Source: a virus (taxonomy: Duplodnaviria; Caudoviricetes). Taken from it: a stretch of DNA of 55,986 bases. Made by a program: the position numbers and the translations under genes. Positions within the stretch are counted from its first letter, which is position 1. Every line of letters begins with the position of its first letter. The stretch spans positions 1 to 55,986 of the IMG/VR virus record IMGVR_UViG_3300025127_005641. One strand, written 5' to 3'. Positions 1 to 55,986 of the stretch are shown here, piece after piece. The notes beneath the pieces were generated by a model. It did not search any database, was not told the origin of the DNA, and worked only from the letters and a program-made list of their open reading frames with translations.

Positions 1-185
1 GTAGGTATGCAAATCATCCTAGTGGGAAAAAGTACGCTAGAGATGGTTCCGTATCACCGCAGTCGCCAACCGCACTACACTGTGAAAAGTCCCGTTCTGC
101 AAGCGTTTTCAAACAAATGAGAGATAAAGCTGCATATGATGAAAAGTATGTTACAATGAGAAAAGAATGGAGATCCCAAGAATGA
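1..185 (+). CDS. DUF4385-family protein, 5'-truncated
   Basis: Frame from nt 3 reads RYANHPSGKKY...EWRSQE*; RYANH-x-x-G-x-KY resembles DUF4385. Confidence 0.6.
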   Translation, partial: RYANHPSGKKYARDGSVSPQSPTALHCEKSRSASVFKQMRDKAAYDEKYVTMRKEWRSQE

Positions 186-412
186 TTTTTTTAGCATGCC
201 CACCAGTTTATACTTTACCTGGCACTTGGAGTGACCCAGATAAGATTGCTAGGTGTAATGATACATTAATACCACACTTTGCATTTAATCCTGATTACAC
301 TTTTGGTATATCAATCGCAGTGATTACAATCCTATTAGCAGGCTATGGTGTATACAAAGGATTTTTTGCAAACAAAAATCTAACAGATCCATGGGATGAT
401 CATGATGACTAA
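182..412 (+). CDS. psbN: PsbN-like photosystem II assembly protein with N-terminal extension
   Basis: TM helix followed by GYGVYKGF...LTDPWDDHDD, like PsbN GYALYTAF...LRDPFEEH; ATGA overlap with upstream stop. Confidence 0.75.
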   Translation: MIFLACPPVYTLPGTWSDPDKIARCNDTLIPHFAFNPDYTFGISIAVITILLAGYGVYKGFFANKNLTDPWDDHDD

Positions 413-629
413 ATTAATTGAAAAAAATGATCCAAAATATTTTTCAGTAACTTCTGATAAAAATTATGATCGCCATCATTATAAGATAGTCTCCTCAAGT
501 AAAACTACTTTTATTGTAGAAACTTGGCAAGAGGTTCAAGAGTGGTGGTGGAATAATTGTAATTTATTAAATTTTGATGCAGTTGTAGTTGTCCTTGATA
601 AACCACAACCAAAAAAAGGTTTTAAATAA
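396..629 (+). CDS. hypothetical protein
   Basis: ORF packed between neighbours; TAATG coupling to next gene. Confidence 0.65.
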   Translation: MIMMTKLIEKNDPKYFSVTSDKNYDRHHYKIVSSSKTTFIVETWQEVQEWWWNNCNLLNFDAVVVVLDKPQPKKGFK

Positions 630-1144
630 TGAACATATTCGTAACTGATCCAGATCCTGTTGCTTCTGCACAGGTTCTACCTGACAAGCACATTGTCAAG
701 ATGCCATTAGAAACATGTCAAATGCTTTCTATTGTTTGCTCTGACGAGTGGGGTCATAGTTATGGCAAAATACATCGTAACGATGGTCAACCATACAAAA
801 CATCTAAAGGTGCATTCCGTAATCATCCTTGCACAATATGGGCAAATGATACTTTAGAAAATGCATGGTGGTTACTCACTCACGGTCTTGCTCTGTGTGC
901 AGAATATTCTCATCGCTATGGCAAAACTCATTCTTGTCTTAGACCACTGCTAGAAGCAAAAGATATTATGCCATCAGCAGACTTTACCAACCATACACCA
1001 TTCGCATTCGCAGGTCCCGATGAGTTTAAATATGACACAAGCATTGACACTATTACTGCTTACAAGCGTTATATCGCATCCAAACCTTGGGCTGCATCTA
1101 ATTATCTTCGTGACCCATCCAGAAAACCAGATTGGGTACAATAA
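629..1144 (+). CDS. pyrimidine-dimer DNA glycosylase / endonuclease V-like protein
   Basis: MNIF, DKHIVKMPLETCQML, NHPCTIW, EYSHRYGKTH motifs. Confidence 0.75.
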   Translation: MNIFVTDPDPVASAQVLPDKHIVKMPLETCQMLSIVCSDEWGHSYGKIHRNDGQPYKTSKGAFRNHPCTIWANDTLENAWWLLTHGLALCAEYSHRYGKTHSCLRPLLEAKDIMPSADFTNHTPFAFAGPDEFKYDTSIDTITAYKRYIASKPWAASNYLRDPSRKPDWVQ

Positions 1145-1158
1145 TTAAAGTGTCCACT

Positions 1159-1181
1159 GGGGGTACCATACCCCCTTTTTT
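1159..1181 (+). terminator. intrinsic terminator
   Basis: GGGGGTA-cca-TACCCCC followed by T6. Confidence 0.75.
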
Positions 1182-1197
1182 ACTGCTATACTACGTA

Positions 1198-1205
1198 TAT
1201 AAATA
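1198..1205 (+). promoter_or_regulatory. T4-type late promoter TATAAATA
   Basis: Exact consensus just upstream of cobS. Confidence 0.5.
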
Positions 1206-1217
1206 AATCACTAAATT

Positions 1218-2327
1218 ATGACTTTTCAATTAAAGATGACCCAACAACAAGTTATTGATGGATTAAGAAGCACTTTTGGAAATGAATTTGTTGCTGCTGA
1301 TATTCGTGGTTTCTGTAGAGCAAATGATATTGGATATTCAACAGTAACTAAAAAAATTCAGAAGTATAAAGTATCTAAAGGTAAGTGGAACCTTCAAGTA
1401 ACTACGAAAGCAGTAACAAATATTGAAAATTCATTCAATGCACCTGCTGTTACTCCAGTAGTTCAACAAAATCTTGTTCCTGTAATTGATGATACTTTTG
1501 TCAAGTTTGGCCCATTTGCTGACCTTAAAAAAATTCTTCAGTCTAAACAGTTTTATCCAACATTTATCACTGGATTATCTGGTAATGGTAAAACATTTTC
1601 TGTAGAGCAAGCATGTGCTCAATTAAAGAGAGAACTTATTCGTGTAAACATTACAATTGAAACAGATGAAGATGATCTTATTGGTGGTTTCCGTCTTGTT
1701 AATGGTGAAACCATATGGCACAATGGCCCAGTCATCGAAGCTTTACAGCGAGGAGCTATATTGCTCCTTGACGAGATCGACCTTGCCTCTAACAAAATTC
1801 TCTGCCTTCAGAGCATCCTTGAAGGAAATGGAGTTTTTCTTAAGAAAATTGGAAAATTCGTTGAACCAGCAACAGGATTTAACGTCATCGCAACCGCAAA
1901 TACGAAAGGTAAAGGTTCAGACGACGGAAGATTTATTGGAACTAACGTGCTCAACGAAGCCTTTCTCGAACGATTCCCAGTAACTTTTGAGCAAGACTAT
2001 CCAGCACCTTCAGTGGAATCTAAAATTTTAGGTGGTGTTGCTGCTAAGTTGGGTGTTACTGATACTGATTTCTGTAAGAGATTGGTTGATTGGGGTGACA
2101 TTATTCGTAAAACGTTCTATGATGGTGGTGTAGAAGAAATTATTAGTACTCGTAGATTAGTTCACATCGTTCGTGCTTTCTCTATATTTAAGGATAAGGC
2201 AAAGGCAATTCAAGTTTGTGTAAATCGTTTTGATGATGAAACTAAGCAATCCTTTATTGAGTTGTATGATAAAGTTGATGCTGATTTTAAAATTGACAAA
2301 TTGGAGGATAAGATGTATAATGATTAA
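1218..2327 (+). CDS. cobS: CobS-like MoxR/AAA+ ATPase
   Basis: Walker A GLSGNGKT, Walker B LLLDEID, NEAFLERF; usual cyanophage position before gp45. Confidence 0.88.
   Translation: MTFQLKMTQQQVIDGLRSTFGNEFVAADIRGFCRANDIGYSTVTKKIQKYKVSKGKWNLQVTTKAVTNIENSFNAPAVTPVVQQNLVPVIDDTFVKFGPFADLKKILQSKQFYPTFITGLSGNGKTFSVEQACAQLKRELIRVNITIETDEDDLIGGFRLVNGETIWHNGPVIEALQRGAILLLDEIDLASNKILCLQSILEGNGVFLKKIGKFVEPATGFNVIATANTKGKGSDDGRFIGTNVLNEAFLERFPVTFEQDYPAPSVESKILGGVAAKLGVTDTDFCKRLVDWGDIIRKTFYDGGVEEIISTRRLVHIVRAFSIFKDKAKAIQVCVNRFDDETKQSFIELYDKVDADFKIDKLEDKMYND
2293..2321 (+). promoter_or_regulatory. sigma70-type promoter
   Basis: TTGACA-N17-TATAAT perfect consensus in the cobS 3' end. Confidence 0.7.
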
Positions 2328-2970
2328 TGCATGGAGTTTAGCATGGGAGGCATTAAACGGAACTATGGACGAAACTTATCCAATTAGAGAAGATATTCCC
2401 GAAGACTTATGGGGGAAAAAAATTGATATGAGTGTTGGAGCAGGTAATACTGCTTCAACTAATGATGAAGTTGAAAAAGCATATAATGATTATTATGGTT
2501 TAAATGATGGACTTGATTATGAAGTCGATTCTTATATGGCAGATGTAGATGATCAACGAGCACATCATTTTTCAACCTACGATGATGGAATGTCATTACA
2601 AGTAAAAGAAGAAACAGAAATGGATCAAGATTTTTATGAACCAAAAAGAGCACACTTTTATAAGTATCACGAGGAAGATATTCTAAAAGATATTGAAGAA
2701 TATGTCTCTGGAACATATCAAGGACATTATACAGGTAAGTCTCATGAATATCGTAATGTTCAAACTATTGATTTGATGGCATCAAAAGAACTTGCATCAA
2801 GTTTTTGTCAAGCAAACATACTGAAGTATGGAAGTAGATATGGAAATAAAGATGGAAAAAATAAAAAAGACTTGCTAAAAGTTATACATTATGCTATGCT
2901 GTTATTACATTTTGACGGACATTATGGGGAACCATCAATGCCCTCTGGCAATTTTGAACAAATGCCCTAA
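2320..2970 (+). CDS. DUF3310-like protein with acidic N-terminal region
   Basis: HY...QTIDLM...FCQANILKYGSRYGNKDG...DLLKVIHY; start 2320 (ATGA-type overlap) or 2365. Confidence 0.6.
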   Translation: MINAWSLAWEALNGTMDETYPIREDIPEDLWGKKIDMSVGAGNTASTNDEVEKAYNDYYGLNDGLDYEVDSYMADVDDQRAHHFSTYDDGMSLQVKEETEMDQDFYEPKRAHFYKYHEEDILKDIEEYVSGTYQGHYTGKSHEYRNVQTIDLMASKELASSFCQANILKYGSRYGNKDGKNKKDLLKVIHYAMLLLHFDGHYGEPSMPSGNFEQMP

Positions 2971-2972
2971 TA

Positions 2973-3659
2973 ATGAAACTAAGACCCGTGGTTATGAAAC
3001 TTTCTGATAATACGCTAACAGTTCTTAAGAACTTTGCGAATATTAATAATTCTGTTCTTGTAAAAAAAGGAACAAAGTTACGAACTATTTCTGTTGCAAA
3101 AAATATTCTTGCCGAAGCAAGAATTGAAGAGGAATTTCCTCGTGATTTTGCCATCTATGATTTAAATCAATTTTTAAATGGATTAGGATTACATCAAGAT
3201 CCCGAATTAGATTTTAAAGAAGAAACTTATTTAAATATTCGTGAAGGTAAACGTAGAGTTAAATACTTTTTTGCCGATCCTGCTGTTATTGTTTCACCAC
3301 CCGAAAAAGAAATATCACTTCCAACTCAAGATGTTTGTTTTCAATTGGATAGTGTTACATTAGAAAAATTACTTAAGGCAGCAGCTGTATATCAACTTCC
3401 TGATTTATCAGCAGTTGGTGGTGCTGGTGTTGTTAAATTAGTAGTTCGTGATAAGAAAAATGATACTTCTAATGAATTTGCTATTGTAGTTGGTGAAACT
3501 GACAAAGAGTTTGTATTTAACTTTAAGGTAGAAAATATTAAAATTATTCCTGGTGCTTATAATGTAGTAGTTTCCTCAAAACTATTATCTAAATTTACTA
3601 ATGAAAGTTTAGATCTTAAATATTTCATTGCACTAGAACCTGATTCAACATTTAGTTAA
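2973..3659 (+). CDS. g45: sliding clamp gp45
   Basis: MKLSDNTLTVLKNFANIN, FAIYDLNQFL, YFIALEPDS. Confidence 0.93.
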   Translation: MKLRPVVMKLSDNTLTVLKNFANINNSVLVKKGTKLRTISVAKNILAEARIEEEFPRDFAIYDLNQFLNGLGLHQDPELDFKEETYLNIREGKRRVKYFFADPAVIVSPPEKEISLPTQDVCFQLDSVTLEKLLKAAAVYQLPDLSAVGGAGVVKLVVRDKKNDTSNEFAIVVGETDKEFVFNFKVENIKIIPGAYNVVVSSKLLSKFTNESLDLKYFIALEPDSTFS

Positions 3660-3838
3660 TGAAACTAACTCAGGAACACATTAATAGATTACAAGAGTTG
3701 ATGAACCATACTAAAATGAATGGTGACATCAACTGGCAAGATGGAGATGAATTGGATTTTTGCTTGGGCGGTACATATGCTGCTGACAAGTTTATATCTA
3801 TTATCAATCGTCGCACTAATCCTAGAGGTAAGTTATGA
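3659..3838 (+). CDS. small hypothetical protein (MKLTQEHINRLQELMNHTK...)
   Basis: 59-aa ORF read manually; TAATG coupling to gp45. Confidence 0.65.
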   Translation: MKLTQEHINRLQELMNHTKMNGDINWQDGDELDFCLGGTYAADKFISIINRRTNPRGKL

Positions 3839-3909
3839 TGTGGACAGTTATCTTTTGGACAGTTCTTACTATCTTCATACTGAAAAGTATGGGGGTATTT
3901 AAAAAATGA
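3835..3909 (+). CDS. 24-aa hydrophobic micropeptide
   Basis: MMWTVIFWTVLTIFILKSMGVFKK; ATGA overlaps at both ends. Confidence 0.45.
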   Translation: MMWTVIFWTVLTIFILKSMGVFKK

Positions 3910-4076
3910 TAAAATGGTGGAGGATATGGAAGTATGCACTCGGATCATTCTCAGACGAAAGAACCAAAAAATATGACAATCACGTTGTTGTGGTACGTTC
4001 TTTTATACTCCTCAGCTATCTTATCACTAACTGCTTTATTATTAGCGGAGTAATCCGACATTGGAATGATTTATGA
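3906..4076 (+). CDS. small membrane protein
   Basis: MIKWWRIWKYALGSFSD...TNCFIISGVIRHW; ATGA coupling to gp44. Confidence 0.65.
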   Translation: MIKWWRIWKYALGSFSDERTKKYDNHVVVVRSFILLSYLITNCFIISGVIRHWNDL

Positions 4077-5014
4077 GTGACTTTATATGGGTTGAAAAAT
4101 ACAGACCCAAAACAATTGATGAATGTATTCTTCCAGAGAGTATTAAGAAAACATTTAAGGAATTTCTAAATAGAGGAGAAATACCTAATATGCTTCTTGC
4201 TGGCCCTCCTGGTATAGGGAAGACTACTGTTGCTAAGGCATTGTGCAACGAATTGGGAGTAGATTCTTATGTTATCAACGGATCCGATGAAGGAAGATTT
4301 CTTGACACGGTCAGGAATAACGCAAAGAATTTTGCATCAACGGTATCTCTTACATCGGAAGCGAAGCACAAGGTCATCATCATTGATGAAGCAGACAACA
4401 CAAGCAATGATGTACAACTTTTACTCAGAGCTTTCATTGAAGAGTTTGCGGGAAATTGTAGATTCATCTTCACCTGTAACTACAAAAATAAAATACTCGA
4501 ACCCCTCCATTCAAGGTGTGCTGTCGTTGACTTTTCTATTAGAGGAAAAGAGAAGCAGAAAATCGCTGCTAATTTCTTCCAAAGGATCAATTTTATCTTG
4601 GAGCAAGAAGGGGTTGAAAGTGATAAGAAAGTATTAGTAGAATTAATTAATAAACATTTTCCAGACTGGAGAAGAGTATTAAATGAGTGTCAGAGATACT
4701 CAGTTAGTGGTAAGATAGATAGTGGAATATTAGTTGCTTTTTCAGATGTTGCTGTAAATGATCTGATTAAGAACCTTAAAACAAAAAACTTTCCTGAAGT
4801 ACGTAAGTGGGTCAATAGTAATATGGACAATGATACTTCTGTTTTATTTCGTAGGATTTATGATACTCTTTATGAGTGTTTAATTCCAAATACTATACCT
4901 GCTGCTGTTCTTGTTATTGCTAAGTATCAATATCAGATGGCATTCGTTGCAGATCAGGAAATAAACATGTTAGCATGTCTTACTGAAATCATGGTGGAAT
5001 GTGAATTCAAATAA
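4073..5014 (+). CDS. g44: clamp loader large subunit gp44
   Basis: WVEKYRP, GPPGIGKTT, IIDEAD, SRC motifs. Confidence 0.95.
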   Translation: MSDFIWVEKYRPKTIDECILPESIKKTFKEFLNRGEIPNMLLAGPPGIGKTTVAKALCNELGVDSYVINGSDEGRFLDTVRNNAKNFASTVSLTSEAKHKVIIIDEADNTSNDVQLLLRAFIEEFAGNCRFIFTCNYKNKILEPLHSRCAVVDFSIRGKEKQKIAANFFQRINFILEQEGVESDKKVLVELINKHFPDWRRVLNECQRYSVSGKIDSGILVAFSDVAVNDLIKNLKTKNFPEVRKWVNSNMDNDTSVLFRRIYDTLYECLIPNTIPAAVLVIAKYQYQMAFVADQEINMLACLTEIMVECEFK

Positions 5015-5022
5015 CAATTATT

Positions 5023-5283
5023 ATGACTAAATCAACATTTACAAAAACAAAAGCACAGATGAAATCATCAAGTTATTATCTATTCTGGGGTATAGCAACT
5101 GTAGCAGTTGTCTCTGGACAAGTTTATGTCGGTACAGGATATAGAGCAATGTCCAAATCATTAGATGCATGGTTTGATAAAACCATTAGTATCATGATAC
5201 AAAAACGTCTTATGGGAAAACCAGAAAGAGGAGGAGTAGAGTACTTAAATAATTCTGATCGTAGACCTGTTCAAAACCAATGA
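5023..5283 (+). CDS. hypothetical membrane protein
   Basis: ORF with one hydrophobic segment. Confidence 0.6.
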   Translation: MTKSTFTKTKAQMKSSSYYLFWGIATVAVVSGQVYVGTGYRAMSKSLDAWFDKTISIMIQKRLMGKPERGGVEYLNNSDRRPVQNQ

Positions 5284-5522
5284 AACAAACAGAAAACTTA
5301 GAGCAACTCTTAAAAAGATTTACTAAAAGAATTGCACAAATTCAATCACAGATTCCAACAAATACGGTAGAGGCTGAAAAGATTAAAGGCCAATTAGATT
5401 ATCTTCGTGGATGTAAAGAGACTGTTGAATATCTTATGACTGGTAAGTTACCTAATGATGGTAATCATGATGGAATGCCTCATCATAAACCACGGCATGG
5501 GTCAGATATGGATTCATTATGA
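5280..5522 (+). CDS. hypothetical protein
   Basis: ATGA-coupled ORF. Confidence 0.65.
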   Translation: MKQTENLEQLLKRFTKRIAQIQSQIPTNTVEAEKIKGQLDYLRGCKETVEYLMTGKLPNDGNHDGMPHHKPRHGSDMDSL

Positions 5523-5701
5523 AATATCCTAAAAATACTTTAGATGTTATCATTGTTGCTTTTTTATGGGCAGAATGGTTTGTTAAAAAATGTCTTTGGT
5601 CTTTTTATTATATTTTTGAAAAATATGATTATTGGATTCATAATAGAGCAGTAAGAAAAGCAGAAAAAAATCCTCCTATATTTCCCGATGATAATACCTG
5701 A
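5519..5701 (+). CDS. hypothetical protein
   Basis: ATGA-coupled ORF. Confidence 0.55.
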   Translation: MKYPKNTLDVIIVAFLWAEWFVKKCLWSFYYIFEKYDYWIHNRAVRKAEKNPPIFPDDNT

Positions 5702-6812
5702 AGCGGATGCCGAATGGGCTGCCGATGAATTTATTAATTATTTCAAAAACTTTACTTCTATTGAGGATTATCTTCGATATGTAAAAAGAGAAATAGTCAC
5801 TGAAGTAAATCCTTTAACTTCATTAAAGGATGAATTTTTTAATGAAGATATTCATCCTAATGAGATGGAGTTTGATATTAAGTTTGTGGGGAAACGCTTT
5901 CAAAAGTCACTTCCACAGGAACATTATATAAATCTTTTACAGGCAGTATCATCACATAATAATGAAAGCAATATACCAGGTAGAGAGCTTCGTTGGATGG
6001 TTTATGAGAAAAGGTCTCAGCAGATACTGGGATTTATTCGTTTTGGGTCTCCTACTATTAATTCTAAACCTAGAAATATTTGGTTAGGAAATCAACCTAA
6101 TCTTTCTATATTTAATCGTCATGCTGTGATGGGATTTGTAATAGTTCCATCCCAACCTTTTGGATATAATTATCTTGGAGGTAAACTTTTGGCACTTCTT
6201 TGTCTCTCTCATTTTGCAAGAGAAACTTTAAATGAAGTATTTGAGAAGGAGATTGGTTTATTTGAGACCACATCCCTTTATGGTTCCACTACATCAGCAT
6301 CACAGTATGATGGACTTAAACCTTATATGAGATATAAAGGTTTAACCGAGAGTAAATTTCTTCCTCTTCTTCATGCAGATATATTTCACAAACTTCATGA
6401 TCATTTTAGTAAGTTGAATAATAATCAACCTCTTACAGATAATAAAGCATCCTCTAAAAAAATGAAAAGACAAACTAAGATGATTTCTTGGATTAAAAAT
6501 TCTTTAAAAGAATATGGAAAAACAGAAAAATTAAAGGACTTTAATACTGTTATAGATATGGCTTTTGGACTCACTCAGAAAAAAAGATTTTATATTTCTG
6601 ATTATGGATATGCTAACATTAGAGAAGTGTTACTTGGTGAAGATGATAAATTAATAAAAGGCCAAAACTGGGACAAGTTTCAGTTGGAAAATATTATTTC
6701 TTGGTGGAAACGTAAAGCAACCAAGAGATATGAAAAACTTAAACAAGAAAATAAATTCAGAGATAAAGTCGAACTCTGGACAGAAGACAACAACATCCAA
6801 ATTATCCGATGA
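5688..6812 (+). CDS. DUF4338 / Druantia DruA-like protein
   Basis: PGRELRWMV, LGFIRFGSP, PFGYNYLGGKLLAL, FETTSLYG, SQYDGL. Confidence 0.65.
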   Translation: MIIPEADAEWAADEFINYFKNFTSIEDYLRYVKREIVTEVNPLTSLKDEFFNEDIHPNEMEFDIKFVGKRFQKSLPQEHYINLLQAVSSHNNESNIPGRELRWMVYEKRSQQILGFIRFGSPTINSKPRNIWLGNQPNLSIFNRHAVMGFVIVPSQPFGYNYLGGKLLALLCLSHFARETLNEVFEKEIGLFETTSLYGSTTSASQYDGLKPYMRYKGLTESKFLPLLHADIFHKLHDHFSKLNNNQPLTDNKASSKKMKRQTKMISWIKNSLKEYGKTEKLKDFNTVIDMAFGLTQKKRFYISDYGYANIREVLLGEDDKLIKGQNWDKFQLENIISWWKRKATKRYEKLKQENKFRDKVELWTEDNNIQIIR

Positions 6813-6985
6813 GCGAAGAATACGAACACCTTAATGATTTATGGGAAGACATGGATCGTCTCAATGCTATGTACGAAGAGTTAATGTGGGATCATATGGA
6901 TCTCTTAGAATTTGTTCCTGATTATGAAAATGATAGAATTATTATCAAGAATAAATCAAGAGAAATGAATAAGTATGAAAAATAA
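6809..6985 (+). CDS. small acidic hypothetical protein
   Basis: 58-aa ORF MSEEYEHLNDLWEDMDRLNAMYEELMW..., ATGA-coupled. Confidence 0.6.
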   Translation: MSEEYEHLNDLWEDMDRLNAMYEELMWDHMDLLEFVPDYENDRIIIKNKSREMNKYEK

Positions 6986-6994
6986 AATTATATA

Positions 6995-9781
6995 ATGTCA
7001 GAATTTATTCAACGTCATATAGGGCCTTCTAAAAGGGAACAATCTAAAATGTTGTTAGATTTAGGTCTCTCAAGTATTGATGAACTTGTCAGGCAGATAG
7101 TTCCAGATTCTATTTTACTTCGTGGTGATAGTAAATTACCAGAAGGTTGTAGTGAGCAACAGGCACTTACAGAATTAAAAGAGATTGCTGAATTAAATGT
7201 AGTTAAAAGAAGTCTAATAGGACAAGGATATTATGGAACAATTACACCACCAGTAATACAGAGAAATGTATTTGAAAATCCTGCATGGTATACATCCTAT
7301 ACACCTTATCAGGCAGAGATATCACAAGGTAGATTAGAAGCATTATTTAATTATCAGACACTGATTACCGAACTTACGGGATTGCCAGTTGCAAATGCAT
7401 CATTATTGGATGAAGGAACTGCAGCTGCAGAGGCAATGATACTTGCATATAATCAAGGTAAGAAAAAAGATTTTATAGTTGATAGTAAAATATTTCCACA
7501 AACATTAGAAGTATTACGAACAAGAGCAAGACCATTAGGTATTAACATAATTAAGATTGATTTGGATGCAACAATCGCACTAGAAGAATTTACAAATGCA
7601 TTTGGATTATTAGTTCAATTACCAGATAGTAATGGAAGATTGAAATATCATGATGGATTGTTAAGATGTGCAGAAGTTTATAAGTGTATGAAGATTGCAG
7701 TTGTAGATCCTTTATGTCAGGTCTTGATGCAACCTGTAGGAGAAATGGGATTTGATGTTGCAGTTGGTAGTATGCAGAGGTTTGGAGTTCCTATGGGATT
7801 TGGAGGGCCTCATGCAGCATTCTTTGCAACCACTGACAAATATAAACGTAAAATTCCTGGACGTATTGTAGGGCAGTCGGTAGATAGTCAAGGTAATAAA
7901 GCACTACGATTAGCGTTGCAGACAAGGGAACAACATATAAGAAGAGACAAAGCAACGTCCAATATATGCACTGCCCAAGCACTCCTCGCAAATATGGCAG
8001 GTTTTTATGCTTGCTATCACGGTGCGGAAGGTTTGAAAAAAATAGCAAATAGAATATTAAGATATAGGCAAACTTTACTGTCAGCATTGAAATGGTGTGG
8101 AAAAGAAGTTTATGATTGTGAGGGTTTTGATACTATACGTGTCAAAGTTGATAAAGAATTTTTTGATTTTTTTAGTGAACAATTTAATGCAACTTATAAT
8201 GATGGTTGGTTAACTCTATCTATAGATGAAGTCACTACACTATCTGAACTACACGATATTATTAGATCATTAATTACTTTTAGTTCCCGTTCAGATACAA
8301 TAGGACACGTTTATAATTTAGAAAAAGAATATAAGTGGTTAGGTGTTCCAGAAAGAACTAAACCTTGGTTAAGGCAAGATGTATTTAATAAGTATCAAAG
8401 TGAAACTAATATGATGAGATATATGAATGAGTTAGTATCAAAAGATTTCTCATTAGTAAATGGTATGATGCCACTTGGCAGTTGCACTATGAAACTTAAT
8501 GCAGCATCAGAACTGATGCCAGTGTCATGGCCTGAATTTGCAAATATTCATCCATTTGCTCCTAAAATTCAGACACATGGTTATCAAAGAGTTGTAGATG
8601 ACCTAAAAGAATGGTTGTGTGATATTACAGGATTTGCTGATATTAATTTACAACCAAATGCTGGTTCTCAAGGTGAGTATGCTGGTCTTCTTGCAATTCA
8701 AGAATATCATAAAAGTCGTGGTGATGATAAAAGAAATGTATGTTTAATTCCTACAAGTGCACATGGAACAAATCCAGCATCGGCAGTGATGGCAGGTATG
8801 AAGATCGTTCCTGTTAAGTGTGACGATGAAGGTAATATCGATTTAAAAGATTTAGAAAAGCAAGCACTTATGAATTATCTTGAGTTGTCTTGTATTATGA
8901 TTACATATCCATCAACTCATGGTGTATTTGAACCAACCATCAAAGACATCTGTAAAATTATACATGAAAATGGTGGTCAAGTTTATCTTGATGGTGCAAA
9001 TTTAAATGCACAAGTTGGACTTGCAAAACCATGTAATTATGGTGCAGATGTATGTCATCTTAACTTACATAAAACATTTTGTATTCCTCATGGTGGCGGT
9101 GGGCCAGGTGTAGGCCCAATTGGTGTTGCACAACATTTAGTTCCTTTTATGAATCAAAGGGTATCAGCAGCACCTCAAGGTAGTGCATCTATTTTACCAA
9201 TCAGTTGGATGTACATAAGAATGATGGGTGCTGATGGATTAAGAAAAGCAAGTGAAGTATCTTTACTTACAGCAAACTGGTTAGTGCAACGTATTGAACC
9301 TTTCTTCAAAGTATTATACAAAGGTAATAATGGGAGAGTTGCACACGAATGTATATTTGACGTAAGACATTTTGAAGGTATCACTGCTGAAGATGTAGCG
9401 AAAAGATTAATGGATTATGGTTTTCATGCACCTACATTATCTTGGCCAGTTACAGGAACAGTTATGGTAGAACCAACTGAAAGTGAGTCATTAGAAGAAC
9501 TTGAAAGATTTGGTGTAGCAATGGTAAGTATCAGAAGAGAGATTGATAATAATAAAGATATTTTGAAAAACTCACCTCATACTGCAAGGGTTGTAAGTTC
9601 AGACAAATGGGAGTATAATTATACTCGTGAAGAAGCAGCGTATCCTGTAGACCAAACAAATAAGTTTTGGCCAGCAATATCTAGAATAGACAATGTTTAT
9701 GGAGATCGTAATCTTGTCTGCTCTTGTGCTAACTATTTTGATAATGAAGATGGATCTAAAAGACTGGTTGAATTCAATTAA
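6995..9781 (+). CDS. gcvP: glycine dehydrogenase (decarboxylating), glycine cleavage P protein
   Basis: FIQRHIGP, YTPYQAEISQGRLE, KATSNICTAQALLA, PLGSCTMKLN, PLP-lysine NLHKTFCIPHGGGGPG, YGDRNLVCSC. Confidence 0.97.
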   Translation: MSEFIQRHIGPSKREQSKMLLDLGLSSIDELVRQIVPDSILLRGDSKLPEGCSEQQALTELKEIAELNVVKRSLIGQGYYGTITPPVIQRNVFENPAWYTSYTPYQAEISQGRLEALFNYQTLITELTGLPVANASLLDEGTAAAEAMILAYNQGKKKDFIVDSKIFPQTLEVLRTRARPLGINIIKIDLDATIALEEFTNAFGLLVQLPDSNGRLKYHDGLLRCAEVYKCMKIAVVDPLCQVLMQPVGEMGFDVAVGSMQRFGVPMGFGGPHAAFFATTDKYKRKIPGRIVGQSVDSQGNKALRLALQTREQHIRRDKATSNICTAQALLANMAGFYACYHGAEGLKKIANRILRYRQTLLSALKWCGKEVYDCEGFDTIRVKVDKEFFDFFSEQFNATYNDGWLTLSIDEVTTLSELHDIIRSLITFSSRSDTIGHVYNLEKEYKWLGVPERTKPWLRQDVFNKYQSETNMMRYMNELVSKDFSLVNGMMPLGSCTMKLNAASELMPVSWPEFANIHPFAPKIQTHGYQRVVDDLKEWLCDITGFADINLQPNAGSQGEYAGLLAIQEYHKSRGDDKRNVCLIPTSAHGTNPASAVMAGMKIVPVKCDDEGNIDLKDLEKQALMNYLELSCIMITYPSTHGVFEPTIKDICKIIHENGGQVYLDGANLNAQVGLAKPCNYGADVCHLNLHKTFCIPHGGGGPGVGPIGVAQHLVPFMNQRVSAAPQGSASILPISWMYIRMMGADGLRKASEVSLLTANWLVQRIEPFFKVLYKGNNGRVAHECIFDVRHFEGITAEDVAKRLMDYGFHAPTLSWPVTGTVMVEPTESESLEELERFGVAMVSIRREIDNNKDILKNSPHTARVVSSDKWEYNYTREEAAYPVDQTNKFWPAISRIDNVYGDRNLVCSCANYFDNEDGSKRLVEFN

Positions 9782-10130
9782 CCAAACAAAGAAAAATTTA
9801 ATAGATGAAGATCCTTTATTAGAAAAAGAGTATTCACCATATATTATCAATCGTATTTACTCTGGACATCTTGATGCGATTATGTTTTCTAACGAAATGA
9901 ATCAGTATCATTTTTTACCAAAGAAGATGCAATATGATTTTTATCTAAATACACTCAGATCCAAGAAGAGATTTTCTCCTTGGTTACGTAAAGATGAGAT
10001 TAAAGACCTTGACTTGGTAAAACGTTATTATGATTATAGTAACGAAAAGGCAAAACAAGCTCTAAGAATCCTATCAAAAGAACAACTTAATTTTATAAGA
10101 TCTAAATTTGAAATTGGAGGAAGACAATGA
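9750..10130 (+). CDS. g62: clamp loader small subunit gp62
   Basis: MDLKDWLNSINQTK, PYIINR, KRFSPW; start 9750 or 9744. Confidence 0.9.
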   Translation: MDLKDWLNSINQTKKNLIDEDPLLEKEYSPYIINRIYSGHLDAIMFSNEMNQYHFLPKKMQYDFYLNTLRSKKRFSPWLRKDEIKDLDLVKRYYDYSNEKAKQALRILSKEQLNFIRSKFEIGGRQ

Positions 10131-10561
10131 GTGTGGTTCAAGAACCTGTAGTGAAATGGGCACCTGATCAAATGGTTGAGGTAACTCTTAATGAACCAGA
10201 TGATTTCCTAAAAGTAAGAGAGACTCTCACAAGAATTGGGGTAGCATCCCGTAAAGAGAAAAAGATATACCAGTCATGTCATATTCTTCATAAGCAAGGT
10301 AGATATTATATCGTACACTTTAAAGAACTATTTGCATTAGATGGTAAGCATGCTAATCTAACTCAGAATGATGTTCAACGTAGAAATCGTATTATTCAAC
10401 TTCTTGCTGATTGGGGATTAATTAGTATTACTGATATAAGTAAAATACAAGATATTGCTCCTTTAAATCAAATTAAAGTATTAGCATATAAAGATAAAAC
10501 TGATTGGATACTTGAAACAAAATATAATATAGGTAGTAAGAAAAAAAAATCAGAAGAGTAA
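10127..10561 (+). CDS. regA: translational repressor RegA
   Basis: PDDFLKVRETLTRIGVAS, QSCHILHKQGRYYIVHFKELF. Confidence 0.95.
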   Translation: MSVVQEPVVKWAPDQMVEVTLNEPDDFLKVRETLTRIGVASRKEKKIYQSCHILHKQGRYYIVHFKELFALDGKHANLTQNDVQRRNRIIQLLADWGLISITDISKIQDIAPLNQIKVLAYKDKTDWILETKYNIGSKKKKSEE

Positions 10562-10563
10562 CC

Positions 10564-10728
10564 ATGAACGGTAGATTGGATAAAGTTGCCATGACCAATA
10601 AACTCATTCAACTCAAAAGAGAATTGCACTATAAATGTGAGATAGGAGAGATGGGTGAGTGGGAATGTGAGGGTGCAAATAAGTATTTGAATAAATCTCT
10701 AGACGTACTAGACGAGTATTGGCAGTAA
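10564..10728 (+). CDS. small hypothetical protein
   Basis: 54-aa ORF MNGRLDKVAMTNKL...LDVLDEYWQ read manually. Confidence 0.6.
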   Translation: MNGRLDKVAMTNKLIQLKRELHYKCEIGEMGEWECEGANKYLNKSLDVLDEYWQ

Positions 10729-10755
10729 AAACCGAACCACTATGTAAACTTAAAC

Positions 10756-10825
10756 TGTTATAATTAGTATTGAATGCCGTAATGGGTTCACAAAATACAA
10801 ACTCGCTTAATAAGGAGCTACTATC
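10756..10825 (+). promoter_or_regulatory. extended -10 promoter plus ROSE-like two-hairpin leader of hsp20
   Basis: TGtTATAAT 10756-10764; hairpin 10771-10790; CTCGCTT/AAGGAG stem with bulged G masking the SD. Confidence 0.5.
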
Positions 10826-11257
10826 ATGGGTACACTAGCAAGATACCACGCTGCAAATCTTCCAGAATTGATGGAGAAGATTACAAGAAACAGCATAGGA
10901 ATGGATGATTATCTCAATAGATTTTGGGAAGATACATCTACATCCAATTATCCACCATATAATCTAATAAGTGTTAACAATCACGAATCAAGACTTGAGA
11001 TTGCACTTGCAGGATTTAAGAAAAAAGATGTAAATGTATATACAGAATACGGAAGATTGATTATTGATGGAAATAAAGAAGAGAAAGAAGAACCTGAGAA
11101 CTATGCTCATAGAGGGTTAGCACAACGTTCTTTCACAAGACAATGGGCACTCTCTGACGATACAAAAGTAGAGAATGTAAAATTTGAGGATGGAATGCTA
11201 ACTATTAAATTAGGTAAAGTAATTCCAGAGCATCATGCTCGTAAAGAATATCTCTAA
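10826..11257 (+). CDS. hsp20: small heat shock protein Hsp20
   Basis: NYPPYNL, LEIALAGF, HRGLAQRSF, FEDGMLTI. Confidence 0.93.
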   Translation: MGTLARYHAANLPELMEKITRNSIGMDDYLNRFWEDTSTSNYPPYNLISVNNHESRLEIALAGFKKKDVNVYTEYGRLIIDGNKEEKEEPENYAHRGLAQRSFTRQWALSDDTKVENVKFEDGMLTIKLGKVIPEHHARKEYL

Positions 11258-11281
11258 ATATAAATGAGTTCGAGATGGATC

Positions 11282-11308
11282 AGGGTTCCTTGACGGAACC
11301 CTTTTTTA
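11282..11308 (+). terminator. intrinsic terminator of hsp20
   Basis: AGGGTTCC-ttgac-GGAACCCT plus T-run. Confidence 0.8.
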
Positions 11309-11318
11309 TTGCTATAAT
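11290..11318 (+). promoter_or_regulatory. sigma70-type promoter overlapping the terminator
   Basis: TTGACG-N17-TATAAT with TG extended -10. Confidence 0.65.
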
Positions 11319-11324
11319 ATATGT

Positions 11325-11393
11325 GCCAGAGAGATACTGGCTGCGGTATTCCCCTTTGGTGGGTTCAGGAGTAGCGGCTATAGGAACCTACCA
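11325..11393 (+). ncRNA. candidate structured leader RNA (hairpin plus pseudoknot), family unassigned
   Basis: GC-rich island starting at the predicted TSS, with several complementary segments (see findings). Confidence 0.5.
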
Positions 11394-11411
11394 TATTATT
11401 AAACAAAACTA

Positions 11412-11723
11412 ATGTCAGTTAAACTTGCTTTATTAAAATCAGGTGAACATATTATCTCAGATCTTAAAGAACTTATATCTGATGATAAAGTATGTGGTTA
11501 TTTGTTTACCAAACCACATGTTGTAACTTATAAAAAAACAGCAATCGTTCTCACTGAAGAAAAAGAAACTTCTAGTGATTTGCAAGTTTCTTTAGCACCT
11601 TGGATTATTTTTTCTAAAGATGAAAAAATTCCTGTTTCACCAGAATGGATTGTATCGATTGTAGAACCTATAGATACAATTAGAAAAATGTATGAGGAAA
11701 AGATAAATGCAGAAAATAATTAA
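11412..11723 (+). CDS. conserved cyanophage hypothetical protein
   Basis: MSVKLALLKSGEHIISD...LAPW...WIVSIVEP, usual gene upstream of gp43. Confidence 0.75.
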   Translation: MSVKLALLKSGEHIISDLKELISDDKVCGYLFTKPHVVTYKKTAIVLTEEKETSSDLQVSLAPWIIFSKDEKIPVSPEWIVSIVEPIDTIRKMYEEKINAENN

Positions 11724-11961
11724 ACTTGTAGTTCTTGAGCATTATAAGTTAATTTCTAAAATTGAGGAATCTCCTTCTGAATTGGGAGAACCTGATTGTC
11801 TTTTAATTAATCCTTATGTTATTAAAGATGATAAATCTTTGGAACCATTTTTGGACGGATTAACTAAAGAGGTTGAATTTATGATGAGTTCTGATAAAAT
11901 ACTTACATTGGCTGAACCCACACCTACATTACTTGAAGATTATCAGAACATTATTAAATAA
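11707..11961 (+). CDS. conserved hypothetical protein
   Basis: ELGEPDCLLINPY...SSDKILTLAEPT; TAATG coupling to gp43. Confidence 0.72.
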   Translation: MQKIIKLVVLEHYKLISKIEESPSELGEPDCLLINPYVIKDDKSLEPFLDGLTKEVEFMMSSDKILTLAEPTPTLLEDYQNIIK

Positions 11962-14456
11962 TGAGATTTTATACAAATGTTCAAATGGTTGGAGATAACT
12001 TTCTGGTTCGTGGTGTTGAAAATGGTAAACACTTTGCAACCAGAGAAAAATTTTATCCAACCCTTTTTGTTCCTTCTAAAAATAAATCCAAATATAAAAC
12101 TTTGGAAGGAGATTATGTAGAATCAGTAGAACCTGGTTCTGTAAGAGATTGTCGTGAGTTTATAAAGAAGTATGACGGTGTGGAGAATTTTAGAGTATAT
12201 GGTAATGAGAGATTTATTTATCAATATATTTCTGAAAAATATCCAGAAGATGAAATTAAGTTCGATACAAGTCAGATTAAGATAACCACAATTGATATTG
12301 AGGTTGCATCAGAAAATGGATTTCCTGATGTAGAATCTGCTGCAGAAGAAATACTACTTATTTCTCTTCAAGATTATAATACCAAACAAATTCGCACATG
12401 GGGATTAGGTGCATTTAACAATAAACAAGAGAATGTAATATACAAATCATTCAAAACTGAATATGAACTTCTTCGTTCTTTTATTAATTGGTGGATGATT
12501 GAAGACAATACACCAGAGGTTATTACTGGATGGAATAGTGAATTATATGATATTCCATATTTGGCTCGTCGTTTAGATAGGATACTTGGTGAGAAGTTGA
12601 TGAAACGTTTATCACCTTGGGGTTTGGTGACTGAAAGAGAAATTCATATTATGGGTCGCAAAAATATTACATATGATATTGGTGGTGTTACTCAACTTGA
12701 TTATCTCAATCTTTATAAAAAATTTACTTACAAGGCACAAGAATCTTATAGGTTGGATTATATTGCTAGTGTTGAACTCGGACAGAAGAAACTTGACCAC
12801 TCTGAGTTTGATACGTTTAAGGACTTCTATACAAAAGGTTGGCAGAAGTTTGTTGAGTATAATATAATTGACGTGGAACTTGTTGACCGTTTGGAAGACA
12901 AGATGAAACTGATTGAACTTGCCATAGTTATGGCATATGATGCAAAGGCAAATTATGCTGATGTATTTTCTCAGGTTCGTATGTGGGATACGATAATTTA
13001 CAATTATTTAAAAAAGAAGAATATTGTTATACCTCCAAAAGAAAAAACTGATAAAGATGCAAAATATGCAGGAGCATATGTCAAAGAACCAATATCTGGC
13101 AAATATGATTGGGTGGTTAGTTTTGATCTTAATAGTCTGTATCCTCATCTTATTATGCAGTATAATATCAGTCCAGAAACACTCAGGGAAACTAGGCATC
13201 CCAGTGCGAGCGTTGAAGGGTTACTAAATCAAGAGATAAAGATTGATGGAGATTATGCAGTTTGTGCAAATGGAGCACAATATAGGAAGGATGTACGTGG
13301 GTTCCTTCCTGAACTCATGGAAAAAATTTACAAAGACCGCACCATCTACAAGAAGAAGATGCTTGCTGCAAAACAGGAGTATGAAAAAAAGAAAACGAAA
13401 ACACTTGAGAAAGAGATTGCTAGGTGTAACAACATCCAGATGGCAAGGAAAATTCAACTTAACAGTGCTTATGGTGCTATTGGTAATCAATATTTTCGCT
13501 ATTATAAACTTGCCAACGCAGAAGCTATTACACTATCTGGTCAGGTTTCTATTCGTTGGATAGAAAACAAAATGAATGCATACCTAAACAAAATACTAAA
13601 AACGGAGGGTAAAGACTATGTTATTGCTAGTGATACTGACAGTATCTATCTCAACTTGGGTGATCTTGTCGATAGGGTATACGAAGGTAGAGAAAAGAAT
13701 GCTAAAAGCATCGTGTCGTTCCTTAATAAGGTGTGTGAGGTGGAATTTGAAAAATATATTGAGAATTCTTATGAAGCGTTGGCCAAATACGTAAGTGCTT
13801 ATGATAATAAAATGGTAATGAAGAGGGAGAATATTGCCGATAGAGGTATATGGACTGCTAAGAAAAGATATATTTTAAATGTATGGGATAGTGAAGGTGT
13901 TCGATATGAAGAACCTAAACTCAAGATGATGGGTATTGAGGCGGTTAAATCTTCTACACCAGCACCTTGTCGTACAATGATTAAAGACGCACTCAAGTTG
14001 ATGATGAATGCAACTGAAGAAGATGTAATTGATTATATTGATGCTTGTCGTAAGGAATTTAAGACACTCCCACCAGAGGATATAGCATTTCCAAGGACTG
14101 CATCTGATGTTCGTAAGTATTCTGCATCTTCTACAATCTATGCAAAAGGAACTCCTATACATATACGGGGTGCATTATTATTCAACCATTATGTCAAACA
14201 GAAAAAGTTGACTAATAAATATTCACTTATCGGTAATGGAGAGAAGGTCAAGTTTCTCTATCTTAAAAAACCGAATATTATACAAGAGAATGTATTATCA
14301 TTTATTCAAGATTTTCCTCATGAACTTGGTCTTGACAAATACATCGATTATGACCTACAATTTGAGAAAAGTTTTGTAGAACCTCTCAAAGCAATTCTTG
14401 ATGCCATAGGTTGGAACATCGAAAAAACTGTAAACTTAGAACTATTTTTTACCTAA
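11961..14456 (+). CDS. g43: DNA polymerase gp43 (family B)
   Basis: ExoI DIEV, SFDLNSLYP, KIQLNSAYG, SDTDS, KKRY. Confidence 0.98.
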   Translation: MRFYTNVQMVGDNFLVRGVENGKHFATREKFYPTLFVPSKNKSKYKTLEGDYVESVEPGSVRDCREFIKKYDGVENFRVYGNERFIYQYISEKYPEDEIKFDTSQIKITTIDIEVASENGFPDVESAAEEILLISLQDYNTKQIRTWGLGAFNNKQENVIYKSFKTEYELLRSFINWWMIEDNTPEVITGWNSELYDIPYLARRLDRILGEKLMKRLSPWGLVTEREIHIMGRKNITYDIGGVTQLDYLNLYKKFTYKAQESYRLDYIASVELGQKKLDHSEFDTFKDFYTKGWQKFVEYNIIDVELVDRLEDKMKLIELAIVMAYDAKANYADVFSQVRMWDTIIYNYLKKKNIVIPPKEKTDKDAKYAGAYVKEPISGKYDWVVSFDLNSLYPHLIMQYNISPETLRETRHPSASVEGLLNQEIKIDGDYAVCANGAQYRKDVRGFLPELMEKIYKDRTIYKKKMLAAKQEYEKKKTKTLEKEIARCNNIQMARKIQLNSAYGAIGNQYFRYYKLANAEAITLSGQVSIRWIENKMNAYLNKILKTEGKDYVIASDTDSIYLNLGDLVDRVYEGREKNAKSIVSFLNKVCEVEFEKYIENSYEALAKYVSAYDNKMVMKRENIADRGIWTAKKRYILNVWDSEGVRYEEPKLKMMGIEAVKSSTPAPCRTMIKDALKLMMNATEEDVIDYIDACRKEFKTLPPEDIAFPRTASDVRKYSASSTIYAKGTPIHIRGALLFNHYVKQKKLTNKYSLIGNGEKVKFLYLKKPNIIQENVLSFIQDFPHELGLDKYIDYDLQFEKSFVEPLKAILDAIGWNIEKTVNLELFFT

Positions 14457-14626
14457 TGGATTTGCCTATTAACGACAAAGAACTTTCCACTATTGTCAGT
14501 TCACTGACTTTGGGTGGGGATACTGCATTATATGAAAAACTTAAATTAATTAAAGATGTTAGGGATGCAAATCCTGATGGCCCTTATAAAAAAATATTAC
14601 GTGATACTTATGGAATGGTAATTTAA
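14456..14626 (+). CDS. hypothetical protein
   Basis: MDLPINDKEL..., TAATG coupling on both sides. Confidence 0.6.
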   Translation: MDLPINDKELSTIVSSLTLGGDTALYEKLKLIKDVRDANPDGPYKKILRDTYGMVI

Positions 14627-14793
14627 TGAAAGCAGATAGACACTTTGATCCAGTAAGTAATCTTGAAAAAGAACTCTTACAGGAACTTGACCAAATTGCA
14701 AAACAATTGAGAGGAAAGATTACTTACAGTCATTATGGAAATAGTGAAGGTAAAACATCTAAAACAGTAACCATTGAATATAACATTGAATAA
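14626..14793 (+). CDS. hypothetical protein
   Basis: 55-aa ORF MKADRHFDPV...KTVTIEYNIE read manually. Confidence 0.6.
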   Translation: MKADRHFDPVSNLEKELLQELDQIAKQLRGKITYSHYGNSEGKTSKTVTIEYNIE

Positions 14794-14797
14794 TAGT

Positions 14798-15799
14798 ATG
14801 GATTTTTTAAAAGAGATAGTAAAAGAAATAGGTGATGACTACACCCAACTCGCAGCAGACATCGACGAAACCGAAAAATTCATCGACACAGGATCATACA
14901 TCTTTAATGCAGTGGTTAGCGGTTCCATTTATGGTGGTGTATCTGGTAATAAGATCACTGCTATCGCTGGTGAAAGCAGTACTGGAAAGACTTTTTTCTC
15001 CCTCGCAGTGGTTAAAAACTTCCTTGATAATAATCCTGACGGTTATTGTCTTTACTTTGATACTGAAGCCGCAGTTAATAAAGGATTACTTGAGTCTAGA
15101 GGAATTGATCTTAAAAGACTTGTTGTTGTTAATGTGGTAACTATTGAAGAGTTTAGGGTTAAAGCACTTAGAGCAGTTGATATATATTTAAAGAGTTCTG
15201 AAGAAACTCGCAAACCTTGTATGTTTGTGTTAGACTCTCTGGGTATGCTTTCCACAGAGAAAGAAATACGAGATGCTTTGGATGATAAACAAGTGAGAGA
15301 CATGACCAAATCTCAACTTGTAAAAGGTGCATTCCGTATGCTAACACTGAAACTTGGTCAAGCAAATATTCCCCTTATAGTTACAAACCATACCTATGAT
15401 GTCATCGGATCTTATGTCCCTACTAAAGAAATGGGAGGCGGCTCTGGTCTCAAATATGCGGCCTCTACAATCATTTATCTCAGCAAAAAAAAGGAAAAGA
15501 GTGAGAAAGAGGTTGTTGGAAACATTATTAAAGCTAAGACACATAAATCGAGACTCAGCAAAGAAAATAAAGAAGTAAATATACGTCTTTATTATGATGA
15601 ACGAGGATTAGATCGCTATTATGGTCTCCTAGAATTAGGAGAACTTGGAGGAATGTGGAAAAATGTGGCTGGTAGATATGAAATGAATGGAAAAAAAGTA
15701 TATGCTAAGGCAATACTTTCAGATCCAGAAACTTATTTTACCGATGATGTGATGCAAAAACTTGATACCATAGCAAAAAAAGAATTTTCTTATGGTTAA
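14798..15799 (+). CDS. uvsX: RecA-like recombinase UvsX
   Basis: AGESSTGKT, YFDTE, VLDSLG, MGGGSGLKY; ATG at 14798. Confidence 0.95.
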   Translation: MDFLKEIVKEIGDDYTQLAADIDETEKFIDTGSYIFNAVVSGSIYGGVSGNKITAIAGESSTGKTFFSLAVVKNFLDNNPDGYCLYFDTEAAVNKGLLESRGIDLKRLVVVNVVTIEEFRVKALRAVDIYLKSSEETRKPCMFVLDSLGMLSTEKEIRDALDDKQVRDMTKSQLVKGAFRMLTLKLGQANIPLIVTNHTYDVIGSYVPTKEMGGGSGLKYAASTIIYLSKKKEKSEKEVVGNIIKAKTHKSRLSKENKEVNIRLYYDERGLDRYYGLLELGELGGMWKNVAGRYEMNGKKVYAKAILSDPETYFTDDVMQKLDTIAKKEFSYG

Positions 15800-16319
15800 A
15801 GTATATGATAATACAATTCCTGATGAATTATGTAAAACATTAATAAAGTTATTTGAAGATAATATAAAACACCAAGAATATTTTAACGAAGATAGTTGTC
15901 CTTGTTTTACTCAAGTTAATATTAACAAAATATCTTTAAAGATTGTTAATAATTTAATACCTTATCTTGCAGATGTATATCGAAGATATCGAAAAGACAC
16001 TAAAAATTATTATTCACCACCCATGAAGGAGTTGGAGGAATTTAGAATTAAAAGATATAATACTAGTGGTGATGAAAGATTTGATAAACATGTTGATGTG
16101 AATGATATTGCATCATCGATTAGAGCAGTTGCATTTTTATTTTATTTAAACTCAAATAATGGAAATACCATTTTTCCTAATCATGAGTTGAATATTAAAC
16201 CAGAATGTGGTAGAGTGGTTGTGTTCCCACCTACTTGGGAATATCCACATGCAGGTCTTCCACCTTCAAATAATTCAAAATATATTTTGAGCACTTATAT
16301 ACATTATGGAAAGAATTGA
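15792..16319 (+). CDS. 2OG-Fe(II) oxygenase (prolyl-hydroxylase-like)
   Basis: KHVD (HxD), FLFYLN, FPPTWEYPHAG, KYILSTY. Confidence 0.85.
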   Translation: MVKVYDNTIPDELCKTLIKLFEDNIKHQEYFNEDSCPCFTQVNINKISLKIVNNLIPYLADVYRRYRKDTKNYYSPPMKELEEFRIKRYNTSGDERFDKHVDVNDIASSIRAVAFLFYLNSNNGNTIFPNHELNIKPECGRVVVFPPTWEYPHAGLPPSNNSKYILSTYIHYGKN

Positions 16320-17682
16320 GACTACTATTCTCAGAAACTTAATTTATAATGAAGAATATTCTAGAAAGGTAATTCCTTTTATTAAATCAGAATATTTTGA
16401 ACAACGATCTGAAAAGGTGATCTTTGAAGAGATAACTCAATTTATTGTAAAATATGGTTCTTCTATTACTATTGAAGCTCTAAACATAGAGACTGAAAAT
16501 AGAACAGATCTTAATGAGGAAGAAGTAAAGCAAGTTAGAGAAATTAATAATTCTTTTGTTGATTCTGTTGTAGAAAATCAATGGTTGATTGATTCTACTG
16601 AGAAATGGTGTAGAGATCGTGCTATATATTTGGCACTGATGGAATCTATTGCACTAGCAGATGGACAGGATGACACTAAAGGAAGGGATTCTATTCCTAG
16701 TATTTTGTCTGATGCTTTATCTGTGTCTTTCGATAATCATATAGGTCATGATTATTTAAATGATTATGAGGAAAGATATGAGACATACCATAGGAAGGAG
16801 GATAAGATCCCATTCGATCTTGAATACTTTGATAAAGTTACGAAGGGTGGTCTCCCTAATAAAACACTCAATATTGCTCTTGCTGGCACTGGTGTTGGTA
16901 AGTCTTTATTCATGTGCCACATGGCTAGCAGTGTCTTACTCCAAGGAAAAAATGTATTATATATCACTCTCGAAATGGCAGAGGAAAAGATTGCAGAGAG
17001 GATTGATGCCAACTTACTTAATGTCAATATACAAAATATAACAGATTTGCCCAAACCTATGTTTGATAGTAAGGTTAATAATCTTGCTAAGAAAACACAG
17101 GGAACATTAATTATAAAGGAGTATCCAACAGCGTCAGCACACTCAGGACATTTCAAAGCATTACTTAATGAATTAGCATTGAAAAAATCATTTAGACCTG
17201 ATATAATATTTGTAGATTATTTAAACATATGTGCTTCATCCAGATACAAGGCAGGTAGTAATGTTAACTCTTACTCATACATCAAAGCAATTGCGGAAGA
17301 ACTTAGGGGGTTGGCTGTCGAAAGTAATCTACCAATCGTTAGTGCTACTCAAACCACTCGTTCTGGTTTTGGGTCTAGTGATATTGACCTTACCGATACC
17401 TCTGAGTCATTTGGTCTTCCTGCAACTGCTGACCTTATGTTCGCTCTCATATCTACTGAGGAATTGGAAAGTCTCAATCAGATAATGGTTAAACAATTAA
17501 AGAATAGATATAATGATCCTACTATTTTCAAAAGATTTATTGTGGGTATTGATCGTGCAAAAATGAGATTATATGATGTAGAACAATCTGCACAAGATGA
17601 TATTATTGACAGTGGGAAAGAAGAGGAGTATAATAGTGAAGAGAAAAAACCTAAAAAATCTTTTGGTGATTTTAAATTTTGA
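16306..17682 (+). CDS. g41: replicative helicase gp41
   Basis: LAGTGVGKS, ITLEM, VDYLNI, SATQTTR, QLKNRY. Confidence 0.96.
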   Translation: MERIETTILRNLIYNEEYSRKVIPFIKSEYFEQRSEKVIFEEITQFIVKYGSSITIEALNIETENRTDLNEEEVKQVREINNSFVDSVVENQWLIDSTEKWCRDRAIYLALMESIALADGQDDTKGRDSIPSILSDALSVSFDNHIGHDYLNDYEERYETYHRKEDKIPFDLEYFDKVTKGGLPNKTLNIALAGTGVGKSLFMCHMASSVLLQGKNVLYITLEMAEEKIAERIDANLLNVNIQNITDLPKPMFDSKVNNLAKKTQGTLIIKEYPTASAHSGHFKALLNELALKKSFRPDIIFVDYLNICASSRYKAGSNVNSYSYIKAIAEELRGLAVESNLPIVSATQTTRSGFGSSDIDLTDTSESFGLPATADLMFALISTEELESLNQIMVKQLKNRYNDPTIFKRFIVGIDRAKMRLYDVEQSAQDDIIDSGKEEEYNSEEKKPKKSFGDFKF

Positions 17683-17903
17683 TAGTTGAGAGAGTAAAAT
17701 GGTTTAGTGCTGTTATTGTTTTGATTGCCATGGTTTTTCATGTAATGGGATGGACTCCTTGGAATAGTATTCTACAAATGATAGGTGCTGCAGGTTGGGT
17801 CTATGTTGGTTTTAAAATGGGAGAAAGAGCAATCATCTTAAATTTTCTTCCACAATTTTTTATTATCATTCCTGGTTTGATTATTCTTTATCTTACAAAG
17901 TAA
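17679..17903 (+). CDS. small multi-pass membrane protein
   Basis: About three hydrophobic helices; TTG start overlapping gp41 stop. Confidence 0.65.
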   Translation: MIVERVKWFSAVIVLIAMVFHVMGWTPWNSILQMIGAAGWVYVGFKMGERAIILNFLPQFFIIIPGLIILYLTK

Positions 17904-17906
17904 ATT

Positions 17907-18203
17907 ATGACACTTCCTGATCATTTTTATCCCTACTGGTCTGTTTATGATGGATTAGGTCAAAAATACTGTGATTGTAGTCACGAAAAATATGCAATTA
18001 AAACTTTAGAGTTGCATGAGGGTGAAGAATTTACTTACAGAAGAATAGATATTCCTAAACCATTACCACCACACATTGTTGATGTAACAGCAGAACATGA
18101 AGGTGAGTTACCTGGTCAACGTGGATTGCCTAAATCAAAAGAGAGACTTCCTTTTGAACCTATATTAGAAGAACTACCACAAAGTAATTTACATAAAATT
18201 TAA
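17907..18203 (+). CDS. hypothetical protein
   Basis: ORF in gene run. Confidence 0.65.
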   Translation: MTLPDHFYPYWSVYDGLGQKYCDCSHEKYAIKTLELHEGEEFTYRRIDIPKPLPPHIVDVTAEHEGELPGQRGLPKSKERLPFEPILEELPQSNLHKI

Positions 18204-18231
18204 CTATTCCTTATATACAAAAAAAATTCTA

Positions 18232-18642
18232 ATGACAAAACAAATAGATACTCAAAAATATATTGAGTTTGTAAATACTGTTACTTCTGAAGAGAGTAAG
18301 TATGGTGGCCATTTTCAAGATCGTTTAAGAGAGTTATACTCTAAAGATTTTAATACTCATAGAGCATTAACTGCTGCACTCGGACTATGTGCTGAGTCAG
18401 GTGAGTTCACTGAGATAGTTAAAAAAATTGTCTTTCAAGGTAAACCAGTTACTAAAGAAAATCTATTTCATATGAAACGTGAACTAGGTGACATTATGTG
18501 GTATTTAATTCAAGCATGTATTCTCTTAGAAACCACACCAGAAGAGATCATTGAAATGAATGTAGAGAAGTTGAAGAGTAGATATCCTGGTGGAGAGTTT
18601 GATGTTTACTTCTCAGAGAACCGTAAAGAAGGTGATTTGTAA
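18232..18642 (+). CDS. mazG: MazG nucleotide pyrophosphohydrolase
   Basis: GLCAESGEFTEIVKK, RELGDIMWY, NVEKLKSRYP. Confidence 0.92.
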   Translation: MTKQIDTQKYIEFVNTVTSEESKYGGHFQDRLRELYSKDFNTHRALTAALGLCAESGEFTEIVKKIVFQGKPVTKENLFHMKRELGDIMWYLIQACILLETTPEEIIEMNVEKLKSRYPGGEFDVYFSENRKEGDL

Positions 18643-18647
18643 ATAAA

Positions 18648-18809
18648 ATGAATCTTGAAACCAAATTAGTTTTTGCACTGGAACATGTTGCACATCTTGA
18701 AGATCTTATAGTAGATAATGAGTGGGAAATATATTTAACACAAAGTCTTTCAACTATGAAATATGAATTTCAAAGACAATTAGAATTAGAACAACAAAAA
18801 AATAAATGA
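18648..18809 (+). CDS. small hypothetical protein
   Basis: 53-aa ORF MNLETKLVFALEHVAHLEDL... read manually. Confidence 0.55.
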   Translation: MNLETKLVFALEHVAHLEDLIVDNEWEIYLTQSLSTMKYEFQRQLELEQQKNK

Positions 18810-18960
18810 AAAACTTATTTAAGCATGCAAAATTAAAAAGATTATTATCTAAATCATTTCCAAGTAAAAAAATATCTATAATAGATAATAAAGATGGTTC
18901 ACAAACTATTTTTATATTATAAGAGTTGGACATATATAATATAGAGTATCAAATGTTACT

Positions 18961-19164
18961 ATGAGAGAACAACTAATTAAAGCACTTTTAGCACATGCAC
19001 AAGGAGACATTCAGAAACATGTTGCGAATGTTGAGGTTTATTTAACTAATCCTGCAGGTATTGGTGAGCACTCTAATATAGTAGAGGCAATCGAACAAGA
19101 ATTAAATGAGATCGCTAAGTATCAAGATCAGATAGAAGTAATAAATAAATACTTTAAAAAGTAA
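18961..19164 (+). CDS. conserved T4-like hypothetical protein
   Basis: HAQGDIQKHVANVEVYLTNPAGIGEH. Confidence 0.75.
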   Translation: MREQLIKALLAHAQGDIQKHVANVEVYLTNPAGIGEHSNIVEAIEQELNEIAKYQDQIEVINKYFKK

Positions 19165-19167
19165 TAT

Positions 19168-20463
19168 ATGGCAGTCATATCCCAAGATTTATATTCAAAA
19201 TCTGTGGAGGTTATTAATAATAATCTTTACGATTTTGGTATTTCTATAGATGATAAAAAAACAAAAGGATCTTACATATATCTTGAATGTGAGGAAGATA
19301 GATCTGATACAAGATCTTCACTTGAAATGGAACTTGAAAATATTTCGGGTATAACGTGCAGTAGAAAATATATTAAATCCAGATCCTCAATGGATATGAC
19401 AGAGATTAGTGGTTTTGGTGATAATTTATTTTTAGTATATAAAGATAGAAAGGGTGGTATGAAAGAAACCACTTTAAACGCATCTATAACAGAATTATTT
19501 CCTGCCATAGCATTTGAAAAAAAAATTAGCCCTAGACTACTCACTGATAAATTTTATAATGAAATAGTTTCTGCTAATGATCCAAAGTTAAATGTATACA
19601 AAAATAAAACCGCATCTGATGCGGGTAAAGACACAATAGATAGAGCAAGTTCATCATCAAAATTTGATGATAAAGTAGAAAATGCAAAAGCAATTACAAG
19701 ATTTTTAATAGAAGAAAATAAAAGAAAAAAAATTAATAAAGTTGTTTGGGGATATCGTAATAATACAAAACCAACTGGAGTGTCTCCAAATCATAAAGGA
19801 GATATATTTCTCGTATTTGATGATGGTAATATCTTAGGTGTTTCGTTGAAAGCAGGATCTGCATCATCAGCAGAACCACAATTTAATAGTTATGTTAGAC
19901 CTATATTTACCTCTTTTAAAAAATTACCAGACTTTGCAAAACTTCAGAAAACATCCTATAAAACTTTTTATAAGGGTATCCCAAACATACCTAAAGAAAG
20001 CATGTATGGTAAACCACAAATGACTAAAGTTGTTGGAGCATTTGAAAATAGTAATATTAAAAGATATGAAGCATTGTATGATGAGCAACTTAAATTTGTT
20101 AGACAGTATCTTTGTAATATGATGAATGAATATCCAAAAAAAGCAAAACAATGGTTACTCAAAGAAGTTGCTGCTGAACAAGAGGATGTTCCTTTAATAG
20201 TTGTAAAGGCATCAGATAATATGACTAAAATTATTGACGATGAGAACGTGATAAAAGATTGTGTTCAGACTTCTAAAAAATTAAATGGTATAAAAGCATA
20301 TCCATCAAAAACATCTAAGCAAAACTGGCACATTGATTTGACTTGTAGAACACATACAACTACTTTAAATTTTTCAATTAGAACTAATAAAACTGGAATA
20401 AATCATAAGTTAGGTCAATATATAAACCTTGCTGTTAAGTTTAACGGACTTAAAAAAAAATGA
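19168..20463 (+). CDS. hypothetical protein, possible PD-(D/E)xK nuclease
   Basis: ITELFP...HKGDIFLV...GVSLKAG (E...D...SLK catalytic-like pattern). Confidence 0.5.
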   Translation: MAVISQDLYSKSVEVINNNLYDFGISIDDKKTKGSYIYLECEEDRSDTRSSLEMELENISGITCSRKYIKSRSSMDMTEISGFGDNLFLVYKDRKGGMKETTLNASITELFPAIAFEKKISPRLLTDKFYNEIVSANDPKLNVYKNKTASDAGKDTIDRASSSSKFDDKVENAKAITRFLIEENKRKKINKVVWGYRNNTKPTGVSPNHKGDIFLVFDDGNILGVSLKAGSASSAEPQFNSYVRPIFTSFKKLPDFAKLQKTSYKTFYKGIPNIPKESMYGKPQMTKVVGAFENSNIKRYEALYDEQLKFVRQYLCNMMNEYPKKAKQWLLKEVAAEQEDVPLIVVKASDNMTKIIDDENVIKDCVQTSKKLNGIKAYPSKTSKQNWHIDLTCRTHTTTLNFSIRTNKTGINHKLGQYINLAVKFNGLKKK

Positions 20464-20666
20464 ACCCAGAAATACTAACTCTTATAAAAAGTTTTGAACC
20501 TGATTCAAAAAATCCTAAAGAAAGGTATTCTGAGTTTTTGTATTATTGTTATTATAATCTTGATAAAATGATAAATAATTATAAGTTTAAAGATTTTGAT
20601 AGGGAATTACTTATCAAATATATTCTTGTACATAAGAAAGAGATAACTATACAATTATCCAAATGA
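20460..20666 (+). CDS. hypothetical protein
   Basis: ATGA-coupled on both sides. Confidence 0.55.
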   Translation: MNPEILTLIKSFEPDSKNPKERYSEFLYYCYYNLDKMINNYKFKDFDRELLIKYILVHKKEITIQLSK

Positions 20667-21901
20667 AATCATTCTTACAATTTTTATCTGAATCCACAGC
20701 AGTTCAGCAAGCCACACGTATGGGTTTGACTGGTGATGGTCATGGTGGATGGTATGATAAAAATGGTGAGTTTGTAGCAAAAACAGAGAAGGGTGTATTA
20801 AAATTTTATAATAAAAGACAGAAAATTGGACAGCAAGATCCTAGACAATCTGATAAAGAAAAGAATTTATCACAGACAACATCTGCACAATCACAACAAC
20901 AGGTAGAACCACAACAACCTGTATCACAGAAAGATGATCCAGAAGGCCCAGTAGAACCAGATAAATTAACACCACCTCAAGTTGAAAAAACAAAAGGAAC
21001 TTTAACCATTGCTTTTGGTAGATTTAATCCACCCACAACAGGCCATGAAAAATTATTAGATACTGTTGCTAAATCTTCTGATGATGGGGATTATGTTATT
21101 GTTCCATCAAGGAGTCAGGATAAGAAAAAAAATCCACTAGATGCAGATCAGAAAGTTGGTGTGATGAGATCAATGTTCCCTAATCATAGTGAGAAGATTG
21201 TTAATGATCCTGCCAATAAAACTATCTTTGATGTATTAAAGAAGGCTCATAATGATGGTTACACGAATGTAAGATTAGTGGTTGGAGCTGATAGACAAAA
21301 AGAATTTGATAAATTGACTAATAATTATAATGGATTGCAATATGATTTTGATCAGGTAGAAGTTCGTTCTGCTGGTGATAGAGATCCTGATGGTGATGGT
21401 GTAGAAGGAATGTCTGCATCAAAGCAGAGAAAGTATGCTGCAGAAAATGATTTTGATAATTTCTTGAAGGGTGTTCCTACTGCCATGAATAGAAAATTAG
21501 CAAAGGATTTATTTAATAATATTCGTGCTGGTATGAATATTAAAGAAGGTTGGAACTTATGGGAAATTGCTCCTATATTTGATTGGAAAAATCTTCGTGA
21601 GAATTATGTAAACCAAAATATCTATAAGGTTGGCCAATTAGTTGAAAACCTTAATACAGGATTTATTGGTAAGATTATTCGTAGAGGTGCTAATTATTTA
21701 ATCTGTGTTACTGAAGATAAAATTATGTTCAAATCTTGGATAAAAGATGTAACTGAAGCAGTTGTTAATGGAACTACTAAATCTGGTGTTCCAGCACATC
21801 AAAGAGAAGTTGGAACTGATTCATTATTAAATTATGCTAAGTCAATGGTACCTGGAAGTGAGTGGGGAAAACATTTCATAAATAAGTATAGAAAAAAGTA
21901 A
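20663..21901 (+). CDS. cytidylyltransferase-like nucleotidyltransferase
   Basis: FGRFNPPTTGH, KKNPL, VVGADR, SAGDRDPD, GMSASK; N-terminus MKSFLQFLSE. Confidence 0.85.
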   Translation: MKSFLQFLSESTAVQQATRMGLTGDGHGGWYDKNGEFVAKTEKGVLKFYNKRQKIGQQDPRQSDKEKNLSQTTSAQSQQQVEPQQPVSQKDDPEGPVEPDKLTPPQVEKTKGTLTIAFGRFNPPTTGHEKLLDTVAKSSDDGDYVIVPSRSQDKKKNPLDADQKVGVMRSMFPNHSEKIVNDPANKTIFDVLKKAHNDGYTNVRLVVGADRQKEFDKLTNNYNGLQYDFDQVEVRSAGDRDPDGDGVEGMSASKQRKYAAENDFDNFLKGVPTAMNRKLAKDLFNNIRAGMNIKEGWNLWEIAPIFDWKNLRENYVNQNIYKVGQLVENLNTGFIGKIIRRGANYLICVTEDKIMFKSWIKDVTEAVVNGTTKSGVPAHQREVGTDSLLNYAKSMVPGSEWGKHFINKYRKK

Positions 21902-21919
21902 GTATTTCTTGGTTTTCAA

Positions 21920-24052
21920 ATGAGTAAGAATATTGTTGAAGAAAATCCTGTACAACAGTCTAGTGCACCATCTCAACCACAAGGTCAAGGTGCCACTGGT
22001 GGTCAAGATAAAATTAGAAAACAGGCTCGTCAACTTGCATATGACGTAAGATATAAAGTAAAGCAAGGATTTAAGGATGGCCAAAAGACTGATCCTGCGT
22101 CTTTAAAGAGAGCATATGCAACTCAACTTGGTAAGTCACCTGCACCAGGCCCTGTTAAATTACTTGCTAAAAAGATGCTTATTGGTGAGGAATATGATTT
22201 TGTAGATATTTCTGAAACTGTAGATAATGTTGTTTCTAGTGCCGTTAAACGAATTTTTACTAAGGTAACTAATCTTGAAGATGCTGATGGAAATCTTGCA
22301 TTTGAAGTTACTGATGTTGTTAGTGAGGAAATTGGAGAGAGAAAATATAAAATTAGAGTAAAGGATAAGAAAACTGGTAAGTCATATGTTCGTATGGCAA
22401 ACCGTGCCAAAATTTCTGAGTTAAGAAAAAATCCTAATATTGCTTCTGTAGAAATGACTGGATATGGTTCTCCATATGAAGGCGAGAAGAAGAAGGGTTC
22501 TGATACTGCAGCAGTAAAATCAGGTAAAGGTTTATCTGCAAAAGATTATGATGGTGATGGTAAGAAAGAAACACCAGAGGCAGAATATAAAGGTTCTAAA
22601 GATAAGGCAATTAAGAAAGCACTTACTAAAGAACATCATCAGAAAGATGCTGATGGTAAAGTTATAGAACATGGTGATGGTACACCAAGTTCTGTTGATG
22701 AAGCATTTATTGATGAAGTTAAGGATACTGATATTGATAATAATGTTAAAAAAGTTGATGTGATGAAAGGTAAAAATAAAGTTACTATTAACCCTAATCA
22801 ATCAGAACAAGTCGAGACAATGGAAAAACCAAAGGAAGATTCTAAGGAAAAGAGAGTTAGGTTGATGAAGCGTATGATTTTACAGAAAAAAATGCAAGCT
22901 GTAAGATCTGGTGCTGGTGCTGACATTGTTGCACATAATGAATTAAAAGGTGAGGTAGTTAATGAGAAGAAAGCTGCCAAAGACTATGATGGTGATGGTA
23001 AAATTGAATCAGGAACCGATGAATACATGGGATCTAAAGATAAGGCAATTAAAAAGGCGATGGGTAAAAAACATGATTGTGCATCTAAAGTAAAGCATGA
23101 AGAATATGGTATTGGTAATCCTGTAAAAGGAATGCACGATCTTGATGAGAGTGGAAACGTAGCACATTATGATGTGCTATTTGATCATGGTGTTGAGAAA
23201 AATGTTCCTGTTACTTCTTTAGAAATTTTGGAAGAAGGTATGCATGAGCATGTTATTCAGGGTGATGTTATTGAACAAAAGAAACCAAAAAATTGTGGTT
23301 GCGGTCAAGATCCTTGCATAACTTATGGTAAAAAAGATATGGGCGATACTATCGAAGAGGATGCTGATAAACTTTCTGATAAAGCATATGATCGAGCAAA
23401 AACACTAGGTGCTAGAAGAAGAAGTTCATATGAGTATAGAAAAAAAGGTAGTTATGGTCCTGGTAAGAACGAAAGAGCAGGTTACAACTTATCTCAATCA
23501 CAAAAAAGTCGTAATCGATCACCAGAAACACAAGGTGGTAATCAAACAGGTGGTGGTCCTAAGTCATTTGGATATGCTAGAAACAAAAGTAATCCTGTAA
23601 AATCCAAGAGTGGTTATGATTCTGGTGGTCAGGGACATCAAAAAAAGGCAGATACAAAGATCACTACCAAGAAAGATGGAAAGACACCTTTGAAGACACC
23701 TCGTTACAAATATTCCACAAAACAAAGAAGTGAAATGGGTTTCCAAGGAAGAATGGATAAGAGGGATCCTAAAAAGAATCCAAAGCATACTGCTAATACA
23801 CAAAAAGAATCATATACTACAAATCAGATTAGAAAACAAGATCTTGATTCTATGAGAGATAAAATTCGTTCTATATTAGAGAATGAATATAAAGATAGAG
23901 ATCCTAAAACTGGTGAGATGGATAATAAACCATCGGGTAGTGTAGAATTTGATGGTGGAGCAGTAATCAATCCTATTGGAGATCCAAGAGAAATGCCCAC
24001 AGCAATTAATCTTGTTAAAAATAAATTAAGAGCAAGAGGTATGAAAATATAA
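21920..24052 (+). CDS. large charged modular protein, putative capsid-internal polyprotein
   Basis: 710 aa, K/E/D/G-rich, duplicated KDYDGDGK module, many (I/V/L)-x-E sites. Confidence 0.6.
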   Translation: MSKNIVEENPVQQSSAPSQPQGQGATGGQDKIRKQARQLAYDVRYKVKQGFKDGQKTDPASLKRAYATQLGKSPAPGPVKLLAKKMLIGEEYDFVDISETVDNVVSSAVKRIFTKVTNLEDADGNLAFEVTDVVSEEIGERKYKIRVKDKKTGKSYVRMANRAKISELRKNPNIASVEMTGYGSPYEGEKKKGSDTAAVKSGKGLSAKDYDGDGKKETPEAEYKGSKDKAIKKALTKEHHQKDADGKVIEHGDGTPSSVDEAFIDEVKDTDIDNNVKKVDVMKGKNKVTINPNQSEQVETMEKPKEDSKEKRVRLMKRMILQKKMQAVRSGAGADIVAHNELKGEVVNEKKAAKDYDGDGKIESGTDEYMGSKDKAIKKAMGKKHDCASKVKHEEYGIGNPVKGMHDLDESGNVAHYDVLFDHGVEKNVPVTSLEILEEGMHEHVIQGDVIEQKKPKNCGCGQDPCITYGKKDMGDTIEEDADKLSDKAYDRAKTLGARRRSSYEYRKKGSYGPGKNERAGYNLSQSQKSRNRSPETQGGNQTGGGPKSFGYARNKSNPVKSKSGYDSGGQGHQKKADTKITTKKDGKTPLKTPRYKYSTKQRSEMGFQGRMDKRDPKKNPKHTANTQKESYTTNQIRKQDLDSMRDKIRSILENEYKDRDPKTGEMDNKPSGSVEFDGGAVINPIGDPREMPTAINLVKNKLRARGMKI
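22541..23059 (+). repeat. imperfect intragenic duplication of about 80 bp (copies start 22541 and 22979)
   Basis: KDYDGDGKKETPEAEYKGSKDKAIKKA versus KDYDGDGKIESGTDEYMGSKDKAIKKA. Confidence 0.85.
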
Positions 24053-24258
24053 TGAAAACCTTTAAACAATTTGTAAGTGAAGAAGGTTATGATGTCGCAA
24101 GAGATCAAGGAAGAATAAAACCTGCGAAGGACAAGAAAGATGCAACTTCATATCCACCAAGTAAAGAAATGATGAAGACACAGAAGGTAAATAAAGGCCC
24201 TTCCGCACTTGAACTTGTCAAAAAGAAATATGGCAAGTCTATTATGAATGTAAAGTAA
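24052..24258 (+). CDS. small basic protein with capsid-targeting-like N-terminus
   Basis: MKTFKQFVSEE resembles T4 internal protein leader MKTYQEFIAE. Confidence 0.6.
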   Translation: MKTFKQFVSEEGYDVARDQGRIKPAKDKKDATSYPPSKEMMKTQKVNKGPSALELVKKKYGKSIMNVK

Positions 24259-26114
24259 TGCCAGCAGTATCTAAAAAACAACAAAAATTTTTTGGGATGG
24301 TTCGTGCGACCCAAAAAGGTGAAATGAAAAATCCATCTAAAGAAATTTTAGACGTTGCAAATGATATTAGCATGAAAGATGCAAAGAAATTTGCTAAAAC
24401 AAAGCATAAAGGTTTACCTGAAAAGAAAAAAATGAACGAAGACAATGTGCTTAAGAAAGTTGCAAAACAATTAGACGGTGCAAGTAAAATGCACAAGCAA
24501 CAAGCTAATAAAGTAAAAAAACATATAAAAGACATGCACAAAGAGGGGATGTATGATACAGATCCTAAAACAGGAGAATCACCTGTAGCAACTTCAGTTA
24601 GAAAAGGAAATAAAAAGAAAGGTGATGATAGACTAAAGCATTTTGCTAAACTTGCTAAAAAAATGGTAGGTGAAGAAAATATTGATGAAAAATGTTGGAA
24701 AGGATATGAGAAGAAAGGTATGAAGACAATGTTTGGTAAGAGATATCCAAACTGTGTTAAGAAAGAAGAGATTGAAAATGTGAGAGAAGGTGATGGTGAT
24801 CCTTGTTGGGATACACATAAGCAAGTTGGTATGAAAAAGAAAGGTGGTAAAATGGTTCCAAATTGTGTTCCCAAGAATGAAGAAGTTAAAAGAGATGAAT
24901 ATGGAGATCCAGTTGGAGGGCCTAAGATATCAAAGAAACAGAAAGCAAAAAATCTTTCATCAAATACACCTGATGAGCAACATACTACAACTACTTCAGA
25001 AGCAAAATATGAAAGAGGTGCATCAACTTACGGTAAAGCAACAATCAGAAATAAAAGAAAGTTTGGGACATCTGGTGAAATGCCTGATATTATGACTGGA
25101 AAGAAAATTACAAAAGATGCGACAAGAGGTGAACTAATTTCTAAGAGAAGAGAGGAACATAAGGCAAAACGTGGTGTTAAAGAAGAAATAGTAACAGAAT
25201 CAGATAAGAAAGGGAAGGGTAGTGGTAAGAAAGATGCTTGTTATCATAAGGTAAAAGCAAGTGCTAGTGTATGGCCTTCTGCATATGCATCAGGTAGATT
25301 AGTTCAGTGCCGTAAGAAGGGTGCTGCTAATTATGGTAATAGTAAGAAAGAATCATATTCTTGGAGAGAAGATTTTACCGAAGGCTCTCTTCATAAATGG
25401 TTCAAAGGATCCAAGTCTAAAGATGGTAAAGGTGGTTGGGTCAATGTAGTTACAGGTGGAACCTGTGCAAGTGATGAACCTGGTGAAGGAACACCAAAAT
25501 GTGTTTCATCTTCTAAGAGAGCAAGCATGACAAAGGCAGAAAGATTATCTGCTGCACGTCGTAAGAAAAAAGCAGATCCTGGTCAACAACAAAAGTCTGG
25601 TGCTGCAAAACCAACATACGTATCAACCGATAAACCTAAAAAGAAAAAGGTAAATGAAGCTGCTGCATGGACAAAAAAATCTGGTAAAAATCCTTCAGGT
25701 GGATTAAATGAGAAAGGTCGTAAGTCATACGAAAGAGAAAATCCTGGTAGTGATTTAAAATCACCAAGTAAAAAAGTTGGTAACAAACGTAGAGCAAGTT
25801 TCTGTGCTCGTATGAAAGGTATGAAAAAGAAACTTACAAGTGCAAAGACTGCAAGGGATCCAGATTCTAGAATTAATAAGTCACTCAGAGCATGGAATTG
25901 TGAACGTGAATTAAATGGTAATGTAATAAATGAAGAGGTTGGATATAAATCCTTTATGAAACAGACACAAGACGCAAGGGATAAAGTGAAACAAAAAGGA
26001 GAGGAAATGAAAAAAAAGGATGCTTCATATATTGATAGAGTAAGAAAAGGTATCAAGTTTTATGATAGAAAAGGATCTGGACGTATAGTAAAAGGTCAAA
26101 AAGTATATGATTGA
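24258..26114 (+). CDS. Lys-rich modular protein, putative capsid-internal polyprotein
   Basis: MPAVSKKQQKF (DUF3008-like), two CW...PNCV modules, DACYHKVK...SAYASG module, AAWTKKSGKNPSGGLN...SFCARM module. Confidence 0.65.
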   Translation: MPAVSKKQQKFFGMVRATQKGEMKNPSKEILDVANDISMKDAKKFAKTKHKGLPEKKKMNEDNVLKKVAKQLDGASKMHKQQANKVKKHIKDMHKEGMYDTDPKTGESPVATSVRKGNKKKGDDRLKHFAKLAKKMVGEENIDEKCWKGYEKKGMKTMFGKRYPNCVKKEEIENVREGDGDPCWDTHKQVGMKKKGGKMVPNCVPKNEEVKRDEYGDPVGGPKISKKQKAKNLSSNTPDEQHTTTTSEAKYERGASTYGKATIRNKRKFGTSGEMPDIMTGKKITKDATRGELISKRREEHKAKRGVKEEIVTESDKKGKGSGKKDACYHKVKASASVWPSAYASGRLVQCRKKGAANYGNSKKESYSWREDFTEGSLHKWFKGSKSKDGKGGWVNVVTGGTCASDEPGEGTPKCVSSSKRASMTKAERLSAARRKKKADPGQQQKSGAAKPTYVSTDKPKKKKVNEAAAWTKKSGKNPSGGLNEKGRKSYERENPGSDLKSPSKKVGNKRRASFCARMKGMKKKLTSAKTARDPDSRINKSLRAWNCERELNGNVINEEVGYKSFMKQTQDARDKVKQKGEEMKKKDASYIDRVRKGIKFYDRKGSGRIVKGQKVYD

Positions 26115-26144
26115 TGTATATATAGATTAGATATTCGTAACATT

Positions 26145-26339
26145 ATGTTTTCATTCTTACTTCCTTTAGCATCCAAAATTATCGGTGATGCAGTAAATAA
26201 AATTCCAGACGATGCAGAACTCGGTGAAAAACTTGTCGATCTGTGTTTAATCATTCTCAAAAAAGCAGTTAAGTTAACTAAGACTGATATGGATGATAAA
26301 TTATTAGAACAGGTTGAGAAAGCAATTCAGACTCGTTAA
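26145..26339 (+). CDS. conserved hypothetical protein
   Basis: MFSFLLPLASKII...TKTDMDDKLL. Confidence 0.7.
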   Translation: MFSFLLPLASKIIGDAVNKIPDDAELGEKLVDLCLIILKKAVKLTKTDMDDKLLEQVEKAIQTR

Positions 26340-26350
26340 TATTAGAGATA

Positions 26351-26358
26351 TATAAATA
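26351..26358 (+). promoter_or_regulatory. T4-type late promoter TATAAATA
   Basis: Exact consensus upstream of structural gene. Confidence 0.75.
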
Positions 26359-26391
26359 TCTTTAGAAAAGAATTTTTAATAGGTAAAAAAC

Positions 26392-26949
26392 ATGGCTCTT
26401 TGGGGAAATAACGATAATGTAACCTCAGCTGGAGTGGTAACAGTGAGTTATGATGATTTGACTGTTACTGGAGATGGAACTGCTTTTGGTGCTGTCGGAT
26501 CCGCTAAAACTGGTGATGTAATAAGATTTGGTTTTAGAGGTGATAAAGTCAGTGCTGGAACTACATATTTTGGTGATGCTGTTATTAGTGGTATTACGAG
26601 TGCTACCTTATTGAGCATTGCTTCCACTGCAGGTCTTAGTGGGGCTGCAATTGGTGGTGCTGGTGGTACTGCTTTTTATATAAGTGAACTTCCATCATCT
26701 ACCGTAGGTGATTTTAGTTATAGTGAGAAAAATTCTGGATACGATAAAGTAGTCTATGGTATTAGTGATGCAACCTCCCAACTATATGATGGAAGTAGTA
26801 GTGAATTTAGAACAAGTGGTTCTGGTTGGGTAGGTGTTACAACTTATATTGACAGACATAATAATCTCAGAGTTAAATCTGAAATATTAGTTGCTACATC
26901 TGGTATCACAACTGGTTCTAACGGAATTGCTTATCCAACTAACGAATAA
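26392..26949 (+). CDS. putative virion structural protein
   Basis: MALWG start, G/S/T-rich, GWVGVTTYID...RVKSEILVA; late promoter. Confidence 0.7.
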   Translation: MALWGNNDNVTSAGVVTVSYDDLTVTGDGTAFGAVGSAKTGDVIRFGFRGDKVSAGTTYFGDAVISGITSATLLSIASTAGLSGAAIGGAGGTAFYISELPSSTVGDFSYSEKNSGYDKVVYGISDATSQLYDGSSSEFRTSGSGWVGVTTYIDRHNNLRVKSEILVATSGITTGSNGIAYPTNE

Positions 26950-26965
26950 TTTAATATAATATGAT

Positions 26966-27337
26966 ATGAAGTTTAATGAATTGAATGAGAGCAATTATAT
27001 GCTCTTTGCTATAAAATTCTATGATAATCCACAGGCATTAACAAAAGAAGATTTTGAGGATGATTTAAAACGTATTAAATATATTAAAAGATTATTTAAA
27101 CGCTATAAAAATACAGGTGAACTTAAAGTTCATCTCATATTAAATCATCTCACAGTTTTATTTAATGTTTTTAATGATGCTGCGGTACCTTTACTATTCT
27201 ATAATTTAGAAGAAGAACTTTGGCCTTATTTGAAAAGTTTTCTCGTATTTTTGAATAGAATATCTGAATACCCTAAAACTGAAATTAATTTAATAGAAAC
27301 AGATAATAATTGTTTATCTTTACTAAAGGCAATTTAA
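26966..27337 (+). CDS. conserved T4-like hypothetical protein
   Basis: FAIKFYDNPQ...DLKRIKYIKRLF...HLILNH. Confidence 0.78.
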   Translation: MKFNELNESNYMLFAIKFYDNPQALTKEDFEDDLKRIKYIKRLFKRYKNTGELKVHLILNHLTVLFNVFNDAAVPLLFYNLEEELWPYLKSFLVFLNRISEYPKTEINLIETDNNCLSLLKAI

Positions 27338-27564
27338 TGGATAATAATATTAAATCTCCCATAGAAAATGTAAGTGATATAGTTCGTAAGTATCGTCTTC
27401 AAGAAGATGCACCTACAAATTCTGTTGGAGGAGGTGCCATTGCTGGAACCTCTCAAGCTGGCGATGATCCACCAGTTGATTTGAGAAAAAAGAAAATGAG
27501 AGACTGGAATCCATTTTTTAAAGACCTAGCAAGAATTCAAAGAAGAACAAAGAATAAAAAATAA
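27337..27564 (+). CDS. hypothetical protein
   Basis: LQEDAPTNSVGGGAIAG...GDDPPV; TAATG coupling. Confidence 0.65.
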   Translation: MDNNIKSPIENVSDIVRKYRLQEDAPTNSVGGGAIAGTSQAGDDPPVDLRKKKMRDWNPFFKDLARIQRRTKNKK

Positions 27565-27570
27565 AAATTT

Positions 27571-27600
27571 AAAAAAGATCTTTTCGGAGGTCTTTTTTTT
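27571..27600. terminator. intrinsic terminator, possibly bidirectional
   Basis: A-run, AGATCTT-ttcg-GAGGTCT stem-loop, T-run. Confidence 0.8.
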
Positions 27601-27632
27601 GTCTAAATAATTATATAATAATTGAGGTCATT

Positions 27633-27896
27633 ATGGCAAAAGGTACAGCAGCAAAGTCTGCAAGCGGAGCAGCAATGTCTAAGTATGATGTTGAAGTAGA
27701 AGCAAGACTTAAAGCATTAGAAGCACAAGCACATCCAATACCTACTGGTGCTACTCAGAAAAAAGTTGATGATAGACTTACTGCTTTAGAGAATGCAGTT
27801 AAGGAACTTCAATCATCTGGTGGTGGTAGTAGTGATGCATCTGATCATGATAAAATTATTGAACTTGAAGAAAAAATAAACAAACTCTGGAATTGA
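27633..27896 (+). CDS. coiled-coil hypothetical protein
   Basis: MSKYDVEVEARLKALE; late promoter CTAAATA at 27603. Confidence 0.7.
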   Translation: MAKGTAAKSASGAAMSKYDVEVEARLKALEAQAHPIPTGATQKKVDDRLTALENAVKELQSSGGGSSDASDHDKIIELEEKINKLWN

Positions 27897-27927
27897 CAAA
27901 TGTCTAATATTTCAAATAAACTATAGA

Positions 27928-28317
27928 ATGGAAAATAATAATTCAAATGCTAACGCTGCTTTATTAGAACGATTAGAGAAAGTAATTGATACTCTTAGTG
28001 ATAATTCTATTAAGATGGGGCAGATGCTTGCTGTCCATGATGAAAAATTAGACAAACAGGATAGAATAGATGCGGTATTATTTGAGAAGATTGAATCGTT
28101 ACACAAGGACTTGGAAAGGTCAACTACAGAGATTAAGAAGGGGTGTGAGAGAGATATTCGTAAGGTAGATGACAGACTTCGTGTAATGGAAAAAAAGATG
28201 TGGAGTATATTCGGTGCATTAAGTATAATAAGTTTTCTTGTTAGTCCAGTGGGACAAAGAATTTTAGGTTCGGTATTGACACCATCAGTAGAAACAAGTA
28301 TAATACAGAAAAAATAA
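27928..28317 (+). CDS. coiled-coil protein with C-terminal TM helix
   Basis: MGQMLAVHDEKL...DDRLRVMEKKMW followed by hydrophobic segment. Confidence 0.72.
   Translation: MENNNSNANAALLERLEKVIDTLSDNSIKMGQMLAVHDEKLDKQDRIDAVLFEKIESLHKDLERSTTEIKKGCERDIRKVDDRLRVMEKKMWSIFGALSIISFLVSPVGQRILGSVLTPSVETSIIQKK
28276..28304 (+). promoter_or_regulatory. sigma70-type promoter for the primase/nrd block
   Basis: TTGACA-N17-TATAAT perfect consensus. Confidence 0.72.
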
Positions 28318-28327
28318 TTACTATAGA

Positions 28328-28801
28328 ATGAGTGAAGTTGAATTTAGGAAACATCGTGTGTTCCGTGAAACACAGGATGTTATTTTTTATGATATATCTG
28401 TAGATGAATCAAATGCAGCTGACCTTGTTGTTCATACTGATGCTGCTATATCACCTCCAGATGACACTGTAGGAGCAAAACAATTTTACCTACACAAATA
28501 TCAAGATGACTATAATCGAGTAGTCTCAGGGGAAAGAACCTTTGAATTAGTTAACTTTGGTTGGAAGTATCGCTATCATATTGTTCATTTAAATCGTCAG
28601 AGTGGTGCATTGGTCATACCACGGAATACATATCATCGTTCAATATCAGGAGAGAAAGGTTCAATTGTAATTAATCAGGCAAAAAGATATGAAGGTTTTA
28701 AGGCATCAGAGGAATTTATACCAAGATCTTGTGCTATTAATCCAGATTTATATGCTATACTATTAACAGAAAAACCTGTCATTCATACTTTAGGTGAGTA
28801 A
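28328..28801 (+). CDS. cupin-fold hypothetical protein
   Basis: FYLHKYQDDYNRVVSGERTFELV...LVIPRNTYHRS. Confidence 0.6.
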   Translation: MSEVEFRKHRVFRETQDVIFYDISVDESNAADLVVHTDAAISPPDDTVGAKQFYLHKYQDDYNRVVSGERTFELVNFGWKYRYHIVHLNRQSGALVIPRNTYHRSISGEKGSIVINQAKRYEGFKASEEFIPRSCAINPDLYAILLTEKPVIHTLGE

Positions 28802-29772
28802 TGGATATTATTGATTCCAAATATATTGGTCTCGTATCTTCAAGACTTCAGAAATTTAAAAGAGTTAAAGCAGATCTTTTTAATTTTCGTTGTCCAATCT
28901 GTGGTGATTCTCAGAAGCACAAAAATAAAGCAAGAGGGTATTTTTACCAAATCAAGACAAACACTAATTACAAGTGTCATAACTGCGGTGCTAGTTTGTC
29001 GTTTAATAATTTTCTTAAACAGATTGATACAACACTTCATAAACAATATTGTCTTGAGAAGTTTAAAGAGGGTCATACTGGTAAAAATTTTGTTATTGAT
29101 GAACCTAAGTTTGATTTTAAGAAACCAGTCTTTGAAAAAAAATTAGATTTACCAAAGGCATCAGAGGTTCCTATTGCTAAACAATATCTTGAAAAAAGAA
29201 AATTAGATCCCACTAAGTTTTACTTTGCTCATAAGTTTAAGAAGTGGGTAAACACTCAAAAACAAACATTTGATACCATTACTAGAGATGAAAGTAGAAT
29301 CATTATACCAATGTATGATGTGGAAAGTAACCTTATCGGTTTTCAGGGAAGAAGTCTAGGCCCAAACTTTGTTAAATATATTACCATCATGATTAATGAT
29401 GATGCTCCAAAAATTTACGGATTAGATAAAATCAATGAAACAAAACCGATTTACATTGTTGAAGGACCGTTTGACTCCCTCTTCGTGGATAATTCCGTGG
29501 CGATGTGTGGGAGTGACCTTGATCCTCGGACGTTTGGTTGGAGCAATTATATTTGGGTTTATGATAACGAACCTCGTAACAGAGAAATCCTCAACAGAAT
29601 CTCAAAAACAATTGATAGAGGAGATAAGGTTATCATCTGGCCAGATGAAATAGTTGAAAAAGATATTAATGATATGATACTCTCTGGACATAATATAATG
29701 TCTATATTAAAATTAAATACATATTCAAACTTAGAAGCAAAAGTAAAATTTAACAACTGGAAAAAGGTATGA
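28801..29772 (+). CDS. g61: DNA primase gp61
   Basis: Zn finger CPICGDS...CHNC, IVEGPFDS, YDNEPRN, KDINDM. Confidence 0.95.
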   Translation: MDIIDSKYIGLVSSRLQKFKRVKADLFNFRCPICGDSQKHKNKARGYFYQIKTNTNYKCHNCGASLSFNNFLKQIDTTLHKQYCLEKFKEGHTGKNFVIDEPKFDFKKPVFEKKLDLPKASEVPIAKQYLEKRKLDPTKFYFAHKFKKWVNTQKQTFDTITRDESRIIIPMYDVESNLIGFQGRSLGPNFVKYITIMINDDAPKIYGLDKINETKPIYIVEGPFDSLFVDNSVAMCGSDLDPRTFGWSNYIWVYDNEPRNREILNRISKTIDRGDKVIIWPDEIVEKDINDMILSGHNIMSILKLNTYSNLEAKVKFNNWKKV

Positions 29773-32102
29773 GCAACGGCACCAAAGTTAAGAAAAGGAA
29801 TGGTTCAATTGAACCTCTTAACCTTGAAAAAATGCATGTTATGGTAGAACAGGCATGTGATGGATTAGCAGCAGTTTCTGCTAGTCAAGTAGAAATTCAA
29901 TCAGGTCTTCAACTCTATGATGGGATTACGACACAAGAAATACAGGACATACTTATTCGTAGTGCCTCTGATCTTATAGATTTAGATCATCCTAATTATC
30001 AGTTTGTTGCTGCTAGGCTTCTTCTTTTTGCTTTAAGAAAACAATTATATGGTAGGATACATGAAAATCCTTTAGTCAAAGATCATGTTGCAAAATGTGT
30101 AGAGAAGGGTGTATATGATCCAGAATTAATGGTATTATATACAGATGAAGAATTTGAGAAACTTCAATCATTTATAGATCATGATCGTGATTATCTTTTT
30201 ACTTATGCAGGTCTTCGTCAGGTAGTTGACAAATATCTAGTACAAGATAGAAGCACTGGAAATGTGTATGAAACACCACAGTTCATGTATCTTTTGATAT
30301 CTGCAACCATATTCTCTAAATATCCAAAAGAAACAAGATTAGACTACGTTAAAAAGTATTATGACGCAATCTCCAAACACAGAATCAACATCCCAACCCC
30401 AATCATGGCAGGGGTCAGAACACCCATTCGTCAGTTTGCATCTTGTGTTCTGGTTGATATTGATGACACCCTCGATAGTATCTTTAGCAGTGATATGGCT
30501 ATTGGCAAATATGTCGCACAGAGGGCTGGTATCGGTATCAACGCAGGTAGGATCAGGGGTATCAACAGTAAAATCAGGGGTGGAGAAGTTCAACACACAG
30601 GTGTTGTTCCCTTCCTTAAAAAGTTCGAGGCAACTGTTCGGTGCTGTACTCAAAACGGCATTAGAGGGGGATCAGCCACTGTCCACTTTCCTATCTGGCA
30701 TCAGGAAATCCAAGACATCCTCGTGCTCAAAAACAACAAAGGAACAGAAGACAACAGAGTTAGAAAGTTAGATTACAGTATACAAATATCAAAATTATTT
30801 TATGAACGTTTCTGTAACAACCAAGAGATATCTCTTTTTAGTCCACATAACGTACCTGGTCTCTATGATAGTTTTGGGACTGATAGCTTCGACGATCTTT
30901 ACACACAATTTGAAAGAGACTTATCAATTCCAAGAACAAAAATTAGTGCTCAAGAACTTATATTAGACCTCTTGAAAGAAAGAGCAGAAACTGGTAGAAT
31001 ATACATTATGAATATTGACCATTGTAATTCTCACTCATCCTTCTTGGATAAGGTAGAGATGAGCAACTTGTGTCAAGAAATTACGTTACCAACTAAACCT
31101 ATTAATCATATTGACGATGAAAATGGAGAAATTGCTCTCTGCATTCTTTCTGCTATTAATCTTGGCAAAATTAGGGATGTTTCGGATCTTGAAAGCCTTT
31201 GTGATCTTACTGTTAGGAGCCTTGATGAACTTATTGATTTTCAAGGATATCCCGTCAGGGCAGCAGAAATCGCTACAAAGTCACGTAGATCCCTCGGAGT
31301 TGGTTTTATAGGTCTAGCACATTATCTTGCTAAGAATGGTGTTAAATATGAAGATAAGCAAGCATGGGAGTTAGTGCATCAAGTAACAGAAGCATTCCAA
31401 TATAATCTTATCAAAGCATCAGTTAACCTTGCAAAAGAAAAAGGTAGGTGTGATTATTCTGATAGGACAAAGTATGCTCAAGGTATTCTTCCAATAGATA
31501 CTTATAAAATAGATGTTAATGATATAGTTTCCAATGAACTTAAATGTGATTGGGAATTTCTTAGAGAAGAAGTTATGAAATATGGTATTCGTAATAGCAC
31601 ATTATCTGCTCAGATGCCCTCAGAATCCTCCTCTGTAGTTTGTAATGCCACCAATGGTATTGAACCTCCAAGAGGTTATTTGTCTATTAAAAAATCAAAG
31701 AAAGGACCACTTAAGCAGATAGTTCCATCTTATGGAACTTTGAAAAATAATTATACGTTGCTGTGGGATATGCCTAGCAATACTGGTTATATTAACATAG
31801 TTGCAGTTATGCAAAAGTTTTTTGATCAAGCAATTAGTGGGAACTGGAGTTATAATCCAGAACATTATCCAGATAATGAAGTTCCTGTTAGTGTGATGGC
31901 ACAAGATCTTCTAACCACTTATAAGTTAGGGTGGAAAACATCATACTATCAAAATACTTATGATGTAAAGACTGATGAAATTGATTTATCAGTTTCTAAT
32001 AATGAAGACGGTGTTGGTATTCAAGGACATACACAATTACAATCTTTGGTTGATGATATACTAAATTCTGAAGAGGAGGTTTGTGAAAGCTGTGCCATCT
32101 AA
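29769..32102 (+). CDS. nrdA: ribonucleotide reductase class Ia alpha subunit
   Basis: ATP cone, PTPIMAG, FASCV, SNLCQEI, C-terminal CESC. Confidence 0.97.
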   Translation: MSNGTKVKKRNGSIEPLNLEKMHVMVEQACDGLAAVSASQVEIQSGLQLYDGITTQEIQDILIRSASDLIDLDHPNYQFVAARLLLFALRKQLYGRIHENPLVKDHVAKCVEKGVYDPELMVLYTDEEFEKLQSFIDHDRDYLFTYAGLRQVVDKYLVQDRSTGNVYETPQFMYLLISATIFSKYPKETRLDYVKKYYDAISKHRINIPTPIMAGVRTPIRQFASCVLVDIDDTLDSIFSSDMAIGKYVAQRAGIGINAGRIRGINSKIRGGEVQHTGVVPFLKKFEATVRCCTQNGIRGGSATVHFPIWHQEIQDILVLKNNKGTEDNRVRKLDYSIQISKLFYERFCNNQEISLFSPHNVPGLYDSFGTDSFDDLYTQFERDLSIPRTKISAQELILDLLKERAETGRIYIMNIDHCNSHSSFLDKVEMSNLCQEITLPTKPINHIDDENGEIALCILSAINLGKIRDVSDLESLCDLTVRSLDELIDFQGYPVRAAEIATKSRRSLGVGFIGLAHYLAKNGVKYEDKQAWELVHQVTEAFQYNLIKASVNLAKEKGRCDYSDRTKYAQGILPIDTYKIDVNDIVSNELKCDWEFLREEVMKYGIRNSTLSAQMPSESSSVVCNATNGIEPPRGYLSIKKSKKGPLKQIVPSYGTLKNNYTLLWDMPSNTGYINIVAVMQKFFDQAISGNWSYNPEHYPDNEVPVSVMAQDLLTTYKLGWKTSYYQNTYDVKTDEIDLSVSNNEDGVGIQGHTQLQSLVDDILNSEEEVCESCAI

Positions 32103-33243
32103 AGTAGAAAATATGACGGTATTTAATACCAACGAGGTTAATACTAAGAAACAACCAATGTTTTTTGGTGCTCCATTAGGAGTGCAACGCTATGATACCT
32201 ACAAGTATCCTGCATTTGAAAATTTAACTAAGTCTCAGTTAGGATATTTCTGGAGACCCGAAGAGGTTTCATTACAAAAAGATAGAGGAGACTATCAACA
32301 GTTACGTCCAGAACAGAAACATATCTTTACTTCTAACTTGAAGTATCAGACTATGCTTGATAGTGTTCAGGGTAGAGCACCTGGTATGGCATTTGCTCCA
32401 TACTGTTCTCTTCCTGAATTGGAGGGGTGTATGAATGTGTGGCAACTTATGGAGATGATCCACAGTCGTTCTTATACATATATTATTAAAAATATATACT
32501 CAGATCCTTCTGAGGTATTTGATACTATTCTTAATGATGAAAAAATCTTAGAACGTGCTGGAAGTGTTACTAAAGCATATGATGATTTTATCAACTATGC
32601 ACAGGAATGGGCTAGTGGTAATTTATGGAGAAAAGATAGTCAAGGATCTCCATCTGCTGATTGGACACGTAAAGATCTTAAAAAACATTTATACAGGGCA
32701 GTCGCTAATGTCAACATCTTGGAGGGTATTCGTTTTTACGTATCTTTTGCTTGCTCTTTTGCTTTCGGTGAACTCAAGCTCATGGAAGGATCCGCAAAAA
32801 TCATATCCCTCATTGCGAGAGATGAGAACCAACACCTTGCAATCACCCAAAACATATTAAACAATTGGAGAAAAGGTGATGATCCAGAAATGATTGAAAT
32901 TGTTAAGGAAGAAGAACCTTGGTTAATTCAGGCATTTAAGAATACTGTAGATGAGGAAAAAAGATGGGCACAATATCTTTTTAAAGATGGATCTATGATT
33001 GGATTGAATGATAAACTCCTTCATCAATATGTTGAATGGGTTGCTAATCGTAGAATAAAAGCATTAAAAATTAAACCAATCTATGATATACCTGCAAAAA
33101 ATAATCCATTACCTTGGACAGAACATTGGATATCTTCTAAGGGTCTTCAAGTGGCACCACAAGAAACAGAAGTTGAATCCTACATTGTTGGAGGAATCAA
33201 ACAAGATGTCAAAAAAGACACTTTCTCAGGATTTAAACTCTAA
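32083..33243 (+). CDS. nrdB: ribonucleotide reductase beta subunit
   Basis: FWRPEEV, EMIHSRSY, LEGIRFYVSF, RDENQH, VAPQETE. Confidence 0.97.
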   Translation: MKAVPSKVENMTVFNTNEVNTKKQPMFFGAPLGVQRYDTYKYPAFENLTKSQLGYFWRPEEVSLQKDRGDYQQLRPEQKHIFTSNLKYQTMLDSVQGRAPGMAFAPYCSLPELEGCMNVWQLMEMIHSRSYTYIIKNIYSDPSEVFDTILNDEKILERAGSVTKAYDDFINYAQEWASGNLWRKDSQGSPSADWTRKDLKKHLYRAVANVNILEGIRFYVSFACSFAFGELKLMEGSAKIISLIARDENQHLAITQNILNNWRKGDDPEMIEIVKEEEPWLIQAFKNTVDEEKRWAQYLFKDGSMIGLNDKLLHQYVEWVANRRIKALKIKPIYDIPAKNNPLPWTEHWISSKGLQVAPQETEVESYIVGGIKQDVKKDTFSGFKL

Positions 33244-33326
33244 AGAGATTGTCTGGGATATTGAAGAACTTAAAAAATCAATTCGTGATGCTGCGGATGA
33301 TTATGATAAACTAGTTGGAGGTTAAA

Positions 33327-33488
33327 ATGATGAGCCCTTTCGGTAATGTATTAAACACAAGAGAAACTTATAGTAAATTTTATCAAAAAATTTATACTGA
33401 GGTTGAAGTGCAGTTTAAGAATGAAAATCCTACTTGGATTCCTTTAGATACTTTGTTAGCAATTAAAGAACTAAATAACGAAGAATGA
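33327..33488 (+). CDS. small hypothetical protein
   Basis: 53-aa ORF ...TEVEVQFKNENPTWIPLDTLLAI with GGAGG SD. Confidence 0.55.
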   Translation: MMSPFGNVLNTRETYSKFYQKIYTEVEVQFKNENPTWIPLDTLLAIKELNNEE

Positions 33489-33501
33489 TATAAATTATGA
33501 A

Positions 33502-33951
33502 ATGGAAGGAGATTATGAAAATCCCTGGTACTACAAAGGTACAACTTTCACTTCTGACGATATTGGCAATTTCTTCGGTTACGTCTACAGGATTACTAAT
33601 ATACAAAATGGTAGACAATACATCGGAAGAAAGTATTTCTACCAGAAACGAAAACCTAAAGGAGGCAAGCGACGTGTTACGTCAGAGTCTGACTGGAAGC
33701 GGTATTACGGAAGCTCTGACGAACTTAAACAAGACGTTAAAGAATACGGTAAAGATAATTTCAGAAGAGAAATCATATCCCTCCACAAAACCCTTGGAAA
33801 AGTAAACTACGAAGAGACAAAACAGTTATTCCTACACAATGTGTTGATGGAAGCACTTGACGACGGGACACCGATGTATTATAATAGTAACATTCTTGGT
33901 AGATATATGAAAAAAGATTATGGAAACTTTGGAACAAATACTTCAACATAA
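33502..33951 (+). CDS. GIY-YIG endonuclease (endonuclease II-like)
   Basis: FGYVYRITN...YIGRK, SDWKRYYGSS, YYNSNI. Confidence 0.85.
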   Translation: MEGDYENPWYYKGTTFTSDDIGNFFGYVYRITNIQNGRQYIGRKYFYQKRKPKGGKRRVTSESDWKRYYGSSDELKQDVKEYGKDNFRREIISLHKTLGKVNYEETKQLFLHNVLMEALDDGTPMYYNSNILGRYMKKDYGNFGTNTST

Positions 33952-34114
33952 TCATACATGGGTTCTTGATAGAGTTGCTAAATTAAGTGTGGCTAAGAAA
34001 CATGATGATGCATTTAGTATTGTTCAAGAATTTGAAGAATGGTTAGATCCTGATGCAAAAGATCATGCTATTTTTTCTTTAGAGTATATTGGAGAAGGTA
34101 GTGAGTATGACTAA
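33920..34114 (+). CDS. hypothetical protein
   Basis: ORF with EFEEWLD. Confidence 0.6.
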   Translation: METLEQILQHNHTWVLDRVAKLSVAKKHDDAFSIVQEFEEWLDPDAKDHAIFSLEYIGEGSEYD

Positions 34115-34138
34115 ATAAAATACTTGAAAAATAAAAAA

Positions 34139-34402
34139 ATGCAAAAATTAATTAATGTACTTGCTCTTGCGTCTTTCGCTGTATCTGGTGCCGTTGTTGG
34201 TGGTGGGGTATATCTATATCTCAATAGGGCATCCATCATTGATGGAGTTAAATCTCAAATTATGGAATCAGTTACTGGATCTTTGGGAGGTTTTGGAGGA
34301 TTGGGTGGTGAGTCTACACTCCCACTAGGATCTGACAATTCACCATCTATACCACAAACTGGAATTGGTCTTCCTACTCCAAGTTCTGGTCTTGGTTTTT
34401 AA
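34139..34402 (+). CDS. membrane-anchored hypothetical protein
   Basis: MQKLINVLALASFAVSGAVVGGG; late promoter CTAAATA at 34111. Confidence 0.7.
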   Translation: MQKLINVLALASFAVSGAVVGGGVYLYLNRASIIDGVKSQIMESVTGSLGGFGGLGGESTLPLGSDNSPSIPQTGIGLPTPSSGLGF

Positions 34403-34441
34403 TTTGAATATACCTATATATCAATAGGTATTAATATTCTC

Positions 34442-34858
34442 ATGGCTGAAGCAGTTAAAAAAGAAGAACCAAAAAAGAAAGGTATCATTAGTAAAATCAA
34501 AGAAGGTATTGATGATAAGGAAGAGCAACTGGCATTCTTATCTACAATCGTAAGACTTTCTGTTCTTGTATGGTCTGCAGGAATCCTAACTTTAGCATAT
34601 GTTAAGTTGCCAACTGCATTTAATATACCAGAGCAAAAACTGGATCCGACATTTATAGCCTCAGTTTTCACAGGAACCTTGGCTACTTTCGGAGTTCAAG
34701 CAGCAGGTAAGAAGAAAAATGGTGCTGATGGTAGTGGTAGTGCAAATATTTCTAAGAAAGATATGGAGTTTCTGATTGCAAAAGCATCTGAAACTGCACC
34801 TGCACAGACTATTCGTATCGAACAAGGTCCTGTAAAAATTGTTCCTGATGTAAAATAG
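34442..34858 (+). CDS. two-TM membrane protein
   Basis: LVWSAGILTLAYV...DPTFIASVFTGTLATFGV. Confidence 0.72.
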   Translation: MAEAVKKEEPKKKGIISKIKEGIDDKEEQLAFLSTIVRLSVLVWSAGILTLAYVKLPTAFNIPEQKLDPTFIASVFTGTLATFGVQAAGKKKNGADGSGSANISKKDMEFLIAKASETAPAQTIRIEQGPVKIVPDVK

Positions 34859-34859
34859 T

Positions 34860-35015
34860 ATGTGGAATTTTAATTTAAAAAAATCTTTTCACGATCTTAA
34901 AGAATGGGATAAAAAATGGACAAAAAAATTTCAAGACAAGTTTAACTTGACTGATTATCAAATGCTTTGTTTGGCATTTGTAAAAGGATTTGCTATTGGT
35001 GCAATTATACTTTAA
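34860..35015 (+). CDS. small membrane protein
   Basis: KEWDKKWTKKFQDKFNLTDYQMLCLAF; TAATG coupling. Confidence 0.6.
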   Translation: MWNFNLKKSFHDLKEWDKKWTKKFQDKFNLTDYQMLCLAFVKGFAIGAIIL

Positions 35016-35245
35016 TGGAATTAAATGATGAAAATATAATAACAGTCCTTGAAGAACTTTTACCTTACATAGAGGCAGATGGTGGGTATTTACAGTATGT
35101 TGAGACTGAAGATAGTTATGTTAAGGTAAGACTTGGCGGTGCATGTGAGACATGTGCCATGAGTGTTATGACTTTGAAACAGGGTATAGAAAAAAAATTA
35201 ATGATGGAGATTCCTGATGTAAAAGGGGTTATTCAGGTTCTCTAA
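35015..35245 (+). CDS. NifU/NfuA-like Fe-S cluster carrier
   Basis: PYIEADGG, RLGGACETCAMS (CxxC), TLKQGIE. Confidence 0.88.
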   Translation: MELNDENIITVLEELLPYIEADGGYLQYVETEDSYVKVRLGGACETCAMSVMTLKQGIEKKLMMEIPDVKGVIQVL

Positions 35246-35294
35246 CATAGTCAGGAAGTCCACACTAAACTAAGCAAAATTACTCATTCTATGC

Positions 35295-35302
35295 TATAAA
35301 TA
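35295..35302 (+). promoter_or_regulatory. T4-type late promoter TATAAATA
   Basis: Exact consensus in intergenic region. Confidence 0.7.
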
Positions 35303-35327
35303 TTTTTTAGTACGGGATTGAAAGATC

Positions 35328-35504
35328 ATGCCCCTAACACAACAAAAGCATTACATAGTCGGTTATCACGACCTACAAAACAATCATTACGAAATCTGCG
35401 AGTACGCAGATGATGCATATCACGCAATAAAACAAGCAAAAGAGGATCTGCCTAGCATAAAGGCAAGTCCTCTTTCTTGTGAGTATTGTATTAAGGAGGA
35501 TTAA
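35328..35504 (+). CDS. small hypothetical protein
   Basis: 58-aa ORF MPLTQQKHYIVGYHD...EICEYADDAYHAI. Confidence 0.62.
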   Translation: MPLTQQKHYIVGYHDLQNNHYEICEYADDAYHAIKQAKEDLPSIKASPLSCEYCIKED

Positions 35505-35506
35505 TA

Positions 35507-35611
35507 ATGAAAAACCTCCCCATCAGATCAACCTGTATTATCTTTGGTTTGATTTGTGGAACAGCAGCGTTCCTTATACCAATGGCATGGGCCCATCCAA
35601 TATTAGTATAA
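35507..35611 (+). CDS. 34-aa hydrophobic peptide
   Basis: MKNLPIRSTCIIFGLICG...; strong AAGGAGG SD. Confidence 0.5.
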   Translation: MKNLPIRSTCIIFGLICGTAAFLIPMAWAHPILV

Positions 35612-35640
35612 GTATATATACTCATAGATACTAATTTAGA

Positions 35641-36144
35641 ATGAAAAAATTTAATACAACAGTTTTAGATATCACAATCTATATCTTAGACTTTCTTTAT
35701 AGAGGTAGAGACTTTCAAAGGTTCTGGGTATTAGAAGTAATTGCAAGAGCACCTTACTTTGCATTCATATCTGTGTTACATTTTCGTGAAAGTCTTGGAC
35801 TGCGTGGAGAAGAACACGTATATCTAATGAAGGAACACTTCTATCAGGCACTCAATGAAACAGAACATCTGGAAGAAATGGAGCTTAGAGAAGGTAACAA
35901 GTATTGGGTTGACCGCTTCTTTGCCAAACATCTTGTTTTACTTTATTATTGGATTATGGTTGGGTACTATCTTTTCAATCCTGTTAACGCTTACGACATC
36001 AACATGAAGATTGAGAAACATGCATTTGAAACCTATACAAAATACAGTGCATACCATCCCTTAGATACTAAGATTGCAGAGATTGCTCAAGATGAATATG
36101 AGCATTCCAAAGAATTACAAAAAGCGATGATGATGGTTGCATAG
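35641..36144 (+). CDS. ptoX: plastoquinol terminal oxidase
   Basis: RFWVLEVIARAPYF, NETEHL, IEKHA, DEYEH di-iron motifs. Confidence 0.93.
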   Translation: MKKFNTTVLDITIYILDFLYRGRDFQRFWVLEVIARAPYFAFISVLHFRESLGLRGEEHVYLMKEHFYQALNETEHLEEMELREGNKYWVDRFFAKHLVLLYYWIMVGYYLFNPVNAYDINMKIEKHAFETYTKYSAYHPLDTKIAEIAQDEYEHSKELQKAMMMVA

Positions 36145-36170
36145 ATAATACTAATCACATATATTAGTTT

Positions 36171-36473
36171 ATGTTATCAACCGCATATCGCCTTCGGTTA
36201 GAAGGTATCTGTAAATCTATTGCAGCAAATCAAGAAGTAAGTTTAGATGATATGATATGGGCAGAAAAATTAGCAAAGGCAAACACATCAGCGAGAGGTA
36301 TGTTGTCATCAGCAAGAAGATTAACAACGGATACAGACTCAACTTTTCTTAAGTACTTGGATATAGGAGACTCGGATCCAAGGAAACATAAAAAGGGTTT
36401 CGGTGGTGCAGATGATATAGCAGATTGGTTCCGTAATGATAAGAGATCAGATGATTGGAGACAACGTGACTAA
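36171..36473 (+). CDS. conserved cyanophage hypothetical protein
   Basis: MLSTAYRLRLEGIC...DDWRQRD. Confidence 0.75.
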   Translation: MLSTAYRLRLEGICKSIAANQEVSLDDMIWAEKLAKANTSARGMLSSARRLTTDTDSTFLKYLDIGDSDPRKHKKGFGGADDIADWFRNDKRSDDWRQRD

Positions 36474-36792
36474 AGGATATGATTTATTTGGAGATCATGG
36501 TATAAACTTACCTACTCCTCACGGTAGTGGTAAGACACCCATGTATGCGAACATGGGTAAGTCAACCAAACCAGATCCTAATCGTAAGATTACATATCCT
36601 CATATGCTTGCTTGTTTTTGTCTTGACTCACATAACACCAGTTATTTTTATAAGAGAGAAGATAGCACATATTATTGGTTACATTGTCGTAAGAATAAGG
36701 ATGATGTTGAGGTAGACGCAGATCAAATACAATTAGATCTGTTTGATGATCCTATATTATCTAAAGAATTCATAATGGAGGCAATTTTATGA
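36466..36792 (+). CDS. hypothetical protein
   Basis: Probable GTG start at 36466; LDSHNTSYFYKRED. Confidence 0.65.
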   Translation: MTKGYDLFGDHGINLPTPHGSGKTPMYANMGKSTKPDPNRKITYPHMLACFCLDSHNTSYFYKREDSTYYWLHCRKNKDDVEVDADQIQLDLFDDPILSKEFIMEAIL

Positions 36793-37091
36793 AAATCGAA
36801 TTTGAAAAACAATTTGGCAAGGGTGTGGATCCTTGGTATGATAAAGCTGAAAGATGGGTTAAGAAAAAATTTAAAAACCCATTTGTACAACACCTTGCAT
36901 TAGGTTTTATTGAATGGTTAAAACAAAAATGGATTGATGTTAAGGTTGCAAATACAATGAGAGATATTGATATTCAGGCAGAAGAAATTAAAAAAATTTG
37001 GGATGAGAAAGAGAAAAAACAATTTGCTCCTGAAGTTATAGAAACTCCTTCTGAAGTTAAGGGATTAAATGATATGGAGATAAAATCTTAG
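36789..37091 (+). CDS. hypothetical protein
   Basis: ATGA-coupled ORF. Confidence 0.68.
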   Translation: MKIEFEKQFGKGVDPWYDKAERWVKKKFKNPFVQHLALGFIEWLKQKWIDVKVANTMRDIDIQAEEIKKIWDEKEKKQFAPEVIETPSEVKGLNDMEIKS

Positions 37092-37092
37092 T

Positions 37093-37389
37093 ATGATTTT
37101 TTGGATTGGATTTTTTGTTATGTTTTTTAATGAAGGATTTGTTATGATGCGACATGTATCACCATGGTTCGCAAGACAAAGAAATAAATTTATTAAAAAA
37201 TTTGGTGAAAATATTTGGTATAGGTTCCATGGTACATTAGATTATGTTTGGATGATATTTGTAGGTCTTGGATTAATATTCAATTCTTACAGATTATTTC
37301 ATTTAGCAGTATTGATGACTTTTTGGGGTGTTTCATTTTCAATATTTTATTTACCAAGGTGGATAAGAAGATGGATAAGAGATGATTGA
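37093..37389 (+). CDS. membrane protein
   Basis: FFNEGFVMMRH, several TM segments. Confidence 0.68.
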   Translation: MIFWIGFFVMFFNEGFVMMRHVSPWFARQRNKFIKKFGENIWYRFHGTLDYVWMIFVGLGLIFNSYRLFHLAVLMTFWGVSFSIFYLPRWIRRWIRDD

Positions 37390-37558
37390 AGTTGTTCAAG
37401 GTGTAAATATTATGATAGCTATACTTTTAGTAGGAGTATGTGTTACAATATACTGGATATTTAAATACGATGATTGGAATCCTAACCCCGTTATTCATAG
37501 TAACATCCCCCATAAATCCAAACACAATGATTCAGGAAATGAGAAATTGGAAATCTGA
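37382..37558 (+). CDS. small single-TM protein
   Basis: MIEVVQGVNIMIAILLVGVCVTIYWIFKYD read manually. Confidence 0.5.
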   Translation: MIEVVQGVNIMIAILLVGVCVTIYWIFKYDDWNPNPVIHSNIPHKSKHNDSGNEKLEI

Positions 37559-37676
37559 ACAAGAAAGAACTCCAGTTGAAGAAATGCTAAATAATACACT
37601 TATGGAGTATGAAGATGGGTGCGATGGTTCCACCAAATCGGAAGAGTTGTTACAACTTCCGAGTAACGAAGATTAA
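37470..37676 (+). CDS. hypothetical protein overlapping both neighbours
   Basis: MIGILTPLFIV...EQERTPVEEMLNN. Confidence 0.4.
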   Translation: MIGILTPLFIVTSPINPNTMIQEMRNWKSEQERTPVEEMLNNTLMEYEDGCDGSTKSEELLQLPSNED

Positions 37677-38079
37677 TCGTGTTGTTGACGGGGATACTAT
37701 TGATGTCACCATTGATCTTGGGTTTGATCTATACAAGAAAGAAAGAGTTAGAATTGCAGGAGTTGATACACCAGAGAAGAGAACAAGAGACTTGGAAGAG
37801 AAAGCATTGGGATTAGATGCTACTAACTGGATGAAAGAAGAGTTAAATGCTGCCATTAAAGGAGACGACGAACTTACTATTAGAACCGAACTTAAGGGTG
37901 GCATGGGTAAGTATGGTAGGCTTCTTGGTTGGTTATATGTTGGCGAAGATGATGTATCACTCAACGAAAAAATGATTGTTCAAGGTTATGCGTGGTCATA
38001 TGATGGAGGAACTAAAAAGAAAGATTTTGAAGAATTGCGTGAGATACGTAGGTCATTCGGTACATTAGATGCTGGATAA
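37615..38079 (+). CDS. thermonuclease (SNase-like) family nuclease
   Basis: RVVDGDTIDV, RIAGVDTPE, GKYGRLLG, LNEKMIVQGYA. Confidence 0.88.
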   Translation: MGAMVPPNRKSCYNFRVTKINRVVDGDTIDVTIDLGFDLYKKERVRIAGVDTPEKRTRDLEEKALGLDATNWMKEELNAAIKGDDELTIRTELKGGMGKYGRLLGWLYVGEDDVSLNEKMIVQGYAWSYDGGTKKKDFEELREIRRSFGTLDAG

Positions 38080-38429
38080 TGTCTGAAATATTTGGTATTC
38101 TATTAATAATTCTATTCATCGTAACAGTAGTATATGTTTGTCTTAGATGGAGTAAACAAATTAAGTGGTTATTGACACCTCTTATTTGGTTAAAGGATAT
38201 ACTTGATGTACAATGGTGGGCAAATCTTATTGGTAATAAAACAGGATTATTTCAACGTGCAAGAAATAATTCATATAGACGATGGTTAGAAACATTGCCT
38301 ATGAAAAAGAAAATTGCTATTGAATTACTTATTGGTGTACCTGTGTTAATTTTAATGGATCACTATTTTCTTATGCCTTATTTTGGTCTAGCAATTTTGC
38401 CTTGGAATTGGGATTGGAGTGGAGGATGA
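38079..38429 (+). CDS. membrane protein
   Basis: N- and C-terminal hydrophobic helices. Confidence 0.65.
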   Translation: MSEIFGILLIILFIVTVVYVCLRWSKQIKWLLTPLIWLKDILDVQWWANLIGNKTGLFQRARNNSYRRWLETLPMKKKIAIELLIGVPVLILMDHYFLMPYFGLAILPWNWDWSGG

Positions 38430-38647
38430 TGAAAAGAACTATTATTGATATTTGTGCAATGACATCTTTTATTATTGTTGTTATGTTAGGAGCATCTGCT
38501 CTAAGAGTATATTTTACTAGAGAATCTACAATTAAAGAAAATAGAGATTGGATGCAGAAGGTAATAGAAGATGAGGTCATTAAACAAATTAAATTCATGA
38601 TGCCTAAAGAGACAGGTGGTGTAAATGTCGGAAATAAAACAAATTAA
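38426..38647 (+). CDS. membrane-anchored hypothetical protein
   Basis: GGAGG upstream, ATGA coupling, one TM. Confidence 0.62.
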   Translation: MMKRTIIDICAMTSFIIVVMLGASALRVYFTRESTIKENRDWMQKVIEDEVIKQIKFMMPKETGGVNVGNKTN

Positions 38648-39389
38648 TGTTCCAAATATTGTAATACCAAAATTTGGTACAAATGAGGTATGGTTAAATG
38701 GTGTGCCTTTTGTTCCTAATAATGATCCACCTATAACTTTACAGATTGGATTCCCGATTGTAGAGATACCTGGTTGTGTCAAGATGCACAAGGACAATCA
38801 GGATAAAGTTACTCGATTACCTTTTGATAAAGATCTTGTAAATCAAGATGAAAAAGGCACAACAACTTTATGCCCACATGGTGAATATCCAACATATGAT
38901 GCAATGAATTATGAACCAGAGCAATTAATAATCACAAGAGAAACTCCACCACCACCTGTTGCACCACCACCCACACCACCAGAGTTCACACCTGATGAAA
39001 TACCAGATCCAAAACAAGAAGTGCCTTGTCCTGGCCCAGGCCAATTAAGGATTGGTGATATAACTCAGTCAGGTGATGAAAGAGTTATTGGTCATCGACT
39101 TATTGAGGGTGGCAAAACCTGTGAGACATTATATGAACCAACTACAACTGTTGAAAAATTTCTCCCACCACTAAATCAAACATCAACTGTGACAGCACTT
39201 GCAGTGGTGGCTACAGCAGGTGCAGCAGCGACACCATTATTGATAAGAATTATAAGACCTGTAATCAAAAAGATATGGACTACTATTCAGAAAAAATTAG
39301 GTAAAAACGTTAGACAATTATCTAAATCAGAAATTGAAACAAATAAGTATCGTGAAAAGAAAGGACTACCACCTATCAAGAGGAAGTAA
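38625..39389 (+). CDS. Pro-rich, Cys-containing protein with C-terminal membrane anchor
   Basis: GFPIVEIPGCV, PPPPVAPPPTPP, ALAVVATAGAAATPLL plus basic tail. Confidence 0.72.
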   Translation: MSEIKQINVPNIVIPKFGTNEVWLNGVPFVPNNDPPITLQIGFPIVEIPGCVKMHKDNQDKVTRLPFDKDLVNQDEKGTTTLCPHGEYPTYDAMNYEPEQLIITRETPPPPVAPPPTPPEFTPDEIPDPKQEVPCPGPGQLRIGDITQSGDERVIGHRLIEGGKTCETLYEPTTTVEKFLPPLNQTSTVTALAVVATAGAAATPLLIRIIRPVIKKIWTTIQKKLGKNVRQLSKSEIETNKYREKKGLPPIKRK

Positions 39390-39390
39390 T

Positions 39391-40260
39391 CTATCTCTTA
39401 GTTCTTCCGATTGAAATGGTTTTTAAAACACTCGCATCCTTACTGATGGGTGGTTTTGTTTTAATTTTATGAGTATGCTCTGCAACAACACCTGGTGGAT
39501 TAACTAATACTACGTCTGCACATACCTTATAGTATGGTGATTTTTTATGGAACATGATACCAGCTTTCATTAATTCACCACAGTTCTTCAAACGAGCTAT
39601 CTCAAAATCTAATCTTTTATTTGCGACTGCCTGATTCATTAAATTAATATTTGCTGCTGCTGCCTGTTTACATTGCTCTTGTAACTTCTTATCTAATGGT
39701 TTAGACCATGTAGCAGAGACACCAAGTGACACTGTACTACTGTCTTTCTGACCTGTTCTTGTTGGTTTATAAAACAAAATTTCCCCTGGATTGTCTGGTA
39801 CATCATCATCATTTGCGTCAACATTATTGTACACGGGATCCATCCAATAATCCTCATACGGCCGCTTTATGGCGATATTTCCTGTGGCGAAGGGGGTAAC
39901 GTTCATGGTAGGACCTTGGCATTGTATCCCATTACCATATGTGTTAGTTATATACGGTCCTTGTAATACTTGTATAGCTTGATTCGTTACTGAGCCTGAA
40001 GAGTTGGCTACTGGGTTTGCTGTTGCTGATACACCACCTATGTCACTCGCAAACGTAGGTGTTACTGATCCAAGTAAACAGATTGAAATCAGTTTGAGAA
40101 AGTGCTGGTTGTATTTGTTACGCTTTGGATAGTGGTCGTGCGATTTATTATTGTGTGATTTTTCAGGCCTGGCCCAGAATAGCTTTCCGTGAATTGAAAG
40201 GGATCTCCTGGTGTTACCATTGTGAAGTTTGGCTTTTGTGTGTGATCTAAACCAGTCCAT
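39391..40260 (-). CDS. secreted hypothetical protein, start uncertain
   Basis: Signal-like LISICLLGSVTPTFA, GGVSATANPVANSSGSVTNQAIQ, FEIARLKNCGEL...CADV. Confidence 0.75.
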   Translation of the reverse strand: MDWFRSHTKAKLHNGNTRRSLSIHGKLFWARPEKSHNNKSHDHYPKRNKYNQHFLKLISICLLGSVTPTFASDIGGVSATANPVANSSGSVTNQAIQVLQGPYITNTYGNGIQCQGPTMNVTPFATGNIAIKRPYEDYWMDPVYNNVDANDDDVPDNPGEILFYKPTRTGQKDSSTVSLGVSATWSKPLDKKLQEQCKQAAAANINLMNQAVANKRLDFEIARLKNCGELMKAGIMFHKKSPYYKVCADVVLVNPPGVVAEHTHKIKTKPPISKDASVLKTISIGRTKR

Positions 40261-40523
40261 GTCGAAGTCACTCCATTCAGTGTATTACTATTTTGGTTAG
40301 TGTTAGGTGCCGAAATAGTGCTTCCATCGTGTTGTATGTTTGTGCCCGTTATTACATACTGATAGCCCGTATCGTATTGCATCGAATTTATCGTCTCCGT
40401 CACGGTGGAAGTCGTTTCCGTGTTTGAAGTCATTGAGCCCTGTGTAAAATTTGGGACCACGGGCACTGCATACGCAGATGGTATGATACTAAAAAGAAGT
40501 AGTAGTATACTATATCTTTTCAT
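40089..40523 (-). CDS. secreted Thr-rich protein
   Basis: Sec signal ending SAYA, then VPVVPNFTQGSMTS. Confidence 0.8.
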   Translation of the reverse strand: MKRYSILLLLFSIIPSAYAVPVVPNFTQGSMTSNTETTSTVTETINSMQYDTGYQYVITGTNIQHDGSTISAPNTNQNSNTLNGVTSTWTGLDHTQKPNFTMVTPGDPFQFTESYSGPGLKNHTIINRTTTIQSVTNTTSTFSN

Positions 40524-40535
40524 GATATCACAAAT

Positions 40536-41036
40536 CTAATTTATTGTCAACTCGTTTACAAATTGCCCAACAGCCACAGTACCAGCTCCACCACTTGTTA
40601 CCGTCATCGCTCCAGCAGTTGTGATAGTACCAGCTAGAGTACCTGCTGTACCAGCTGATGTTGAAACTTGATCTGATAGAGCACTTACAGCACCAGTAGT
40701 TGGAGCACTTGTTACTAATGCATCACCAGCAACGAATGACTGACTTAAGCTGAAACTTGCACCTGGAACATCTTGTGTAAATGTAGTTGCCGTAGGATCA
40801 CCTACACCTGAAGAAAATGTCATTGCACCGATACCATTGGTTACAGCACTGTCACCAGAACCATATGTGCTATCGAGACCATTTCCACTTACCGCATAGG
40901 TGTTACCAACTCTCTCAACTTGAGTGGCTGCAGCATTCACGGTTAACTGAACACTTGAACTTAGTTTATGTGTAATATCCGCAAATGCAGGAGAACTAAA
41001 ACCCGCAAACAATAATAAGGTAAATAGTTTCTTCAT
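40536..41036 (-). CDS. secreted Ser/Thr/Gly/Ala-rich protein
   Basis: Sec signal ending PAFA, then DITHKLSSSVQLTV. Confidence 0.8.
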   Translation of the reverse strand: MKKLFTLLLFAGFSSPAFADITHKLSSSVQLTVNAAATQVERVGNTYAVSGNGLDSTYGSGDSAVTNGIGAMTFSSGVGDPTATTFTQDVPGASFSLSQSFVAGDALVTSAPTTGAVSALSDQVSTSAGTAGTLAGTITTAGAMTVTSGGAGTVAVGQFVNELTIN

Positions 41037-41064
41037 GTGTAAAAATACTTATTACTTACTGCTC

Positions 41065-41071
41065 TATTTAG
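41065..41071 (-). promoter_or_regulatory. late promoter CTAAATA for the minus-strand operon
   Basis: TATTTAG on plus strand, about 30 nt upstream of the 41036 start. Confidence 0.6.
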
Positions 41072-41124
41072 GATAAAAAAAACTGTATATATAAATCAGT
41101 ACAAATATTAATTAATTACTTATT

Positions 41125-41364
41125 ATGTCTGAGCAACAACAACATCTTGCAAGTTTGCTAGAACAAAGGCAAACTCTTGTTAATGAAATAAATGAATTGA
41201 ATAATAAGGCAGCAGCAAAAAAAGAATTAGTTCTTCGTGCATTGGGTGCAATAGAATACTTACAGCAAATTGGTGTAACTCTTCCAAAAGAAGGAGAAGA
41301 AGCACCATTACCAGAACCACAAATACCAGTGGAACCAGAAGTGGTAAAACAATCAGCAGAATAA
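41125..41364 (+). CDS. coiled-coil hypothetical protein
   Basis: GAIEYLQQIGVTLP. Confidence 0.7.
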   Translation: MSEQQQHLASLLEQRQTLVNEINELNNKAAAKKELVLRALGAIEYLQQIGVTLPKEGEEAPLPEPQIPVEPEVVKQSAE

Positions 41365-41370
41365 TAAATA

Positions 41371-41427
41371 TGCCAGTTAGCAAACTGGCACATAAGGGTT
41401 GACAATAATCTAAAATTGTAATATATT
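41371..41427 (+). promoter_or_regulatory. inverted repeat plus sigma70-type promoter
   Basis: TGCCAGTT-agca-AACTGGCA, then TTGACA(41399)-N17-TATATT. Confidence 0.6.
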
Positions 41428-41432
41428 ATATT

Positions 41433-41620
41433 TGTTGGACGCAACATGGGAGTGACTGAATAAACTTACTGGCAACCGCTAGTTAAGGTGATGAGACACA
41501 GGTGGTGCTGCTGCAGCGATGCAGAACCGATTCAACCAATCGGGTCTCAGGCAATAACGTTTTTACTTCTGTAGTAATGCCCGTTATTTGTTGGTACACA
41601 GGAACCCAACCTCCCTCTTT
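41433..41620 (+). ncRNA. manA RNA motif (probable)
   Basis: About 190-nt GC-rich multi-stem element (GGGAG/CTCCC closing stem, GAGAC/GTCTC, CTGCA-gcga-TGCAG, CCGATT/AATCGG, AATAACG/CGTTATT) upstream of talC, a context known for manA in cyanophages. Confidence 0.72.
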
Positions 41621-41664
41621 TTTGACTATATAAGAGAAATAATATGAACAATTCATCAAAGACT

Positions 41665-42327
41665 ATGAAAATTTTTCTTGATACCGCAGATACTCAAGCA
41701 ATTAAAGAAGGATATGATACTGGATTGGTAGATGGAATTACTACCAATCCTTCTTTAATTATGAAGAGTGGTAGAAATCCCGAAGATGTATACCAAGAGT
41801 TAATTGACTTGGGTATACCCGATATAAGTATGGAGGTGGTGGGTAATGCTCCCTCTATGGCTTTAGAAGGAGCAAGACTTGTTAAAAAATTTGGTAAAGA
41901 TCAAACTACAATTAAAGTTCCTTGTACACCAGATGGTTTATGGGTATGTAAACAGTTATCAAAAGACTTGATAAAAGTAAATGTAACTCTTATATTTTCA
42001 CCAGCACAGGCAATACTTGCTGCAAAAGCAGGTGCAACATATGTTTCACCATTTGTAGGTAGAGTTGATGATAATTCATATGGTGGTCTATGTCTTATAA
42101 AAGATATTGCGAATGTATATGCAAAACAAAATTGGAAACAGACTGAAATATTAGCAGCTTCTATCAGAAATGTAAGAGATGTAGGTAGAGCATTTGAGTA
42201 TGGTGCTAACATATGTACTATACCAACAGGAGTATTTGATAAGATGTATAAGCATGTATTAACTGATGCTGGATTGGCACAGTTTGATAGGGATTGGGCA
42301 GAGGTACAGATCGGATTGACTGATTAA
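41665..42327 (+). CDS. talC: transaldolase (TalC/Fsa type)
   Basis: MKIFLDTAD, GITTNPSL, TIKVPCT, NVTLIFS, YVSPFVGR, LAASIR. Confidence 0.95.
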   Translation: MKIFLDTADTQAIKEGYDTGLVDGITTNPSLIMKSGRNPEDVYQELIDLGIPDISMEVVGNAPSMALEGARLVKKFGKDQTTIKVPCTPDGLWVCKQLSKDLIKVNVTLIFSPAQAILAAKAGATYVSPFVGRVDDNSYGGLCLIKDIANVYAKQNWKQTEILAASIRNVRDVGRAFEYGANICTIPTGVFDKMYKHVLTDAGLAQFDRDWAEVQIGLTD

Positions 42328-42557
42328 TGTCTAAAATAGATACTCAAGGAATGTCATATGGAGATGGCATTAGTGGCAGAAGTATCGAAGAACAACGTGC
42401 TGCCATACCACCTTTACAGGTAAACAAAAGAAACATTATATCAGATGCACTTAAGATTGAATTGAAAGATCTTATTAATGAAGTTTTAGATGAGAGGGAT
42501 CATGAAAAGAAACTTCAAGGCCCTTATGATTTTCCAGAAAATAATTCATATGAATAG
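42327..42557 (+). CDS. hypothetical protein
   Basis: MSKIDTQGMS...ELKDLINEVLDER; TAATG coupling. Confidence 0.68.
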   Translation: MSKIDTQGMSYGDGISGRSIEEQRAAIPPLQVNKRNIISDALKIELKDLINEVLDERDHEKKLQGPYDFPENNSYE

Positions 42558-42572
42558 TTTGATTTCGTAACA

Positions 42573-42602
42573 CTTGACACATTCTTAACCTTGTGTTAAA
42601 CT
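42573..42602 (+). promoter_or_regulatory. Pho box (PhoB/SphR-type)
   Basis: CTTGACAC-att-CTTAACCT-tgt-GTTAAACT: three 8-mers at 11-bp period, the middle one matching the cyanobacterial consensus. Confidence 0.65.
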
Positions 42603-42722
42603 AAATACCATTACATAGAACAAAGGCCCGAAAGATCGTCCCCTGCGTAGAATGTAAAATTCTAGTCGAAAGAATTTCCATCCGCAGGTTTTTTAATGCC
42701 TTGCGAGATACTATAAACAAAA

Positions 42723-43079
42723 ATGATTAAATCAACAATCGCTGCAGTAGCAGCATCTCCATTCCTATTCGCTGGTGCAGCCTTTGCTGGTCCATACGTT
42801 AATTTGGAAGCAAGTGGTTCATATCCTGATGGTGCATACACATCTGGTGGACTTGAAGCAGTAGTTGGATACGAAGGAGCAACAGAATCAGGTATCGGTT
42901 GGTACGTGTCTGGTGGCCCAACAGTAACTCATACAGAAACTGCTGATGAGTTCGGTGATGTAGAATTCATTGGATACGTCGGTGGATCTTATGATAAGTT
43001 CTACGGAGAAATCTCTGGTGTAACTGCAGAAGACGATGTTGACTGGTCTGCTAAAGCAGGTGTTAAGTTCACATTCTAA
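42723..43079 (+). CDS. secreted small beta-barrel-like protein (PhCOG173/DUF680-type)
   Basis: Signal peptide ending AAFA, then GPYVN; alternating beta pattern; C-terminal KAGVKFTF. Confidence 0.75.
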   Translation: MIKSTIAAVAASPFLFAGAAFAGPYVNLEASGSYPDGAYTSGGLEAVVGYEGATESGIGWYVSGGPTVTHTETADEFGDVEFIGYVGGSYDKFYGEISGVTAEDDVDWSAKAGVKFTF

Positions 43080-43100
43080 GGTTCAGTAACAACTTTACAA

Positions 43101-43128
43101 AGACCTCTACATAGTAGGGGTCTTTTTT
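43101..43128 (+). terminator. intrinsic terminator
   Basis: AGACCTCTAC-ata-GTAGGGGTCT plus T-run. Confidence 0.82.
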
Positions 43129-43133
43129 ATATA

Positions 43134-43277
43134 ATGAATTTACTCAAACATCCGTTGTTTCAGATCAATATGATATTGGTTTGTTCTCTTGTGTTTATAG
43201 AGTTAATGCATATCAACTATCACAGAACAACACCACCTTGTCCTGCACAGCAAATAGAGATGGAGGATGATTGGTGA
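43134..43277 (+). CDS. small membrane protein
   Basis: MNLLKHPLFQINMILVCSLVFIELMHINYH. Confidence 0.55.
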   Translation: MNLLKHPLFQINMILVCSLVFIELMHINYHRTTPPCPAQQIEMEDDW

Positions 43278-43378
43278 TAGTAGTTTACTCTATACTATTT
43301 GTTTTAATTATACTTCTTGCCAATTATCTTTATCCAGATTGGTAAATGATATATATAAGTTAAGGTTTGGAAACATTT

Positions 43379-43528
43379 ATGGAAATTAAGTCTAAAGATA
43401 TATTAAAATATTTGTTTCCAATTATCATAATTGTTCAATTATCTGTAGTTATGGTATTGATGTCAAAGAAAACAGTAACTGAATGTAGAGCTGTTACTCC
43501 TCGTTCTTTAGTTTGTGCTCAAATTTAA
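43379..43528 (+). CDS. small membrane protein
   Basis: 49 aa, one TM plus Cys pair. Confidence 0.5.
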   Translation: MEIKSKDILKYLFPIIIIVQLSVVMVLMSKKTVTECRAVTPRSLVCAQI

Positions 43529-43532
43529 TAAA

Positions 43533-44123
43533 ATGAATAAGTGGATTGGAATTAGTTTAGGAACTCTTATAGGTGTATCACATATATCTATGATAGGTCT
43601 CTTATCAACTAGACAACAAAATAAATTACCAGATTTAAAATTACCTGTAGGTGATTACACCACTTATCAGGCAGAAGTGACTAAGGATGGATATAAGATA
43701 GCTTACAAAGCAAACGATCCCAAGACTGCTTTTGTCACTAAAGATATTAAAGAGAAGGGTGGTTTCTTAGGTCTTGCAAATGAGACAACTCAAATTACTG
43801 AAGAATACTTTATGGATGGTTCAACCAACCAAGGTGGTGCAGTTTCAAATCATAGATCTTGGTTAGATGGTAAACCTGGTTTGACTGACGAACAGGCAAA
43901 GGAGATAACTGCAGCAAAATCAGAAGCTTGTATTAAAGCAATCGGGTCAGCAGAAGGAACGGGTAGACTTGTAGGTACTAGCGTTGGTGCAGCAGCAGCA
44001 CCTACTCTTAGCACTATACCATTCGTAGGATGGGTAGCAGCAGGATGGGTAGCAATGTTTGGTGGTAACCAAGGTGCAGAGATCGGTGGAAATATGGCAG
44101 AGGACATGTCTAAAGATTGTTAA
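43533..44123 (+). CDS. membrane protein with glycine-zipper-like C-terminus
   Basis: YKANDPK, GRLVGTSVGAAAA...IPFVGWVAAGW...GAEIGG. Confidence 0.75.
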   Translation: MNKWIGISLGTLIGVSHISMIGLLSTRQQNKLPDLKLPVGDYTTYQAEVTKDGYKIAYKANDPKTAFVTKDIKEKGGFLGLANETTQITEEYFMDGSTNQGGAVSNHRSWLDGKPGLTDEQAKEITAAKSEACIKAIGSAEGTGRLVGTSVGAAAAPTLSTIPFVGWVAAGWVAMFGGNQGAEIGGNMAEDMSKDC

Positions 44124-44126
44124 AAA

Positions 44127-44411
44127 GTGAATGAAGTAAAAGTAAGAATGTTAAAAATGGAACCAATTAGAGTAAGATGCAAATCCTGTGGTAAGGAGAT
44201 AAAGGCTGCTGCAGGAAAGTCAGTATGTTGTGGTTGTGTAAATATGACAACCATTAAAGGACATGTAATATCAGCTGTTGATTTAGGTCAAGTTACTATG
44301 TTGAATACTTATACTACTAAGAAAGATGAAGGTCTTTCGACAGAGCAAATTGAATGGCAAAAAGAGCGTAGCAAACGTAAAATACGCAAGTTAGACTTTG
44401 AAGTCCGCTAA
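44127..44411 (+). CDS. Zn-ribbon hypothetical protein
   Basis: CKSC...CCGCVN; C-terminal RKIRKLDFEVR. Confidence 0.7.
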   Translation: MNEVKVRMLKMEPIRVRCKSCGKEIKAAAGKSVCCGCVNMTTIKGHVISAVDLGQVTMLNTYTTKKDEGLSTEQIEWQKERSKRKIRKLDFEVR

Positions 44412-44489
44412 ATAATTACACTTAGACCAGAACTCACTACTCTTTTCATTTTGTGGGGAGGTCATAAGGGAAGCATTTAAAAAACCAAA

Positions 44490-44651
44490 ATGACTGACAG
44501 ATCTATAGAGTCTGAGTTAAAAAAAGTTCAAAAGAAATTAGATAATATTGAAAAAAAACAAGAGATGATGAGAAAGTTATATGATTTGGAAAGAAAACAA
44601 CAAGAAAAGATGGGCAAACGACCATTAAACTATGTTCATGAGATGACTTGA
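44490..44651 (+). CDS. small coiled-coil protein
   Basis: 53-aa ORF MTDRSIESELKKVQKKLDNIEKKQE; late promoter CTAAATA at 44408. Confidence 0.58.
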   Translation: MTDRSIESELKKVQKKLDNIEKKQEMMRKLYDLERKQQEKMGKRPLNYVHEMT

Positions 44652-44715
44652 CACTCTTGTTATAATAGATATAGAAATAATCATACTTTGATTATGATAG
44701 CAGGGAGTATAACCT

Positions 44716-45093
44716 ATGGTAGAACTAATAAAAGAATTTCCCCTTAGTGACATAGGAGGTCAAATGATGGAAGAAAAGATACGTAAAGTAGCTTACACAA
44801 AACAAGAAGTAAACATCATGATTGACCGTGCTGTGAAAGTAGCAGTAGATGAAGCAAGAAGAATAGATGCTGAGTCAATGGCAAAGCATAATAGAGACGC
44901 AACCGTTATCTCTATGATTCTTGGGTTCACTGCTCTTGCATTGTTTGTAGATGGTTTACTTCGTTTACTTGGTATCATTCCACCATTCATGCAGATTGAT
45001 ATAGATGTTCTTGATAAAATTGTTGAAAGAGTAGAGAATGATGTTATAGATAAAGTAAGGCAAGTACCAATTAGAAGATTAATTAATCGATAG
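44716..45093 (+). CDS. membrane protein
   Basis: HNRDATVISMILGF...DGLLRLLGIIPPFM. Confidence 0.72.
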   Translation: MVELIKEFPLSDIGGQMMEEKIRKVAYTKQEVNIMIDRAVKVAVDEARRIDAESMAKHNRDATVISMILGFTALALFVDGLLRLLGIIPPFMQIDIDVLDKIVERVENDVIDKVRQVPIRRLINR

Positions 45094-45096
45094 TAA

Positions 45097-45465
45097 ATGA
45101 ACCCTGTATCTGAAATTATTTTTGCAACATGTTGGGTTATTTTATTAGTATATGCTGTAAGATATTCTCTCATGATGCTTAGGGTATGGAATAATGATGA
45201 AATGCCTGGTGGATATACTATAGAAAAAAGAAAAATAACTAAATTACCTCACCCAGAAATGACTGATGTTAAACCTGGTGATGAATTGATGGTGGTTAAA
45301 TTTGATGAACCCGAAAAAGAGATGGATCCTAGATTTAAACTAGATTCACCAGAACTTCATAATCTTGGAGATCCATTACATAGATCATTACAAGATAGAA
45401 TTGATGAATTGAATGATGACGAAGACGACGATGATGAAGAGGGAGGATTGATTATTCGTTCTTAG
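45097..45465 (+). CDS. DUF2973-like membrane protein
   Basis: N-terminal TM, HPEM...GDELMVVKF, acidic tail. Confidence 0.62.
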   Translation: MNPVSEIIFATCWVILLVYAVRYSLMMLRVWNNDEMPGGYTIEKRKITKLPHPEMTDVKPGDELMVVKFDEPEKEMDPRFKLDSPELHNLGDPLHRSLQDRIDELNDDEDDDDEEGGLIIRS

Positions 45466-45468
45466 TGC

Positions 45469-45497
45469 TTGACTAGATAACAAATATCTACTATAAT
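45469..45497 (+). promoter_or_regulatory. sigma70-type promoter
   Basis: TTGACT-N17-TATAAT. Confidence 0.65.
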
Positions 45498-45520
45498 GTA
45501 AGGGTAAACCAATTAAAGTA

Positions 45521-45733
45521 ATGAAACTTACTTCAAAATTCAAGAAAGACATAGGTATCCTTAAGGCTGCCGTAAACAACGAACTTTTGCTTGACATTAG
45601 AAATCCTAAATTGTATAAAAAATTAAAAAGATATTATCAAGATGAAATATCTTACAACAATGAAGATCCAGATGCTGATTATGGTCTTATAATAGAATGT
45701 ATCAGACAAGATCTTGAAGGAGTTGAAGTATAA
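45521..45733 (+). CDS. conserved hypothetical protein
   Basis: LDIRNPKLYKKLKRYY. Confidence 0.7.
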   Translation: MKLTSKFKKDIGILKAAVNNELLLDIRNPKLYKKLKRYYQDEISYNNEDPDADYGLIIECIRQDLEGVEV

Positions 45734-46134
45734 TGAAAATTTTATTTGCTGCTGCTTTGCTTTTGTCATCTGTTCCTGTAGTCGCAGATGATTATCAAGC
45801 AGGCTATTCATCTTCTAAGACTTGTTATAGATCTGAATATAGAGAAGAATATGTACCAGGTACAGAAGATAATCCTGGTTATGTAAGATCTTGGAAGGAA
45901 ACTATTGAGTTCCCTTGTGAGAGAAATAAAGCCACAATTACAACACCAACAAGAACAGTGATTGAAAGACACTATGAAGTTGATGATAATGATTGCACTG
46001 ATGGTAAAATTGCTGGTGGTATTTTAGGTGGTGGACTTGCTGCTGCTGTATCAAGAGGTGATGGCCGTTGGTGGGCAATTCCATTAGGTGTTGTTGCTGG
46101 TAGTAAAATTGGATGCGATGCTGCTGGAGGATGA
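45733..46134 (+). CDS. secreted glycine-zipper 2TM protein
   Basis: Signal peptide, CYRSEYREEYVPG, GGILGGGLAAA...WAIPLG. Confidence 0.75.
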   Translation: MKILFAAALLLSSVPVVADDYQAGYSSSKTCYRSEYREEYVPGTEDNPGYVRSWKETIEFPCERNKATITTPTRTVIERHYEVDDNDCTDGKIAGGILGGGLAAAVSRGDGRWWAIPLGVVAGSKIGCDAAGG

Positions 46135-46135
46135 T

Positions 46136-46363
46136 ATGATTGAAGTATTAGTACAGAATGAACCATACAGGTATGTAAAAATGCCTGATCTCTTGGAGAA
46201 TGGACAACCAGACTATCGCATTCAAAAGTGGAACAACCACAATGGATACAAAGACATGTATCTCTGTGATAATTATATGCAGTTTAAAACTGCCATTGAT
46301 GATTTTGAATACACAAAATGGTTAGATCCTGCAGGTGTTCCATGTTATGTGAAAGATGACTAA
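46136..46363 (+). CDS. hypothetical protein
   Basis: GGAGG SD; YRIQKW...[10 protein letters not shown]. Confidence 0.68.
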
Positions 46364-46715
46364 AGAAGAAAGACCATGGGGATCCTATGAAGTTATAAAC
46401 GAAGGGTCAAGATATAAAGTAAAATGTATAGAGGTTGCTGCTGGATCGAGTTTGTCTCTTCAAAGACATACTCATCGAGCAGAACATTGGGTTGTTGTTG
46501 AAGGTACGGCACTTGTACATATTGATGGTAAAAAATCATTGGTTCTTGAAAACCAAAGTACATTTATTCCTGTTGGTATTAAACATAGATTAGAAAATCC
46601 TGGTAAAATACCTTTAAAAATAATTGAAGTACAGAGTGGTGCTTATTTAGAAGAAGATGATATAGAAAGATTTGATGATGATTATGGTAGAATTGACAAT
46701 AAAAATATAATTTAG
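46356..46715 (+). CDS. mannose-6-phosphate isomerase type II cupin (stand-alone ManC C-terminal domain)
   Basis: [42 protein letters not shown]. Confidence 0.88.
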
Positions 46716-46721
46716 TATAAT
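46693..46721 (+). promoter_or_regulatory. sigma70-type promoter heading the sugar cluster
   Basis: TTGACA-N17-TATAAT perfect consensus. Confidence 0.75.
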
Positions 46722-46745
46722 ATATACTATGAGAATTATTAAGTT

Positions 46746-47795
46746 ATGAGTGAGTATAAAAAAACGGCATTGGTATTAGGTGCTGGTGGTTTTATTGGTA
46801 GTCATATGGTTAAAAGACTGCGTAAAGAAGGTTATTGGGTGCGTGGTGTTGATCTTAAGTTTCCAGAATTTTCAGATACTGAAGCAAATGAATTTATTCA
46901 AGGAGATCTGCGTGACCCTGATTTTGTAAAAAAGGTATTACAATTTAAAGGATATCTAGGTAACTTTTATAATTCAATACCTTACAAAATGATAGGATCA
47001 TTTGATGAGATCTATCAGTTTGCTGCTGATATGGGTGGTGCAGGTTTTGTATTCACTGGTGAGAATGATGCTGAGATCATGCAGAATTCAGTCACTATCA
47101 ATCTAAATGTGTTAGAAAAACAGAGAGAACATAATTATGATTATGAAGTAAATAAGACTAAGATATTTTATTCTGGATCAGCATGTATGTATCCAGAGTA
47201 TAATCAACTTGACCCTGACAATCCAGATTGTCGTGAAGAGTCAGCATATCCAGCAGCACCAGATTCAGAATATGGATGGGAGAAACTTTTTTCAGAGAGA
47301 TTGTACTTGGCTTACAATCGTAACCATGGCATTCCTGTTAGGATTGCCCGTTATCATAATATCTTTGGCCCCGAAGGAACTTGGGACGGTGGAAGAGAAA
47401 AAGCACCTGCTGCAATCTGCCGTAAAGTCGCTCTCGCAGAGGAGGAAGGTGGATCCATCGATGTGTGGGGAGATGGCTTACAAACTCGTTCCTTCTTGTA
47501 CATTGATGAATGCATTGAAGCAACTAGAAGACTAATGGATTCTGATTTTTTAGGGCCTGTTAATATAGGTTCTGAAGAAATGGTTACTATTAATCAGTTA
47601 GTAGATACTGCTGCCAAGGTTGCTCATAAGACTATTAAAAAAAATCATATAGATGGGCCTCTTGGTGTTCGTGGTCGTAATTCTAATAATGATCTTGTAA
47701 GAGAAAAGTTAGGATGGGATTATTCACAATCACTTGAAGAAGGTATTCATAAAACTTATGTATGGATTAGTGAGCAAATAAATGCTGGCATTTAA
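46746..47795 (+). CDS. NAD-dependent epimerase, GDP-mannose 3,5-epimerase-like
   Basis: GAGGFIG, AADMGGAGF, SACMYP, YGWEK, GREKAPAAICRK, GVRGRNS. Confidence 0.88.
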   Translation: MSEYKKTALVLGAGGFIGSHMVKRLRKEGYWVRGVDLKFPEFSDTEANEFIQGDLRDPDFVKKVLQFKGYLGNFYNSIPYKMIGSFDEIYQFAADMGGAGFVFTGENDAEIMQNSVTINLNVLEKQREHNYDYEVNKTKIFYSGSACMYPEYNQLDPDNPDCREESAYPAAPDSEYGWEKLFSERLYLAYNRNHGIPVRIARYHNIFGPEGTWDGGREKAPAAICRKVALAEEEGGSIDVWGDGLQTRSFLYIDECIEATRRLMDSDFLGPVNIGSEEMVTINQLVDTAAKVAHKTIKKNHIDGPLGVRGRNSNNDLVREKLGWDYSQSLEEGIHKTYVWISEQINAGI

Positions 47796-48573
47796 TCATA
47801 TTGGTAGATTGGGTCAACTAGGTAATCAAATGTTTCAATATGCCTCCTTAAAAGGTATTGCAAAACATCGTGGATTTGATTATGTTATTCCTAAACATGG
47901 AGTAGAGGTTGATTCTTTAGGAAATCATCTTAGGACAGAATTATTTGATCCATTTGATCTGGATGTAACTGTAGGTACATTAGATGTGGAGTATATACAG
48001 GAACCTCATTTTGAATTTAGTGAAAATTTATTTAATACTTGTCCTGATAATGTATCTTTGTATGGATTTTTTCAAACAGAAAAATATTTTAAACATATTC
48101 GTGATGAAATAATAAAAGATTTTTCTTTTAAAAATGAAATTGTAAATGAATGTCAAGATATCTTGGATGTATTTGAAAATCCTATTGCACTACATCTTCG
48201 TCGAGGAGATTTTTTAATAAATTATAAAAACCATCATAATCAAACACTTCAATATTATTCAAAAGCACTTAAATACTTTCCTAAAGATCAACAGGTAATA
48301 ATTTTTTCTGACGATTCAACGTGGTGTAAAGAACAGAAATTATTTTCTGATGATAGATTTTTAATTTCTGAGGGTAATAGTCCATATCATGATTTATATT
48401 TGATGTCTAGATGTAAAGATTTTATTATTGCCAACTCATCATTCTCTTGGTGGGGTGCATGGTTATCTAATTATAATAAAGTTATTGCACCTTCCACATG
48501 GTTTGGCCCCAATAATAAAGATAAAAATACCAATGATATTTATTGTTCTGATTGGATTAAATTAGGAGATTAG
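47782..48573 (+). CDS. alpha-1,2-fucosyltransferase family (GT11)
   Basis: GQLGNQMFQYA, HLRRGDF, IIANSSFSWWGAWL. Confidence 0.9.
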   Translation: MLAFNHIGRLGQLGNQMFQYASLKGIAKHRGFDYVIPKHGVEVDSLGNHLRTELFDPFDLDVTVGTLDVEYIQEPHFEFSENLFNTCPDNVSLYGFFQTEKYFKHIRDEIIKDFSFKNEIVNECQDILDVFENPIALHLRRGDFLINYKNHHNQTLQYYSKALKYFPKDQQVIIFSDDSTWCKEQKLFSDDRFLISEGNSPYHDLYLMSRCKDFIIANSSFSWWGAWLSNYNKVIAPSTWFGPNNKDKNTNDIYCSDWIKLGD

Positions 48574-48574
48574 T

Positions 48575-49363
48575 ATGAACATAGGAATTATCGGTTTAGG
48601 AGTGGTTGGCACTGCTATTAAATTTGGATTTGAAAGATTAGGCCATGATATCTTTTATCATGATGTAGTAAAAGATACATCAATTACTGATGTTTTGAAT
48701 ACTAGAGTATGTTATATTTGTGTGCCAACTCCAGAGAGTGAAGATGGTAGTTGTGATACAAGTATTGTAGAGAGTGTTCTTGATGAATTGATAGAATATA
48801 ACTATAAAGGAATTGCTTGTATTAAATCAACTGTTGTGCCAGGCACGACAGAGAGATTGCAAAAAAAATTTAAATCACTAGCTTTTGTTCCAGAATTTTT
48901 AAGAGAAAGATGTGCTATTACAGATTTCATGGAGAACCATGAAGTTTGCATAATTGGAACTGATGATAATCATGTATTTGAATTAATTAAAGAAAGTCAT
49001 GGAGATTATCCTAAACAATTTTCACAATGCAGTCCAACTGAGGCAGAGTTTGCAAAATATTTTCATAACGTGTATAATGCTAATCAGATCACTTTAGCAA
49101 ATAGTTTTTATGAAATTTGTGATAGTATGGGTATTGATTATAATAAAATGAAAAATACTTTAAAAGGTAGAAGTAATATTAACTTCCAATACTTAGAATG
49201 TAATAAAAATTTTAGAGGATTTGGTGGAGTATGTCTTCCAAAAGATACTAAAGCAATGGATCATTTATCAAAGAAATTAAATCTTAATGTTCAATTTTTT
49301 GATCATATTCTTACAGAAAATGAAAAATATAGTACAACTGTCCCTAATGGTATGAGATTATGA
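48575..49363 (+). CDS. UDP-glucose/GDP-mannose dehydrogenase family, short form
   Basis: GLGVVG, ICVPTP, KSTVVPGT, PEFLRE, GFGGVCLPKD. Confidence 0.85.
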   Translation: MNIGIIGLGVVGTAIKFGFERLGHDIFYHDVVKDTSITDVLNTRVCYICVPTPESEDGSCDTSIVESVLDELIEYNYKGIACIKSTVVPGTTERLQKKFKSLAFVPEFLRERCAITDFMENHEVCIIGTDDNHVFELIKESHGDYPKQFSQCSPTEAEFAKYFHNVYNANQITLANSFYEICDSMGIDYNKMKNTLKGRSNINFQYLECNKNFRGFGGVCLPKDTKAMDHLSKKLNLNVQFFDHILTENEKYSTTVPNGMRL

Positions 49364-50298
49364 AAAAAGTATTAGTAACTGGTGGGTGTGGATTTATAGG
49401 ACATCATCTTGTTAAAAAATTATTGAAAACAGGTTATGAAGTTTCTGTTTTTGATAATCAACAAAGAGGGAGTATTGAAAATTTAAAAGACGTTGAAAAG
49501 GATATCAAATACTATGAAGGTGATATTACTAGAATTACTGATTTGAATAAAGCAGTAAATGGTGTGGATAGTATTATTCATCTAGCATTTATAAATGGAA
49601 CAAAAAACTTTTATTCTATGCCAAGTAAGGTAATTGATATTGGAATATGTGGATTATTGAATGTTTATAACTGTGCTAAGTGGTATGATGTTAAAGAGTT
49701 ATTAATAGCATCTTCATCAGAAACATACCAAAAACCTTCAATTATTCCTACACCAGAGAATGTTCCTTTAATTATTCCTGACGTTACTAATCCAAGATAT
49801 TCATATGGAGGGACAAAGATTTTATATGAATTAATGGCTCAACATTATCATCGAGAAGATTTTGATAGAGTAATAACTTTTAGACCACATAACATCTACG
49901 GCACAAATATGGGAAAAGATCATGTTATACCAGAGTTGATAGATAAGATAAAAAATTGTAATCATATACTTCCATGGAAAAGAAAACCAGTTACTCTTTT
50001 AGGTGATGGAACACAAACAAGAGCATTTTGTCATATTGATGATTTTTGTGATGGTATTAATATACTTTTAGACCATGGTAAAGATGGTAATATATATCAT
50101 ATAGGAAATGAAGAAGAAATCACCATCGGTGATTTGTGTAAAAAACTTTTTAATAAAATGGGGTGTGATTTGGAGATTGAATATTCTGAAGCACCTAAAG
50201 GAGAAACTAATCGTCGATGCCCTGATATTTCAAAATTAAAAAAATTAGGTTATTCTCCTAAAATAAACCTTGATATTGGATTAAAAACTATCTTATGA
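49360..50298 (+). CDS. NAD-dependent epimerase/dehydratase
   Basis: TGGCGFIG, ASSSE, YGGTK (YxxxK). Confidence 0.88.
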   Translation: MKKVLVTGGCGFIGHHLVKKLLKTGYEVSVFDNQQRGSIENLKDVEKDIKYYEGDITRITDLNKAVNGVDSIIHLAFINGTKNFYSMPSKVIDIGICGLLNVYNCAKWYDVKELLIASSSETYQKPSIIPTPENVPLIIPDVTNPRYSYGGTKILYELMAQHYHREDFDRVITFRPHNIYGTNMGKDHVIPELIDKIKNCNHILPWKRKPVTLLGDGTQTRAFCHIDDFCDGINILLDHGKDGNIYHIGNEEEITIGDLCKKLFNKMGCDLEIEYSEAPKGETNRRCPDISKLKKLGYSPKINLDIGLKTIL

Positions 50299-51224
50299 AC
50301 AAACATTCTAAAATTTTTATAGCAGGACACAATGGATTAGTTGGTTCTGCAATTTTTCGTAACCTAAAAGAAAAAGGTTTTACTAATATAATAACTCAAA
50401 CAAGAAATGAATTAGACCTTACAGATTTAAATGCTGTAAAATGTTATTTTATGAATGAACAACCTGAGTATATTTTTCTAGCAGCAGCAAAGGTTGGTGG
50501 TATTGGTGCAAATTCAGATTCACCTGCTGATTTCATATATCAAAATTTAATGATTCAGTCAAATGTTATTCATTCTGCATACATTTCAGGTGTTAAAAAA
50601 TTATTATTTTTAGGTTCATCATGCATCTATCCTAAGTTTACTGAACAACCAATTACTGAAAACCAATTATTATCTGGATATTTAGAATCAAGTAATGATG
50701 CATATGCTATTGCTAAAATTGCTGGTATTAAAATGTGTCAGGCATATCGTAAGCAATATGGATTTAATGCTATATCATTGATGCCTTGTAATTTATATGG
50801 CCCTAATGATAATTTTGATATTAATAGTGGACATGTTCTTTCATCATTGATTGCTAAGTTTCATGGTTCATTAGAAAAGAGTAAGTATTGGGTTGTTAAG
50901 TTATGGGGTGATGGTTCTCCAATGAGAGAGTTTTTACATGTTGATGATTTGGCAGAAGCATGTCATACTTGTATGGAAAAATATGATAATGGTGAAATTA
51001 TTAATGTTGGCACGGGTGAGGATGTGACTATTAAAGAACTTGCAGAAACTATTGTAGATGTAGTTGGTTATGAGAATGATTATGAGTGGGATATATCAAA
51101 ACCAAACGGTACTCCACGTAAGGTTCTTAATGTTGATAAAATTAAATCATTAGATTGGCAACCTAATATTACGCTCAAAAAAGGTATTGAATCTACTTAT
51201 GAGTGGTACAAAAATTCATTATGA
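50295..51224 (+). CDS. fcl: GDP-L-fucose synthase
   Basis: GHNGLVGSA, LAAAKVGGI, LGSSCIYP, YAIAK, WGDGSPMREFLHVDD. Confidence 0.93.
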   Translation: MNKHSKIFIAGHNGLVGSAIFRNLKEKGFTNIITQTRNELDLTDLNAVKCYFMNEQPEYIFLAAAKVGGIGANSDSPADFIYQNLMIQSNVIHSAYISGVKKLLFLGSSCIYPKFTEQPITENQLLSGYLESSNDAYAIAKIAGIKMCQAYRKQYGFNAISLMPCNLYGPNDNFDINSGHVLSSLIAKFHGSLEKSKYWVVKLWGDGSPMREFLHVDDLAEACHTCMEKYDNGEIINVGTGEDVTIKELAETIVDVVGYENDYEWDISKPNGTPRKVLNVDKIKSLDWQPNITLKKGIESTYEWYKNSL

Positions 51225-51988
51225 ACCTATATGTTTATTTACAAGGAGGATTGGGAAACCAGATGTTCCAGTATGCAGCTGGAGTGTCTGCCTTAAAGGA
51301 ATATTCTCAATTCACTAATTTAAAACTTGACACTTCTTTTTATCATGAACAAAAAGTAAAGGTTGTCAAAGATGGACATACTGGTAGAAGTTATGATTTA
51401 GATGTTTTTAATATATCTTATTCTGATGTTGAAGAAACACCTGAAGGAGCAACAATGCTTGAAGGATGGTTTCAAAATATTAAAGAGTTTAAAAATGTTA
51501 GTGATAAAATTAGAAAAGAATTTACATTCAATGTAAATTTTTCAGAAGAAACAAAAAGAATTGAAAATAAAATATCTTTAGAAGATAATCCGATTGCAAT
51601 TCATGTTAGAAGAGGTGATTATATTTACAATCCAAATTGTTTTTCTTATCATGGTGTTTTAGATAAAGAATATTATGATAAAGCAATTAGTATTATGAAT
51701 TCAAAATATAGTAATCCTCATTATTTTGTTTTTTCAGAAGATGTTGATTGGTGTAAAGATAACATTAATGCTTCTAACATTACTATTGTTGGGGATGAAT
51801 GTAATGACTATAAAGATACTGGACATTTTTATCTAATGACTAAATGTAAAAGTCATATTATTGCTAACTCAACATTCTCTTGGTGGGGTGCTTGGTTGGG
51901 TAATACTGAATTGGCAATTGGACCTAAGCAATGGAAGACAGATGGAACAGGATATGATATAATGTTGGATGATTGGGTTAAAATATAG
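51221..51988 (+). CDS. alpha-1,2-fucosyltransferase family (GT11), second copy
   Basis: GGLGNQMFQYA, HVRRGDY, IANSTFSWWGAWL. Confidence 0.9.
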   Translation: MNLYVYLQGGLGNQMFQYAAGVSALKEYSQFTNLKLDTSFYHEQKVKVVKDGHTGRSYDLDVFNISYSDVEETPEGATMLEGWFQNIKEFKNVSDKIRKEFTFNVNFSEETKRIENKISLEDNPIAIHVRRGDYIYNPNCFSYHGVLDKEYYDKAISIMNSKYSNPHYFVFSEDVDWCKDNINASNITIVGDECNDYKDTGHFYLMTKCKSHIIANSTFSWWGAWLGNTELAIGPKQWKTDGTGYDIMLDDWVKI

Positions 51989-51994
51989 AATTAT

Positions 51995-52870
51995 ATGTAT
52001 AAAGGTATTATACTTGCAGGTGGTAGAGGTACAAGATTGTATCCGACAACTTCTGTTGTCTCAAAACAATTATTGAATGTATATGATAAACCTTTAATCT
52101 ATTATCCACTTAGCACACTGATGCTTGCAGGTATTAGAGAGATATTAATTATTAGTGCAGAAGATCAATATCCACAGTATGAAAGATTGTTTGGTGATGG
52201 TTCACATCTTGGTATTTCAATACAATATAAGATACAACCAAAACCAAATGGATTACCAGAAGCATTTATATTAGGAGAAGAATTTATAGGTGATGATAAT
52301 GTTTGCATGATACTTGGAGATAATATAATATTTGGAAATGAATTAGATACAATATTAAAGAAATCTCAAACAGGAACAGGTGGTACAGTCTTGACATATC
52401 CTGTAAAGGATGCAGAAAGATTTGGTGTTGTAGAGTTTGAGGGTTTTGATAGAGGTAGAGTGATATCTATTGAGGAAAAACCAACGTATCCTAAATCAAA
52501 TTGTGCTTTGGTTGGCATATACTTTTTTGATAATCGTTGTATAGAATATGCAAAACAACTTACACCGTCAAAGAGAAAAGAAATTGAAATCGTAGACCTA
52601 TGTAAGAAATATCTTGATAAAGGTGAACTTACTGTTAATAATTTAACAAGAACCATGACTTGGATAGATGCAGGTACATTCAAGTCATTATTATTAGCAT
52701 CTAATTTAATTTTTAATTTAGAAGAGATACAATCATATAAGATATCGTGTCCTGAAGAGGTTGCTTTTAAAAATAATTGGATAGATAAAAAACAATTATC
52801 TAAGCTTGCTGATAATTTTCCAAAAGGTGAGTATCAGGATTATATTAACTTATTAATTTCATACGAATGA
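51995..52870 (+). CDS. rfbA: glucose-1-phosphate thymidylyltransferase
   Basis: GIILAGGRGTRLYP, SKQLL, YDKPLIYYP, LGDN, WIDAGT. Confidence 0.93.
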   Translation: MYKGIILAGGRGTRLYPTTSVVSKQLLNVYDKPLIYYPLSTLMLAGIREILIISAEDQYPQYERLFGDGSHLGISIQYKIQPKPNGLPEAFILGEEFIGDDNVCMILGDNIIFGNELDTILKKSQTGTGGTVLTYPVKDAERFGVVEFEGFDRGRVISIEEKPTYPKSNCALVGIYFFDNRCIEYAKQLTPSKRKEIEIVDLCKKYLDKGELTVNNLTRTMTWIDAGTFKSLLLASNLIFNLEEIQSYKISCPEEVAFKNNWIDKKQLSKLADNFPKGEYQDYINLLISYE

Positions 52871-53799
52871 CAAGATTTATTACTGGTGGTGCAGGATTTA
52901 TAGGTAGCAATTTTGCACATTATATTTCTGATATATGTAAGGATGTAGTAATATTAGATAAACTTACTTATGCTGGAGATATGGATAATCTTTATCCTTT
53001 AACATATCCTGTGAAAGGTGTAGACCTTGCATATGAAAGTAGATTAGAAGAGTTGTTCAAGCAATATAAACCAAAGACGATATTCAACTTTGCTGCAGAG
53101 ACACACGTTGATAATTCGATTGACAATGTTGCACCATTTATTGATACTAATATTATAGGTACTATTAATTTACTTAAGTTGTCTGTCAAGTATGATGTTC
53201 AGATGTTTCATCATATATCAACAGATGAAGTTTATGGTGCATTGGAATTAGATGAACCACCATTTACAGAAAACTCACCATACAATCCGCAAAATCCATA
53301 CGCAGCATCGAAAGCAGCGAGTGATCATTTTGTAATGTCATATCATAATACTTATGGTTTACCTGTGATGATTACAAACTGTTCTAATAATTACGGACCA
53401 AGACAGCATCGTGAGAAACTGATACCAAAAACTATTAATAATATATTAGAAGGAAAGAAGATACCAATATACAGTCAAGGTGAAAATATAAGAGATTGGA
53501 TATACGTTGAAGATCATTGTGCAGGAATATTAGGTATATCATATGCTGGTGATGTGGGGCAAAAATATAATATTGGTGGTGAATGTGAAATGACAAATCT
53601 GGAACTTGTTAAGATGATTATCAAGTTGATGAATGCAAGTGAAGATTTGATTGAGTTTGTAGATGATAGACCAGGACACGACTTGCGATATGCCATAGAT
53701 AATGCTAAGATATATAAAACGATTTCTTTCCAACCAGAATATAGTATTGAGGATGGATTGAAAAAAACGATTGAATGGTATGAAAAAAACAGAGACTAG
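52867..53799 (+). CDS. rfbB: dTDP-glucose 4,6-dehydratase
   Basis: GGAGFIGSNF, DKLTYAG, AAETHVD, STDEVYG, YAASK, DRPGHDLRY. Confidence 0.94.
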   Translation: MTRFITGGAGFIGSNFAHYISDICKDVVILDKLTYAGDMDNLYPLTYPVKGVDLAYESRLEELFKQYKPKTIFNFAAETHVDNSIDNVAPFIDTNIIGTINLLKLSVKYDVQMFHHISTDEVYGALELDEPPFTENSPYNPQNPYAASKAASDHFVMSYHNTYGLPVMITNCSNNYGPRQHREKLIPKTINNILEGKKIPIYSQGENIRDWIYVEDHCAGILGISYAGDVGQKYNIGGECEMTNLELVKMIIKLMNASEDLIEFVDDRPGHDLRYAIDNAKIYKTISFQPEYSIEDGLKKTIEWYEKNRD

Positions 53800-54343
53800 T
53801 ATTGACGGTGCATACGTCATACAAGTAGAAAAGTTTGGTGATGATAGAGGTTTCTTTATGGAGACTTTTAATCATAAACAATTTCAGGAAGTGGTAGGAG
53901 ATTTTACTTTTGTTCAGGACAATCATTCACTATCAACAGAGGGAGTATTAAGAGGACTACATTATCAGATCAAACATCCACAAGGAAAGTTAGTTAGATG
54001 TACAAGAGGTGAAATATTTGATGCCATTGTTGATTTAAGAGTGAACTCTCCAACATATAAGAAAAATTTTACATTTAAGTTGAATAGACCTGATTTAATG
54101 CTATGGGTTCCACCAGGTTTAGCACATGGATTTTTTACCATGTCTGAGGAAGCAGAGTTTGAATATAAGGTTACAGATTATTATTATCCACAATATGATC
54201 GCACTTTAATGTGGAATGATAAAGAGGCATCAATTATGTGGCCATTTTATGAATACTGGGGATATGTTCCACCAACTTTATCGAAAAAAGATGAGAGGGG
54301 ATTATCATTTGACGATTGCCAAAAATATGATAATTTCTTATGA
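53780..54343 (+). CDS. rfbC: dTDP-4-dehydrorhamnose 3,5-epimerase
   Basis: DDRGFFMETF, VQDNHS, LRGLHYQ, QGKLVRC, AHGF. Confidence 0.93.
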   Translation: MKKTETSIDGAYVIQVEKFGDDRGFFMETFNHKQFQEVVGDFTFVQDNHSLSTEGVLRGLHYQIKHPQGKLVRCTRGEIFDAIVDLRVNSPTYKKNFTFKLNRPDLMLWVPPGLAHGFFTMSEEAEFEYKVTDYYYPQYDRTLMWNDKEASIMWPFYEYWGYVPPTLSKKDERGLSFDDCQKYDNFL

Positions 54344-54981
54344 AGAATAAAATAATTATTGAACTTCGAGCAGCAATTAATGTTTCTGGTAATAATTTTT
54401 TACCATTGTGTCATGGTGAGAAAAGAATACAACAATATGTTGATGGATTAACTCAGTTTTATAAGCATATAAAACATTTTGAAAATTGTGATATTATTTT
54501 TGTAGACAATACTTTGGAAAATACATCTAAAATACCTTCAGAGATAAAAAAATGTTTAAGTAATAATACGATTTTTCATGTTAAAATTAAAAATAATTAC
54601 GGACAGTATAATAAAGGTGCTGGCATTATTGATATGTGGAAAGATTATTCAAATATCATGAGTAAATATGATTATATCTTTTATTTTGAACCAAGATTAA
54701 TTTTAAAAAATTTTTCTTTTATCAAATCATTTTTAGATAACCCAAGAAATTATTTTACATTATGTAGAGATGATCAAGTTAGAACTGGATATTTTGGTGC
54801 TTCTGTAAAAGATCTTTTTGAGTTTTACAGTCAGATAGATTTGAATTATATGGTAAATAATTTTATATCCTTAGAGGATATTATGTTTCATTTTTTTAAA
54901 CATAAAGATACTGAGTTTGATAGTAATACATATTGTCTTTGGCATGATGTAGCTTATGGAGATAAATATGTCAACTATTAA
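54340..54981 (+). CDS. hypothetical protein, possibly glycosyltransferase-related
   Basis: IIFVDNT, YNKGAG; inside sugar cluster. Confidence 0.55.
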   Translation: MKNKIIIELRAAINVSGNNFLPLCHGEKRIQQYVDGLTQFYKHIKHFENCDIIFVDNTLENTSKIPSEIKKCLSNNTIFHVKIKNNYGQYNKGAGIIDMWKDYSNIMSKYDYIFYFEPRLILKNFSFIKSFLDNPRNYFTLCRDDQVRTGYFGASVKDLFEFYSQIDLNYMVNNFISLEDIMFHFFKHKDTEFDSNTYCLWHDVAYGDKYVNY

Positions 54982-55507
54982 ATCATCATATAAAAGACAT
55001 AATTATGATAAAGTATTTAAATCTTTATGTTTCTGTTTAGATCCAAAGTTGATTGTGGAATTTGGCATCTTGGAGGGGTATTCGTTAGATTGTTTTATAA
55101 ACTATAGTAATGCATCTACTATAGAAGCTAATGATCTTTTTGATGATTTTCCCTATAATGCAGCAGATAGAACTCATGTTGAAGAAAAATATAAAGGGGT
55201 AAATAATCTTAGAATTAAAAAGAAAAATTTTTACGAATCAGTAAATGATTATAGTGAAAACTCTATAGATATTCTCCATATCGATATTGCAAATAATGGA
55301 GATACCTATGATTTTGCAATTAAAAATTATTTACCAAAAGTGAGGGGAATTATGATTCTAGAAGGTGGATCTGAAGAGAGAGATAATGTAGAATGGATGA
55401 TTAAGTACAGTAAACCTAAAATACAACCAGTATTGAAAAAATATGATGATAGTGCTATAATTACAGTGTTTAAAGATTACCCATCACTTACTTTGATTAA
55501 AAAATGA
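54968..55507 (+). CDS. class I SAM-dependent methyltransferase
   Basis: IVEFGILEGYS, IDILHIDIAN. Confidence 0.72.
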   Translation: MSTIKSSYKRHNYDKVFKSLCFCLDPKLIVEFGILEGYSLDCFINYSNASTIEANDLFDDFPYNAADRTHVEEKYKGVNNLRIKKKNFYESVNDYSENSIDILHIDIANNGDTYDFAIKNYLPKVRGIMILEGGSEERDNVEWMIKYSKPKIQPVLKKYDDSAIITVFKDYPSLTLIKK

Positions 55508-55986
55508 TTCCGCTATTTAAAGTCTTTATGAGTGATAATATCTCTCATGAAATATCAAAAGTATTAACCTCTGGATTTATAGGTCAAGGTCCTCAAGTTG
55601 AAAAATTTGAGGGATTGTTGAAAGATTATTTCGGTAATCAAAATGTAGCTACTACAAATTCTGCCACATCAGCCGAGCATCTTGCCATTCACATGTTAAA
55701 AAAACCATTAGGAAACATAGGTGTAGGGGATGAAATTCTTTCTACACCTTTAACATGCACTGCGACTAATTGGCCGATACTTACAAATGGTATTGATATA
55801 AAATGGGTTGATGTTGATACAAATAACTGTAATATGAATTTAGATGATTTAGAGAGAAAAATAACTCCTAAAACTAAAGCTATTATGGTTGTGCATTGGG
55901 GTGGATATCCCATTGACATTGATAGGTTGAAAGACATTCAAACCAAGACAGAAAAATTATATGGATTCAAACCTATAATTATTGAA
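55504..55986 (+). CDS. DegT/DnrJ/EryC1/StrS aminotransferase, 3'-truncated
   Basis: MIPLFKV, GPQVEKFE, NSATSA, GDEILSTPLTCTAT, TKAIMVVHWGG, ends IIIE at window edge. Confidence 0.88.
   Translation, partial: MIPLFKVFMSDNISHEISKVLTSGFIGQGPQVEKFEGLLKDYFGNQNVATTNSATSAEHLAIHMLKKPLGNIGVGDEILSTPLTCTATNWPILTNGIDIKWVDVDTNNCNMNLDDLERKITPKTKAIMVVHWGGYPIDIDRLKDIQTKTEKLYGFKPIIIE

What the first reader, a model, noticed from the sequence alone, without database searches (positions are those of the whole stretch)
11325..11393. Unassigned pseudoknot-forming RNA at +1 of the DNA polymerase transcript
Seen: a 69-nt GC-rich island starting at the predicted TSS of a TTGACG-N17-TATAAT promoter. Hairpin GCCAG/CTGGC (11325-11341). 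Stem A is GCTGC-gg-TATTCC (11340-11352) with GGAGTA-GCGGC (11368-11378). Stem B is TGGTGGGTTC (11357-11366) with GAACCTACCA (11384-11393), 10 bp. A and B interleave as an H-type pseudoknot or as alternative folds. I could not match it to SAM-II/V, preQ1, twister or HDV consensus. Inference: a novel riboswitch, ribozyme, protein-bound operator or small RNA upstream of two small genes and gp43.
Basis: partly seen in the sequence, partly recalled or inferred. Interest (0 to 1): 0.75.

Follow-up and report, generated by a model that had tools for sequence, protein, structure and literature searches.

The report
Promoter-anchored pseudoknot RNA of cyanophages
This stretch encodes a small, tightly knotted RNA that begins at the first bases of an early phage transcript and belongs to a widespread family in viruses of ocean cyanobacteria that no RNA catalogue lists; what it does has not been tested.

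Summary
Window 11325-11393 holds a hairpin (P1) followed by an H-type pseudoknot. It lies 6 nt after the -10 box of a near-consensus TTGACG-N17-TATAAT promoter, which is built into the hsp20 terminator.

- **Not a known family.** Rfam 15 and ARAGORN give nothing here.
- **Widespread.** All but one hit of the first scan are true homologues. Cultured phages P-SSM2, S-SKS1, S-SM2, Bellamy and ACG-2014f carry it.
- **Covariation supports both knot helices.** 93.2% of cells are paired against 74.0% when shuffled (0 of 500), and 12 of 19 pairs change on both sides.
- **Portable cassette.** It sits 1-4 nt before tRNA-Arg(UCU), tRNA-Pro or tRNA-Thr in 50 loci, before about 17 unrelated kinds of ORF in 44, and before a second complete promoter in 13.
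- **Low copy number.** It is usually single-copy (two copies in one contig). It was not found in 185,579 prokaryote genomes apart from two phage-like contigs.

It is therefore not a gp43-specific switch. My best reading, which is an inference, is a self-contained, nuclease-resistant early RNA that binds a conserved partner. This scan has reported the same family before on other DNA.

The parts
11282..11307 (+). Intrinsic terminator of hsp20 (8-bp stem, 5-nt loop, T run). Its loop and 3' arm supply the -35 box of the next promoter, making a composite terminator/promoter.
   Evidence: One search finds a terminator-like site at 11282-11302 followed by a T run; sequence. hsp20 = 10826-11257 (PF00011 and phrog_432).
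11290..11318 (+). Early sigma-70-type promoter: -35 TTGACG 11290-11295, 17-nt spacer, TG-extended -10 TATAAT 11313-11318. The predicted start is at about 11325.
   Evidence: 11 of 12 matches, TG before the -10 box. Family-wide: in 108 of 118 distinct upstream regions a promoter-like site was found, and in 71 of those 108 all five P1 pairs form when P1 starts exactly 7 nt after the -10 box.
11325..11341 (+). P1 hairpin, GCCAG/CTGGC with loop AGAGATA. It is a variable peripheral helix whose last pair uses the C of the invariant CUGC.
   Evidence: Pair types covary across the family (pair 3: U-A 47, C-G 21, G-C 10; pair 4: G-C 58, A-U 32; pair 5: A-U 49, G-C 24, U-A 16). The span from the first to the last P1 base is 14 to 189 nt as called by the script, and some of the longest are mis-calls.
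11342..11343 (+). Invariant UG linker between P1 and the pseudoknot.
   Evidence: Columns 4-5 of A3 are invariant in 113 of 113 rows, and neither search pattern imposed them.
11344..11352 (+). Stem A 5' strand (CGGTATTCC). It pairs with 11368-11376 and contains the conserved G11346.G11374 mismatch.
   Evidence: helix 1: 6 of 9 pairs have changes on both sides and 89.3% of cells are paired. In relaxed-pattern variants, C14 to U is matched by G30 to A.
11353..11356 (+). Loop 1, CCUU. It is invariant and was not imposed by the first search pattern.
   Evidence: A3 columns 15-18 are invariant in 113 of 113 rows.
11357..11366 (+). Stem B 5' strand (TGGTGGGTTC). It pairs with 11384-11393.
   Evidence: helix 2: 6 of 10 pairs have changes on both sides and 97.0% of cells are paired. 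The three inner pairs (UUC/GAA) never vary, so they are untested.
11367..11367 (+). Single A between stem B 5' and stem A 3' (loop 2).
   Evidence: A3 column 29. Both search patterns imposed this position, so its invariance is not independent.
11368..11376 (+). Stem A 3' strand (GGAGTAGCG).
   Evidence: RNA-library contigs of relatives carry G11371A, which turns the U.G pair into U-A (table 3).
11377..11383 (+). Loop 3, GCUAUAG. In homologues it reads GC(G/U)A(U/C/A)AG.
   Evidence: With these positions relaxed in the pattern, only the U (11381) varied among the 120 stretches, to C or A.
11384..11393 (+). Stem B 3' strand (GAACCTACCA). This is the end of the conserved RNA.
   Evidence: Covariance model R1 matches 11339-11393 at 74.3 bits, E = 1.2e-17, and the next best match in the window scores 9.6 bits.
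11394..11411 (+). AU-rich 18-nt linker to the next start codon. It has no Shine-Dalgarno-like run and no terminator.
11412..11961 (+). Two overlapping small genes of family DUF6561 (11412-11723 and 11707-11961). They are downstream passengers, not part of the RNA.
   Evidence: PF20198: 1.7e-06 and 3e-25; phrog_431, phrog_483.
11961..14456 (+). gp43 DNA polymerase gene, downstream on the same strand.
   Evidence: ORF. blastn matches here lie under 'gp43: DNA polymerase' annotations in P-SSM2, S-SM2 and others.

Best explanation
What it is (shown). Window 11325-11393 is one copy of an uncatalogued, very strongly conserved RNA family of cyanobacterial myoviruses. It consists of a variable hairpin P1, an invariant UG, and an H-type pseudoknot. 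The knot has a 9-bp stem A with a conserved G.G mismatch, an 8-10-bp stem B, and near-invariant loops CCUU, A and GC(G/U)AUAG. The host RNA polymerase would transcribe it from a near-consensus early promoter whose -10 box ends 6 nt before P1, so the triphosphate 5' end is base-paired. Promoter and RNA travel together as a portable cassette.

How it most likely works (inferred). The RNA is a self-contained early product, not a regulator of the gene behind it.
- Its 5' end is buried in P1.
- Where a tRNA follows, RNase P cleavage at tRNA +1 would free it with only a 1-4-nt 3' tail.
- Such an RNA would give 5'-end-dependent RNases and 3' exonucleases little to grip, so it should accumulate.
- The invariant pocket around UG, the G.G mismatch and the loops would bind one conserved partner: a host or phage protein, or a small ligand.

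In this window it starts as the 5' end of the DUF6561-DUF6561-gp43 transcript. It could stay there as a protective cap or be severed in the AU-rich linker.
For: **Real and conserved**
- Both helices covary.
- Model R1 scores 74 bits here.
- 55 cultured-phage records match the short variant and 15 match the 301-nt window query.

**Not catalogued**
- Rfam 15 at gathering scores finds only manA, elsewhere in the window.
- At E up to 10 there are only three weak, unrelated matches.
- 16 further loci yield only a tRNA.

**Anchored at the transcript start**
- In 71 of 108 promoter-bearing upstream regions, all five P1 pairs form when P1 starts 7 nt after the -10 box. At shifts of 1-3 nt this falls to 0-13.

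**Portable, and not needed by the downstream gene** (125 loci, L120 dropped)
- 50 stand before a tRNA.
- 44 stand before ORFs of about 17 different N-terminal types, by eye.
- 13 are followed at once by a second full TTGACT-N17-TATAAT promoter.
- 14 are 'other' and 4 lie at contig ends.
- Upstream genes also differ: purM, hsp20 and several unknowns.

**Tight 3' boundary**
- The gap between the last stem B pair and the tRNA start is 1-4 nt in 50 of 50 loci.

**Low copy number**
- One match each in P-SSM2, S-SKS1 and S-SM2; none in S-SSM7, P-HM2, P-TIM68 or S-SRM01.
- One place per record in 55 of 55 records.

**Other points**
- No terminator or expression platform follows it here.
- Not coding: each frame has stops in 40-73 of 113 cores, and the core length is 53 or 55 nt.
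Against: - No experiment or read-level RNA data show that a discrete RNA of about 70 nt exists. The only RNA-library data available were assembled contigs, which cannot show ends or levels.
- 94 of 125 loci abut a co-directional tRNA or ORF without a terminator. That equally fits a cis-acting leader.
- One contig (L124) has two copies, each heading its own tRNA sub-cluster. This looks more like a leader function than a dose-independent trans-acting gene.
- No partner has been identified, and no neighbouring gene is constant.
- The loci are not independent. There are 114 distinct cores among 125, many from close relatives, and they were collected with patterns that fix part of the core.
- The nuclease-resistance argument rests on recalled properties of RppH, RNase E/J and 3' exonucleases, not on a test.
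Confidence: 0.45

Rival explanations
1. Cis-acting 5' leader module. The knot stays on the primary transcript and works only on what follows. It would shield the 5' end from end-dependent decay, insulate the downstream start region or tRNA from upstream sequence, or set how RNase P handles the first tRNA.
For: - It always lies at the transcript start and points the same way as the next gene.
- 94 of 125 loci have a tRNA or ORF directly behind it with no terminator.
- The spacing to the tRNA is fixed at 1-4 nt.
- Two copies in L124 each head a tRNA sub-cluster.
- In this window no terminator-like site lies between the knot and the end of the region scanned, 14600.
Against: - A generic stabiliser should recur at many early promoters of a genome, yet complete genomes have 0 or 1 copy.
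- Some 30 near-invariant nucleotides in loops and junctions are far more than a protective hairpin needs.
- In 13 loci a second complete promoter follows, so the downstream gene does not depend on the knot.
- tRNAs need no 5' protection (established knowledge).
Confidence: 0.25
2. New riboswitch. The pseudoknot is an aptamer for a metabolite or ion and controls the downstream genes (here DUF6561 and gp43).
For: - It is a compact H-type pseudoknot with highly conserved loops, as in known pseudoknot aptamers (fold class recalled).
- It sits in a 5' untranslated position in 44 of 125 loci.
Against: - There is no expression platform. No terminator or anti-terminator follows, and the knot ends 10-27 nt before start codons without covering a ribosome-binding site.
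- 50 loci regulate nothing translatable, because a tRNA starts 1-4 nt later.
- The downstream genes are unrelated.
- No Rfam riboswitch class matches.
Confidence: 0.08
3. New self-cleaving ribozyme. It would cut near the P1/knot junction or at its own 3' edge, to trim the early transcript or free the tRNA.
For: - Its size, pseudoknot and strongly conserved junction nucleotides (UG, the G.G mismatch, GC) resemble small ribozyme cores in general (recalled).
- It lies next to tRNAs in phages.
Against: - No match to any Rfam ribozyme family.
- It sits at the very start of the transcript, so there is nothing upstream to remove.
- RNase P already defines the tRNA 5' end.
- Nothing here could test cleavage.
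Confidence: 0.07
4. Polymerase-acting RNA like the put elements of phage HK022. The nascent knot would bind the transcribing RNA polymerase and make it read through terminators.
For: - It is promoter-proximal, acts from the nascent strand, and heads long co-directional gene blocks.
- Here the next strong + strand terminator found by my script lies at about 43.1 kb.
Against: - No terminator-like site lies in the 3.2 kb behind it, so there is nothing nearby to read through.
- A single copy per genome serves only one of many early promoters.
- Its position differs between phages.
- No similarity to put RNA was tested, because put is not in the libraries searched.
Confidence: 0.05
5. A small protein gene. 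The 45-codon ORF 11275-11412, whose stop overlaps the next ATG, would be the functional unit.
For: - The ORF exists in this window.
- It ends in TAATG, overlapping the DUF6561 start.
Against: - No family hit in Pfam or PHROGs.
- Every frame carries stop codons in 40-73 of 113 homologous cores, and the cores differ by 2 nt in length.
- The substitutions are compensatory for RNA pairing.
- The ORF start lies inside the hsp20 terminator, upstream of the promoter's -10 box.
Confidence: 0.01

Closest known systems
Phage T4 stable RNAs species 1 and 2 (rnaC, rnaD) of the tRNA gene cluster
   Same: They are small, stable, non-coding phage RNAs of unknown function. They are co-transcribed with tRNAs and lie directly beside tRNA-Arg: in T4 the order on the transcript is tRNA-Arg, rnaD, rnaC, with 1-nt and 6-nt gaps.
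   Different: - They lie 3' of tRNA-Arg, not 5'.
- They are 119 and 139 nt long.
- Model R1 finds nothing in them: none of the 12 weak matches in the 6-kb T4 region (best E = 0.46) lies in rnaC or rnaD.
- They have no promoter of their own directly in front.
The resemblance is one of context only.
PeSL cassettes (promoter-early stem-loops) of T4-type phages (Arbiol et al. 2010, PMC2839356, search listing only; Comeau et al. 2014, PMC4122927, passages read)
   Same: The upstream part of the window (11282-11318) is such a composite: a terminator stem-loop fused to an early promoter. PeSLs are described as mobile regulatory cassettes tied to gene shuffling in hyperplastic regions, which fits how this cassette moves about.
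   Different: PeSLs as described are DNA and transcription signals only. Here the promoter also carries a conserved, covarying 70-nt RNA. The passages I read do not mention cyanophages ('cyano' occurs 0 times in PMC4122927).
manA, wcaG and PhotoRC-II RNA motifs of T4-like cyanophages (Weinberg et al. 2010, PMC2864571, passages read; Rfam RF01745, RF01761, RF01717)
   Same: They are structured RNAs found by comparative analysis in the same kind of phage genomes. A manA RNA lies in this very window at 41433-41620.
   Different: Those motifs are tied to particular gene classes in 5' untranslated regions and are in Rfam. This RNA is in no Rfam family, is anchored to the transcript start, and is not tied to a gene class.
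H-type pseudoknot aptamers (SAM-II/SAM-V, preQ1-II, fluoride, guanidine-III riboswitches; recalled)
   Same: Same fold class: two interleaved helices with short, highly conserved loops.
   Different: No sequence or structure match to any of their Rfam models. There is no expression platform and no gene association, and a tRNA stands directly behind it in 50 of 125 loci.
RNA decoys and antitoxin mimics of phages
   Same: They are promoter-driven, protein-free, pseudoknotted phage RNAs thought to act by binding a host protein.
   Different: - This RNA is not repeated in tandem (one hit in the window).
- No toxin gene lies beside it.
- No host copy exists: a 21-base core pattern hits only 2 contigs among 185,579 species genomes, both phage-like.

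Membership tests
Any Rfam 15 family (4227 models, including SAM-II/V, preQ1, fluoride, guanidine-III, twister, pistol, hatchet and HDV-like) | Score at or above the family's gathering threshold. | tested here: not met
   - only manA, at 41433-41620.
- at E up to 10 on 11200-11500 there are three weak hits (best 21.2 bits against a gathering score of 55, on the - strand).
- 16 homologous loci give only one tRNA.
tRNA / tmRNA | Cloverleaf recognised by ARAGORN. | tested here: not met
   0 genes in the whole window.
Uncatalogued 'promoter-anchored cyanophage pseudoknot RNA' family (defined here and in earlier notes of this scan) | Core of about 53-55 nt with CUGC, CCUU, UUCAG, GGC and AUAGGAA blocks and two interleaved covarying helices. 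| tested here: met
   R1 scores 74.3 bits, E = 1.2e-17, at 11339-11393. The window is row 1 of A2 and A3 and forms every pair except the conserved G.G position.
Uncatalogued 'promoter-anchored cyanophage pseudoknot RNA' family | A sigma-70-type promoter whose -10 box ends about 6 nt before the first P1 pair. | tested here: met
   - Window: -10 box 11313-11318, P1 from 11325.
- Family: the spacing is 6 nt in 82 of the 102 loci scored by the simple search.
- In the anchored test, 71 of 108 form all five pairs.
Riboswitch (any class) | An aptamer joined to an expression platform (terminator/anti-terminator or ribosome-site sequestration), with consistent association to genes of one pathway. | tested here: not met
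   No terminator-like site lies after the knot. The start codon is 18 nt beyond the knot. Downstream partners are tRNAs, unrelated ORFs or a second promoter.
Riboswitch (any class) | Specific ligand binding. | not testable with these tools
   Needs in-line probing or calorimetry.
Self-cleaving ribozyme | Site-specific self-scission in vitro. | not testable with these tools
   The only test possible here was negative: no match to known ribozyme families.
T4 rnaC / rnaD stable RNAs | Sequence or structure homology to the T4 genes. | tested here: not met
   R1 with filters off on T4 68500-74500: none of the 12 matches (E 0.46-8.8) lies in rnaC or rnaD, locus 2409-2672.
PeSL terminator/promoter composite (upstream part only) | A stem-loop terminator fused to an early sigma-70-type promoter. 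| tested here: met
   the terminator-like site 11282-11302 overlaps the promoter 11290-11318.
Type III toxin-antitoxin RNA (ToxI-like) | Tandem repeats of the pseudoknot unit next to an endoribonuclease toxin gene. | tested here: not met
   There is a single copy in the window. The neighbours are hsp20 and DUF6561.

The most novel reading that the evidence does not exclude
The RNA is a high-copy, nuclease-proof early decoy or sponge. Its invariant pseudoknot pocket would capture one conserved host molecule, such as a defence or RNA-decay protein or a small signalling or metabolic ligand, and so disarm or reprogram the cell in the first minutes of infection. This would be an RNA counterpart of the protein sponges that phages use. 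Equally new would be a previously unknown small ribozyme or aptamer class carried only by viruses.
Probability: 0.2. Interest if true: 0.85.

Novelty: new variant of a known kind. Interest (0 to 1): 0.6.

Why it matters
Cyanophages of this type kill a large share of the ocean's main photosynthetic bacteria each day, yet their early programme is poorly understood.

- **What is unusual.** A 70-nt RNA with about 30 near-invariant nucleotides and a proven pseudoknot is carried by well over a hundred viral contigs and by cultured model phages (P-SSM2, S-SM2, Bellamy, S-SKS1). It is driven by one of the strongest promoter types and is missing from Rfam. That makes it the kind of orphan RNA class that has in the past turned out to be a riboswitch, a ribozyme or a protein-binding regulator.
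- **What is ready for testing.** Cultured hosts and phages exist. The report gives exact boundaries, a corrected structure and a covariance model recipe, so function can be tested directly.
- **A practical point.** Several GenBank records annotate hypothetical proteins or a 'high light-inducible protein' over this RNA.

Tried and rejected
- **Single-sequence folding.** z-scores of -1.40 (+ strand) and -1.07 (- strand) carry no weight alone. The minimum-energy fold cannot show the knot.
- **RNA evidence.** All 9 runs offered are kept as assembled contigs, and the largest share of the stretch's words in any run was 0.18.
  - Laid on 10800-12400, contigs of RNA libraries do cover 11340-11393. The summed word depth in X2 is 50.9, against 2-10.2 in the neighbouring bins.
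  - These are short pieces of relatives piling on the conserved core, and conserved gp43 bins reach 26-90 as well.
  - One piece carries the -10 box in its loose end, so DNA or read-through cannot be excluded.
  - No conclusion on expression, ends or habitat.
- **Host-mimic idea.** The scan of 185,579 species genomes with a 21-base core pattern gave 2 contigs, both with phage-style promoter, P1 and tRNA-Pro context. A more diverged host look-alike would have been missed. I could not run the covariance model on cyanobacterial genomes.
- **T4 rnaC/rnaD homology.** Rejected.
- **T-box-like idea.** I asked whether the AGA in the P1 loop could pair with the tRNA-Arg anticodon. Rejected by eye: loci before tRNA-Pro carry the same GAGA or GAAA loops, and large P1 inserts replace the loop.
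- **Antitermination.** No nearby terminator.
- **Constant partner gene.** Upstream and downstream genes are diverse. A Phd-like antitoxin gene follows tRNA-Pro in S-SM2 and Bellamy, but only in that clade.
- **Literature.** Seven searches found no description of this RNA.
  - The same holds for Ocean-VI and other motifs without Rfam numbers in the additional files of PMC2864571.
- **Rows dropped.** L120 (a chance match with no CUGC/CCUU context) was dropped from all counts. L082 (core cut by the contig end) was dropped from the alignments. Identical cores were collapsed, 125 to 114.
- **A flawed first pass.** The simple P1 search mis-called P1 in most of its 23 'misses'. I replaced it with the anchored test.
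Full report
**The window and the stretch.** The window is a 55,986-base IMG/VR virus record estimated 29% complete. It belongs to a T4-like cyanophage.
- It carries a manA RNA (RF01745, 187 bits).
- It has an hsp20 gene at 10826-11257, two small DUF6561 genes at 11412-11723 and 11707-11961, and the gp43 DNA polymerase gene from 11961.
- The flagged stretch lies in the 154-nt gap between hsp20 and the first DUF6561 gene.

**Checking the observation.**
- The promoter TTGACG-N17-TATAAT (11290-11318) matches 11 of 12 consensus positions and has TG before the -10 box.
- Its -35 box is made from the loop and 3' arm of the hsp20 terminator, 11282-11302 plus a T run.
- GC content rises to 0.50 over 11315-11384, against 0.24-0.33 beside it.
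- Taken alone the fold is unremarkable: z = -1.40, and 20 of 200 shuffles fold as well. The case therefore rests on comparison.

**Not a known family.**
- ARAGORN finds no tRNA in the window.
- Rfam 15 at gathering thresholds finds only manA.
- At E up to 10 on 11200-11500 it lists three weak, unrelated matches.
- Sixteen homologous loci (136 kb) give one tRNA and nothing else.

**Homologues.**
- blastn of 11200-11500 against 50,697 phage records matched the element alone, at about 84% identity. The matches lie in unannotated DNA of P-SSM2, P-SSM5, S-SKS1 and four single-cell marine virus records (AG-345-E02, -E08, -E15, -F15), while the flanks did not match.
- In P-SSM2 it lies after hsp20 but before a different gene. 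In S-SKS1 it lies 30 kb from hsp20-gp43.
- A 16-base core pattern taken from the six-sequence alignment A1 occurs once in the window, with 0 expected.
All hits but L120 show the full architecture.
- A second pattern that relaxed five core positions also hit the limit. It added nine loci whose only changes are U to C or A at one loop position, and G to A at the last stem A pair matched by C to U on the other strand.
- The short variant matches 55 cultured-phage records, once each: ACG-2014f isolates, S-SCSM2R, RB11-B, S-H68, S-B05, S-B43, S-SM2, Bellamy and SynMITS9220M01.

**Structure.** I counted pairs on 113 distinct cores (A2). Stem A is 11344-11352 with 11368-11376, and stem B is 11357-11366 with 11384-11393.
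- 93.2% of 2067 cells form standard pairs, against 74.0% in shuffles (0 of 500 reach it) and 21.6-49.4% when partners are slid.
- 12 of 19 pairs change on both sides. The covariation score is 0.528 against 0.167.
- The three inner pairs of stem B (UUC/GAA) and C11344-G11376 never vary, so they are untested.
Column 2-40 pairs in 14 of 99 rows and column 5-37 fails in 21 of 99.
- In the continuous register, the base after CUGC pairs with the base before GGC in all 113 rows (G-C 87, U-A 23, U-G 3).
- The next position is a conserved mismatch, not a standard pair in 108 of 113 rows and G opposite G in the window.
- Loop lengths are 4-5 nt, 1 nt and 7 nt around helices of 9 and 8-10 bp. By the usual rules for H-type knots (recalled), these allow both helices to form at once.
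- CUGC and CCUU are invariant in 113 of 113 rows although the first pattern did not demand them. The invariance of UUCAG, GGC and AUAGGAA is partly imposed by the patterns.
- No reading frame is open across the cores, and their lengths differ by 2 nt. The 45-codon ORF over the element is therefore spurious.

**Anchoring to the promoter.** I located the nearest promoter-like site independently of any pairing. I then asked whether the five bases starting 7 nt after the -10 box pair with the five bases ending at the C of CUGC.
- They do so completely in 71 of 108 regions, and in at least four pairs in 77.
- At shifts of 1-3 nt this falls to 0-13 of 108. The 13 at shift -2 are a subclass with a 4-nt spacer.
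- Pair types covary.
- Even where a coding sequence runs up to the element, the promoter is embedded in its last codons.
- P1 tolerates inserts of more than 100 nt that match nothing in Rfam.

**Context.** Of 125 loci (L120 dropped):
- 50 have a + strand tRNA. It is Arg(UCU) in 41, Pro(UGG) in 8 and Thr(UGU) in 1, and it starts 1-4 nt after the last stem B pair in all 50.
- 44 have an ORF starting 10-30 nt later. By eye there are about 17 different N-terminal types, the commonest being the DUF6561 type seen here.
- 13 are followed at once by a second complete promoter.
- 14 are 'other' and 4 lie at contig ends.
- Upstream genes differ too.

The covariance model R1 gives these copy numbers.
- Complete genomes hold one copy (P-SSM2, S-SKS1, S-SM2) or none (S-SSM7, P-HM2, P-TIM68, S-SRM01).
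- One contig, L124, holds two, each heading a tRNA sub-cluster.
- In S-SM2 and Bellamy the element sits inside the tRNA region directly before tRNA-Pro.
- A 21-base core pattern found only two contigs among 185,579 prokaryote species genomes, and both look like phage fragments binned into MAGs.

**Interpretation.**
- The cassette is portable, usually single-copy, unrelated to the function of its neighbours, and sometimes followed by another promoter. It is therefore not a sensor or operator for gp43.
- The paired 5' end and the 1-4-nt distance to the RNase P site would leave an RNA with almost no single-stranded ends. By what is known of bacterial RNA decay (recalled), such an RNA should be long-lived.
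- About 30 near-invariant nucleotides point to specific recognition of one partner.
- I therefore favour a self-contained early RNA that binds a conserved partner (0.45). The main rival is a purely cis-acting leader (0.25).
- The leader reading is supported by the absence of terminators, the two-copy contig and the direct abutment to downstream genes.
- Riboswitch, ribozyme and put-like readings are possible but lack their defining features, or could not be tested.

**What is known.**
- The upstream terminator/promoter composite matches the PeSL cassettes of T4-type phages (PMC4122927, passages).
- T4's rnaC and rnaD are the nearest analogue in context, but they lie 3' of tRNA-Arg and do not match the model.
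- Seven literature searches found no description of this RNA. Supplementary tables that might list it are closed.
- Earlier notes of this scan report the same family on other genomes with the same verdict. My tests agree, except that 'once per genome' has at least one exception.

**Verdict.** This is a real, strongly supported member of an undescribed cyanophage RNA family. The structure is corrected in one helix and the function is untested. Interest 0.6.

Noticed in passing
window 41433-41620 (+): A full-length manA RNA (RF01745, 187.2 bits, E = 1.1e-50). It is a known cyanophage cis-regulatory motif and the only Rfam family in the window.
   Followed up: no
window 11282-11318 (+); also L007, L022, L048 and L128 downstream of the element: Stem-loop fused to an early promoter (PeSL-like). 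In several relatives a hairpin GCCAG...CTGGC followed by ACCTTGAC recurs right after the element or after tRNA-Pro, as a cassette boundary.
   Followed up: partly
L011, L050, L058, L082, L092, L100 (upstream of the core, inside P1): P1 is expanded by a conserved insert of about 100 nt, containing for example GCGATTCCCAGTAGGTAAATTTGGGC and GGTGAAACC. The insert looks like a second structured RNA domain and matches no Rfam family.
   Followed up: partly
L011, L050, L058 (just downstream of the core); L045, L057, L073: Instead of a tRNA or ORF, further conserved GC-rich stretches follow, such as CGAGGAGATGGATGTGCCTCG... or CAGTGGGCAAACGCAAGGCAGGGGTGA. They may be other uncatalogued RNA modules.
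   Followed up: no
L124 (oriented) 128-171 and 1302-1345: Two copies of the pseudoknot lie in one 1.9-kb stretch. The first precedes tRNA-Arg, Gly, Asn and Val, and the second (GACAGGAA variant) precedes tRNA-Pro. This is an exception to the usual single copy.
   Followed up: yes
S-SM2 NC_015279 142309-142479; Bellamy NC_047838 156767-156958; L077 and L108 downstream ORFs: A Phd-like antitoxin gene follows the element, either directly or after tRNA-Pro, in one clade. Such orphan antitoxins may belong to an anti-defence islet in the tRNA region.
   Followed up: no
window 11412-11723 and 11707-11961: The two small genes before gp43 are paralogues of the same unknown family (DUF6561; phrog_431 and phrog_483) and overlap by 17 nt.
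   Followed up: partly
GenBank records RB11-B, S-H68, S-B05, S-B43: Annotated CDSs ('high light-inducible protein', 'hypothetical protein') overlap the RNA core in these records and are probably partly mis-called there.
   Followed up: no
S-SM2 NC_015279: The annotated tRNA-Pro coordinates (142269-142342) do not fit the sequence. By the sequence, the tRNA starts about 4 nt after the element, near 142215.
   Followed up: no

Follow-up and report, generated by a model that had tools for sequence, protein, structure and literature searches.

A mobile cassette of putatively exported and membrane-anchored proteins in cyanophages: a candidate lysis module

Organization of the locus

Between positions 38625 and 41071 of the window, the whole 55,986-nt stretch of virus DNA analyzed here, lies a minus-strand operon of three genes, g1, g2 and g3, that converges on a plus-strand gene, g4 (Table 1). 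The stop codon of g4 ends at 39389 and that of g3 starts at 39391, the point of convergence given in the initial annotation, and the claim made there that this is the only convincing minus-strand operon is upheld, as g1-g2-g3 is the sole minus-strand run of open reading frames of at least 100 aa outside any plus-strand gene in the window. GC skew drops to 0.06 and 0.04 at 38-42 kb, with flanking values of 0.26 and 0.15. All four products match PHROG families in full-length HMM comparisons (g1 with 564, E 5e-52; g2 with 650, E 1e-56; g3 with 848, E 7e-125; g4 with 570, E 4.5e-67), each of them a family without assigned function. On the plus strand, a nuclease gene, two genes for small membrane proteins and then g4 follow a CTAAATA motif. 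The window also carries many auxiliary metabolic genes, such as those for PTOX and transaldolase. Marine RNA-seq contigs of at least 90% likeness (4 runs, 3 studies) touch 25, 27, 16 and 29 of 30 bins, but most derive from relatives, strand and end information is missing and carried-over DNA may contribute, so that they are not counted as expression.

Table 1. Positions of the cassette genes, associated signals and related genes in the window.
Feature	Position	Strand	Description
g1	40536..41036	-	166 aa; Sec-signal, S/T/G/A-rich beta protein; phrog_564, T4-GC 237, Syn9 gp167
g2	40089..40523	-	144 aa; Sec-signal protein; Pfam DUF6322, phrog_650, T4-GC 236, Syn9 gp166
g3	39391..40260	-	289 aa; phrog_848/1755, T4-GC 235, Syn9 gp165
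g4	38625..39389	+	254 aa; phrog_570, T4-GC 234, Syn9 gp164
CTAAATA, T4-late-promoter-like	41065..41071	-	28 nt upstream of g1 ATG
GGAG, Shine-Dalgarno-like	40271..40274	-	inside g2, 11-14 nt upstream of g3 ATG
g2/g3 out-of-frame overlap	40089..40260	-	172 nt; g3 in -1 frame, 3' end of g2
Two small membrane-protein genes	38079..38429 (phrog_31764) and 38426..38647	+	directly upstream of g4
CTAAATA	37587..37593	+	15 nt upstream of first gene in plus-strand run
DUF6450 membrane protein	34442..34858	+	T4-GC 218; Pfam DUF6450, E 2e-34
Small beta-barrel-like protein ending KFTF	42723..43079	+	Pfam Phage_OMP PF24653, E 7e-31; phrog_417

A T4-type late promoter consists of a TATAAATA-like -10 element without a -35 element, and the CTAAATA upstream of g1 resembles TATAAATA, the T4 late consensus. 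Of 57 distinct homologous regions upstream of g1, 47 have a TAAATA at 26-71 nt from the ATG, nearly always at 28-38 nt, and most of the other 10 have a TATATA-type variant at that position. The late promoter proposed for the operon has a counterpart in this conserved motif, which is not enriched across the whole window, where 82 TAAATA matches were counted against 108 expected. The conserved motif supports the designation of the g1 operon as putatively late-type.

The exported proteins g1 and g2

A Sec signal is recognized by a short basic n-region, a hydrophobic h-region about 10-15 residues long and small residues at positions -3/-1. Both g1 and g2 have all three, their signal peptides combining a basic n-region of 3-4 residues and a hydrophobic core (median 11-aa hydropathy 2.4-2.5) with A-x-A type ends. 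Among homologues the signal sequences are variable and the mature N-termini conserved, that of g2 being nearly invariant. Three Sec-signal proteins had been proposed for the operon; g1 and g2 qualify by every feature, while g3 has fitting h- and c-regions behind an n-region extended to about 53 residues. A lipobox-like motif occurs in the signal regions of 0/60 g1, 3/73 g2 and 1/73 g3 sequences.

g2 belongs to Pfam DUF6322 (E 4e-37; 127.2 bits, gathering cut-off 30.6), while g1 matches no Pfam family; some GenBank records label it 'OMP1 protein'. Both proteins are Cys-free and S/T/G/A-rich, and g1 is the more variable of the two, with insertions. Pairwise BLASTP relates them at E 0.06 only; profile-profile alignment with hhalign gives a probability of 96% (E 2.9e-9) over 60 columns, among them both pairs of motifs that had earlier suggested paralogy. 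Judged by their profiles, g1 and g2 are remote paralogues.

g3 and its start within g2

The g3 product has a basic N-terminal extension (aa 1 to ∼55), a signal-peptide-like hydrophobic segment (aa ∼56-71) that ends in TFA, with SD following, and a mature domain (aa 72-289). Its n-region of ∼53 residues has a median net charge of +8; distant homologues have ordinary short signal peptides. The mature domain contains an invariant N-terminal segment, which may resemble TonB-box-like motifs, a likeness given no weight here, followed by a beta-sheet and a long helix. Its four Cys are invariant across 55 alignment rows (the window protein and myovirus-clade relatives), and in a wider 65-row alignment two remain invariant and two nearly so. 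An AF2 model of the mature protein built from 65 diverse rows (mean pLDDT 77.9) has strands at 34-115 and a 42-residue helix at 120-161, in keeping with the beta-strands and Cys-containing helical part first read from the sequence; a model of full-length g3 from a shallow alignment was unusable (mean pLDDT 48).

The signal-like segment sits behind a ∼55-residue basic extension because the g3 ATG lies ∼170 nt inside g2. As a signal-peptide gene, g3 thus has the expected segment but no start codon beside it, since the reading frame begins 172 nt upstream, inside g2. The overlap also accounts for the disagreement of public annotations on the third gene. Most g3 homologues have no ATG, GTG or TTG beside the hydrophobic segment, and g3 occupies the -1 frame of g2; both would suit the production of g3 as a g2-g3 fusion by programmed -1 frameshifting, or its re-initiation at a non-canonical codon near the hydrophobic segment, with the upstream ATG unused. 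Such a start is most improbable given how the upstream ATG is maintained. The overlap measures 166-178 nt in 79/79 usable loci, with the ATG present in all at a fixed distance. The A of this ATG always comes from an NNA codon of g2, although only 31% of the Thr codons in the rest of g2 are ACA, and a GGAG, with its A in the third position of a g2 Gly codon, precedes the ATG by 11-14 nt in 43 of 50 distinct homologous 30-mers. In other lineages, the g3 frame stays open further upstream to a different ATG, which frameshifting would not need.

In trials of synonymous g2 recoding, the g3 frame remains open in 3.1% on average, yet it is open in all 74 of 74 observed sequences, pointing to selection on the open g3 frame within the g2 overlap. 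The argument for selection rests on this recoding test because the entropy at fourfold sites of g2, 1.29 in the overlap zone vs 1.40 elsewhere, does not differ significantly (p 0.10). With these sites barely constrained, the sequence of the g3 extension is apparently of little importance provided that it stays open and basic. In the podovirus clade described below, the frame that g3 uses in the g2 overlap contains 1-9 stops. A search for longer or fused forms of g3 returned 616 proteins, and none of the 120 listed has a Pfam domain; in the five long forms examined, the extra length consists of longer N-terminal overlaps, loop insertions and C-terminal tails.

g4 and associated membrane proteins

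g4 has no N-terminal signal and is Pro-rich in its center; near its C-terminus, a hydrophobic segment rich in Ala/Gly (about nt 39189-39260) precedes a tail that is strongly basic. It carries four conserved single Cys, two of them invariant and two at least 90% conserved, so that its initial description as a Pro-rich, four-Cys, membrane-anchored protein proved apt. The median number of K/R residues is 8 in the 25 residues after the hydrophobic segment vs 1 in the 15 before it, from which, by the positive-inside rule, we infer an N-out, C-in topology. This charge distribution would therefore place the Cys-bearing, Pro-rich N-domain on the periplasmic side, an unusual arrangement because that domain, of ∼190 residues, has no signal peptide. 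The presence of four Cys in both g3 (invariant) and g4 (conserved) fits an oxidizing compartment. A complex prediction for mature g3 with g4 residues 1-188, run without controls, returned 'no answer' (score 0.00) and is uninformative either way.

Further small membrane proteins accompany the four genes. The gene at 38426-38647 occupies the place taken in relatives by a single-pass 'plasmid stability' protein (T4-GC 414), and its membership of the cassette is proposed from position because its similarity to T4-GC 414 is marginal (E 0.014). The DUF6450 protein of the window has 73% identity to P-HM1 PHM1_192; its homologue abuts g1 in the podovirus clade and is found in 71/80 loci, and a Phage_OMP homologue adjoins the cassette in 60/80 podovirus-clade loci. 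In the window, the DUF6450 and Phage_OMP genes thus appear as detached members of a wider cassette. With a beta-barrel-like gene in attendance, and auxiliary metabolic genes abundant in the window, the proteins and the Phage_OMP barrel might be thought to form or modify an outer-membrane channel for infection metabolism. This is very unlikely, since a late-type motif is unfit for an early metabolic role, no porin family was matched among the cassette proteins (Pfam/NCBIfam), and alignments of g1 and g2 homologues contain no consistent terminal aromatic beta-signal.

Family and fold searches

Two related exported proteins, a third envelope protein and an anchor had been likened in the initial annotation to curli or pilus operons, with major subunit, minor subunit, assembly protein and anchor. 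The products would then form a surface fiber or pilus-like appendage in which g1 and g2 polymerize outside the cytoplasmic membrane as major and minor subunits, g3 acts as assembly or secretion factor and g4 as anchor. In several respects g1 and g2 look as pilin-type subunits often do: they are exported beta proteins, related as paralogues, free of Cys and rich in S/T/G/A, and their mature N-termini are conserved. The variability and insertions of g1 are what exposed subunits tend to have. The searches nevertheless make a fiber decidedly unlikely. Pfam and NCBIfam contain no curlin, pilin, usher or chaperone family matching the four proteins or 22 distant g3 homologues, the latter having no match of any kind; PDB sequence profile searches with g1-g4 gave nothing significant; and the g3 model has no secretin-, CsgG- or usher-like match, its fold being unmatched beyond the single long helix, a fold result that by itself decides little. 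Foldseek found no PDB match for this model at E <= 0.001, a wide VIA-align search returned single-helix matches only (Z <= 5.1), and the ESM Atlas holds only g3's own viral hypothetical clusters. TcdA rows in the PDB profile searches (E 0.11) are noise, and TolC chains among the best Foldseek rows (E >2) are not meaningful. The recurrent neighbors, moreover, are an endolysin-like gene and small membrane proteins rather than assembly machinery, and the PHROG labels of the flanking genes scanned include no usher or PapD-like chaperone.

Distribution and co-inheritance

Among 80 loci of relatives fetched with g3 (tblastn), homologues of g3, g2, g4 and g1 were detected in 80, 79, 76 and 68, respectively, in the same order; g4 is inverted to the same strand in 11 loci, keeping its place. 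Those missing genes that were looked at sit at contig ends. A search of 50,697 phage records detected g1 in 338, g2 in 405, g3 in 429 and g4 in 318, all of them cyanophage or marine-virus records. The same four-gene order recurs in 75/80 loci of a T7-like podovirus clade, found with the single protein P0023 as query and exemplified among annotated genomes by Autographiviridae phage uvMED S37-C6, and g2 and g3 are also present in the T7-like cyanophage 9515-10a. The co-occurrence of the four genes, which had been put forward as a check on the initial proposal, is thus seen in both sets of 80 loci. Being common to T4-like myoviruses and T7-like podoviruses, the cassette is unlikely to encode virion parts. 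Together these data support the view that the four genes are real, putatively late-type and co-inherited.

In P-HM1, the cassette genes are annotated as T4-GC 234-237, the numbers borne by Syn9 gp164-167 in the supplementary FASTA of Sullivan et al. (2010; PMC3037559). The same genes thus fall within a cluster of hypotheticals (T4-GC 218, 219, 234, 235, 237) described from 15/16 cyanomyoviruses with signs of mobility (Sullivan et al., 2010, Environ Microbiol 12:3035; PMC3037559). T4-GC 236 and the 'plasmid stability' gene T4-GC 414 are additions to that cluster. The paper offers no function and no analysis of export, paralogy, g2/g3 overlap or endolysin linkage (PMC3037559). A literature search on the cyanophage cassette genes, DUF6322 and OMP1 found no functional study, in agreement with the earlier remark that similar genes occur in other cyanophages as hypotheticals with no described function known.

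Linkage to endolysin-like genes

All 65 podovirus-clade loci with at least 1.6 kb of room have an endolysin-like gene 487-927 nt upstream of g1; the other 15 loci lacked such room. The product of this gene carries a hydrophobic segment at its N-terminus and matches phrog_10051 'endolysin' (E 1e-54) and, weakly, a C39-like peptidase. The freshwater myovirus DSL-LC03 has a contiguous series of two annotated endolysins, an annotated autotransporter beta-barrel protein, DUF6450, a g4-like anchor, g3, g2 and g1. In 9515-10a, the g2 and g3 genes lie between tail or internal-protein genes and the small terminase, the position at which the T7 map has holin 17.5 and spanins 18.5/18.7. Marine myoviruses with both have the endolysin-like gene and the cassette far apart, as in S-RIM14, where they are found in different isolates of ∼179.56 kb near 11.5 kb and, for g3, near 139 kb. 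No endolysin-like gene was found in the window, but as this amounts to ∼29% of a genome, such an absence carries no meaning. S-PM2, PSS2 and S-CBP2 have the C39-like gene without g2 or g3, which means that not every cyanophage requires the cassette for lysis.

Proteins aimed at the periplasm and outer membrane, encoded by a cassette that, in the manner of host-interaction accessory genes, passes between unrelated phages with hosts in common, might also serve superinfection exclusion or surface masking. By altering the envelope they would close infected cells and debris to adsorption or injection by other phages or by the phage's own progeny. Examples of this type of role are T4 Sp and Imm and T5 Llp. 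Known exclusion genes act early, whereas the promoter motif here is of late type; very similar cassettes occur in myoviruses and podoviruses that are unlikely to share a receptor; PADLOC families gave no match to the cassette; and the adjoining endolysin-like gene fits lysis better. Exclusion is accordingly regarded as unlikely.

A possible role in lysis

With the fiber analogy not supported, the genomic associations point to lysis, through the endolysin-like neighbors in the podovirus clade and DSL-LC03 and the T7 lysis-gene position of the genes in 9515-10a. According to a survey of spanins, 20 Prochlorococcus and Synechococcus phages, including Syn9 and P-HM1, have no identifiable spanin; it asks whether such 'spanin-less' phages need another outer-membrane route, and suggests that an inner-membrane protein whose TMD is C-terminal, together with an OMP, could serve as a spanin (Kongari et al., 2018; PMC6139136). 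The reading preferred here, with a probability of about 0.4, is that the cassette may be a late envelope-breaching (lysis) module of such phages. It would constitute a mobile, co-inherited gene set with late-promoter-like motifs whose products act in the host envelope rather than in the virion. Late in infection, the exported g1, g2 and g3 and the small Phage_OMP barrel would join the membrane proteins g4, DUF6450 and the small single-pass proteins, assembling across the periplasm and outer membrane; the assembly would help to breach the outer layers at lysis, the job done by spanins in other phages of Gram-negative hosts.

Consistent with a lysis module are the signal peptides and anchor, which suggest envelope targeting, the conserved CTAAATA upstream of g1, which suggests putative late timing, the co-inheritance and non-virion distribution of the genes, their linkage to endolysin-like genes and the existence of a spanin gap to fill. 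Against it, the endolysin adjacency may reflect only two historical events, the four to seven proteins far exceed the needs of known outer-membrane disruptors, and the predicted proteins include neither a lipoprotein signal nor an i-spanin with N-terminal TMD and coiled coil.

A more specific version, possible though doubtful, predicts a new class of multi-protein envelope-breaching apparatus that replaces spanins in marine and freshwater picocyanobacterial phages. The Sec-exported, non-lipoprotein beta proteins g1 and g2 and the Phage_OMP barrel would form a trans-periplasmic assembly; g3 would be a disulfide-bonded helix protein that engages a conserved component of the host envelope through its invariant N-terminal segment; and g4 would be the inner-membrane protein with its C-terminal anchor. 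The 170-nt overlap would set the g2:g3 ratio, and the apparatus would act at the end of infection by destroying the outer membrane.

A large share of Prochlorococcus and Synechococcus, the ocean's most abundant photosynthetic cells, falls victim to T4-like and T7-like cyanophages, and we know of no complete lysis system for either group of phages. The cassette is a candidate for the means by which these highly abundant viruses rupture host cells, and being conserved, preceded by a conserved late-like motif, predicted to be aimed at the envelope, common to unrelated phage families of the same hosts and endolysin-adjacent in two lineages, it would make the question of lysis directly testable.

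Comparison with known systems

Like the spanins of lambda (Rz/Rz1), T7 (gp18.5/18.7) and T4 (PseT.3/PseT.2), the cassette consists of putatively late-type phage genes for predicted envelope proteins. As in two-component spanins, one gene overlaps its neighbor out of frame; the long helix and conserved Cys of the putatively periplasmic g3 and the Pro-rich membrane-anchored partner g4 are further likenesses, as is the endolysin-like gene that adjoins the cassette in some phages. The surveyed phages that carry it have no recognizable spanin (PMC6139136). However, two-component spanins are two proteins and the cassette encodes four or more, and there is no sequence or fold similarity between them. 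An o-spanin is a lipobox lipoprotein, whereas the cassette includes none, by the lipobox counts given above. I-spanins are type II proteins in which the TMD is N-terminal and the periplasmic part forms a coiled coil; they too have no counterpart here, as the hydrophobic segment of g3, despite the 42-residue helix that follows, looks cleavable from its A-x-A ends and the TMD of g4 is C-terminal. The usual spanin setting beside endolysin and holin genes is approached by the endolysin-like neighbor in the podovirus clade and DSL-LC03, but not in the window or S-RIM14.

Like curli (CsgA/B with CsgE/F/G) and chaperone-usher pili, the cassette has a small operon for a pair of related, exported proteins, beta-rich and of subunit-like character, and for further envelope proteins, but the searches brought up no curlin repeat and no family or fold of the usher, PapD-like chaperone or CsgG type. 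Same-strand overprinting is known in phages from phiX174 E within D and lambda Rz1 within Rz. The start of g3 and ∼57 codons in a second frame of g2, apparently kept open by selection, resemble these cases, with the difference that here the overprinting concerns only the N-terminal extension of g3.

Genomic context and distribution of the cassette

The window represents part of the genome of a T4-like cyanomyovirus (completeness ∼29% by CheckV), the nearest named relatives of which are the Prochlorococcus phages P-TIM68, MED4-213, and P-HM1 (∼68–70% nucleotide identity over the region). Nearly all of its genes are carried on the plus strand, the exception being a run of three minus-strand genes, g1-g2-g3, which converges on the plus-strand gene g4 with a single base between the g3 and g4 stop codons, as the initial annotation had described. 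A dip in GC skew coincides exactly with the g1–g4 stretch. The P-HM1 orthologues of g1, g2, g3, and g4 are annotated T4-GC 237, 236, 235, and 234, respectively, and the corresponding Syn9 names are gp167–gp164 (supplementary FASTA, PMC3037559); the existence of the cassette as a set of hypothetical genes is already published. Together with a nuclease gene (phrog_452) and two small membrane protein genes (window 37609–38647), g4 forms a tightly packed plus-strand run that it closes, and two more small membrane protein ORFs lie at 37093–37558. Auxiliary metabolic genes flank the cassette, namely plastoquinol terminal oxidase, transaldolase, and cAMP phosphodiesterase-like genes (35641–36144, 41644–42327, and 45733–46134).

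Table. Cassette genes g1–g4 and further members of the wider cassette (window coordinates)
Feature	Position	Strand	Description
g1	40536–41036	minus	ORF; PHROG family without known function
g2	40089–40523	minus	ORF; PHROG family without known function, Pfam DUF6322
g3	39391–40260	minus	ORF; PHROG family without known function
g4	38625–39389	plus	ORF; PHROG family without known function
DUF6450 membrane protein	34442–34858		wider cassette
Small single-pass protein			wider cassette; annotated 'plasmid stability'
Phage_OMP barrel	42723–43079		wider cassette; Pfam Phage_OMP

The 80 IMG/VR loci retrieved with g3 contain homologues of g1–g4 in an unchanged order (tblastn; g3 in 80, g2 in 79, g4 in 76, and g1 in 68, those of the misses that were inspected lying at contig ends); in 11 loci g4 is inverted onto the same strand without leaving its position. 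When 1.84 billion representative proteins were searched by profile, 578 g3 clusters were returned, including a divergent branch (∼48% identical) that belongs to T7-like podoviruses and has uvMED S37-C6 (Autographiviridae) as an annotated example. The convergent g1–g4 order recurs in 75 of 80 loci of this podovirus clade, and the expected co-occurrence of the four genes across phages was borne out; in the T7-like cyanophage 9515-10a, g2 and g3 are present together with two accessory genes. Cassette genes are confined, within a set of 50,697 phage records, to those of cyanophages or marine viruses. The cassette is real and conserved; the further members of the wider cassette are scattered in the window. 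A virion role common to myoviruses and podoviruses is unlikely, because their particles consist of unrelated parts.

The predicted exported proteins g1 and g2 and anchored protein g4

Textbook Sec signal peptides are predicted at the N-termini of g1 and g2, the signal sequences drifting among homologues while the mature N-termini are fixed (g1, DITHKLSSS; g2, VPVVPNFTQGSMTS), which agrees with the secretion originally proposed. Both proteins lack cysteine. Pairwise BLAST does not show them to be related (E 0.06), but the family profiles do, with a probability of 96% (E 2.9e-9) across 60 columns that take in both of the motif pairs on which paralogy had been suggested. A hydrophobic segment is absent from the N-terminus of g4. 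The protein carries four conserved single cysteines and is Pro-rich in its centre; near residue 189 it has a hydrophobic stretch rich in Ala and Gly, and the median number of K/R is 8 in the 25 residues that follow this stretch versus 1 in the 15 that precede it. The stretch and its basic tail are consistent with the membrane anchorage previously assigned to g4 and, by the positive-inside rule, the tail would be cytoplasmic and the N-domain periplasmic, an unusual topology for proteins that lack a signal peptide. The initial annotation assembled these features into a curli- or pilus-like surface fibre, with g1 and g2 as subunits, g3 as assembly protein, and g4 as anchor; the paralogy, predicted export, and probable anchorage on which it drew have stood, and the fibre itself is quite improbable.

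Predicted fold and probable concealed start of g3

The mature part of g3 was modelled with 65 diverse rows (mean pLDDT 77.9). The predicted structure comprises an N-terminal segment of 23 residues at low confidence, a beta-sheet (34–115), and a 42-residue helix (120–161) which, with four invariant cysteines, would match the strands, helix, and cysteines anticipated for the third protein. Conservation in g3 is highest in the low-confidence segment, where the run GSVTNQAIQVLQGPY is invariant in 55 rows. Some g3 homologues also have loop insertions of up to ∼100 residues.

No ATG, GTG, or TTG is found beside the hydrophobic segment of g3 (LKLISICLLGSVTPTFA, followed by SD), and the frame remains open for ∼55 codons further, up to an ATG inside g2, in the −1 frame of that gene. 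The segment is read as a signal peptide, a reading supported by the ordinary short signal peptides of distant g3 homologues. The resulting g2/g3 overlap spans 166–178 nt in 79 of 79 usable loci of relatives, where the absence of stops is true by construction; what is informative is that the ATG keeps a fixed position. Synonymous recoding of the final ∼57 codons of g2, with the codon usage of the g2 family itself, left the g3 frame open in 3.1% of trials on average (median 1.5%), whereas it is open in all 74 distinct natural sequences. An NNA codon supplies the A of the g3 ATG in every case (ACA 55, TCA 14, CAA 5), although ACA accounts for just 31% of the Thr codons in the rest of g2. Of 50 distinct sequences, 43 have GGAG 11–14 nt upstream of the ATG. 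In the podovirus clade, where the ATG of g3 is its own and overlaps the stop of g2, the equivalent frame contains 1–9 stops in 76 of 76 sequences. Some lineages (g3 homologues P0167, P0174, P0224, and P0266) have longer predicted extensions, which begin MGI or MAI at a different ATG, some ∼95 to 135 residues farther upstream than the hydrophobic segment, and imply overlap with most of g2. Taken together, these results make initiation at the internal ATG far more likely than frameshifting. The extension is strongly basic (median net charge +8). Fourfold sites in the g2 overlap are hardly more constrained than those elsewhere in the gene (1.29 versus 1.40 bits, p 0.10), and therefore the only requirement on the extension seems to be that it stays open. 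In 9515-10a an annotated 313-aa 'gp165' ORF (4563–5558 of locus L164) is open in another frame across an entire g2-like ORF (4582–4977), of which the g2 profile matches the N-terminal half alone.

Predicted timing of expression

The g1 ATG has 28 nt upstream of it a CTAAATA motif that resembles the T4 late −10 element, and the heptamer is also present ahead of the plus-strand run ending in g4 and of the Phage_OMP gene. Of 57 distinct homologous upstream regions, 47 have TAAATA at 26–71 nt from g1 (nearly all at 28–38 nt), and most of the other 10 have a TATATA-type variant at that position. The motif shows no enrichment across the window, however, and late transcription of g1 from the proposed promoter is a sequence-based prediction. 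The Phage_OMP leader has ∼115 nt between CTAAATA and the ATG (42601–42722), and an inverted, GC-rich repeat in it (CCTGCG ... CGCAGG), with TTTTTT after it, resembles a terminator or attenuator.

A possible role in breaching the envelope

Searches of Pfam, NCBIfam, PDB sequence profiles, and PADLOC, and fold searches with the g3 model, returned no explanatory family or fold, and the fold searches gave a TolC-like comparison no support. The best functional clues come from neighbouring genes. All 65 podovirus-clade loci with sufficient room have a gene matching PHROG 'endolysin' at 487–927 nt from g1; its product, which matches phrog_10051 (E 1e-54), shows a weak match to a C39-like peptidase and an N-terminal hydrophobic segment. 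Two small genes lie between this gene and the cassette (5322–5771 in locus L110; 5736–6011 in L168). One of them, the 84-aa phrog_26178 gene, also found ahead of the lysozyme gene in siphovirus S-CBS1, encodes an N-terminal hydrophobic segment and then a coiled-coil-like region, and on these grounds its product is a possible candidate for a holin- or i-spanin-like protein. In the freshwater myovirus DSL-LC03, two annotated endolysins, an autotransporter beta-barrel, DUF6450, a g4-like anchored protein, g3, g2, and g1 are contiguous; the beta-barrel gene, between the endolysin pair and the cassette (3374–5023 of locus L170), encodes a 549-aa annotated autotransporter outer-membrane beta-barrel domain protein. 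The cassette genes of 9515-10a occupy the T7 map position of holin and spanins, the latter being proteins that disrupt the outer membrane at lysis. Kongari et al. (2018; PMC6139136) report that a spanin was not found in 20 Prochlorococcus and Synechococcus phages, and suggest that an inner-membrane protein whose TMD is C-terminal, together with an OMP, might replace it.

Several results count against a necessary role in lysis. Both g2 and g3 are absent from S-PM2, PSS2, and S-CBP2, though the C39-like endolysin gene is present; beside that gene S-PM2 instead has genes labelled 'putative lysin' and 'lipoprotein precursor'; ∼127 kb separate the endolysin-like gene from g3 in S-RIM14; and there is no lipoprotein among the exported cassette proteins. 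The S-PM2 genes lie in a small island of genes found only in that phage (3821–6087 of locus L169; C39-like homologue p156, lysin p157, lipoprotein precursor p160), which may be an alternative lysis set. Of the readings under which lysis would not be the function, masking of the cell surface or exclusion by the cassette proteins is doubtful, and a permeability role is highly improbable. Weighing the neighbouring genes against these results, the cassette is tentatively read as a late envelope-breaching module, with a probability of about 0.4. Its function is experimentally approachable, and the cassette lies outside every characterised system compared here.
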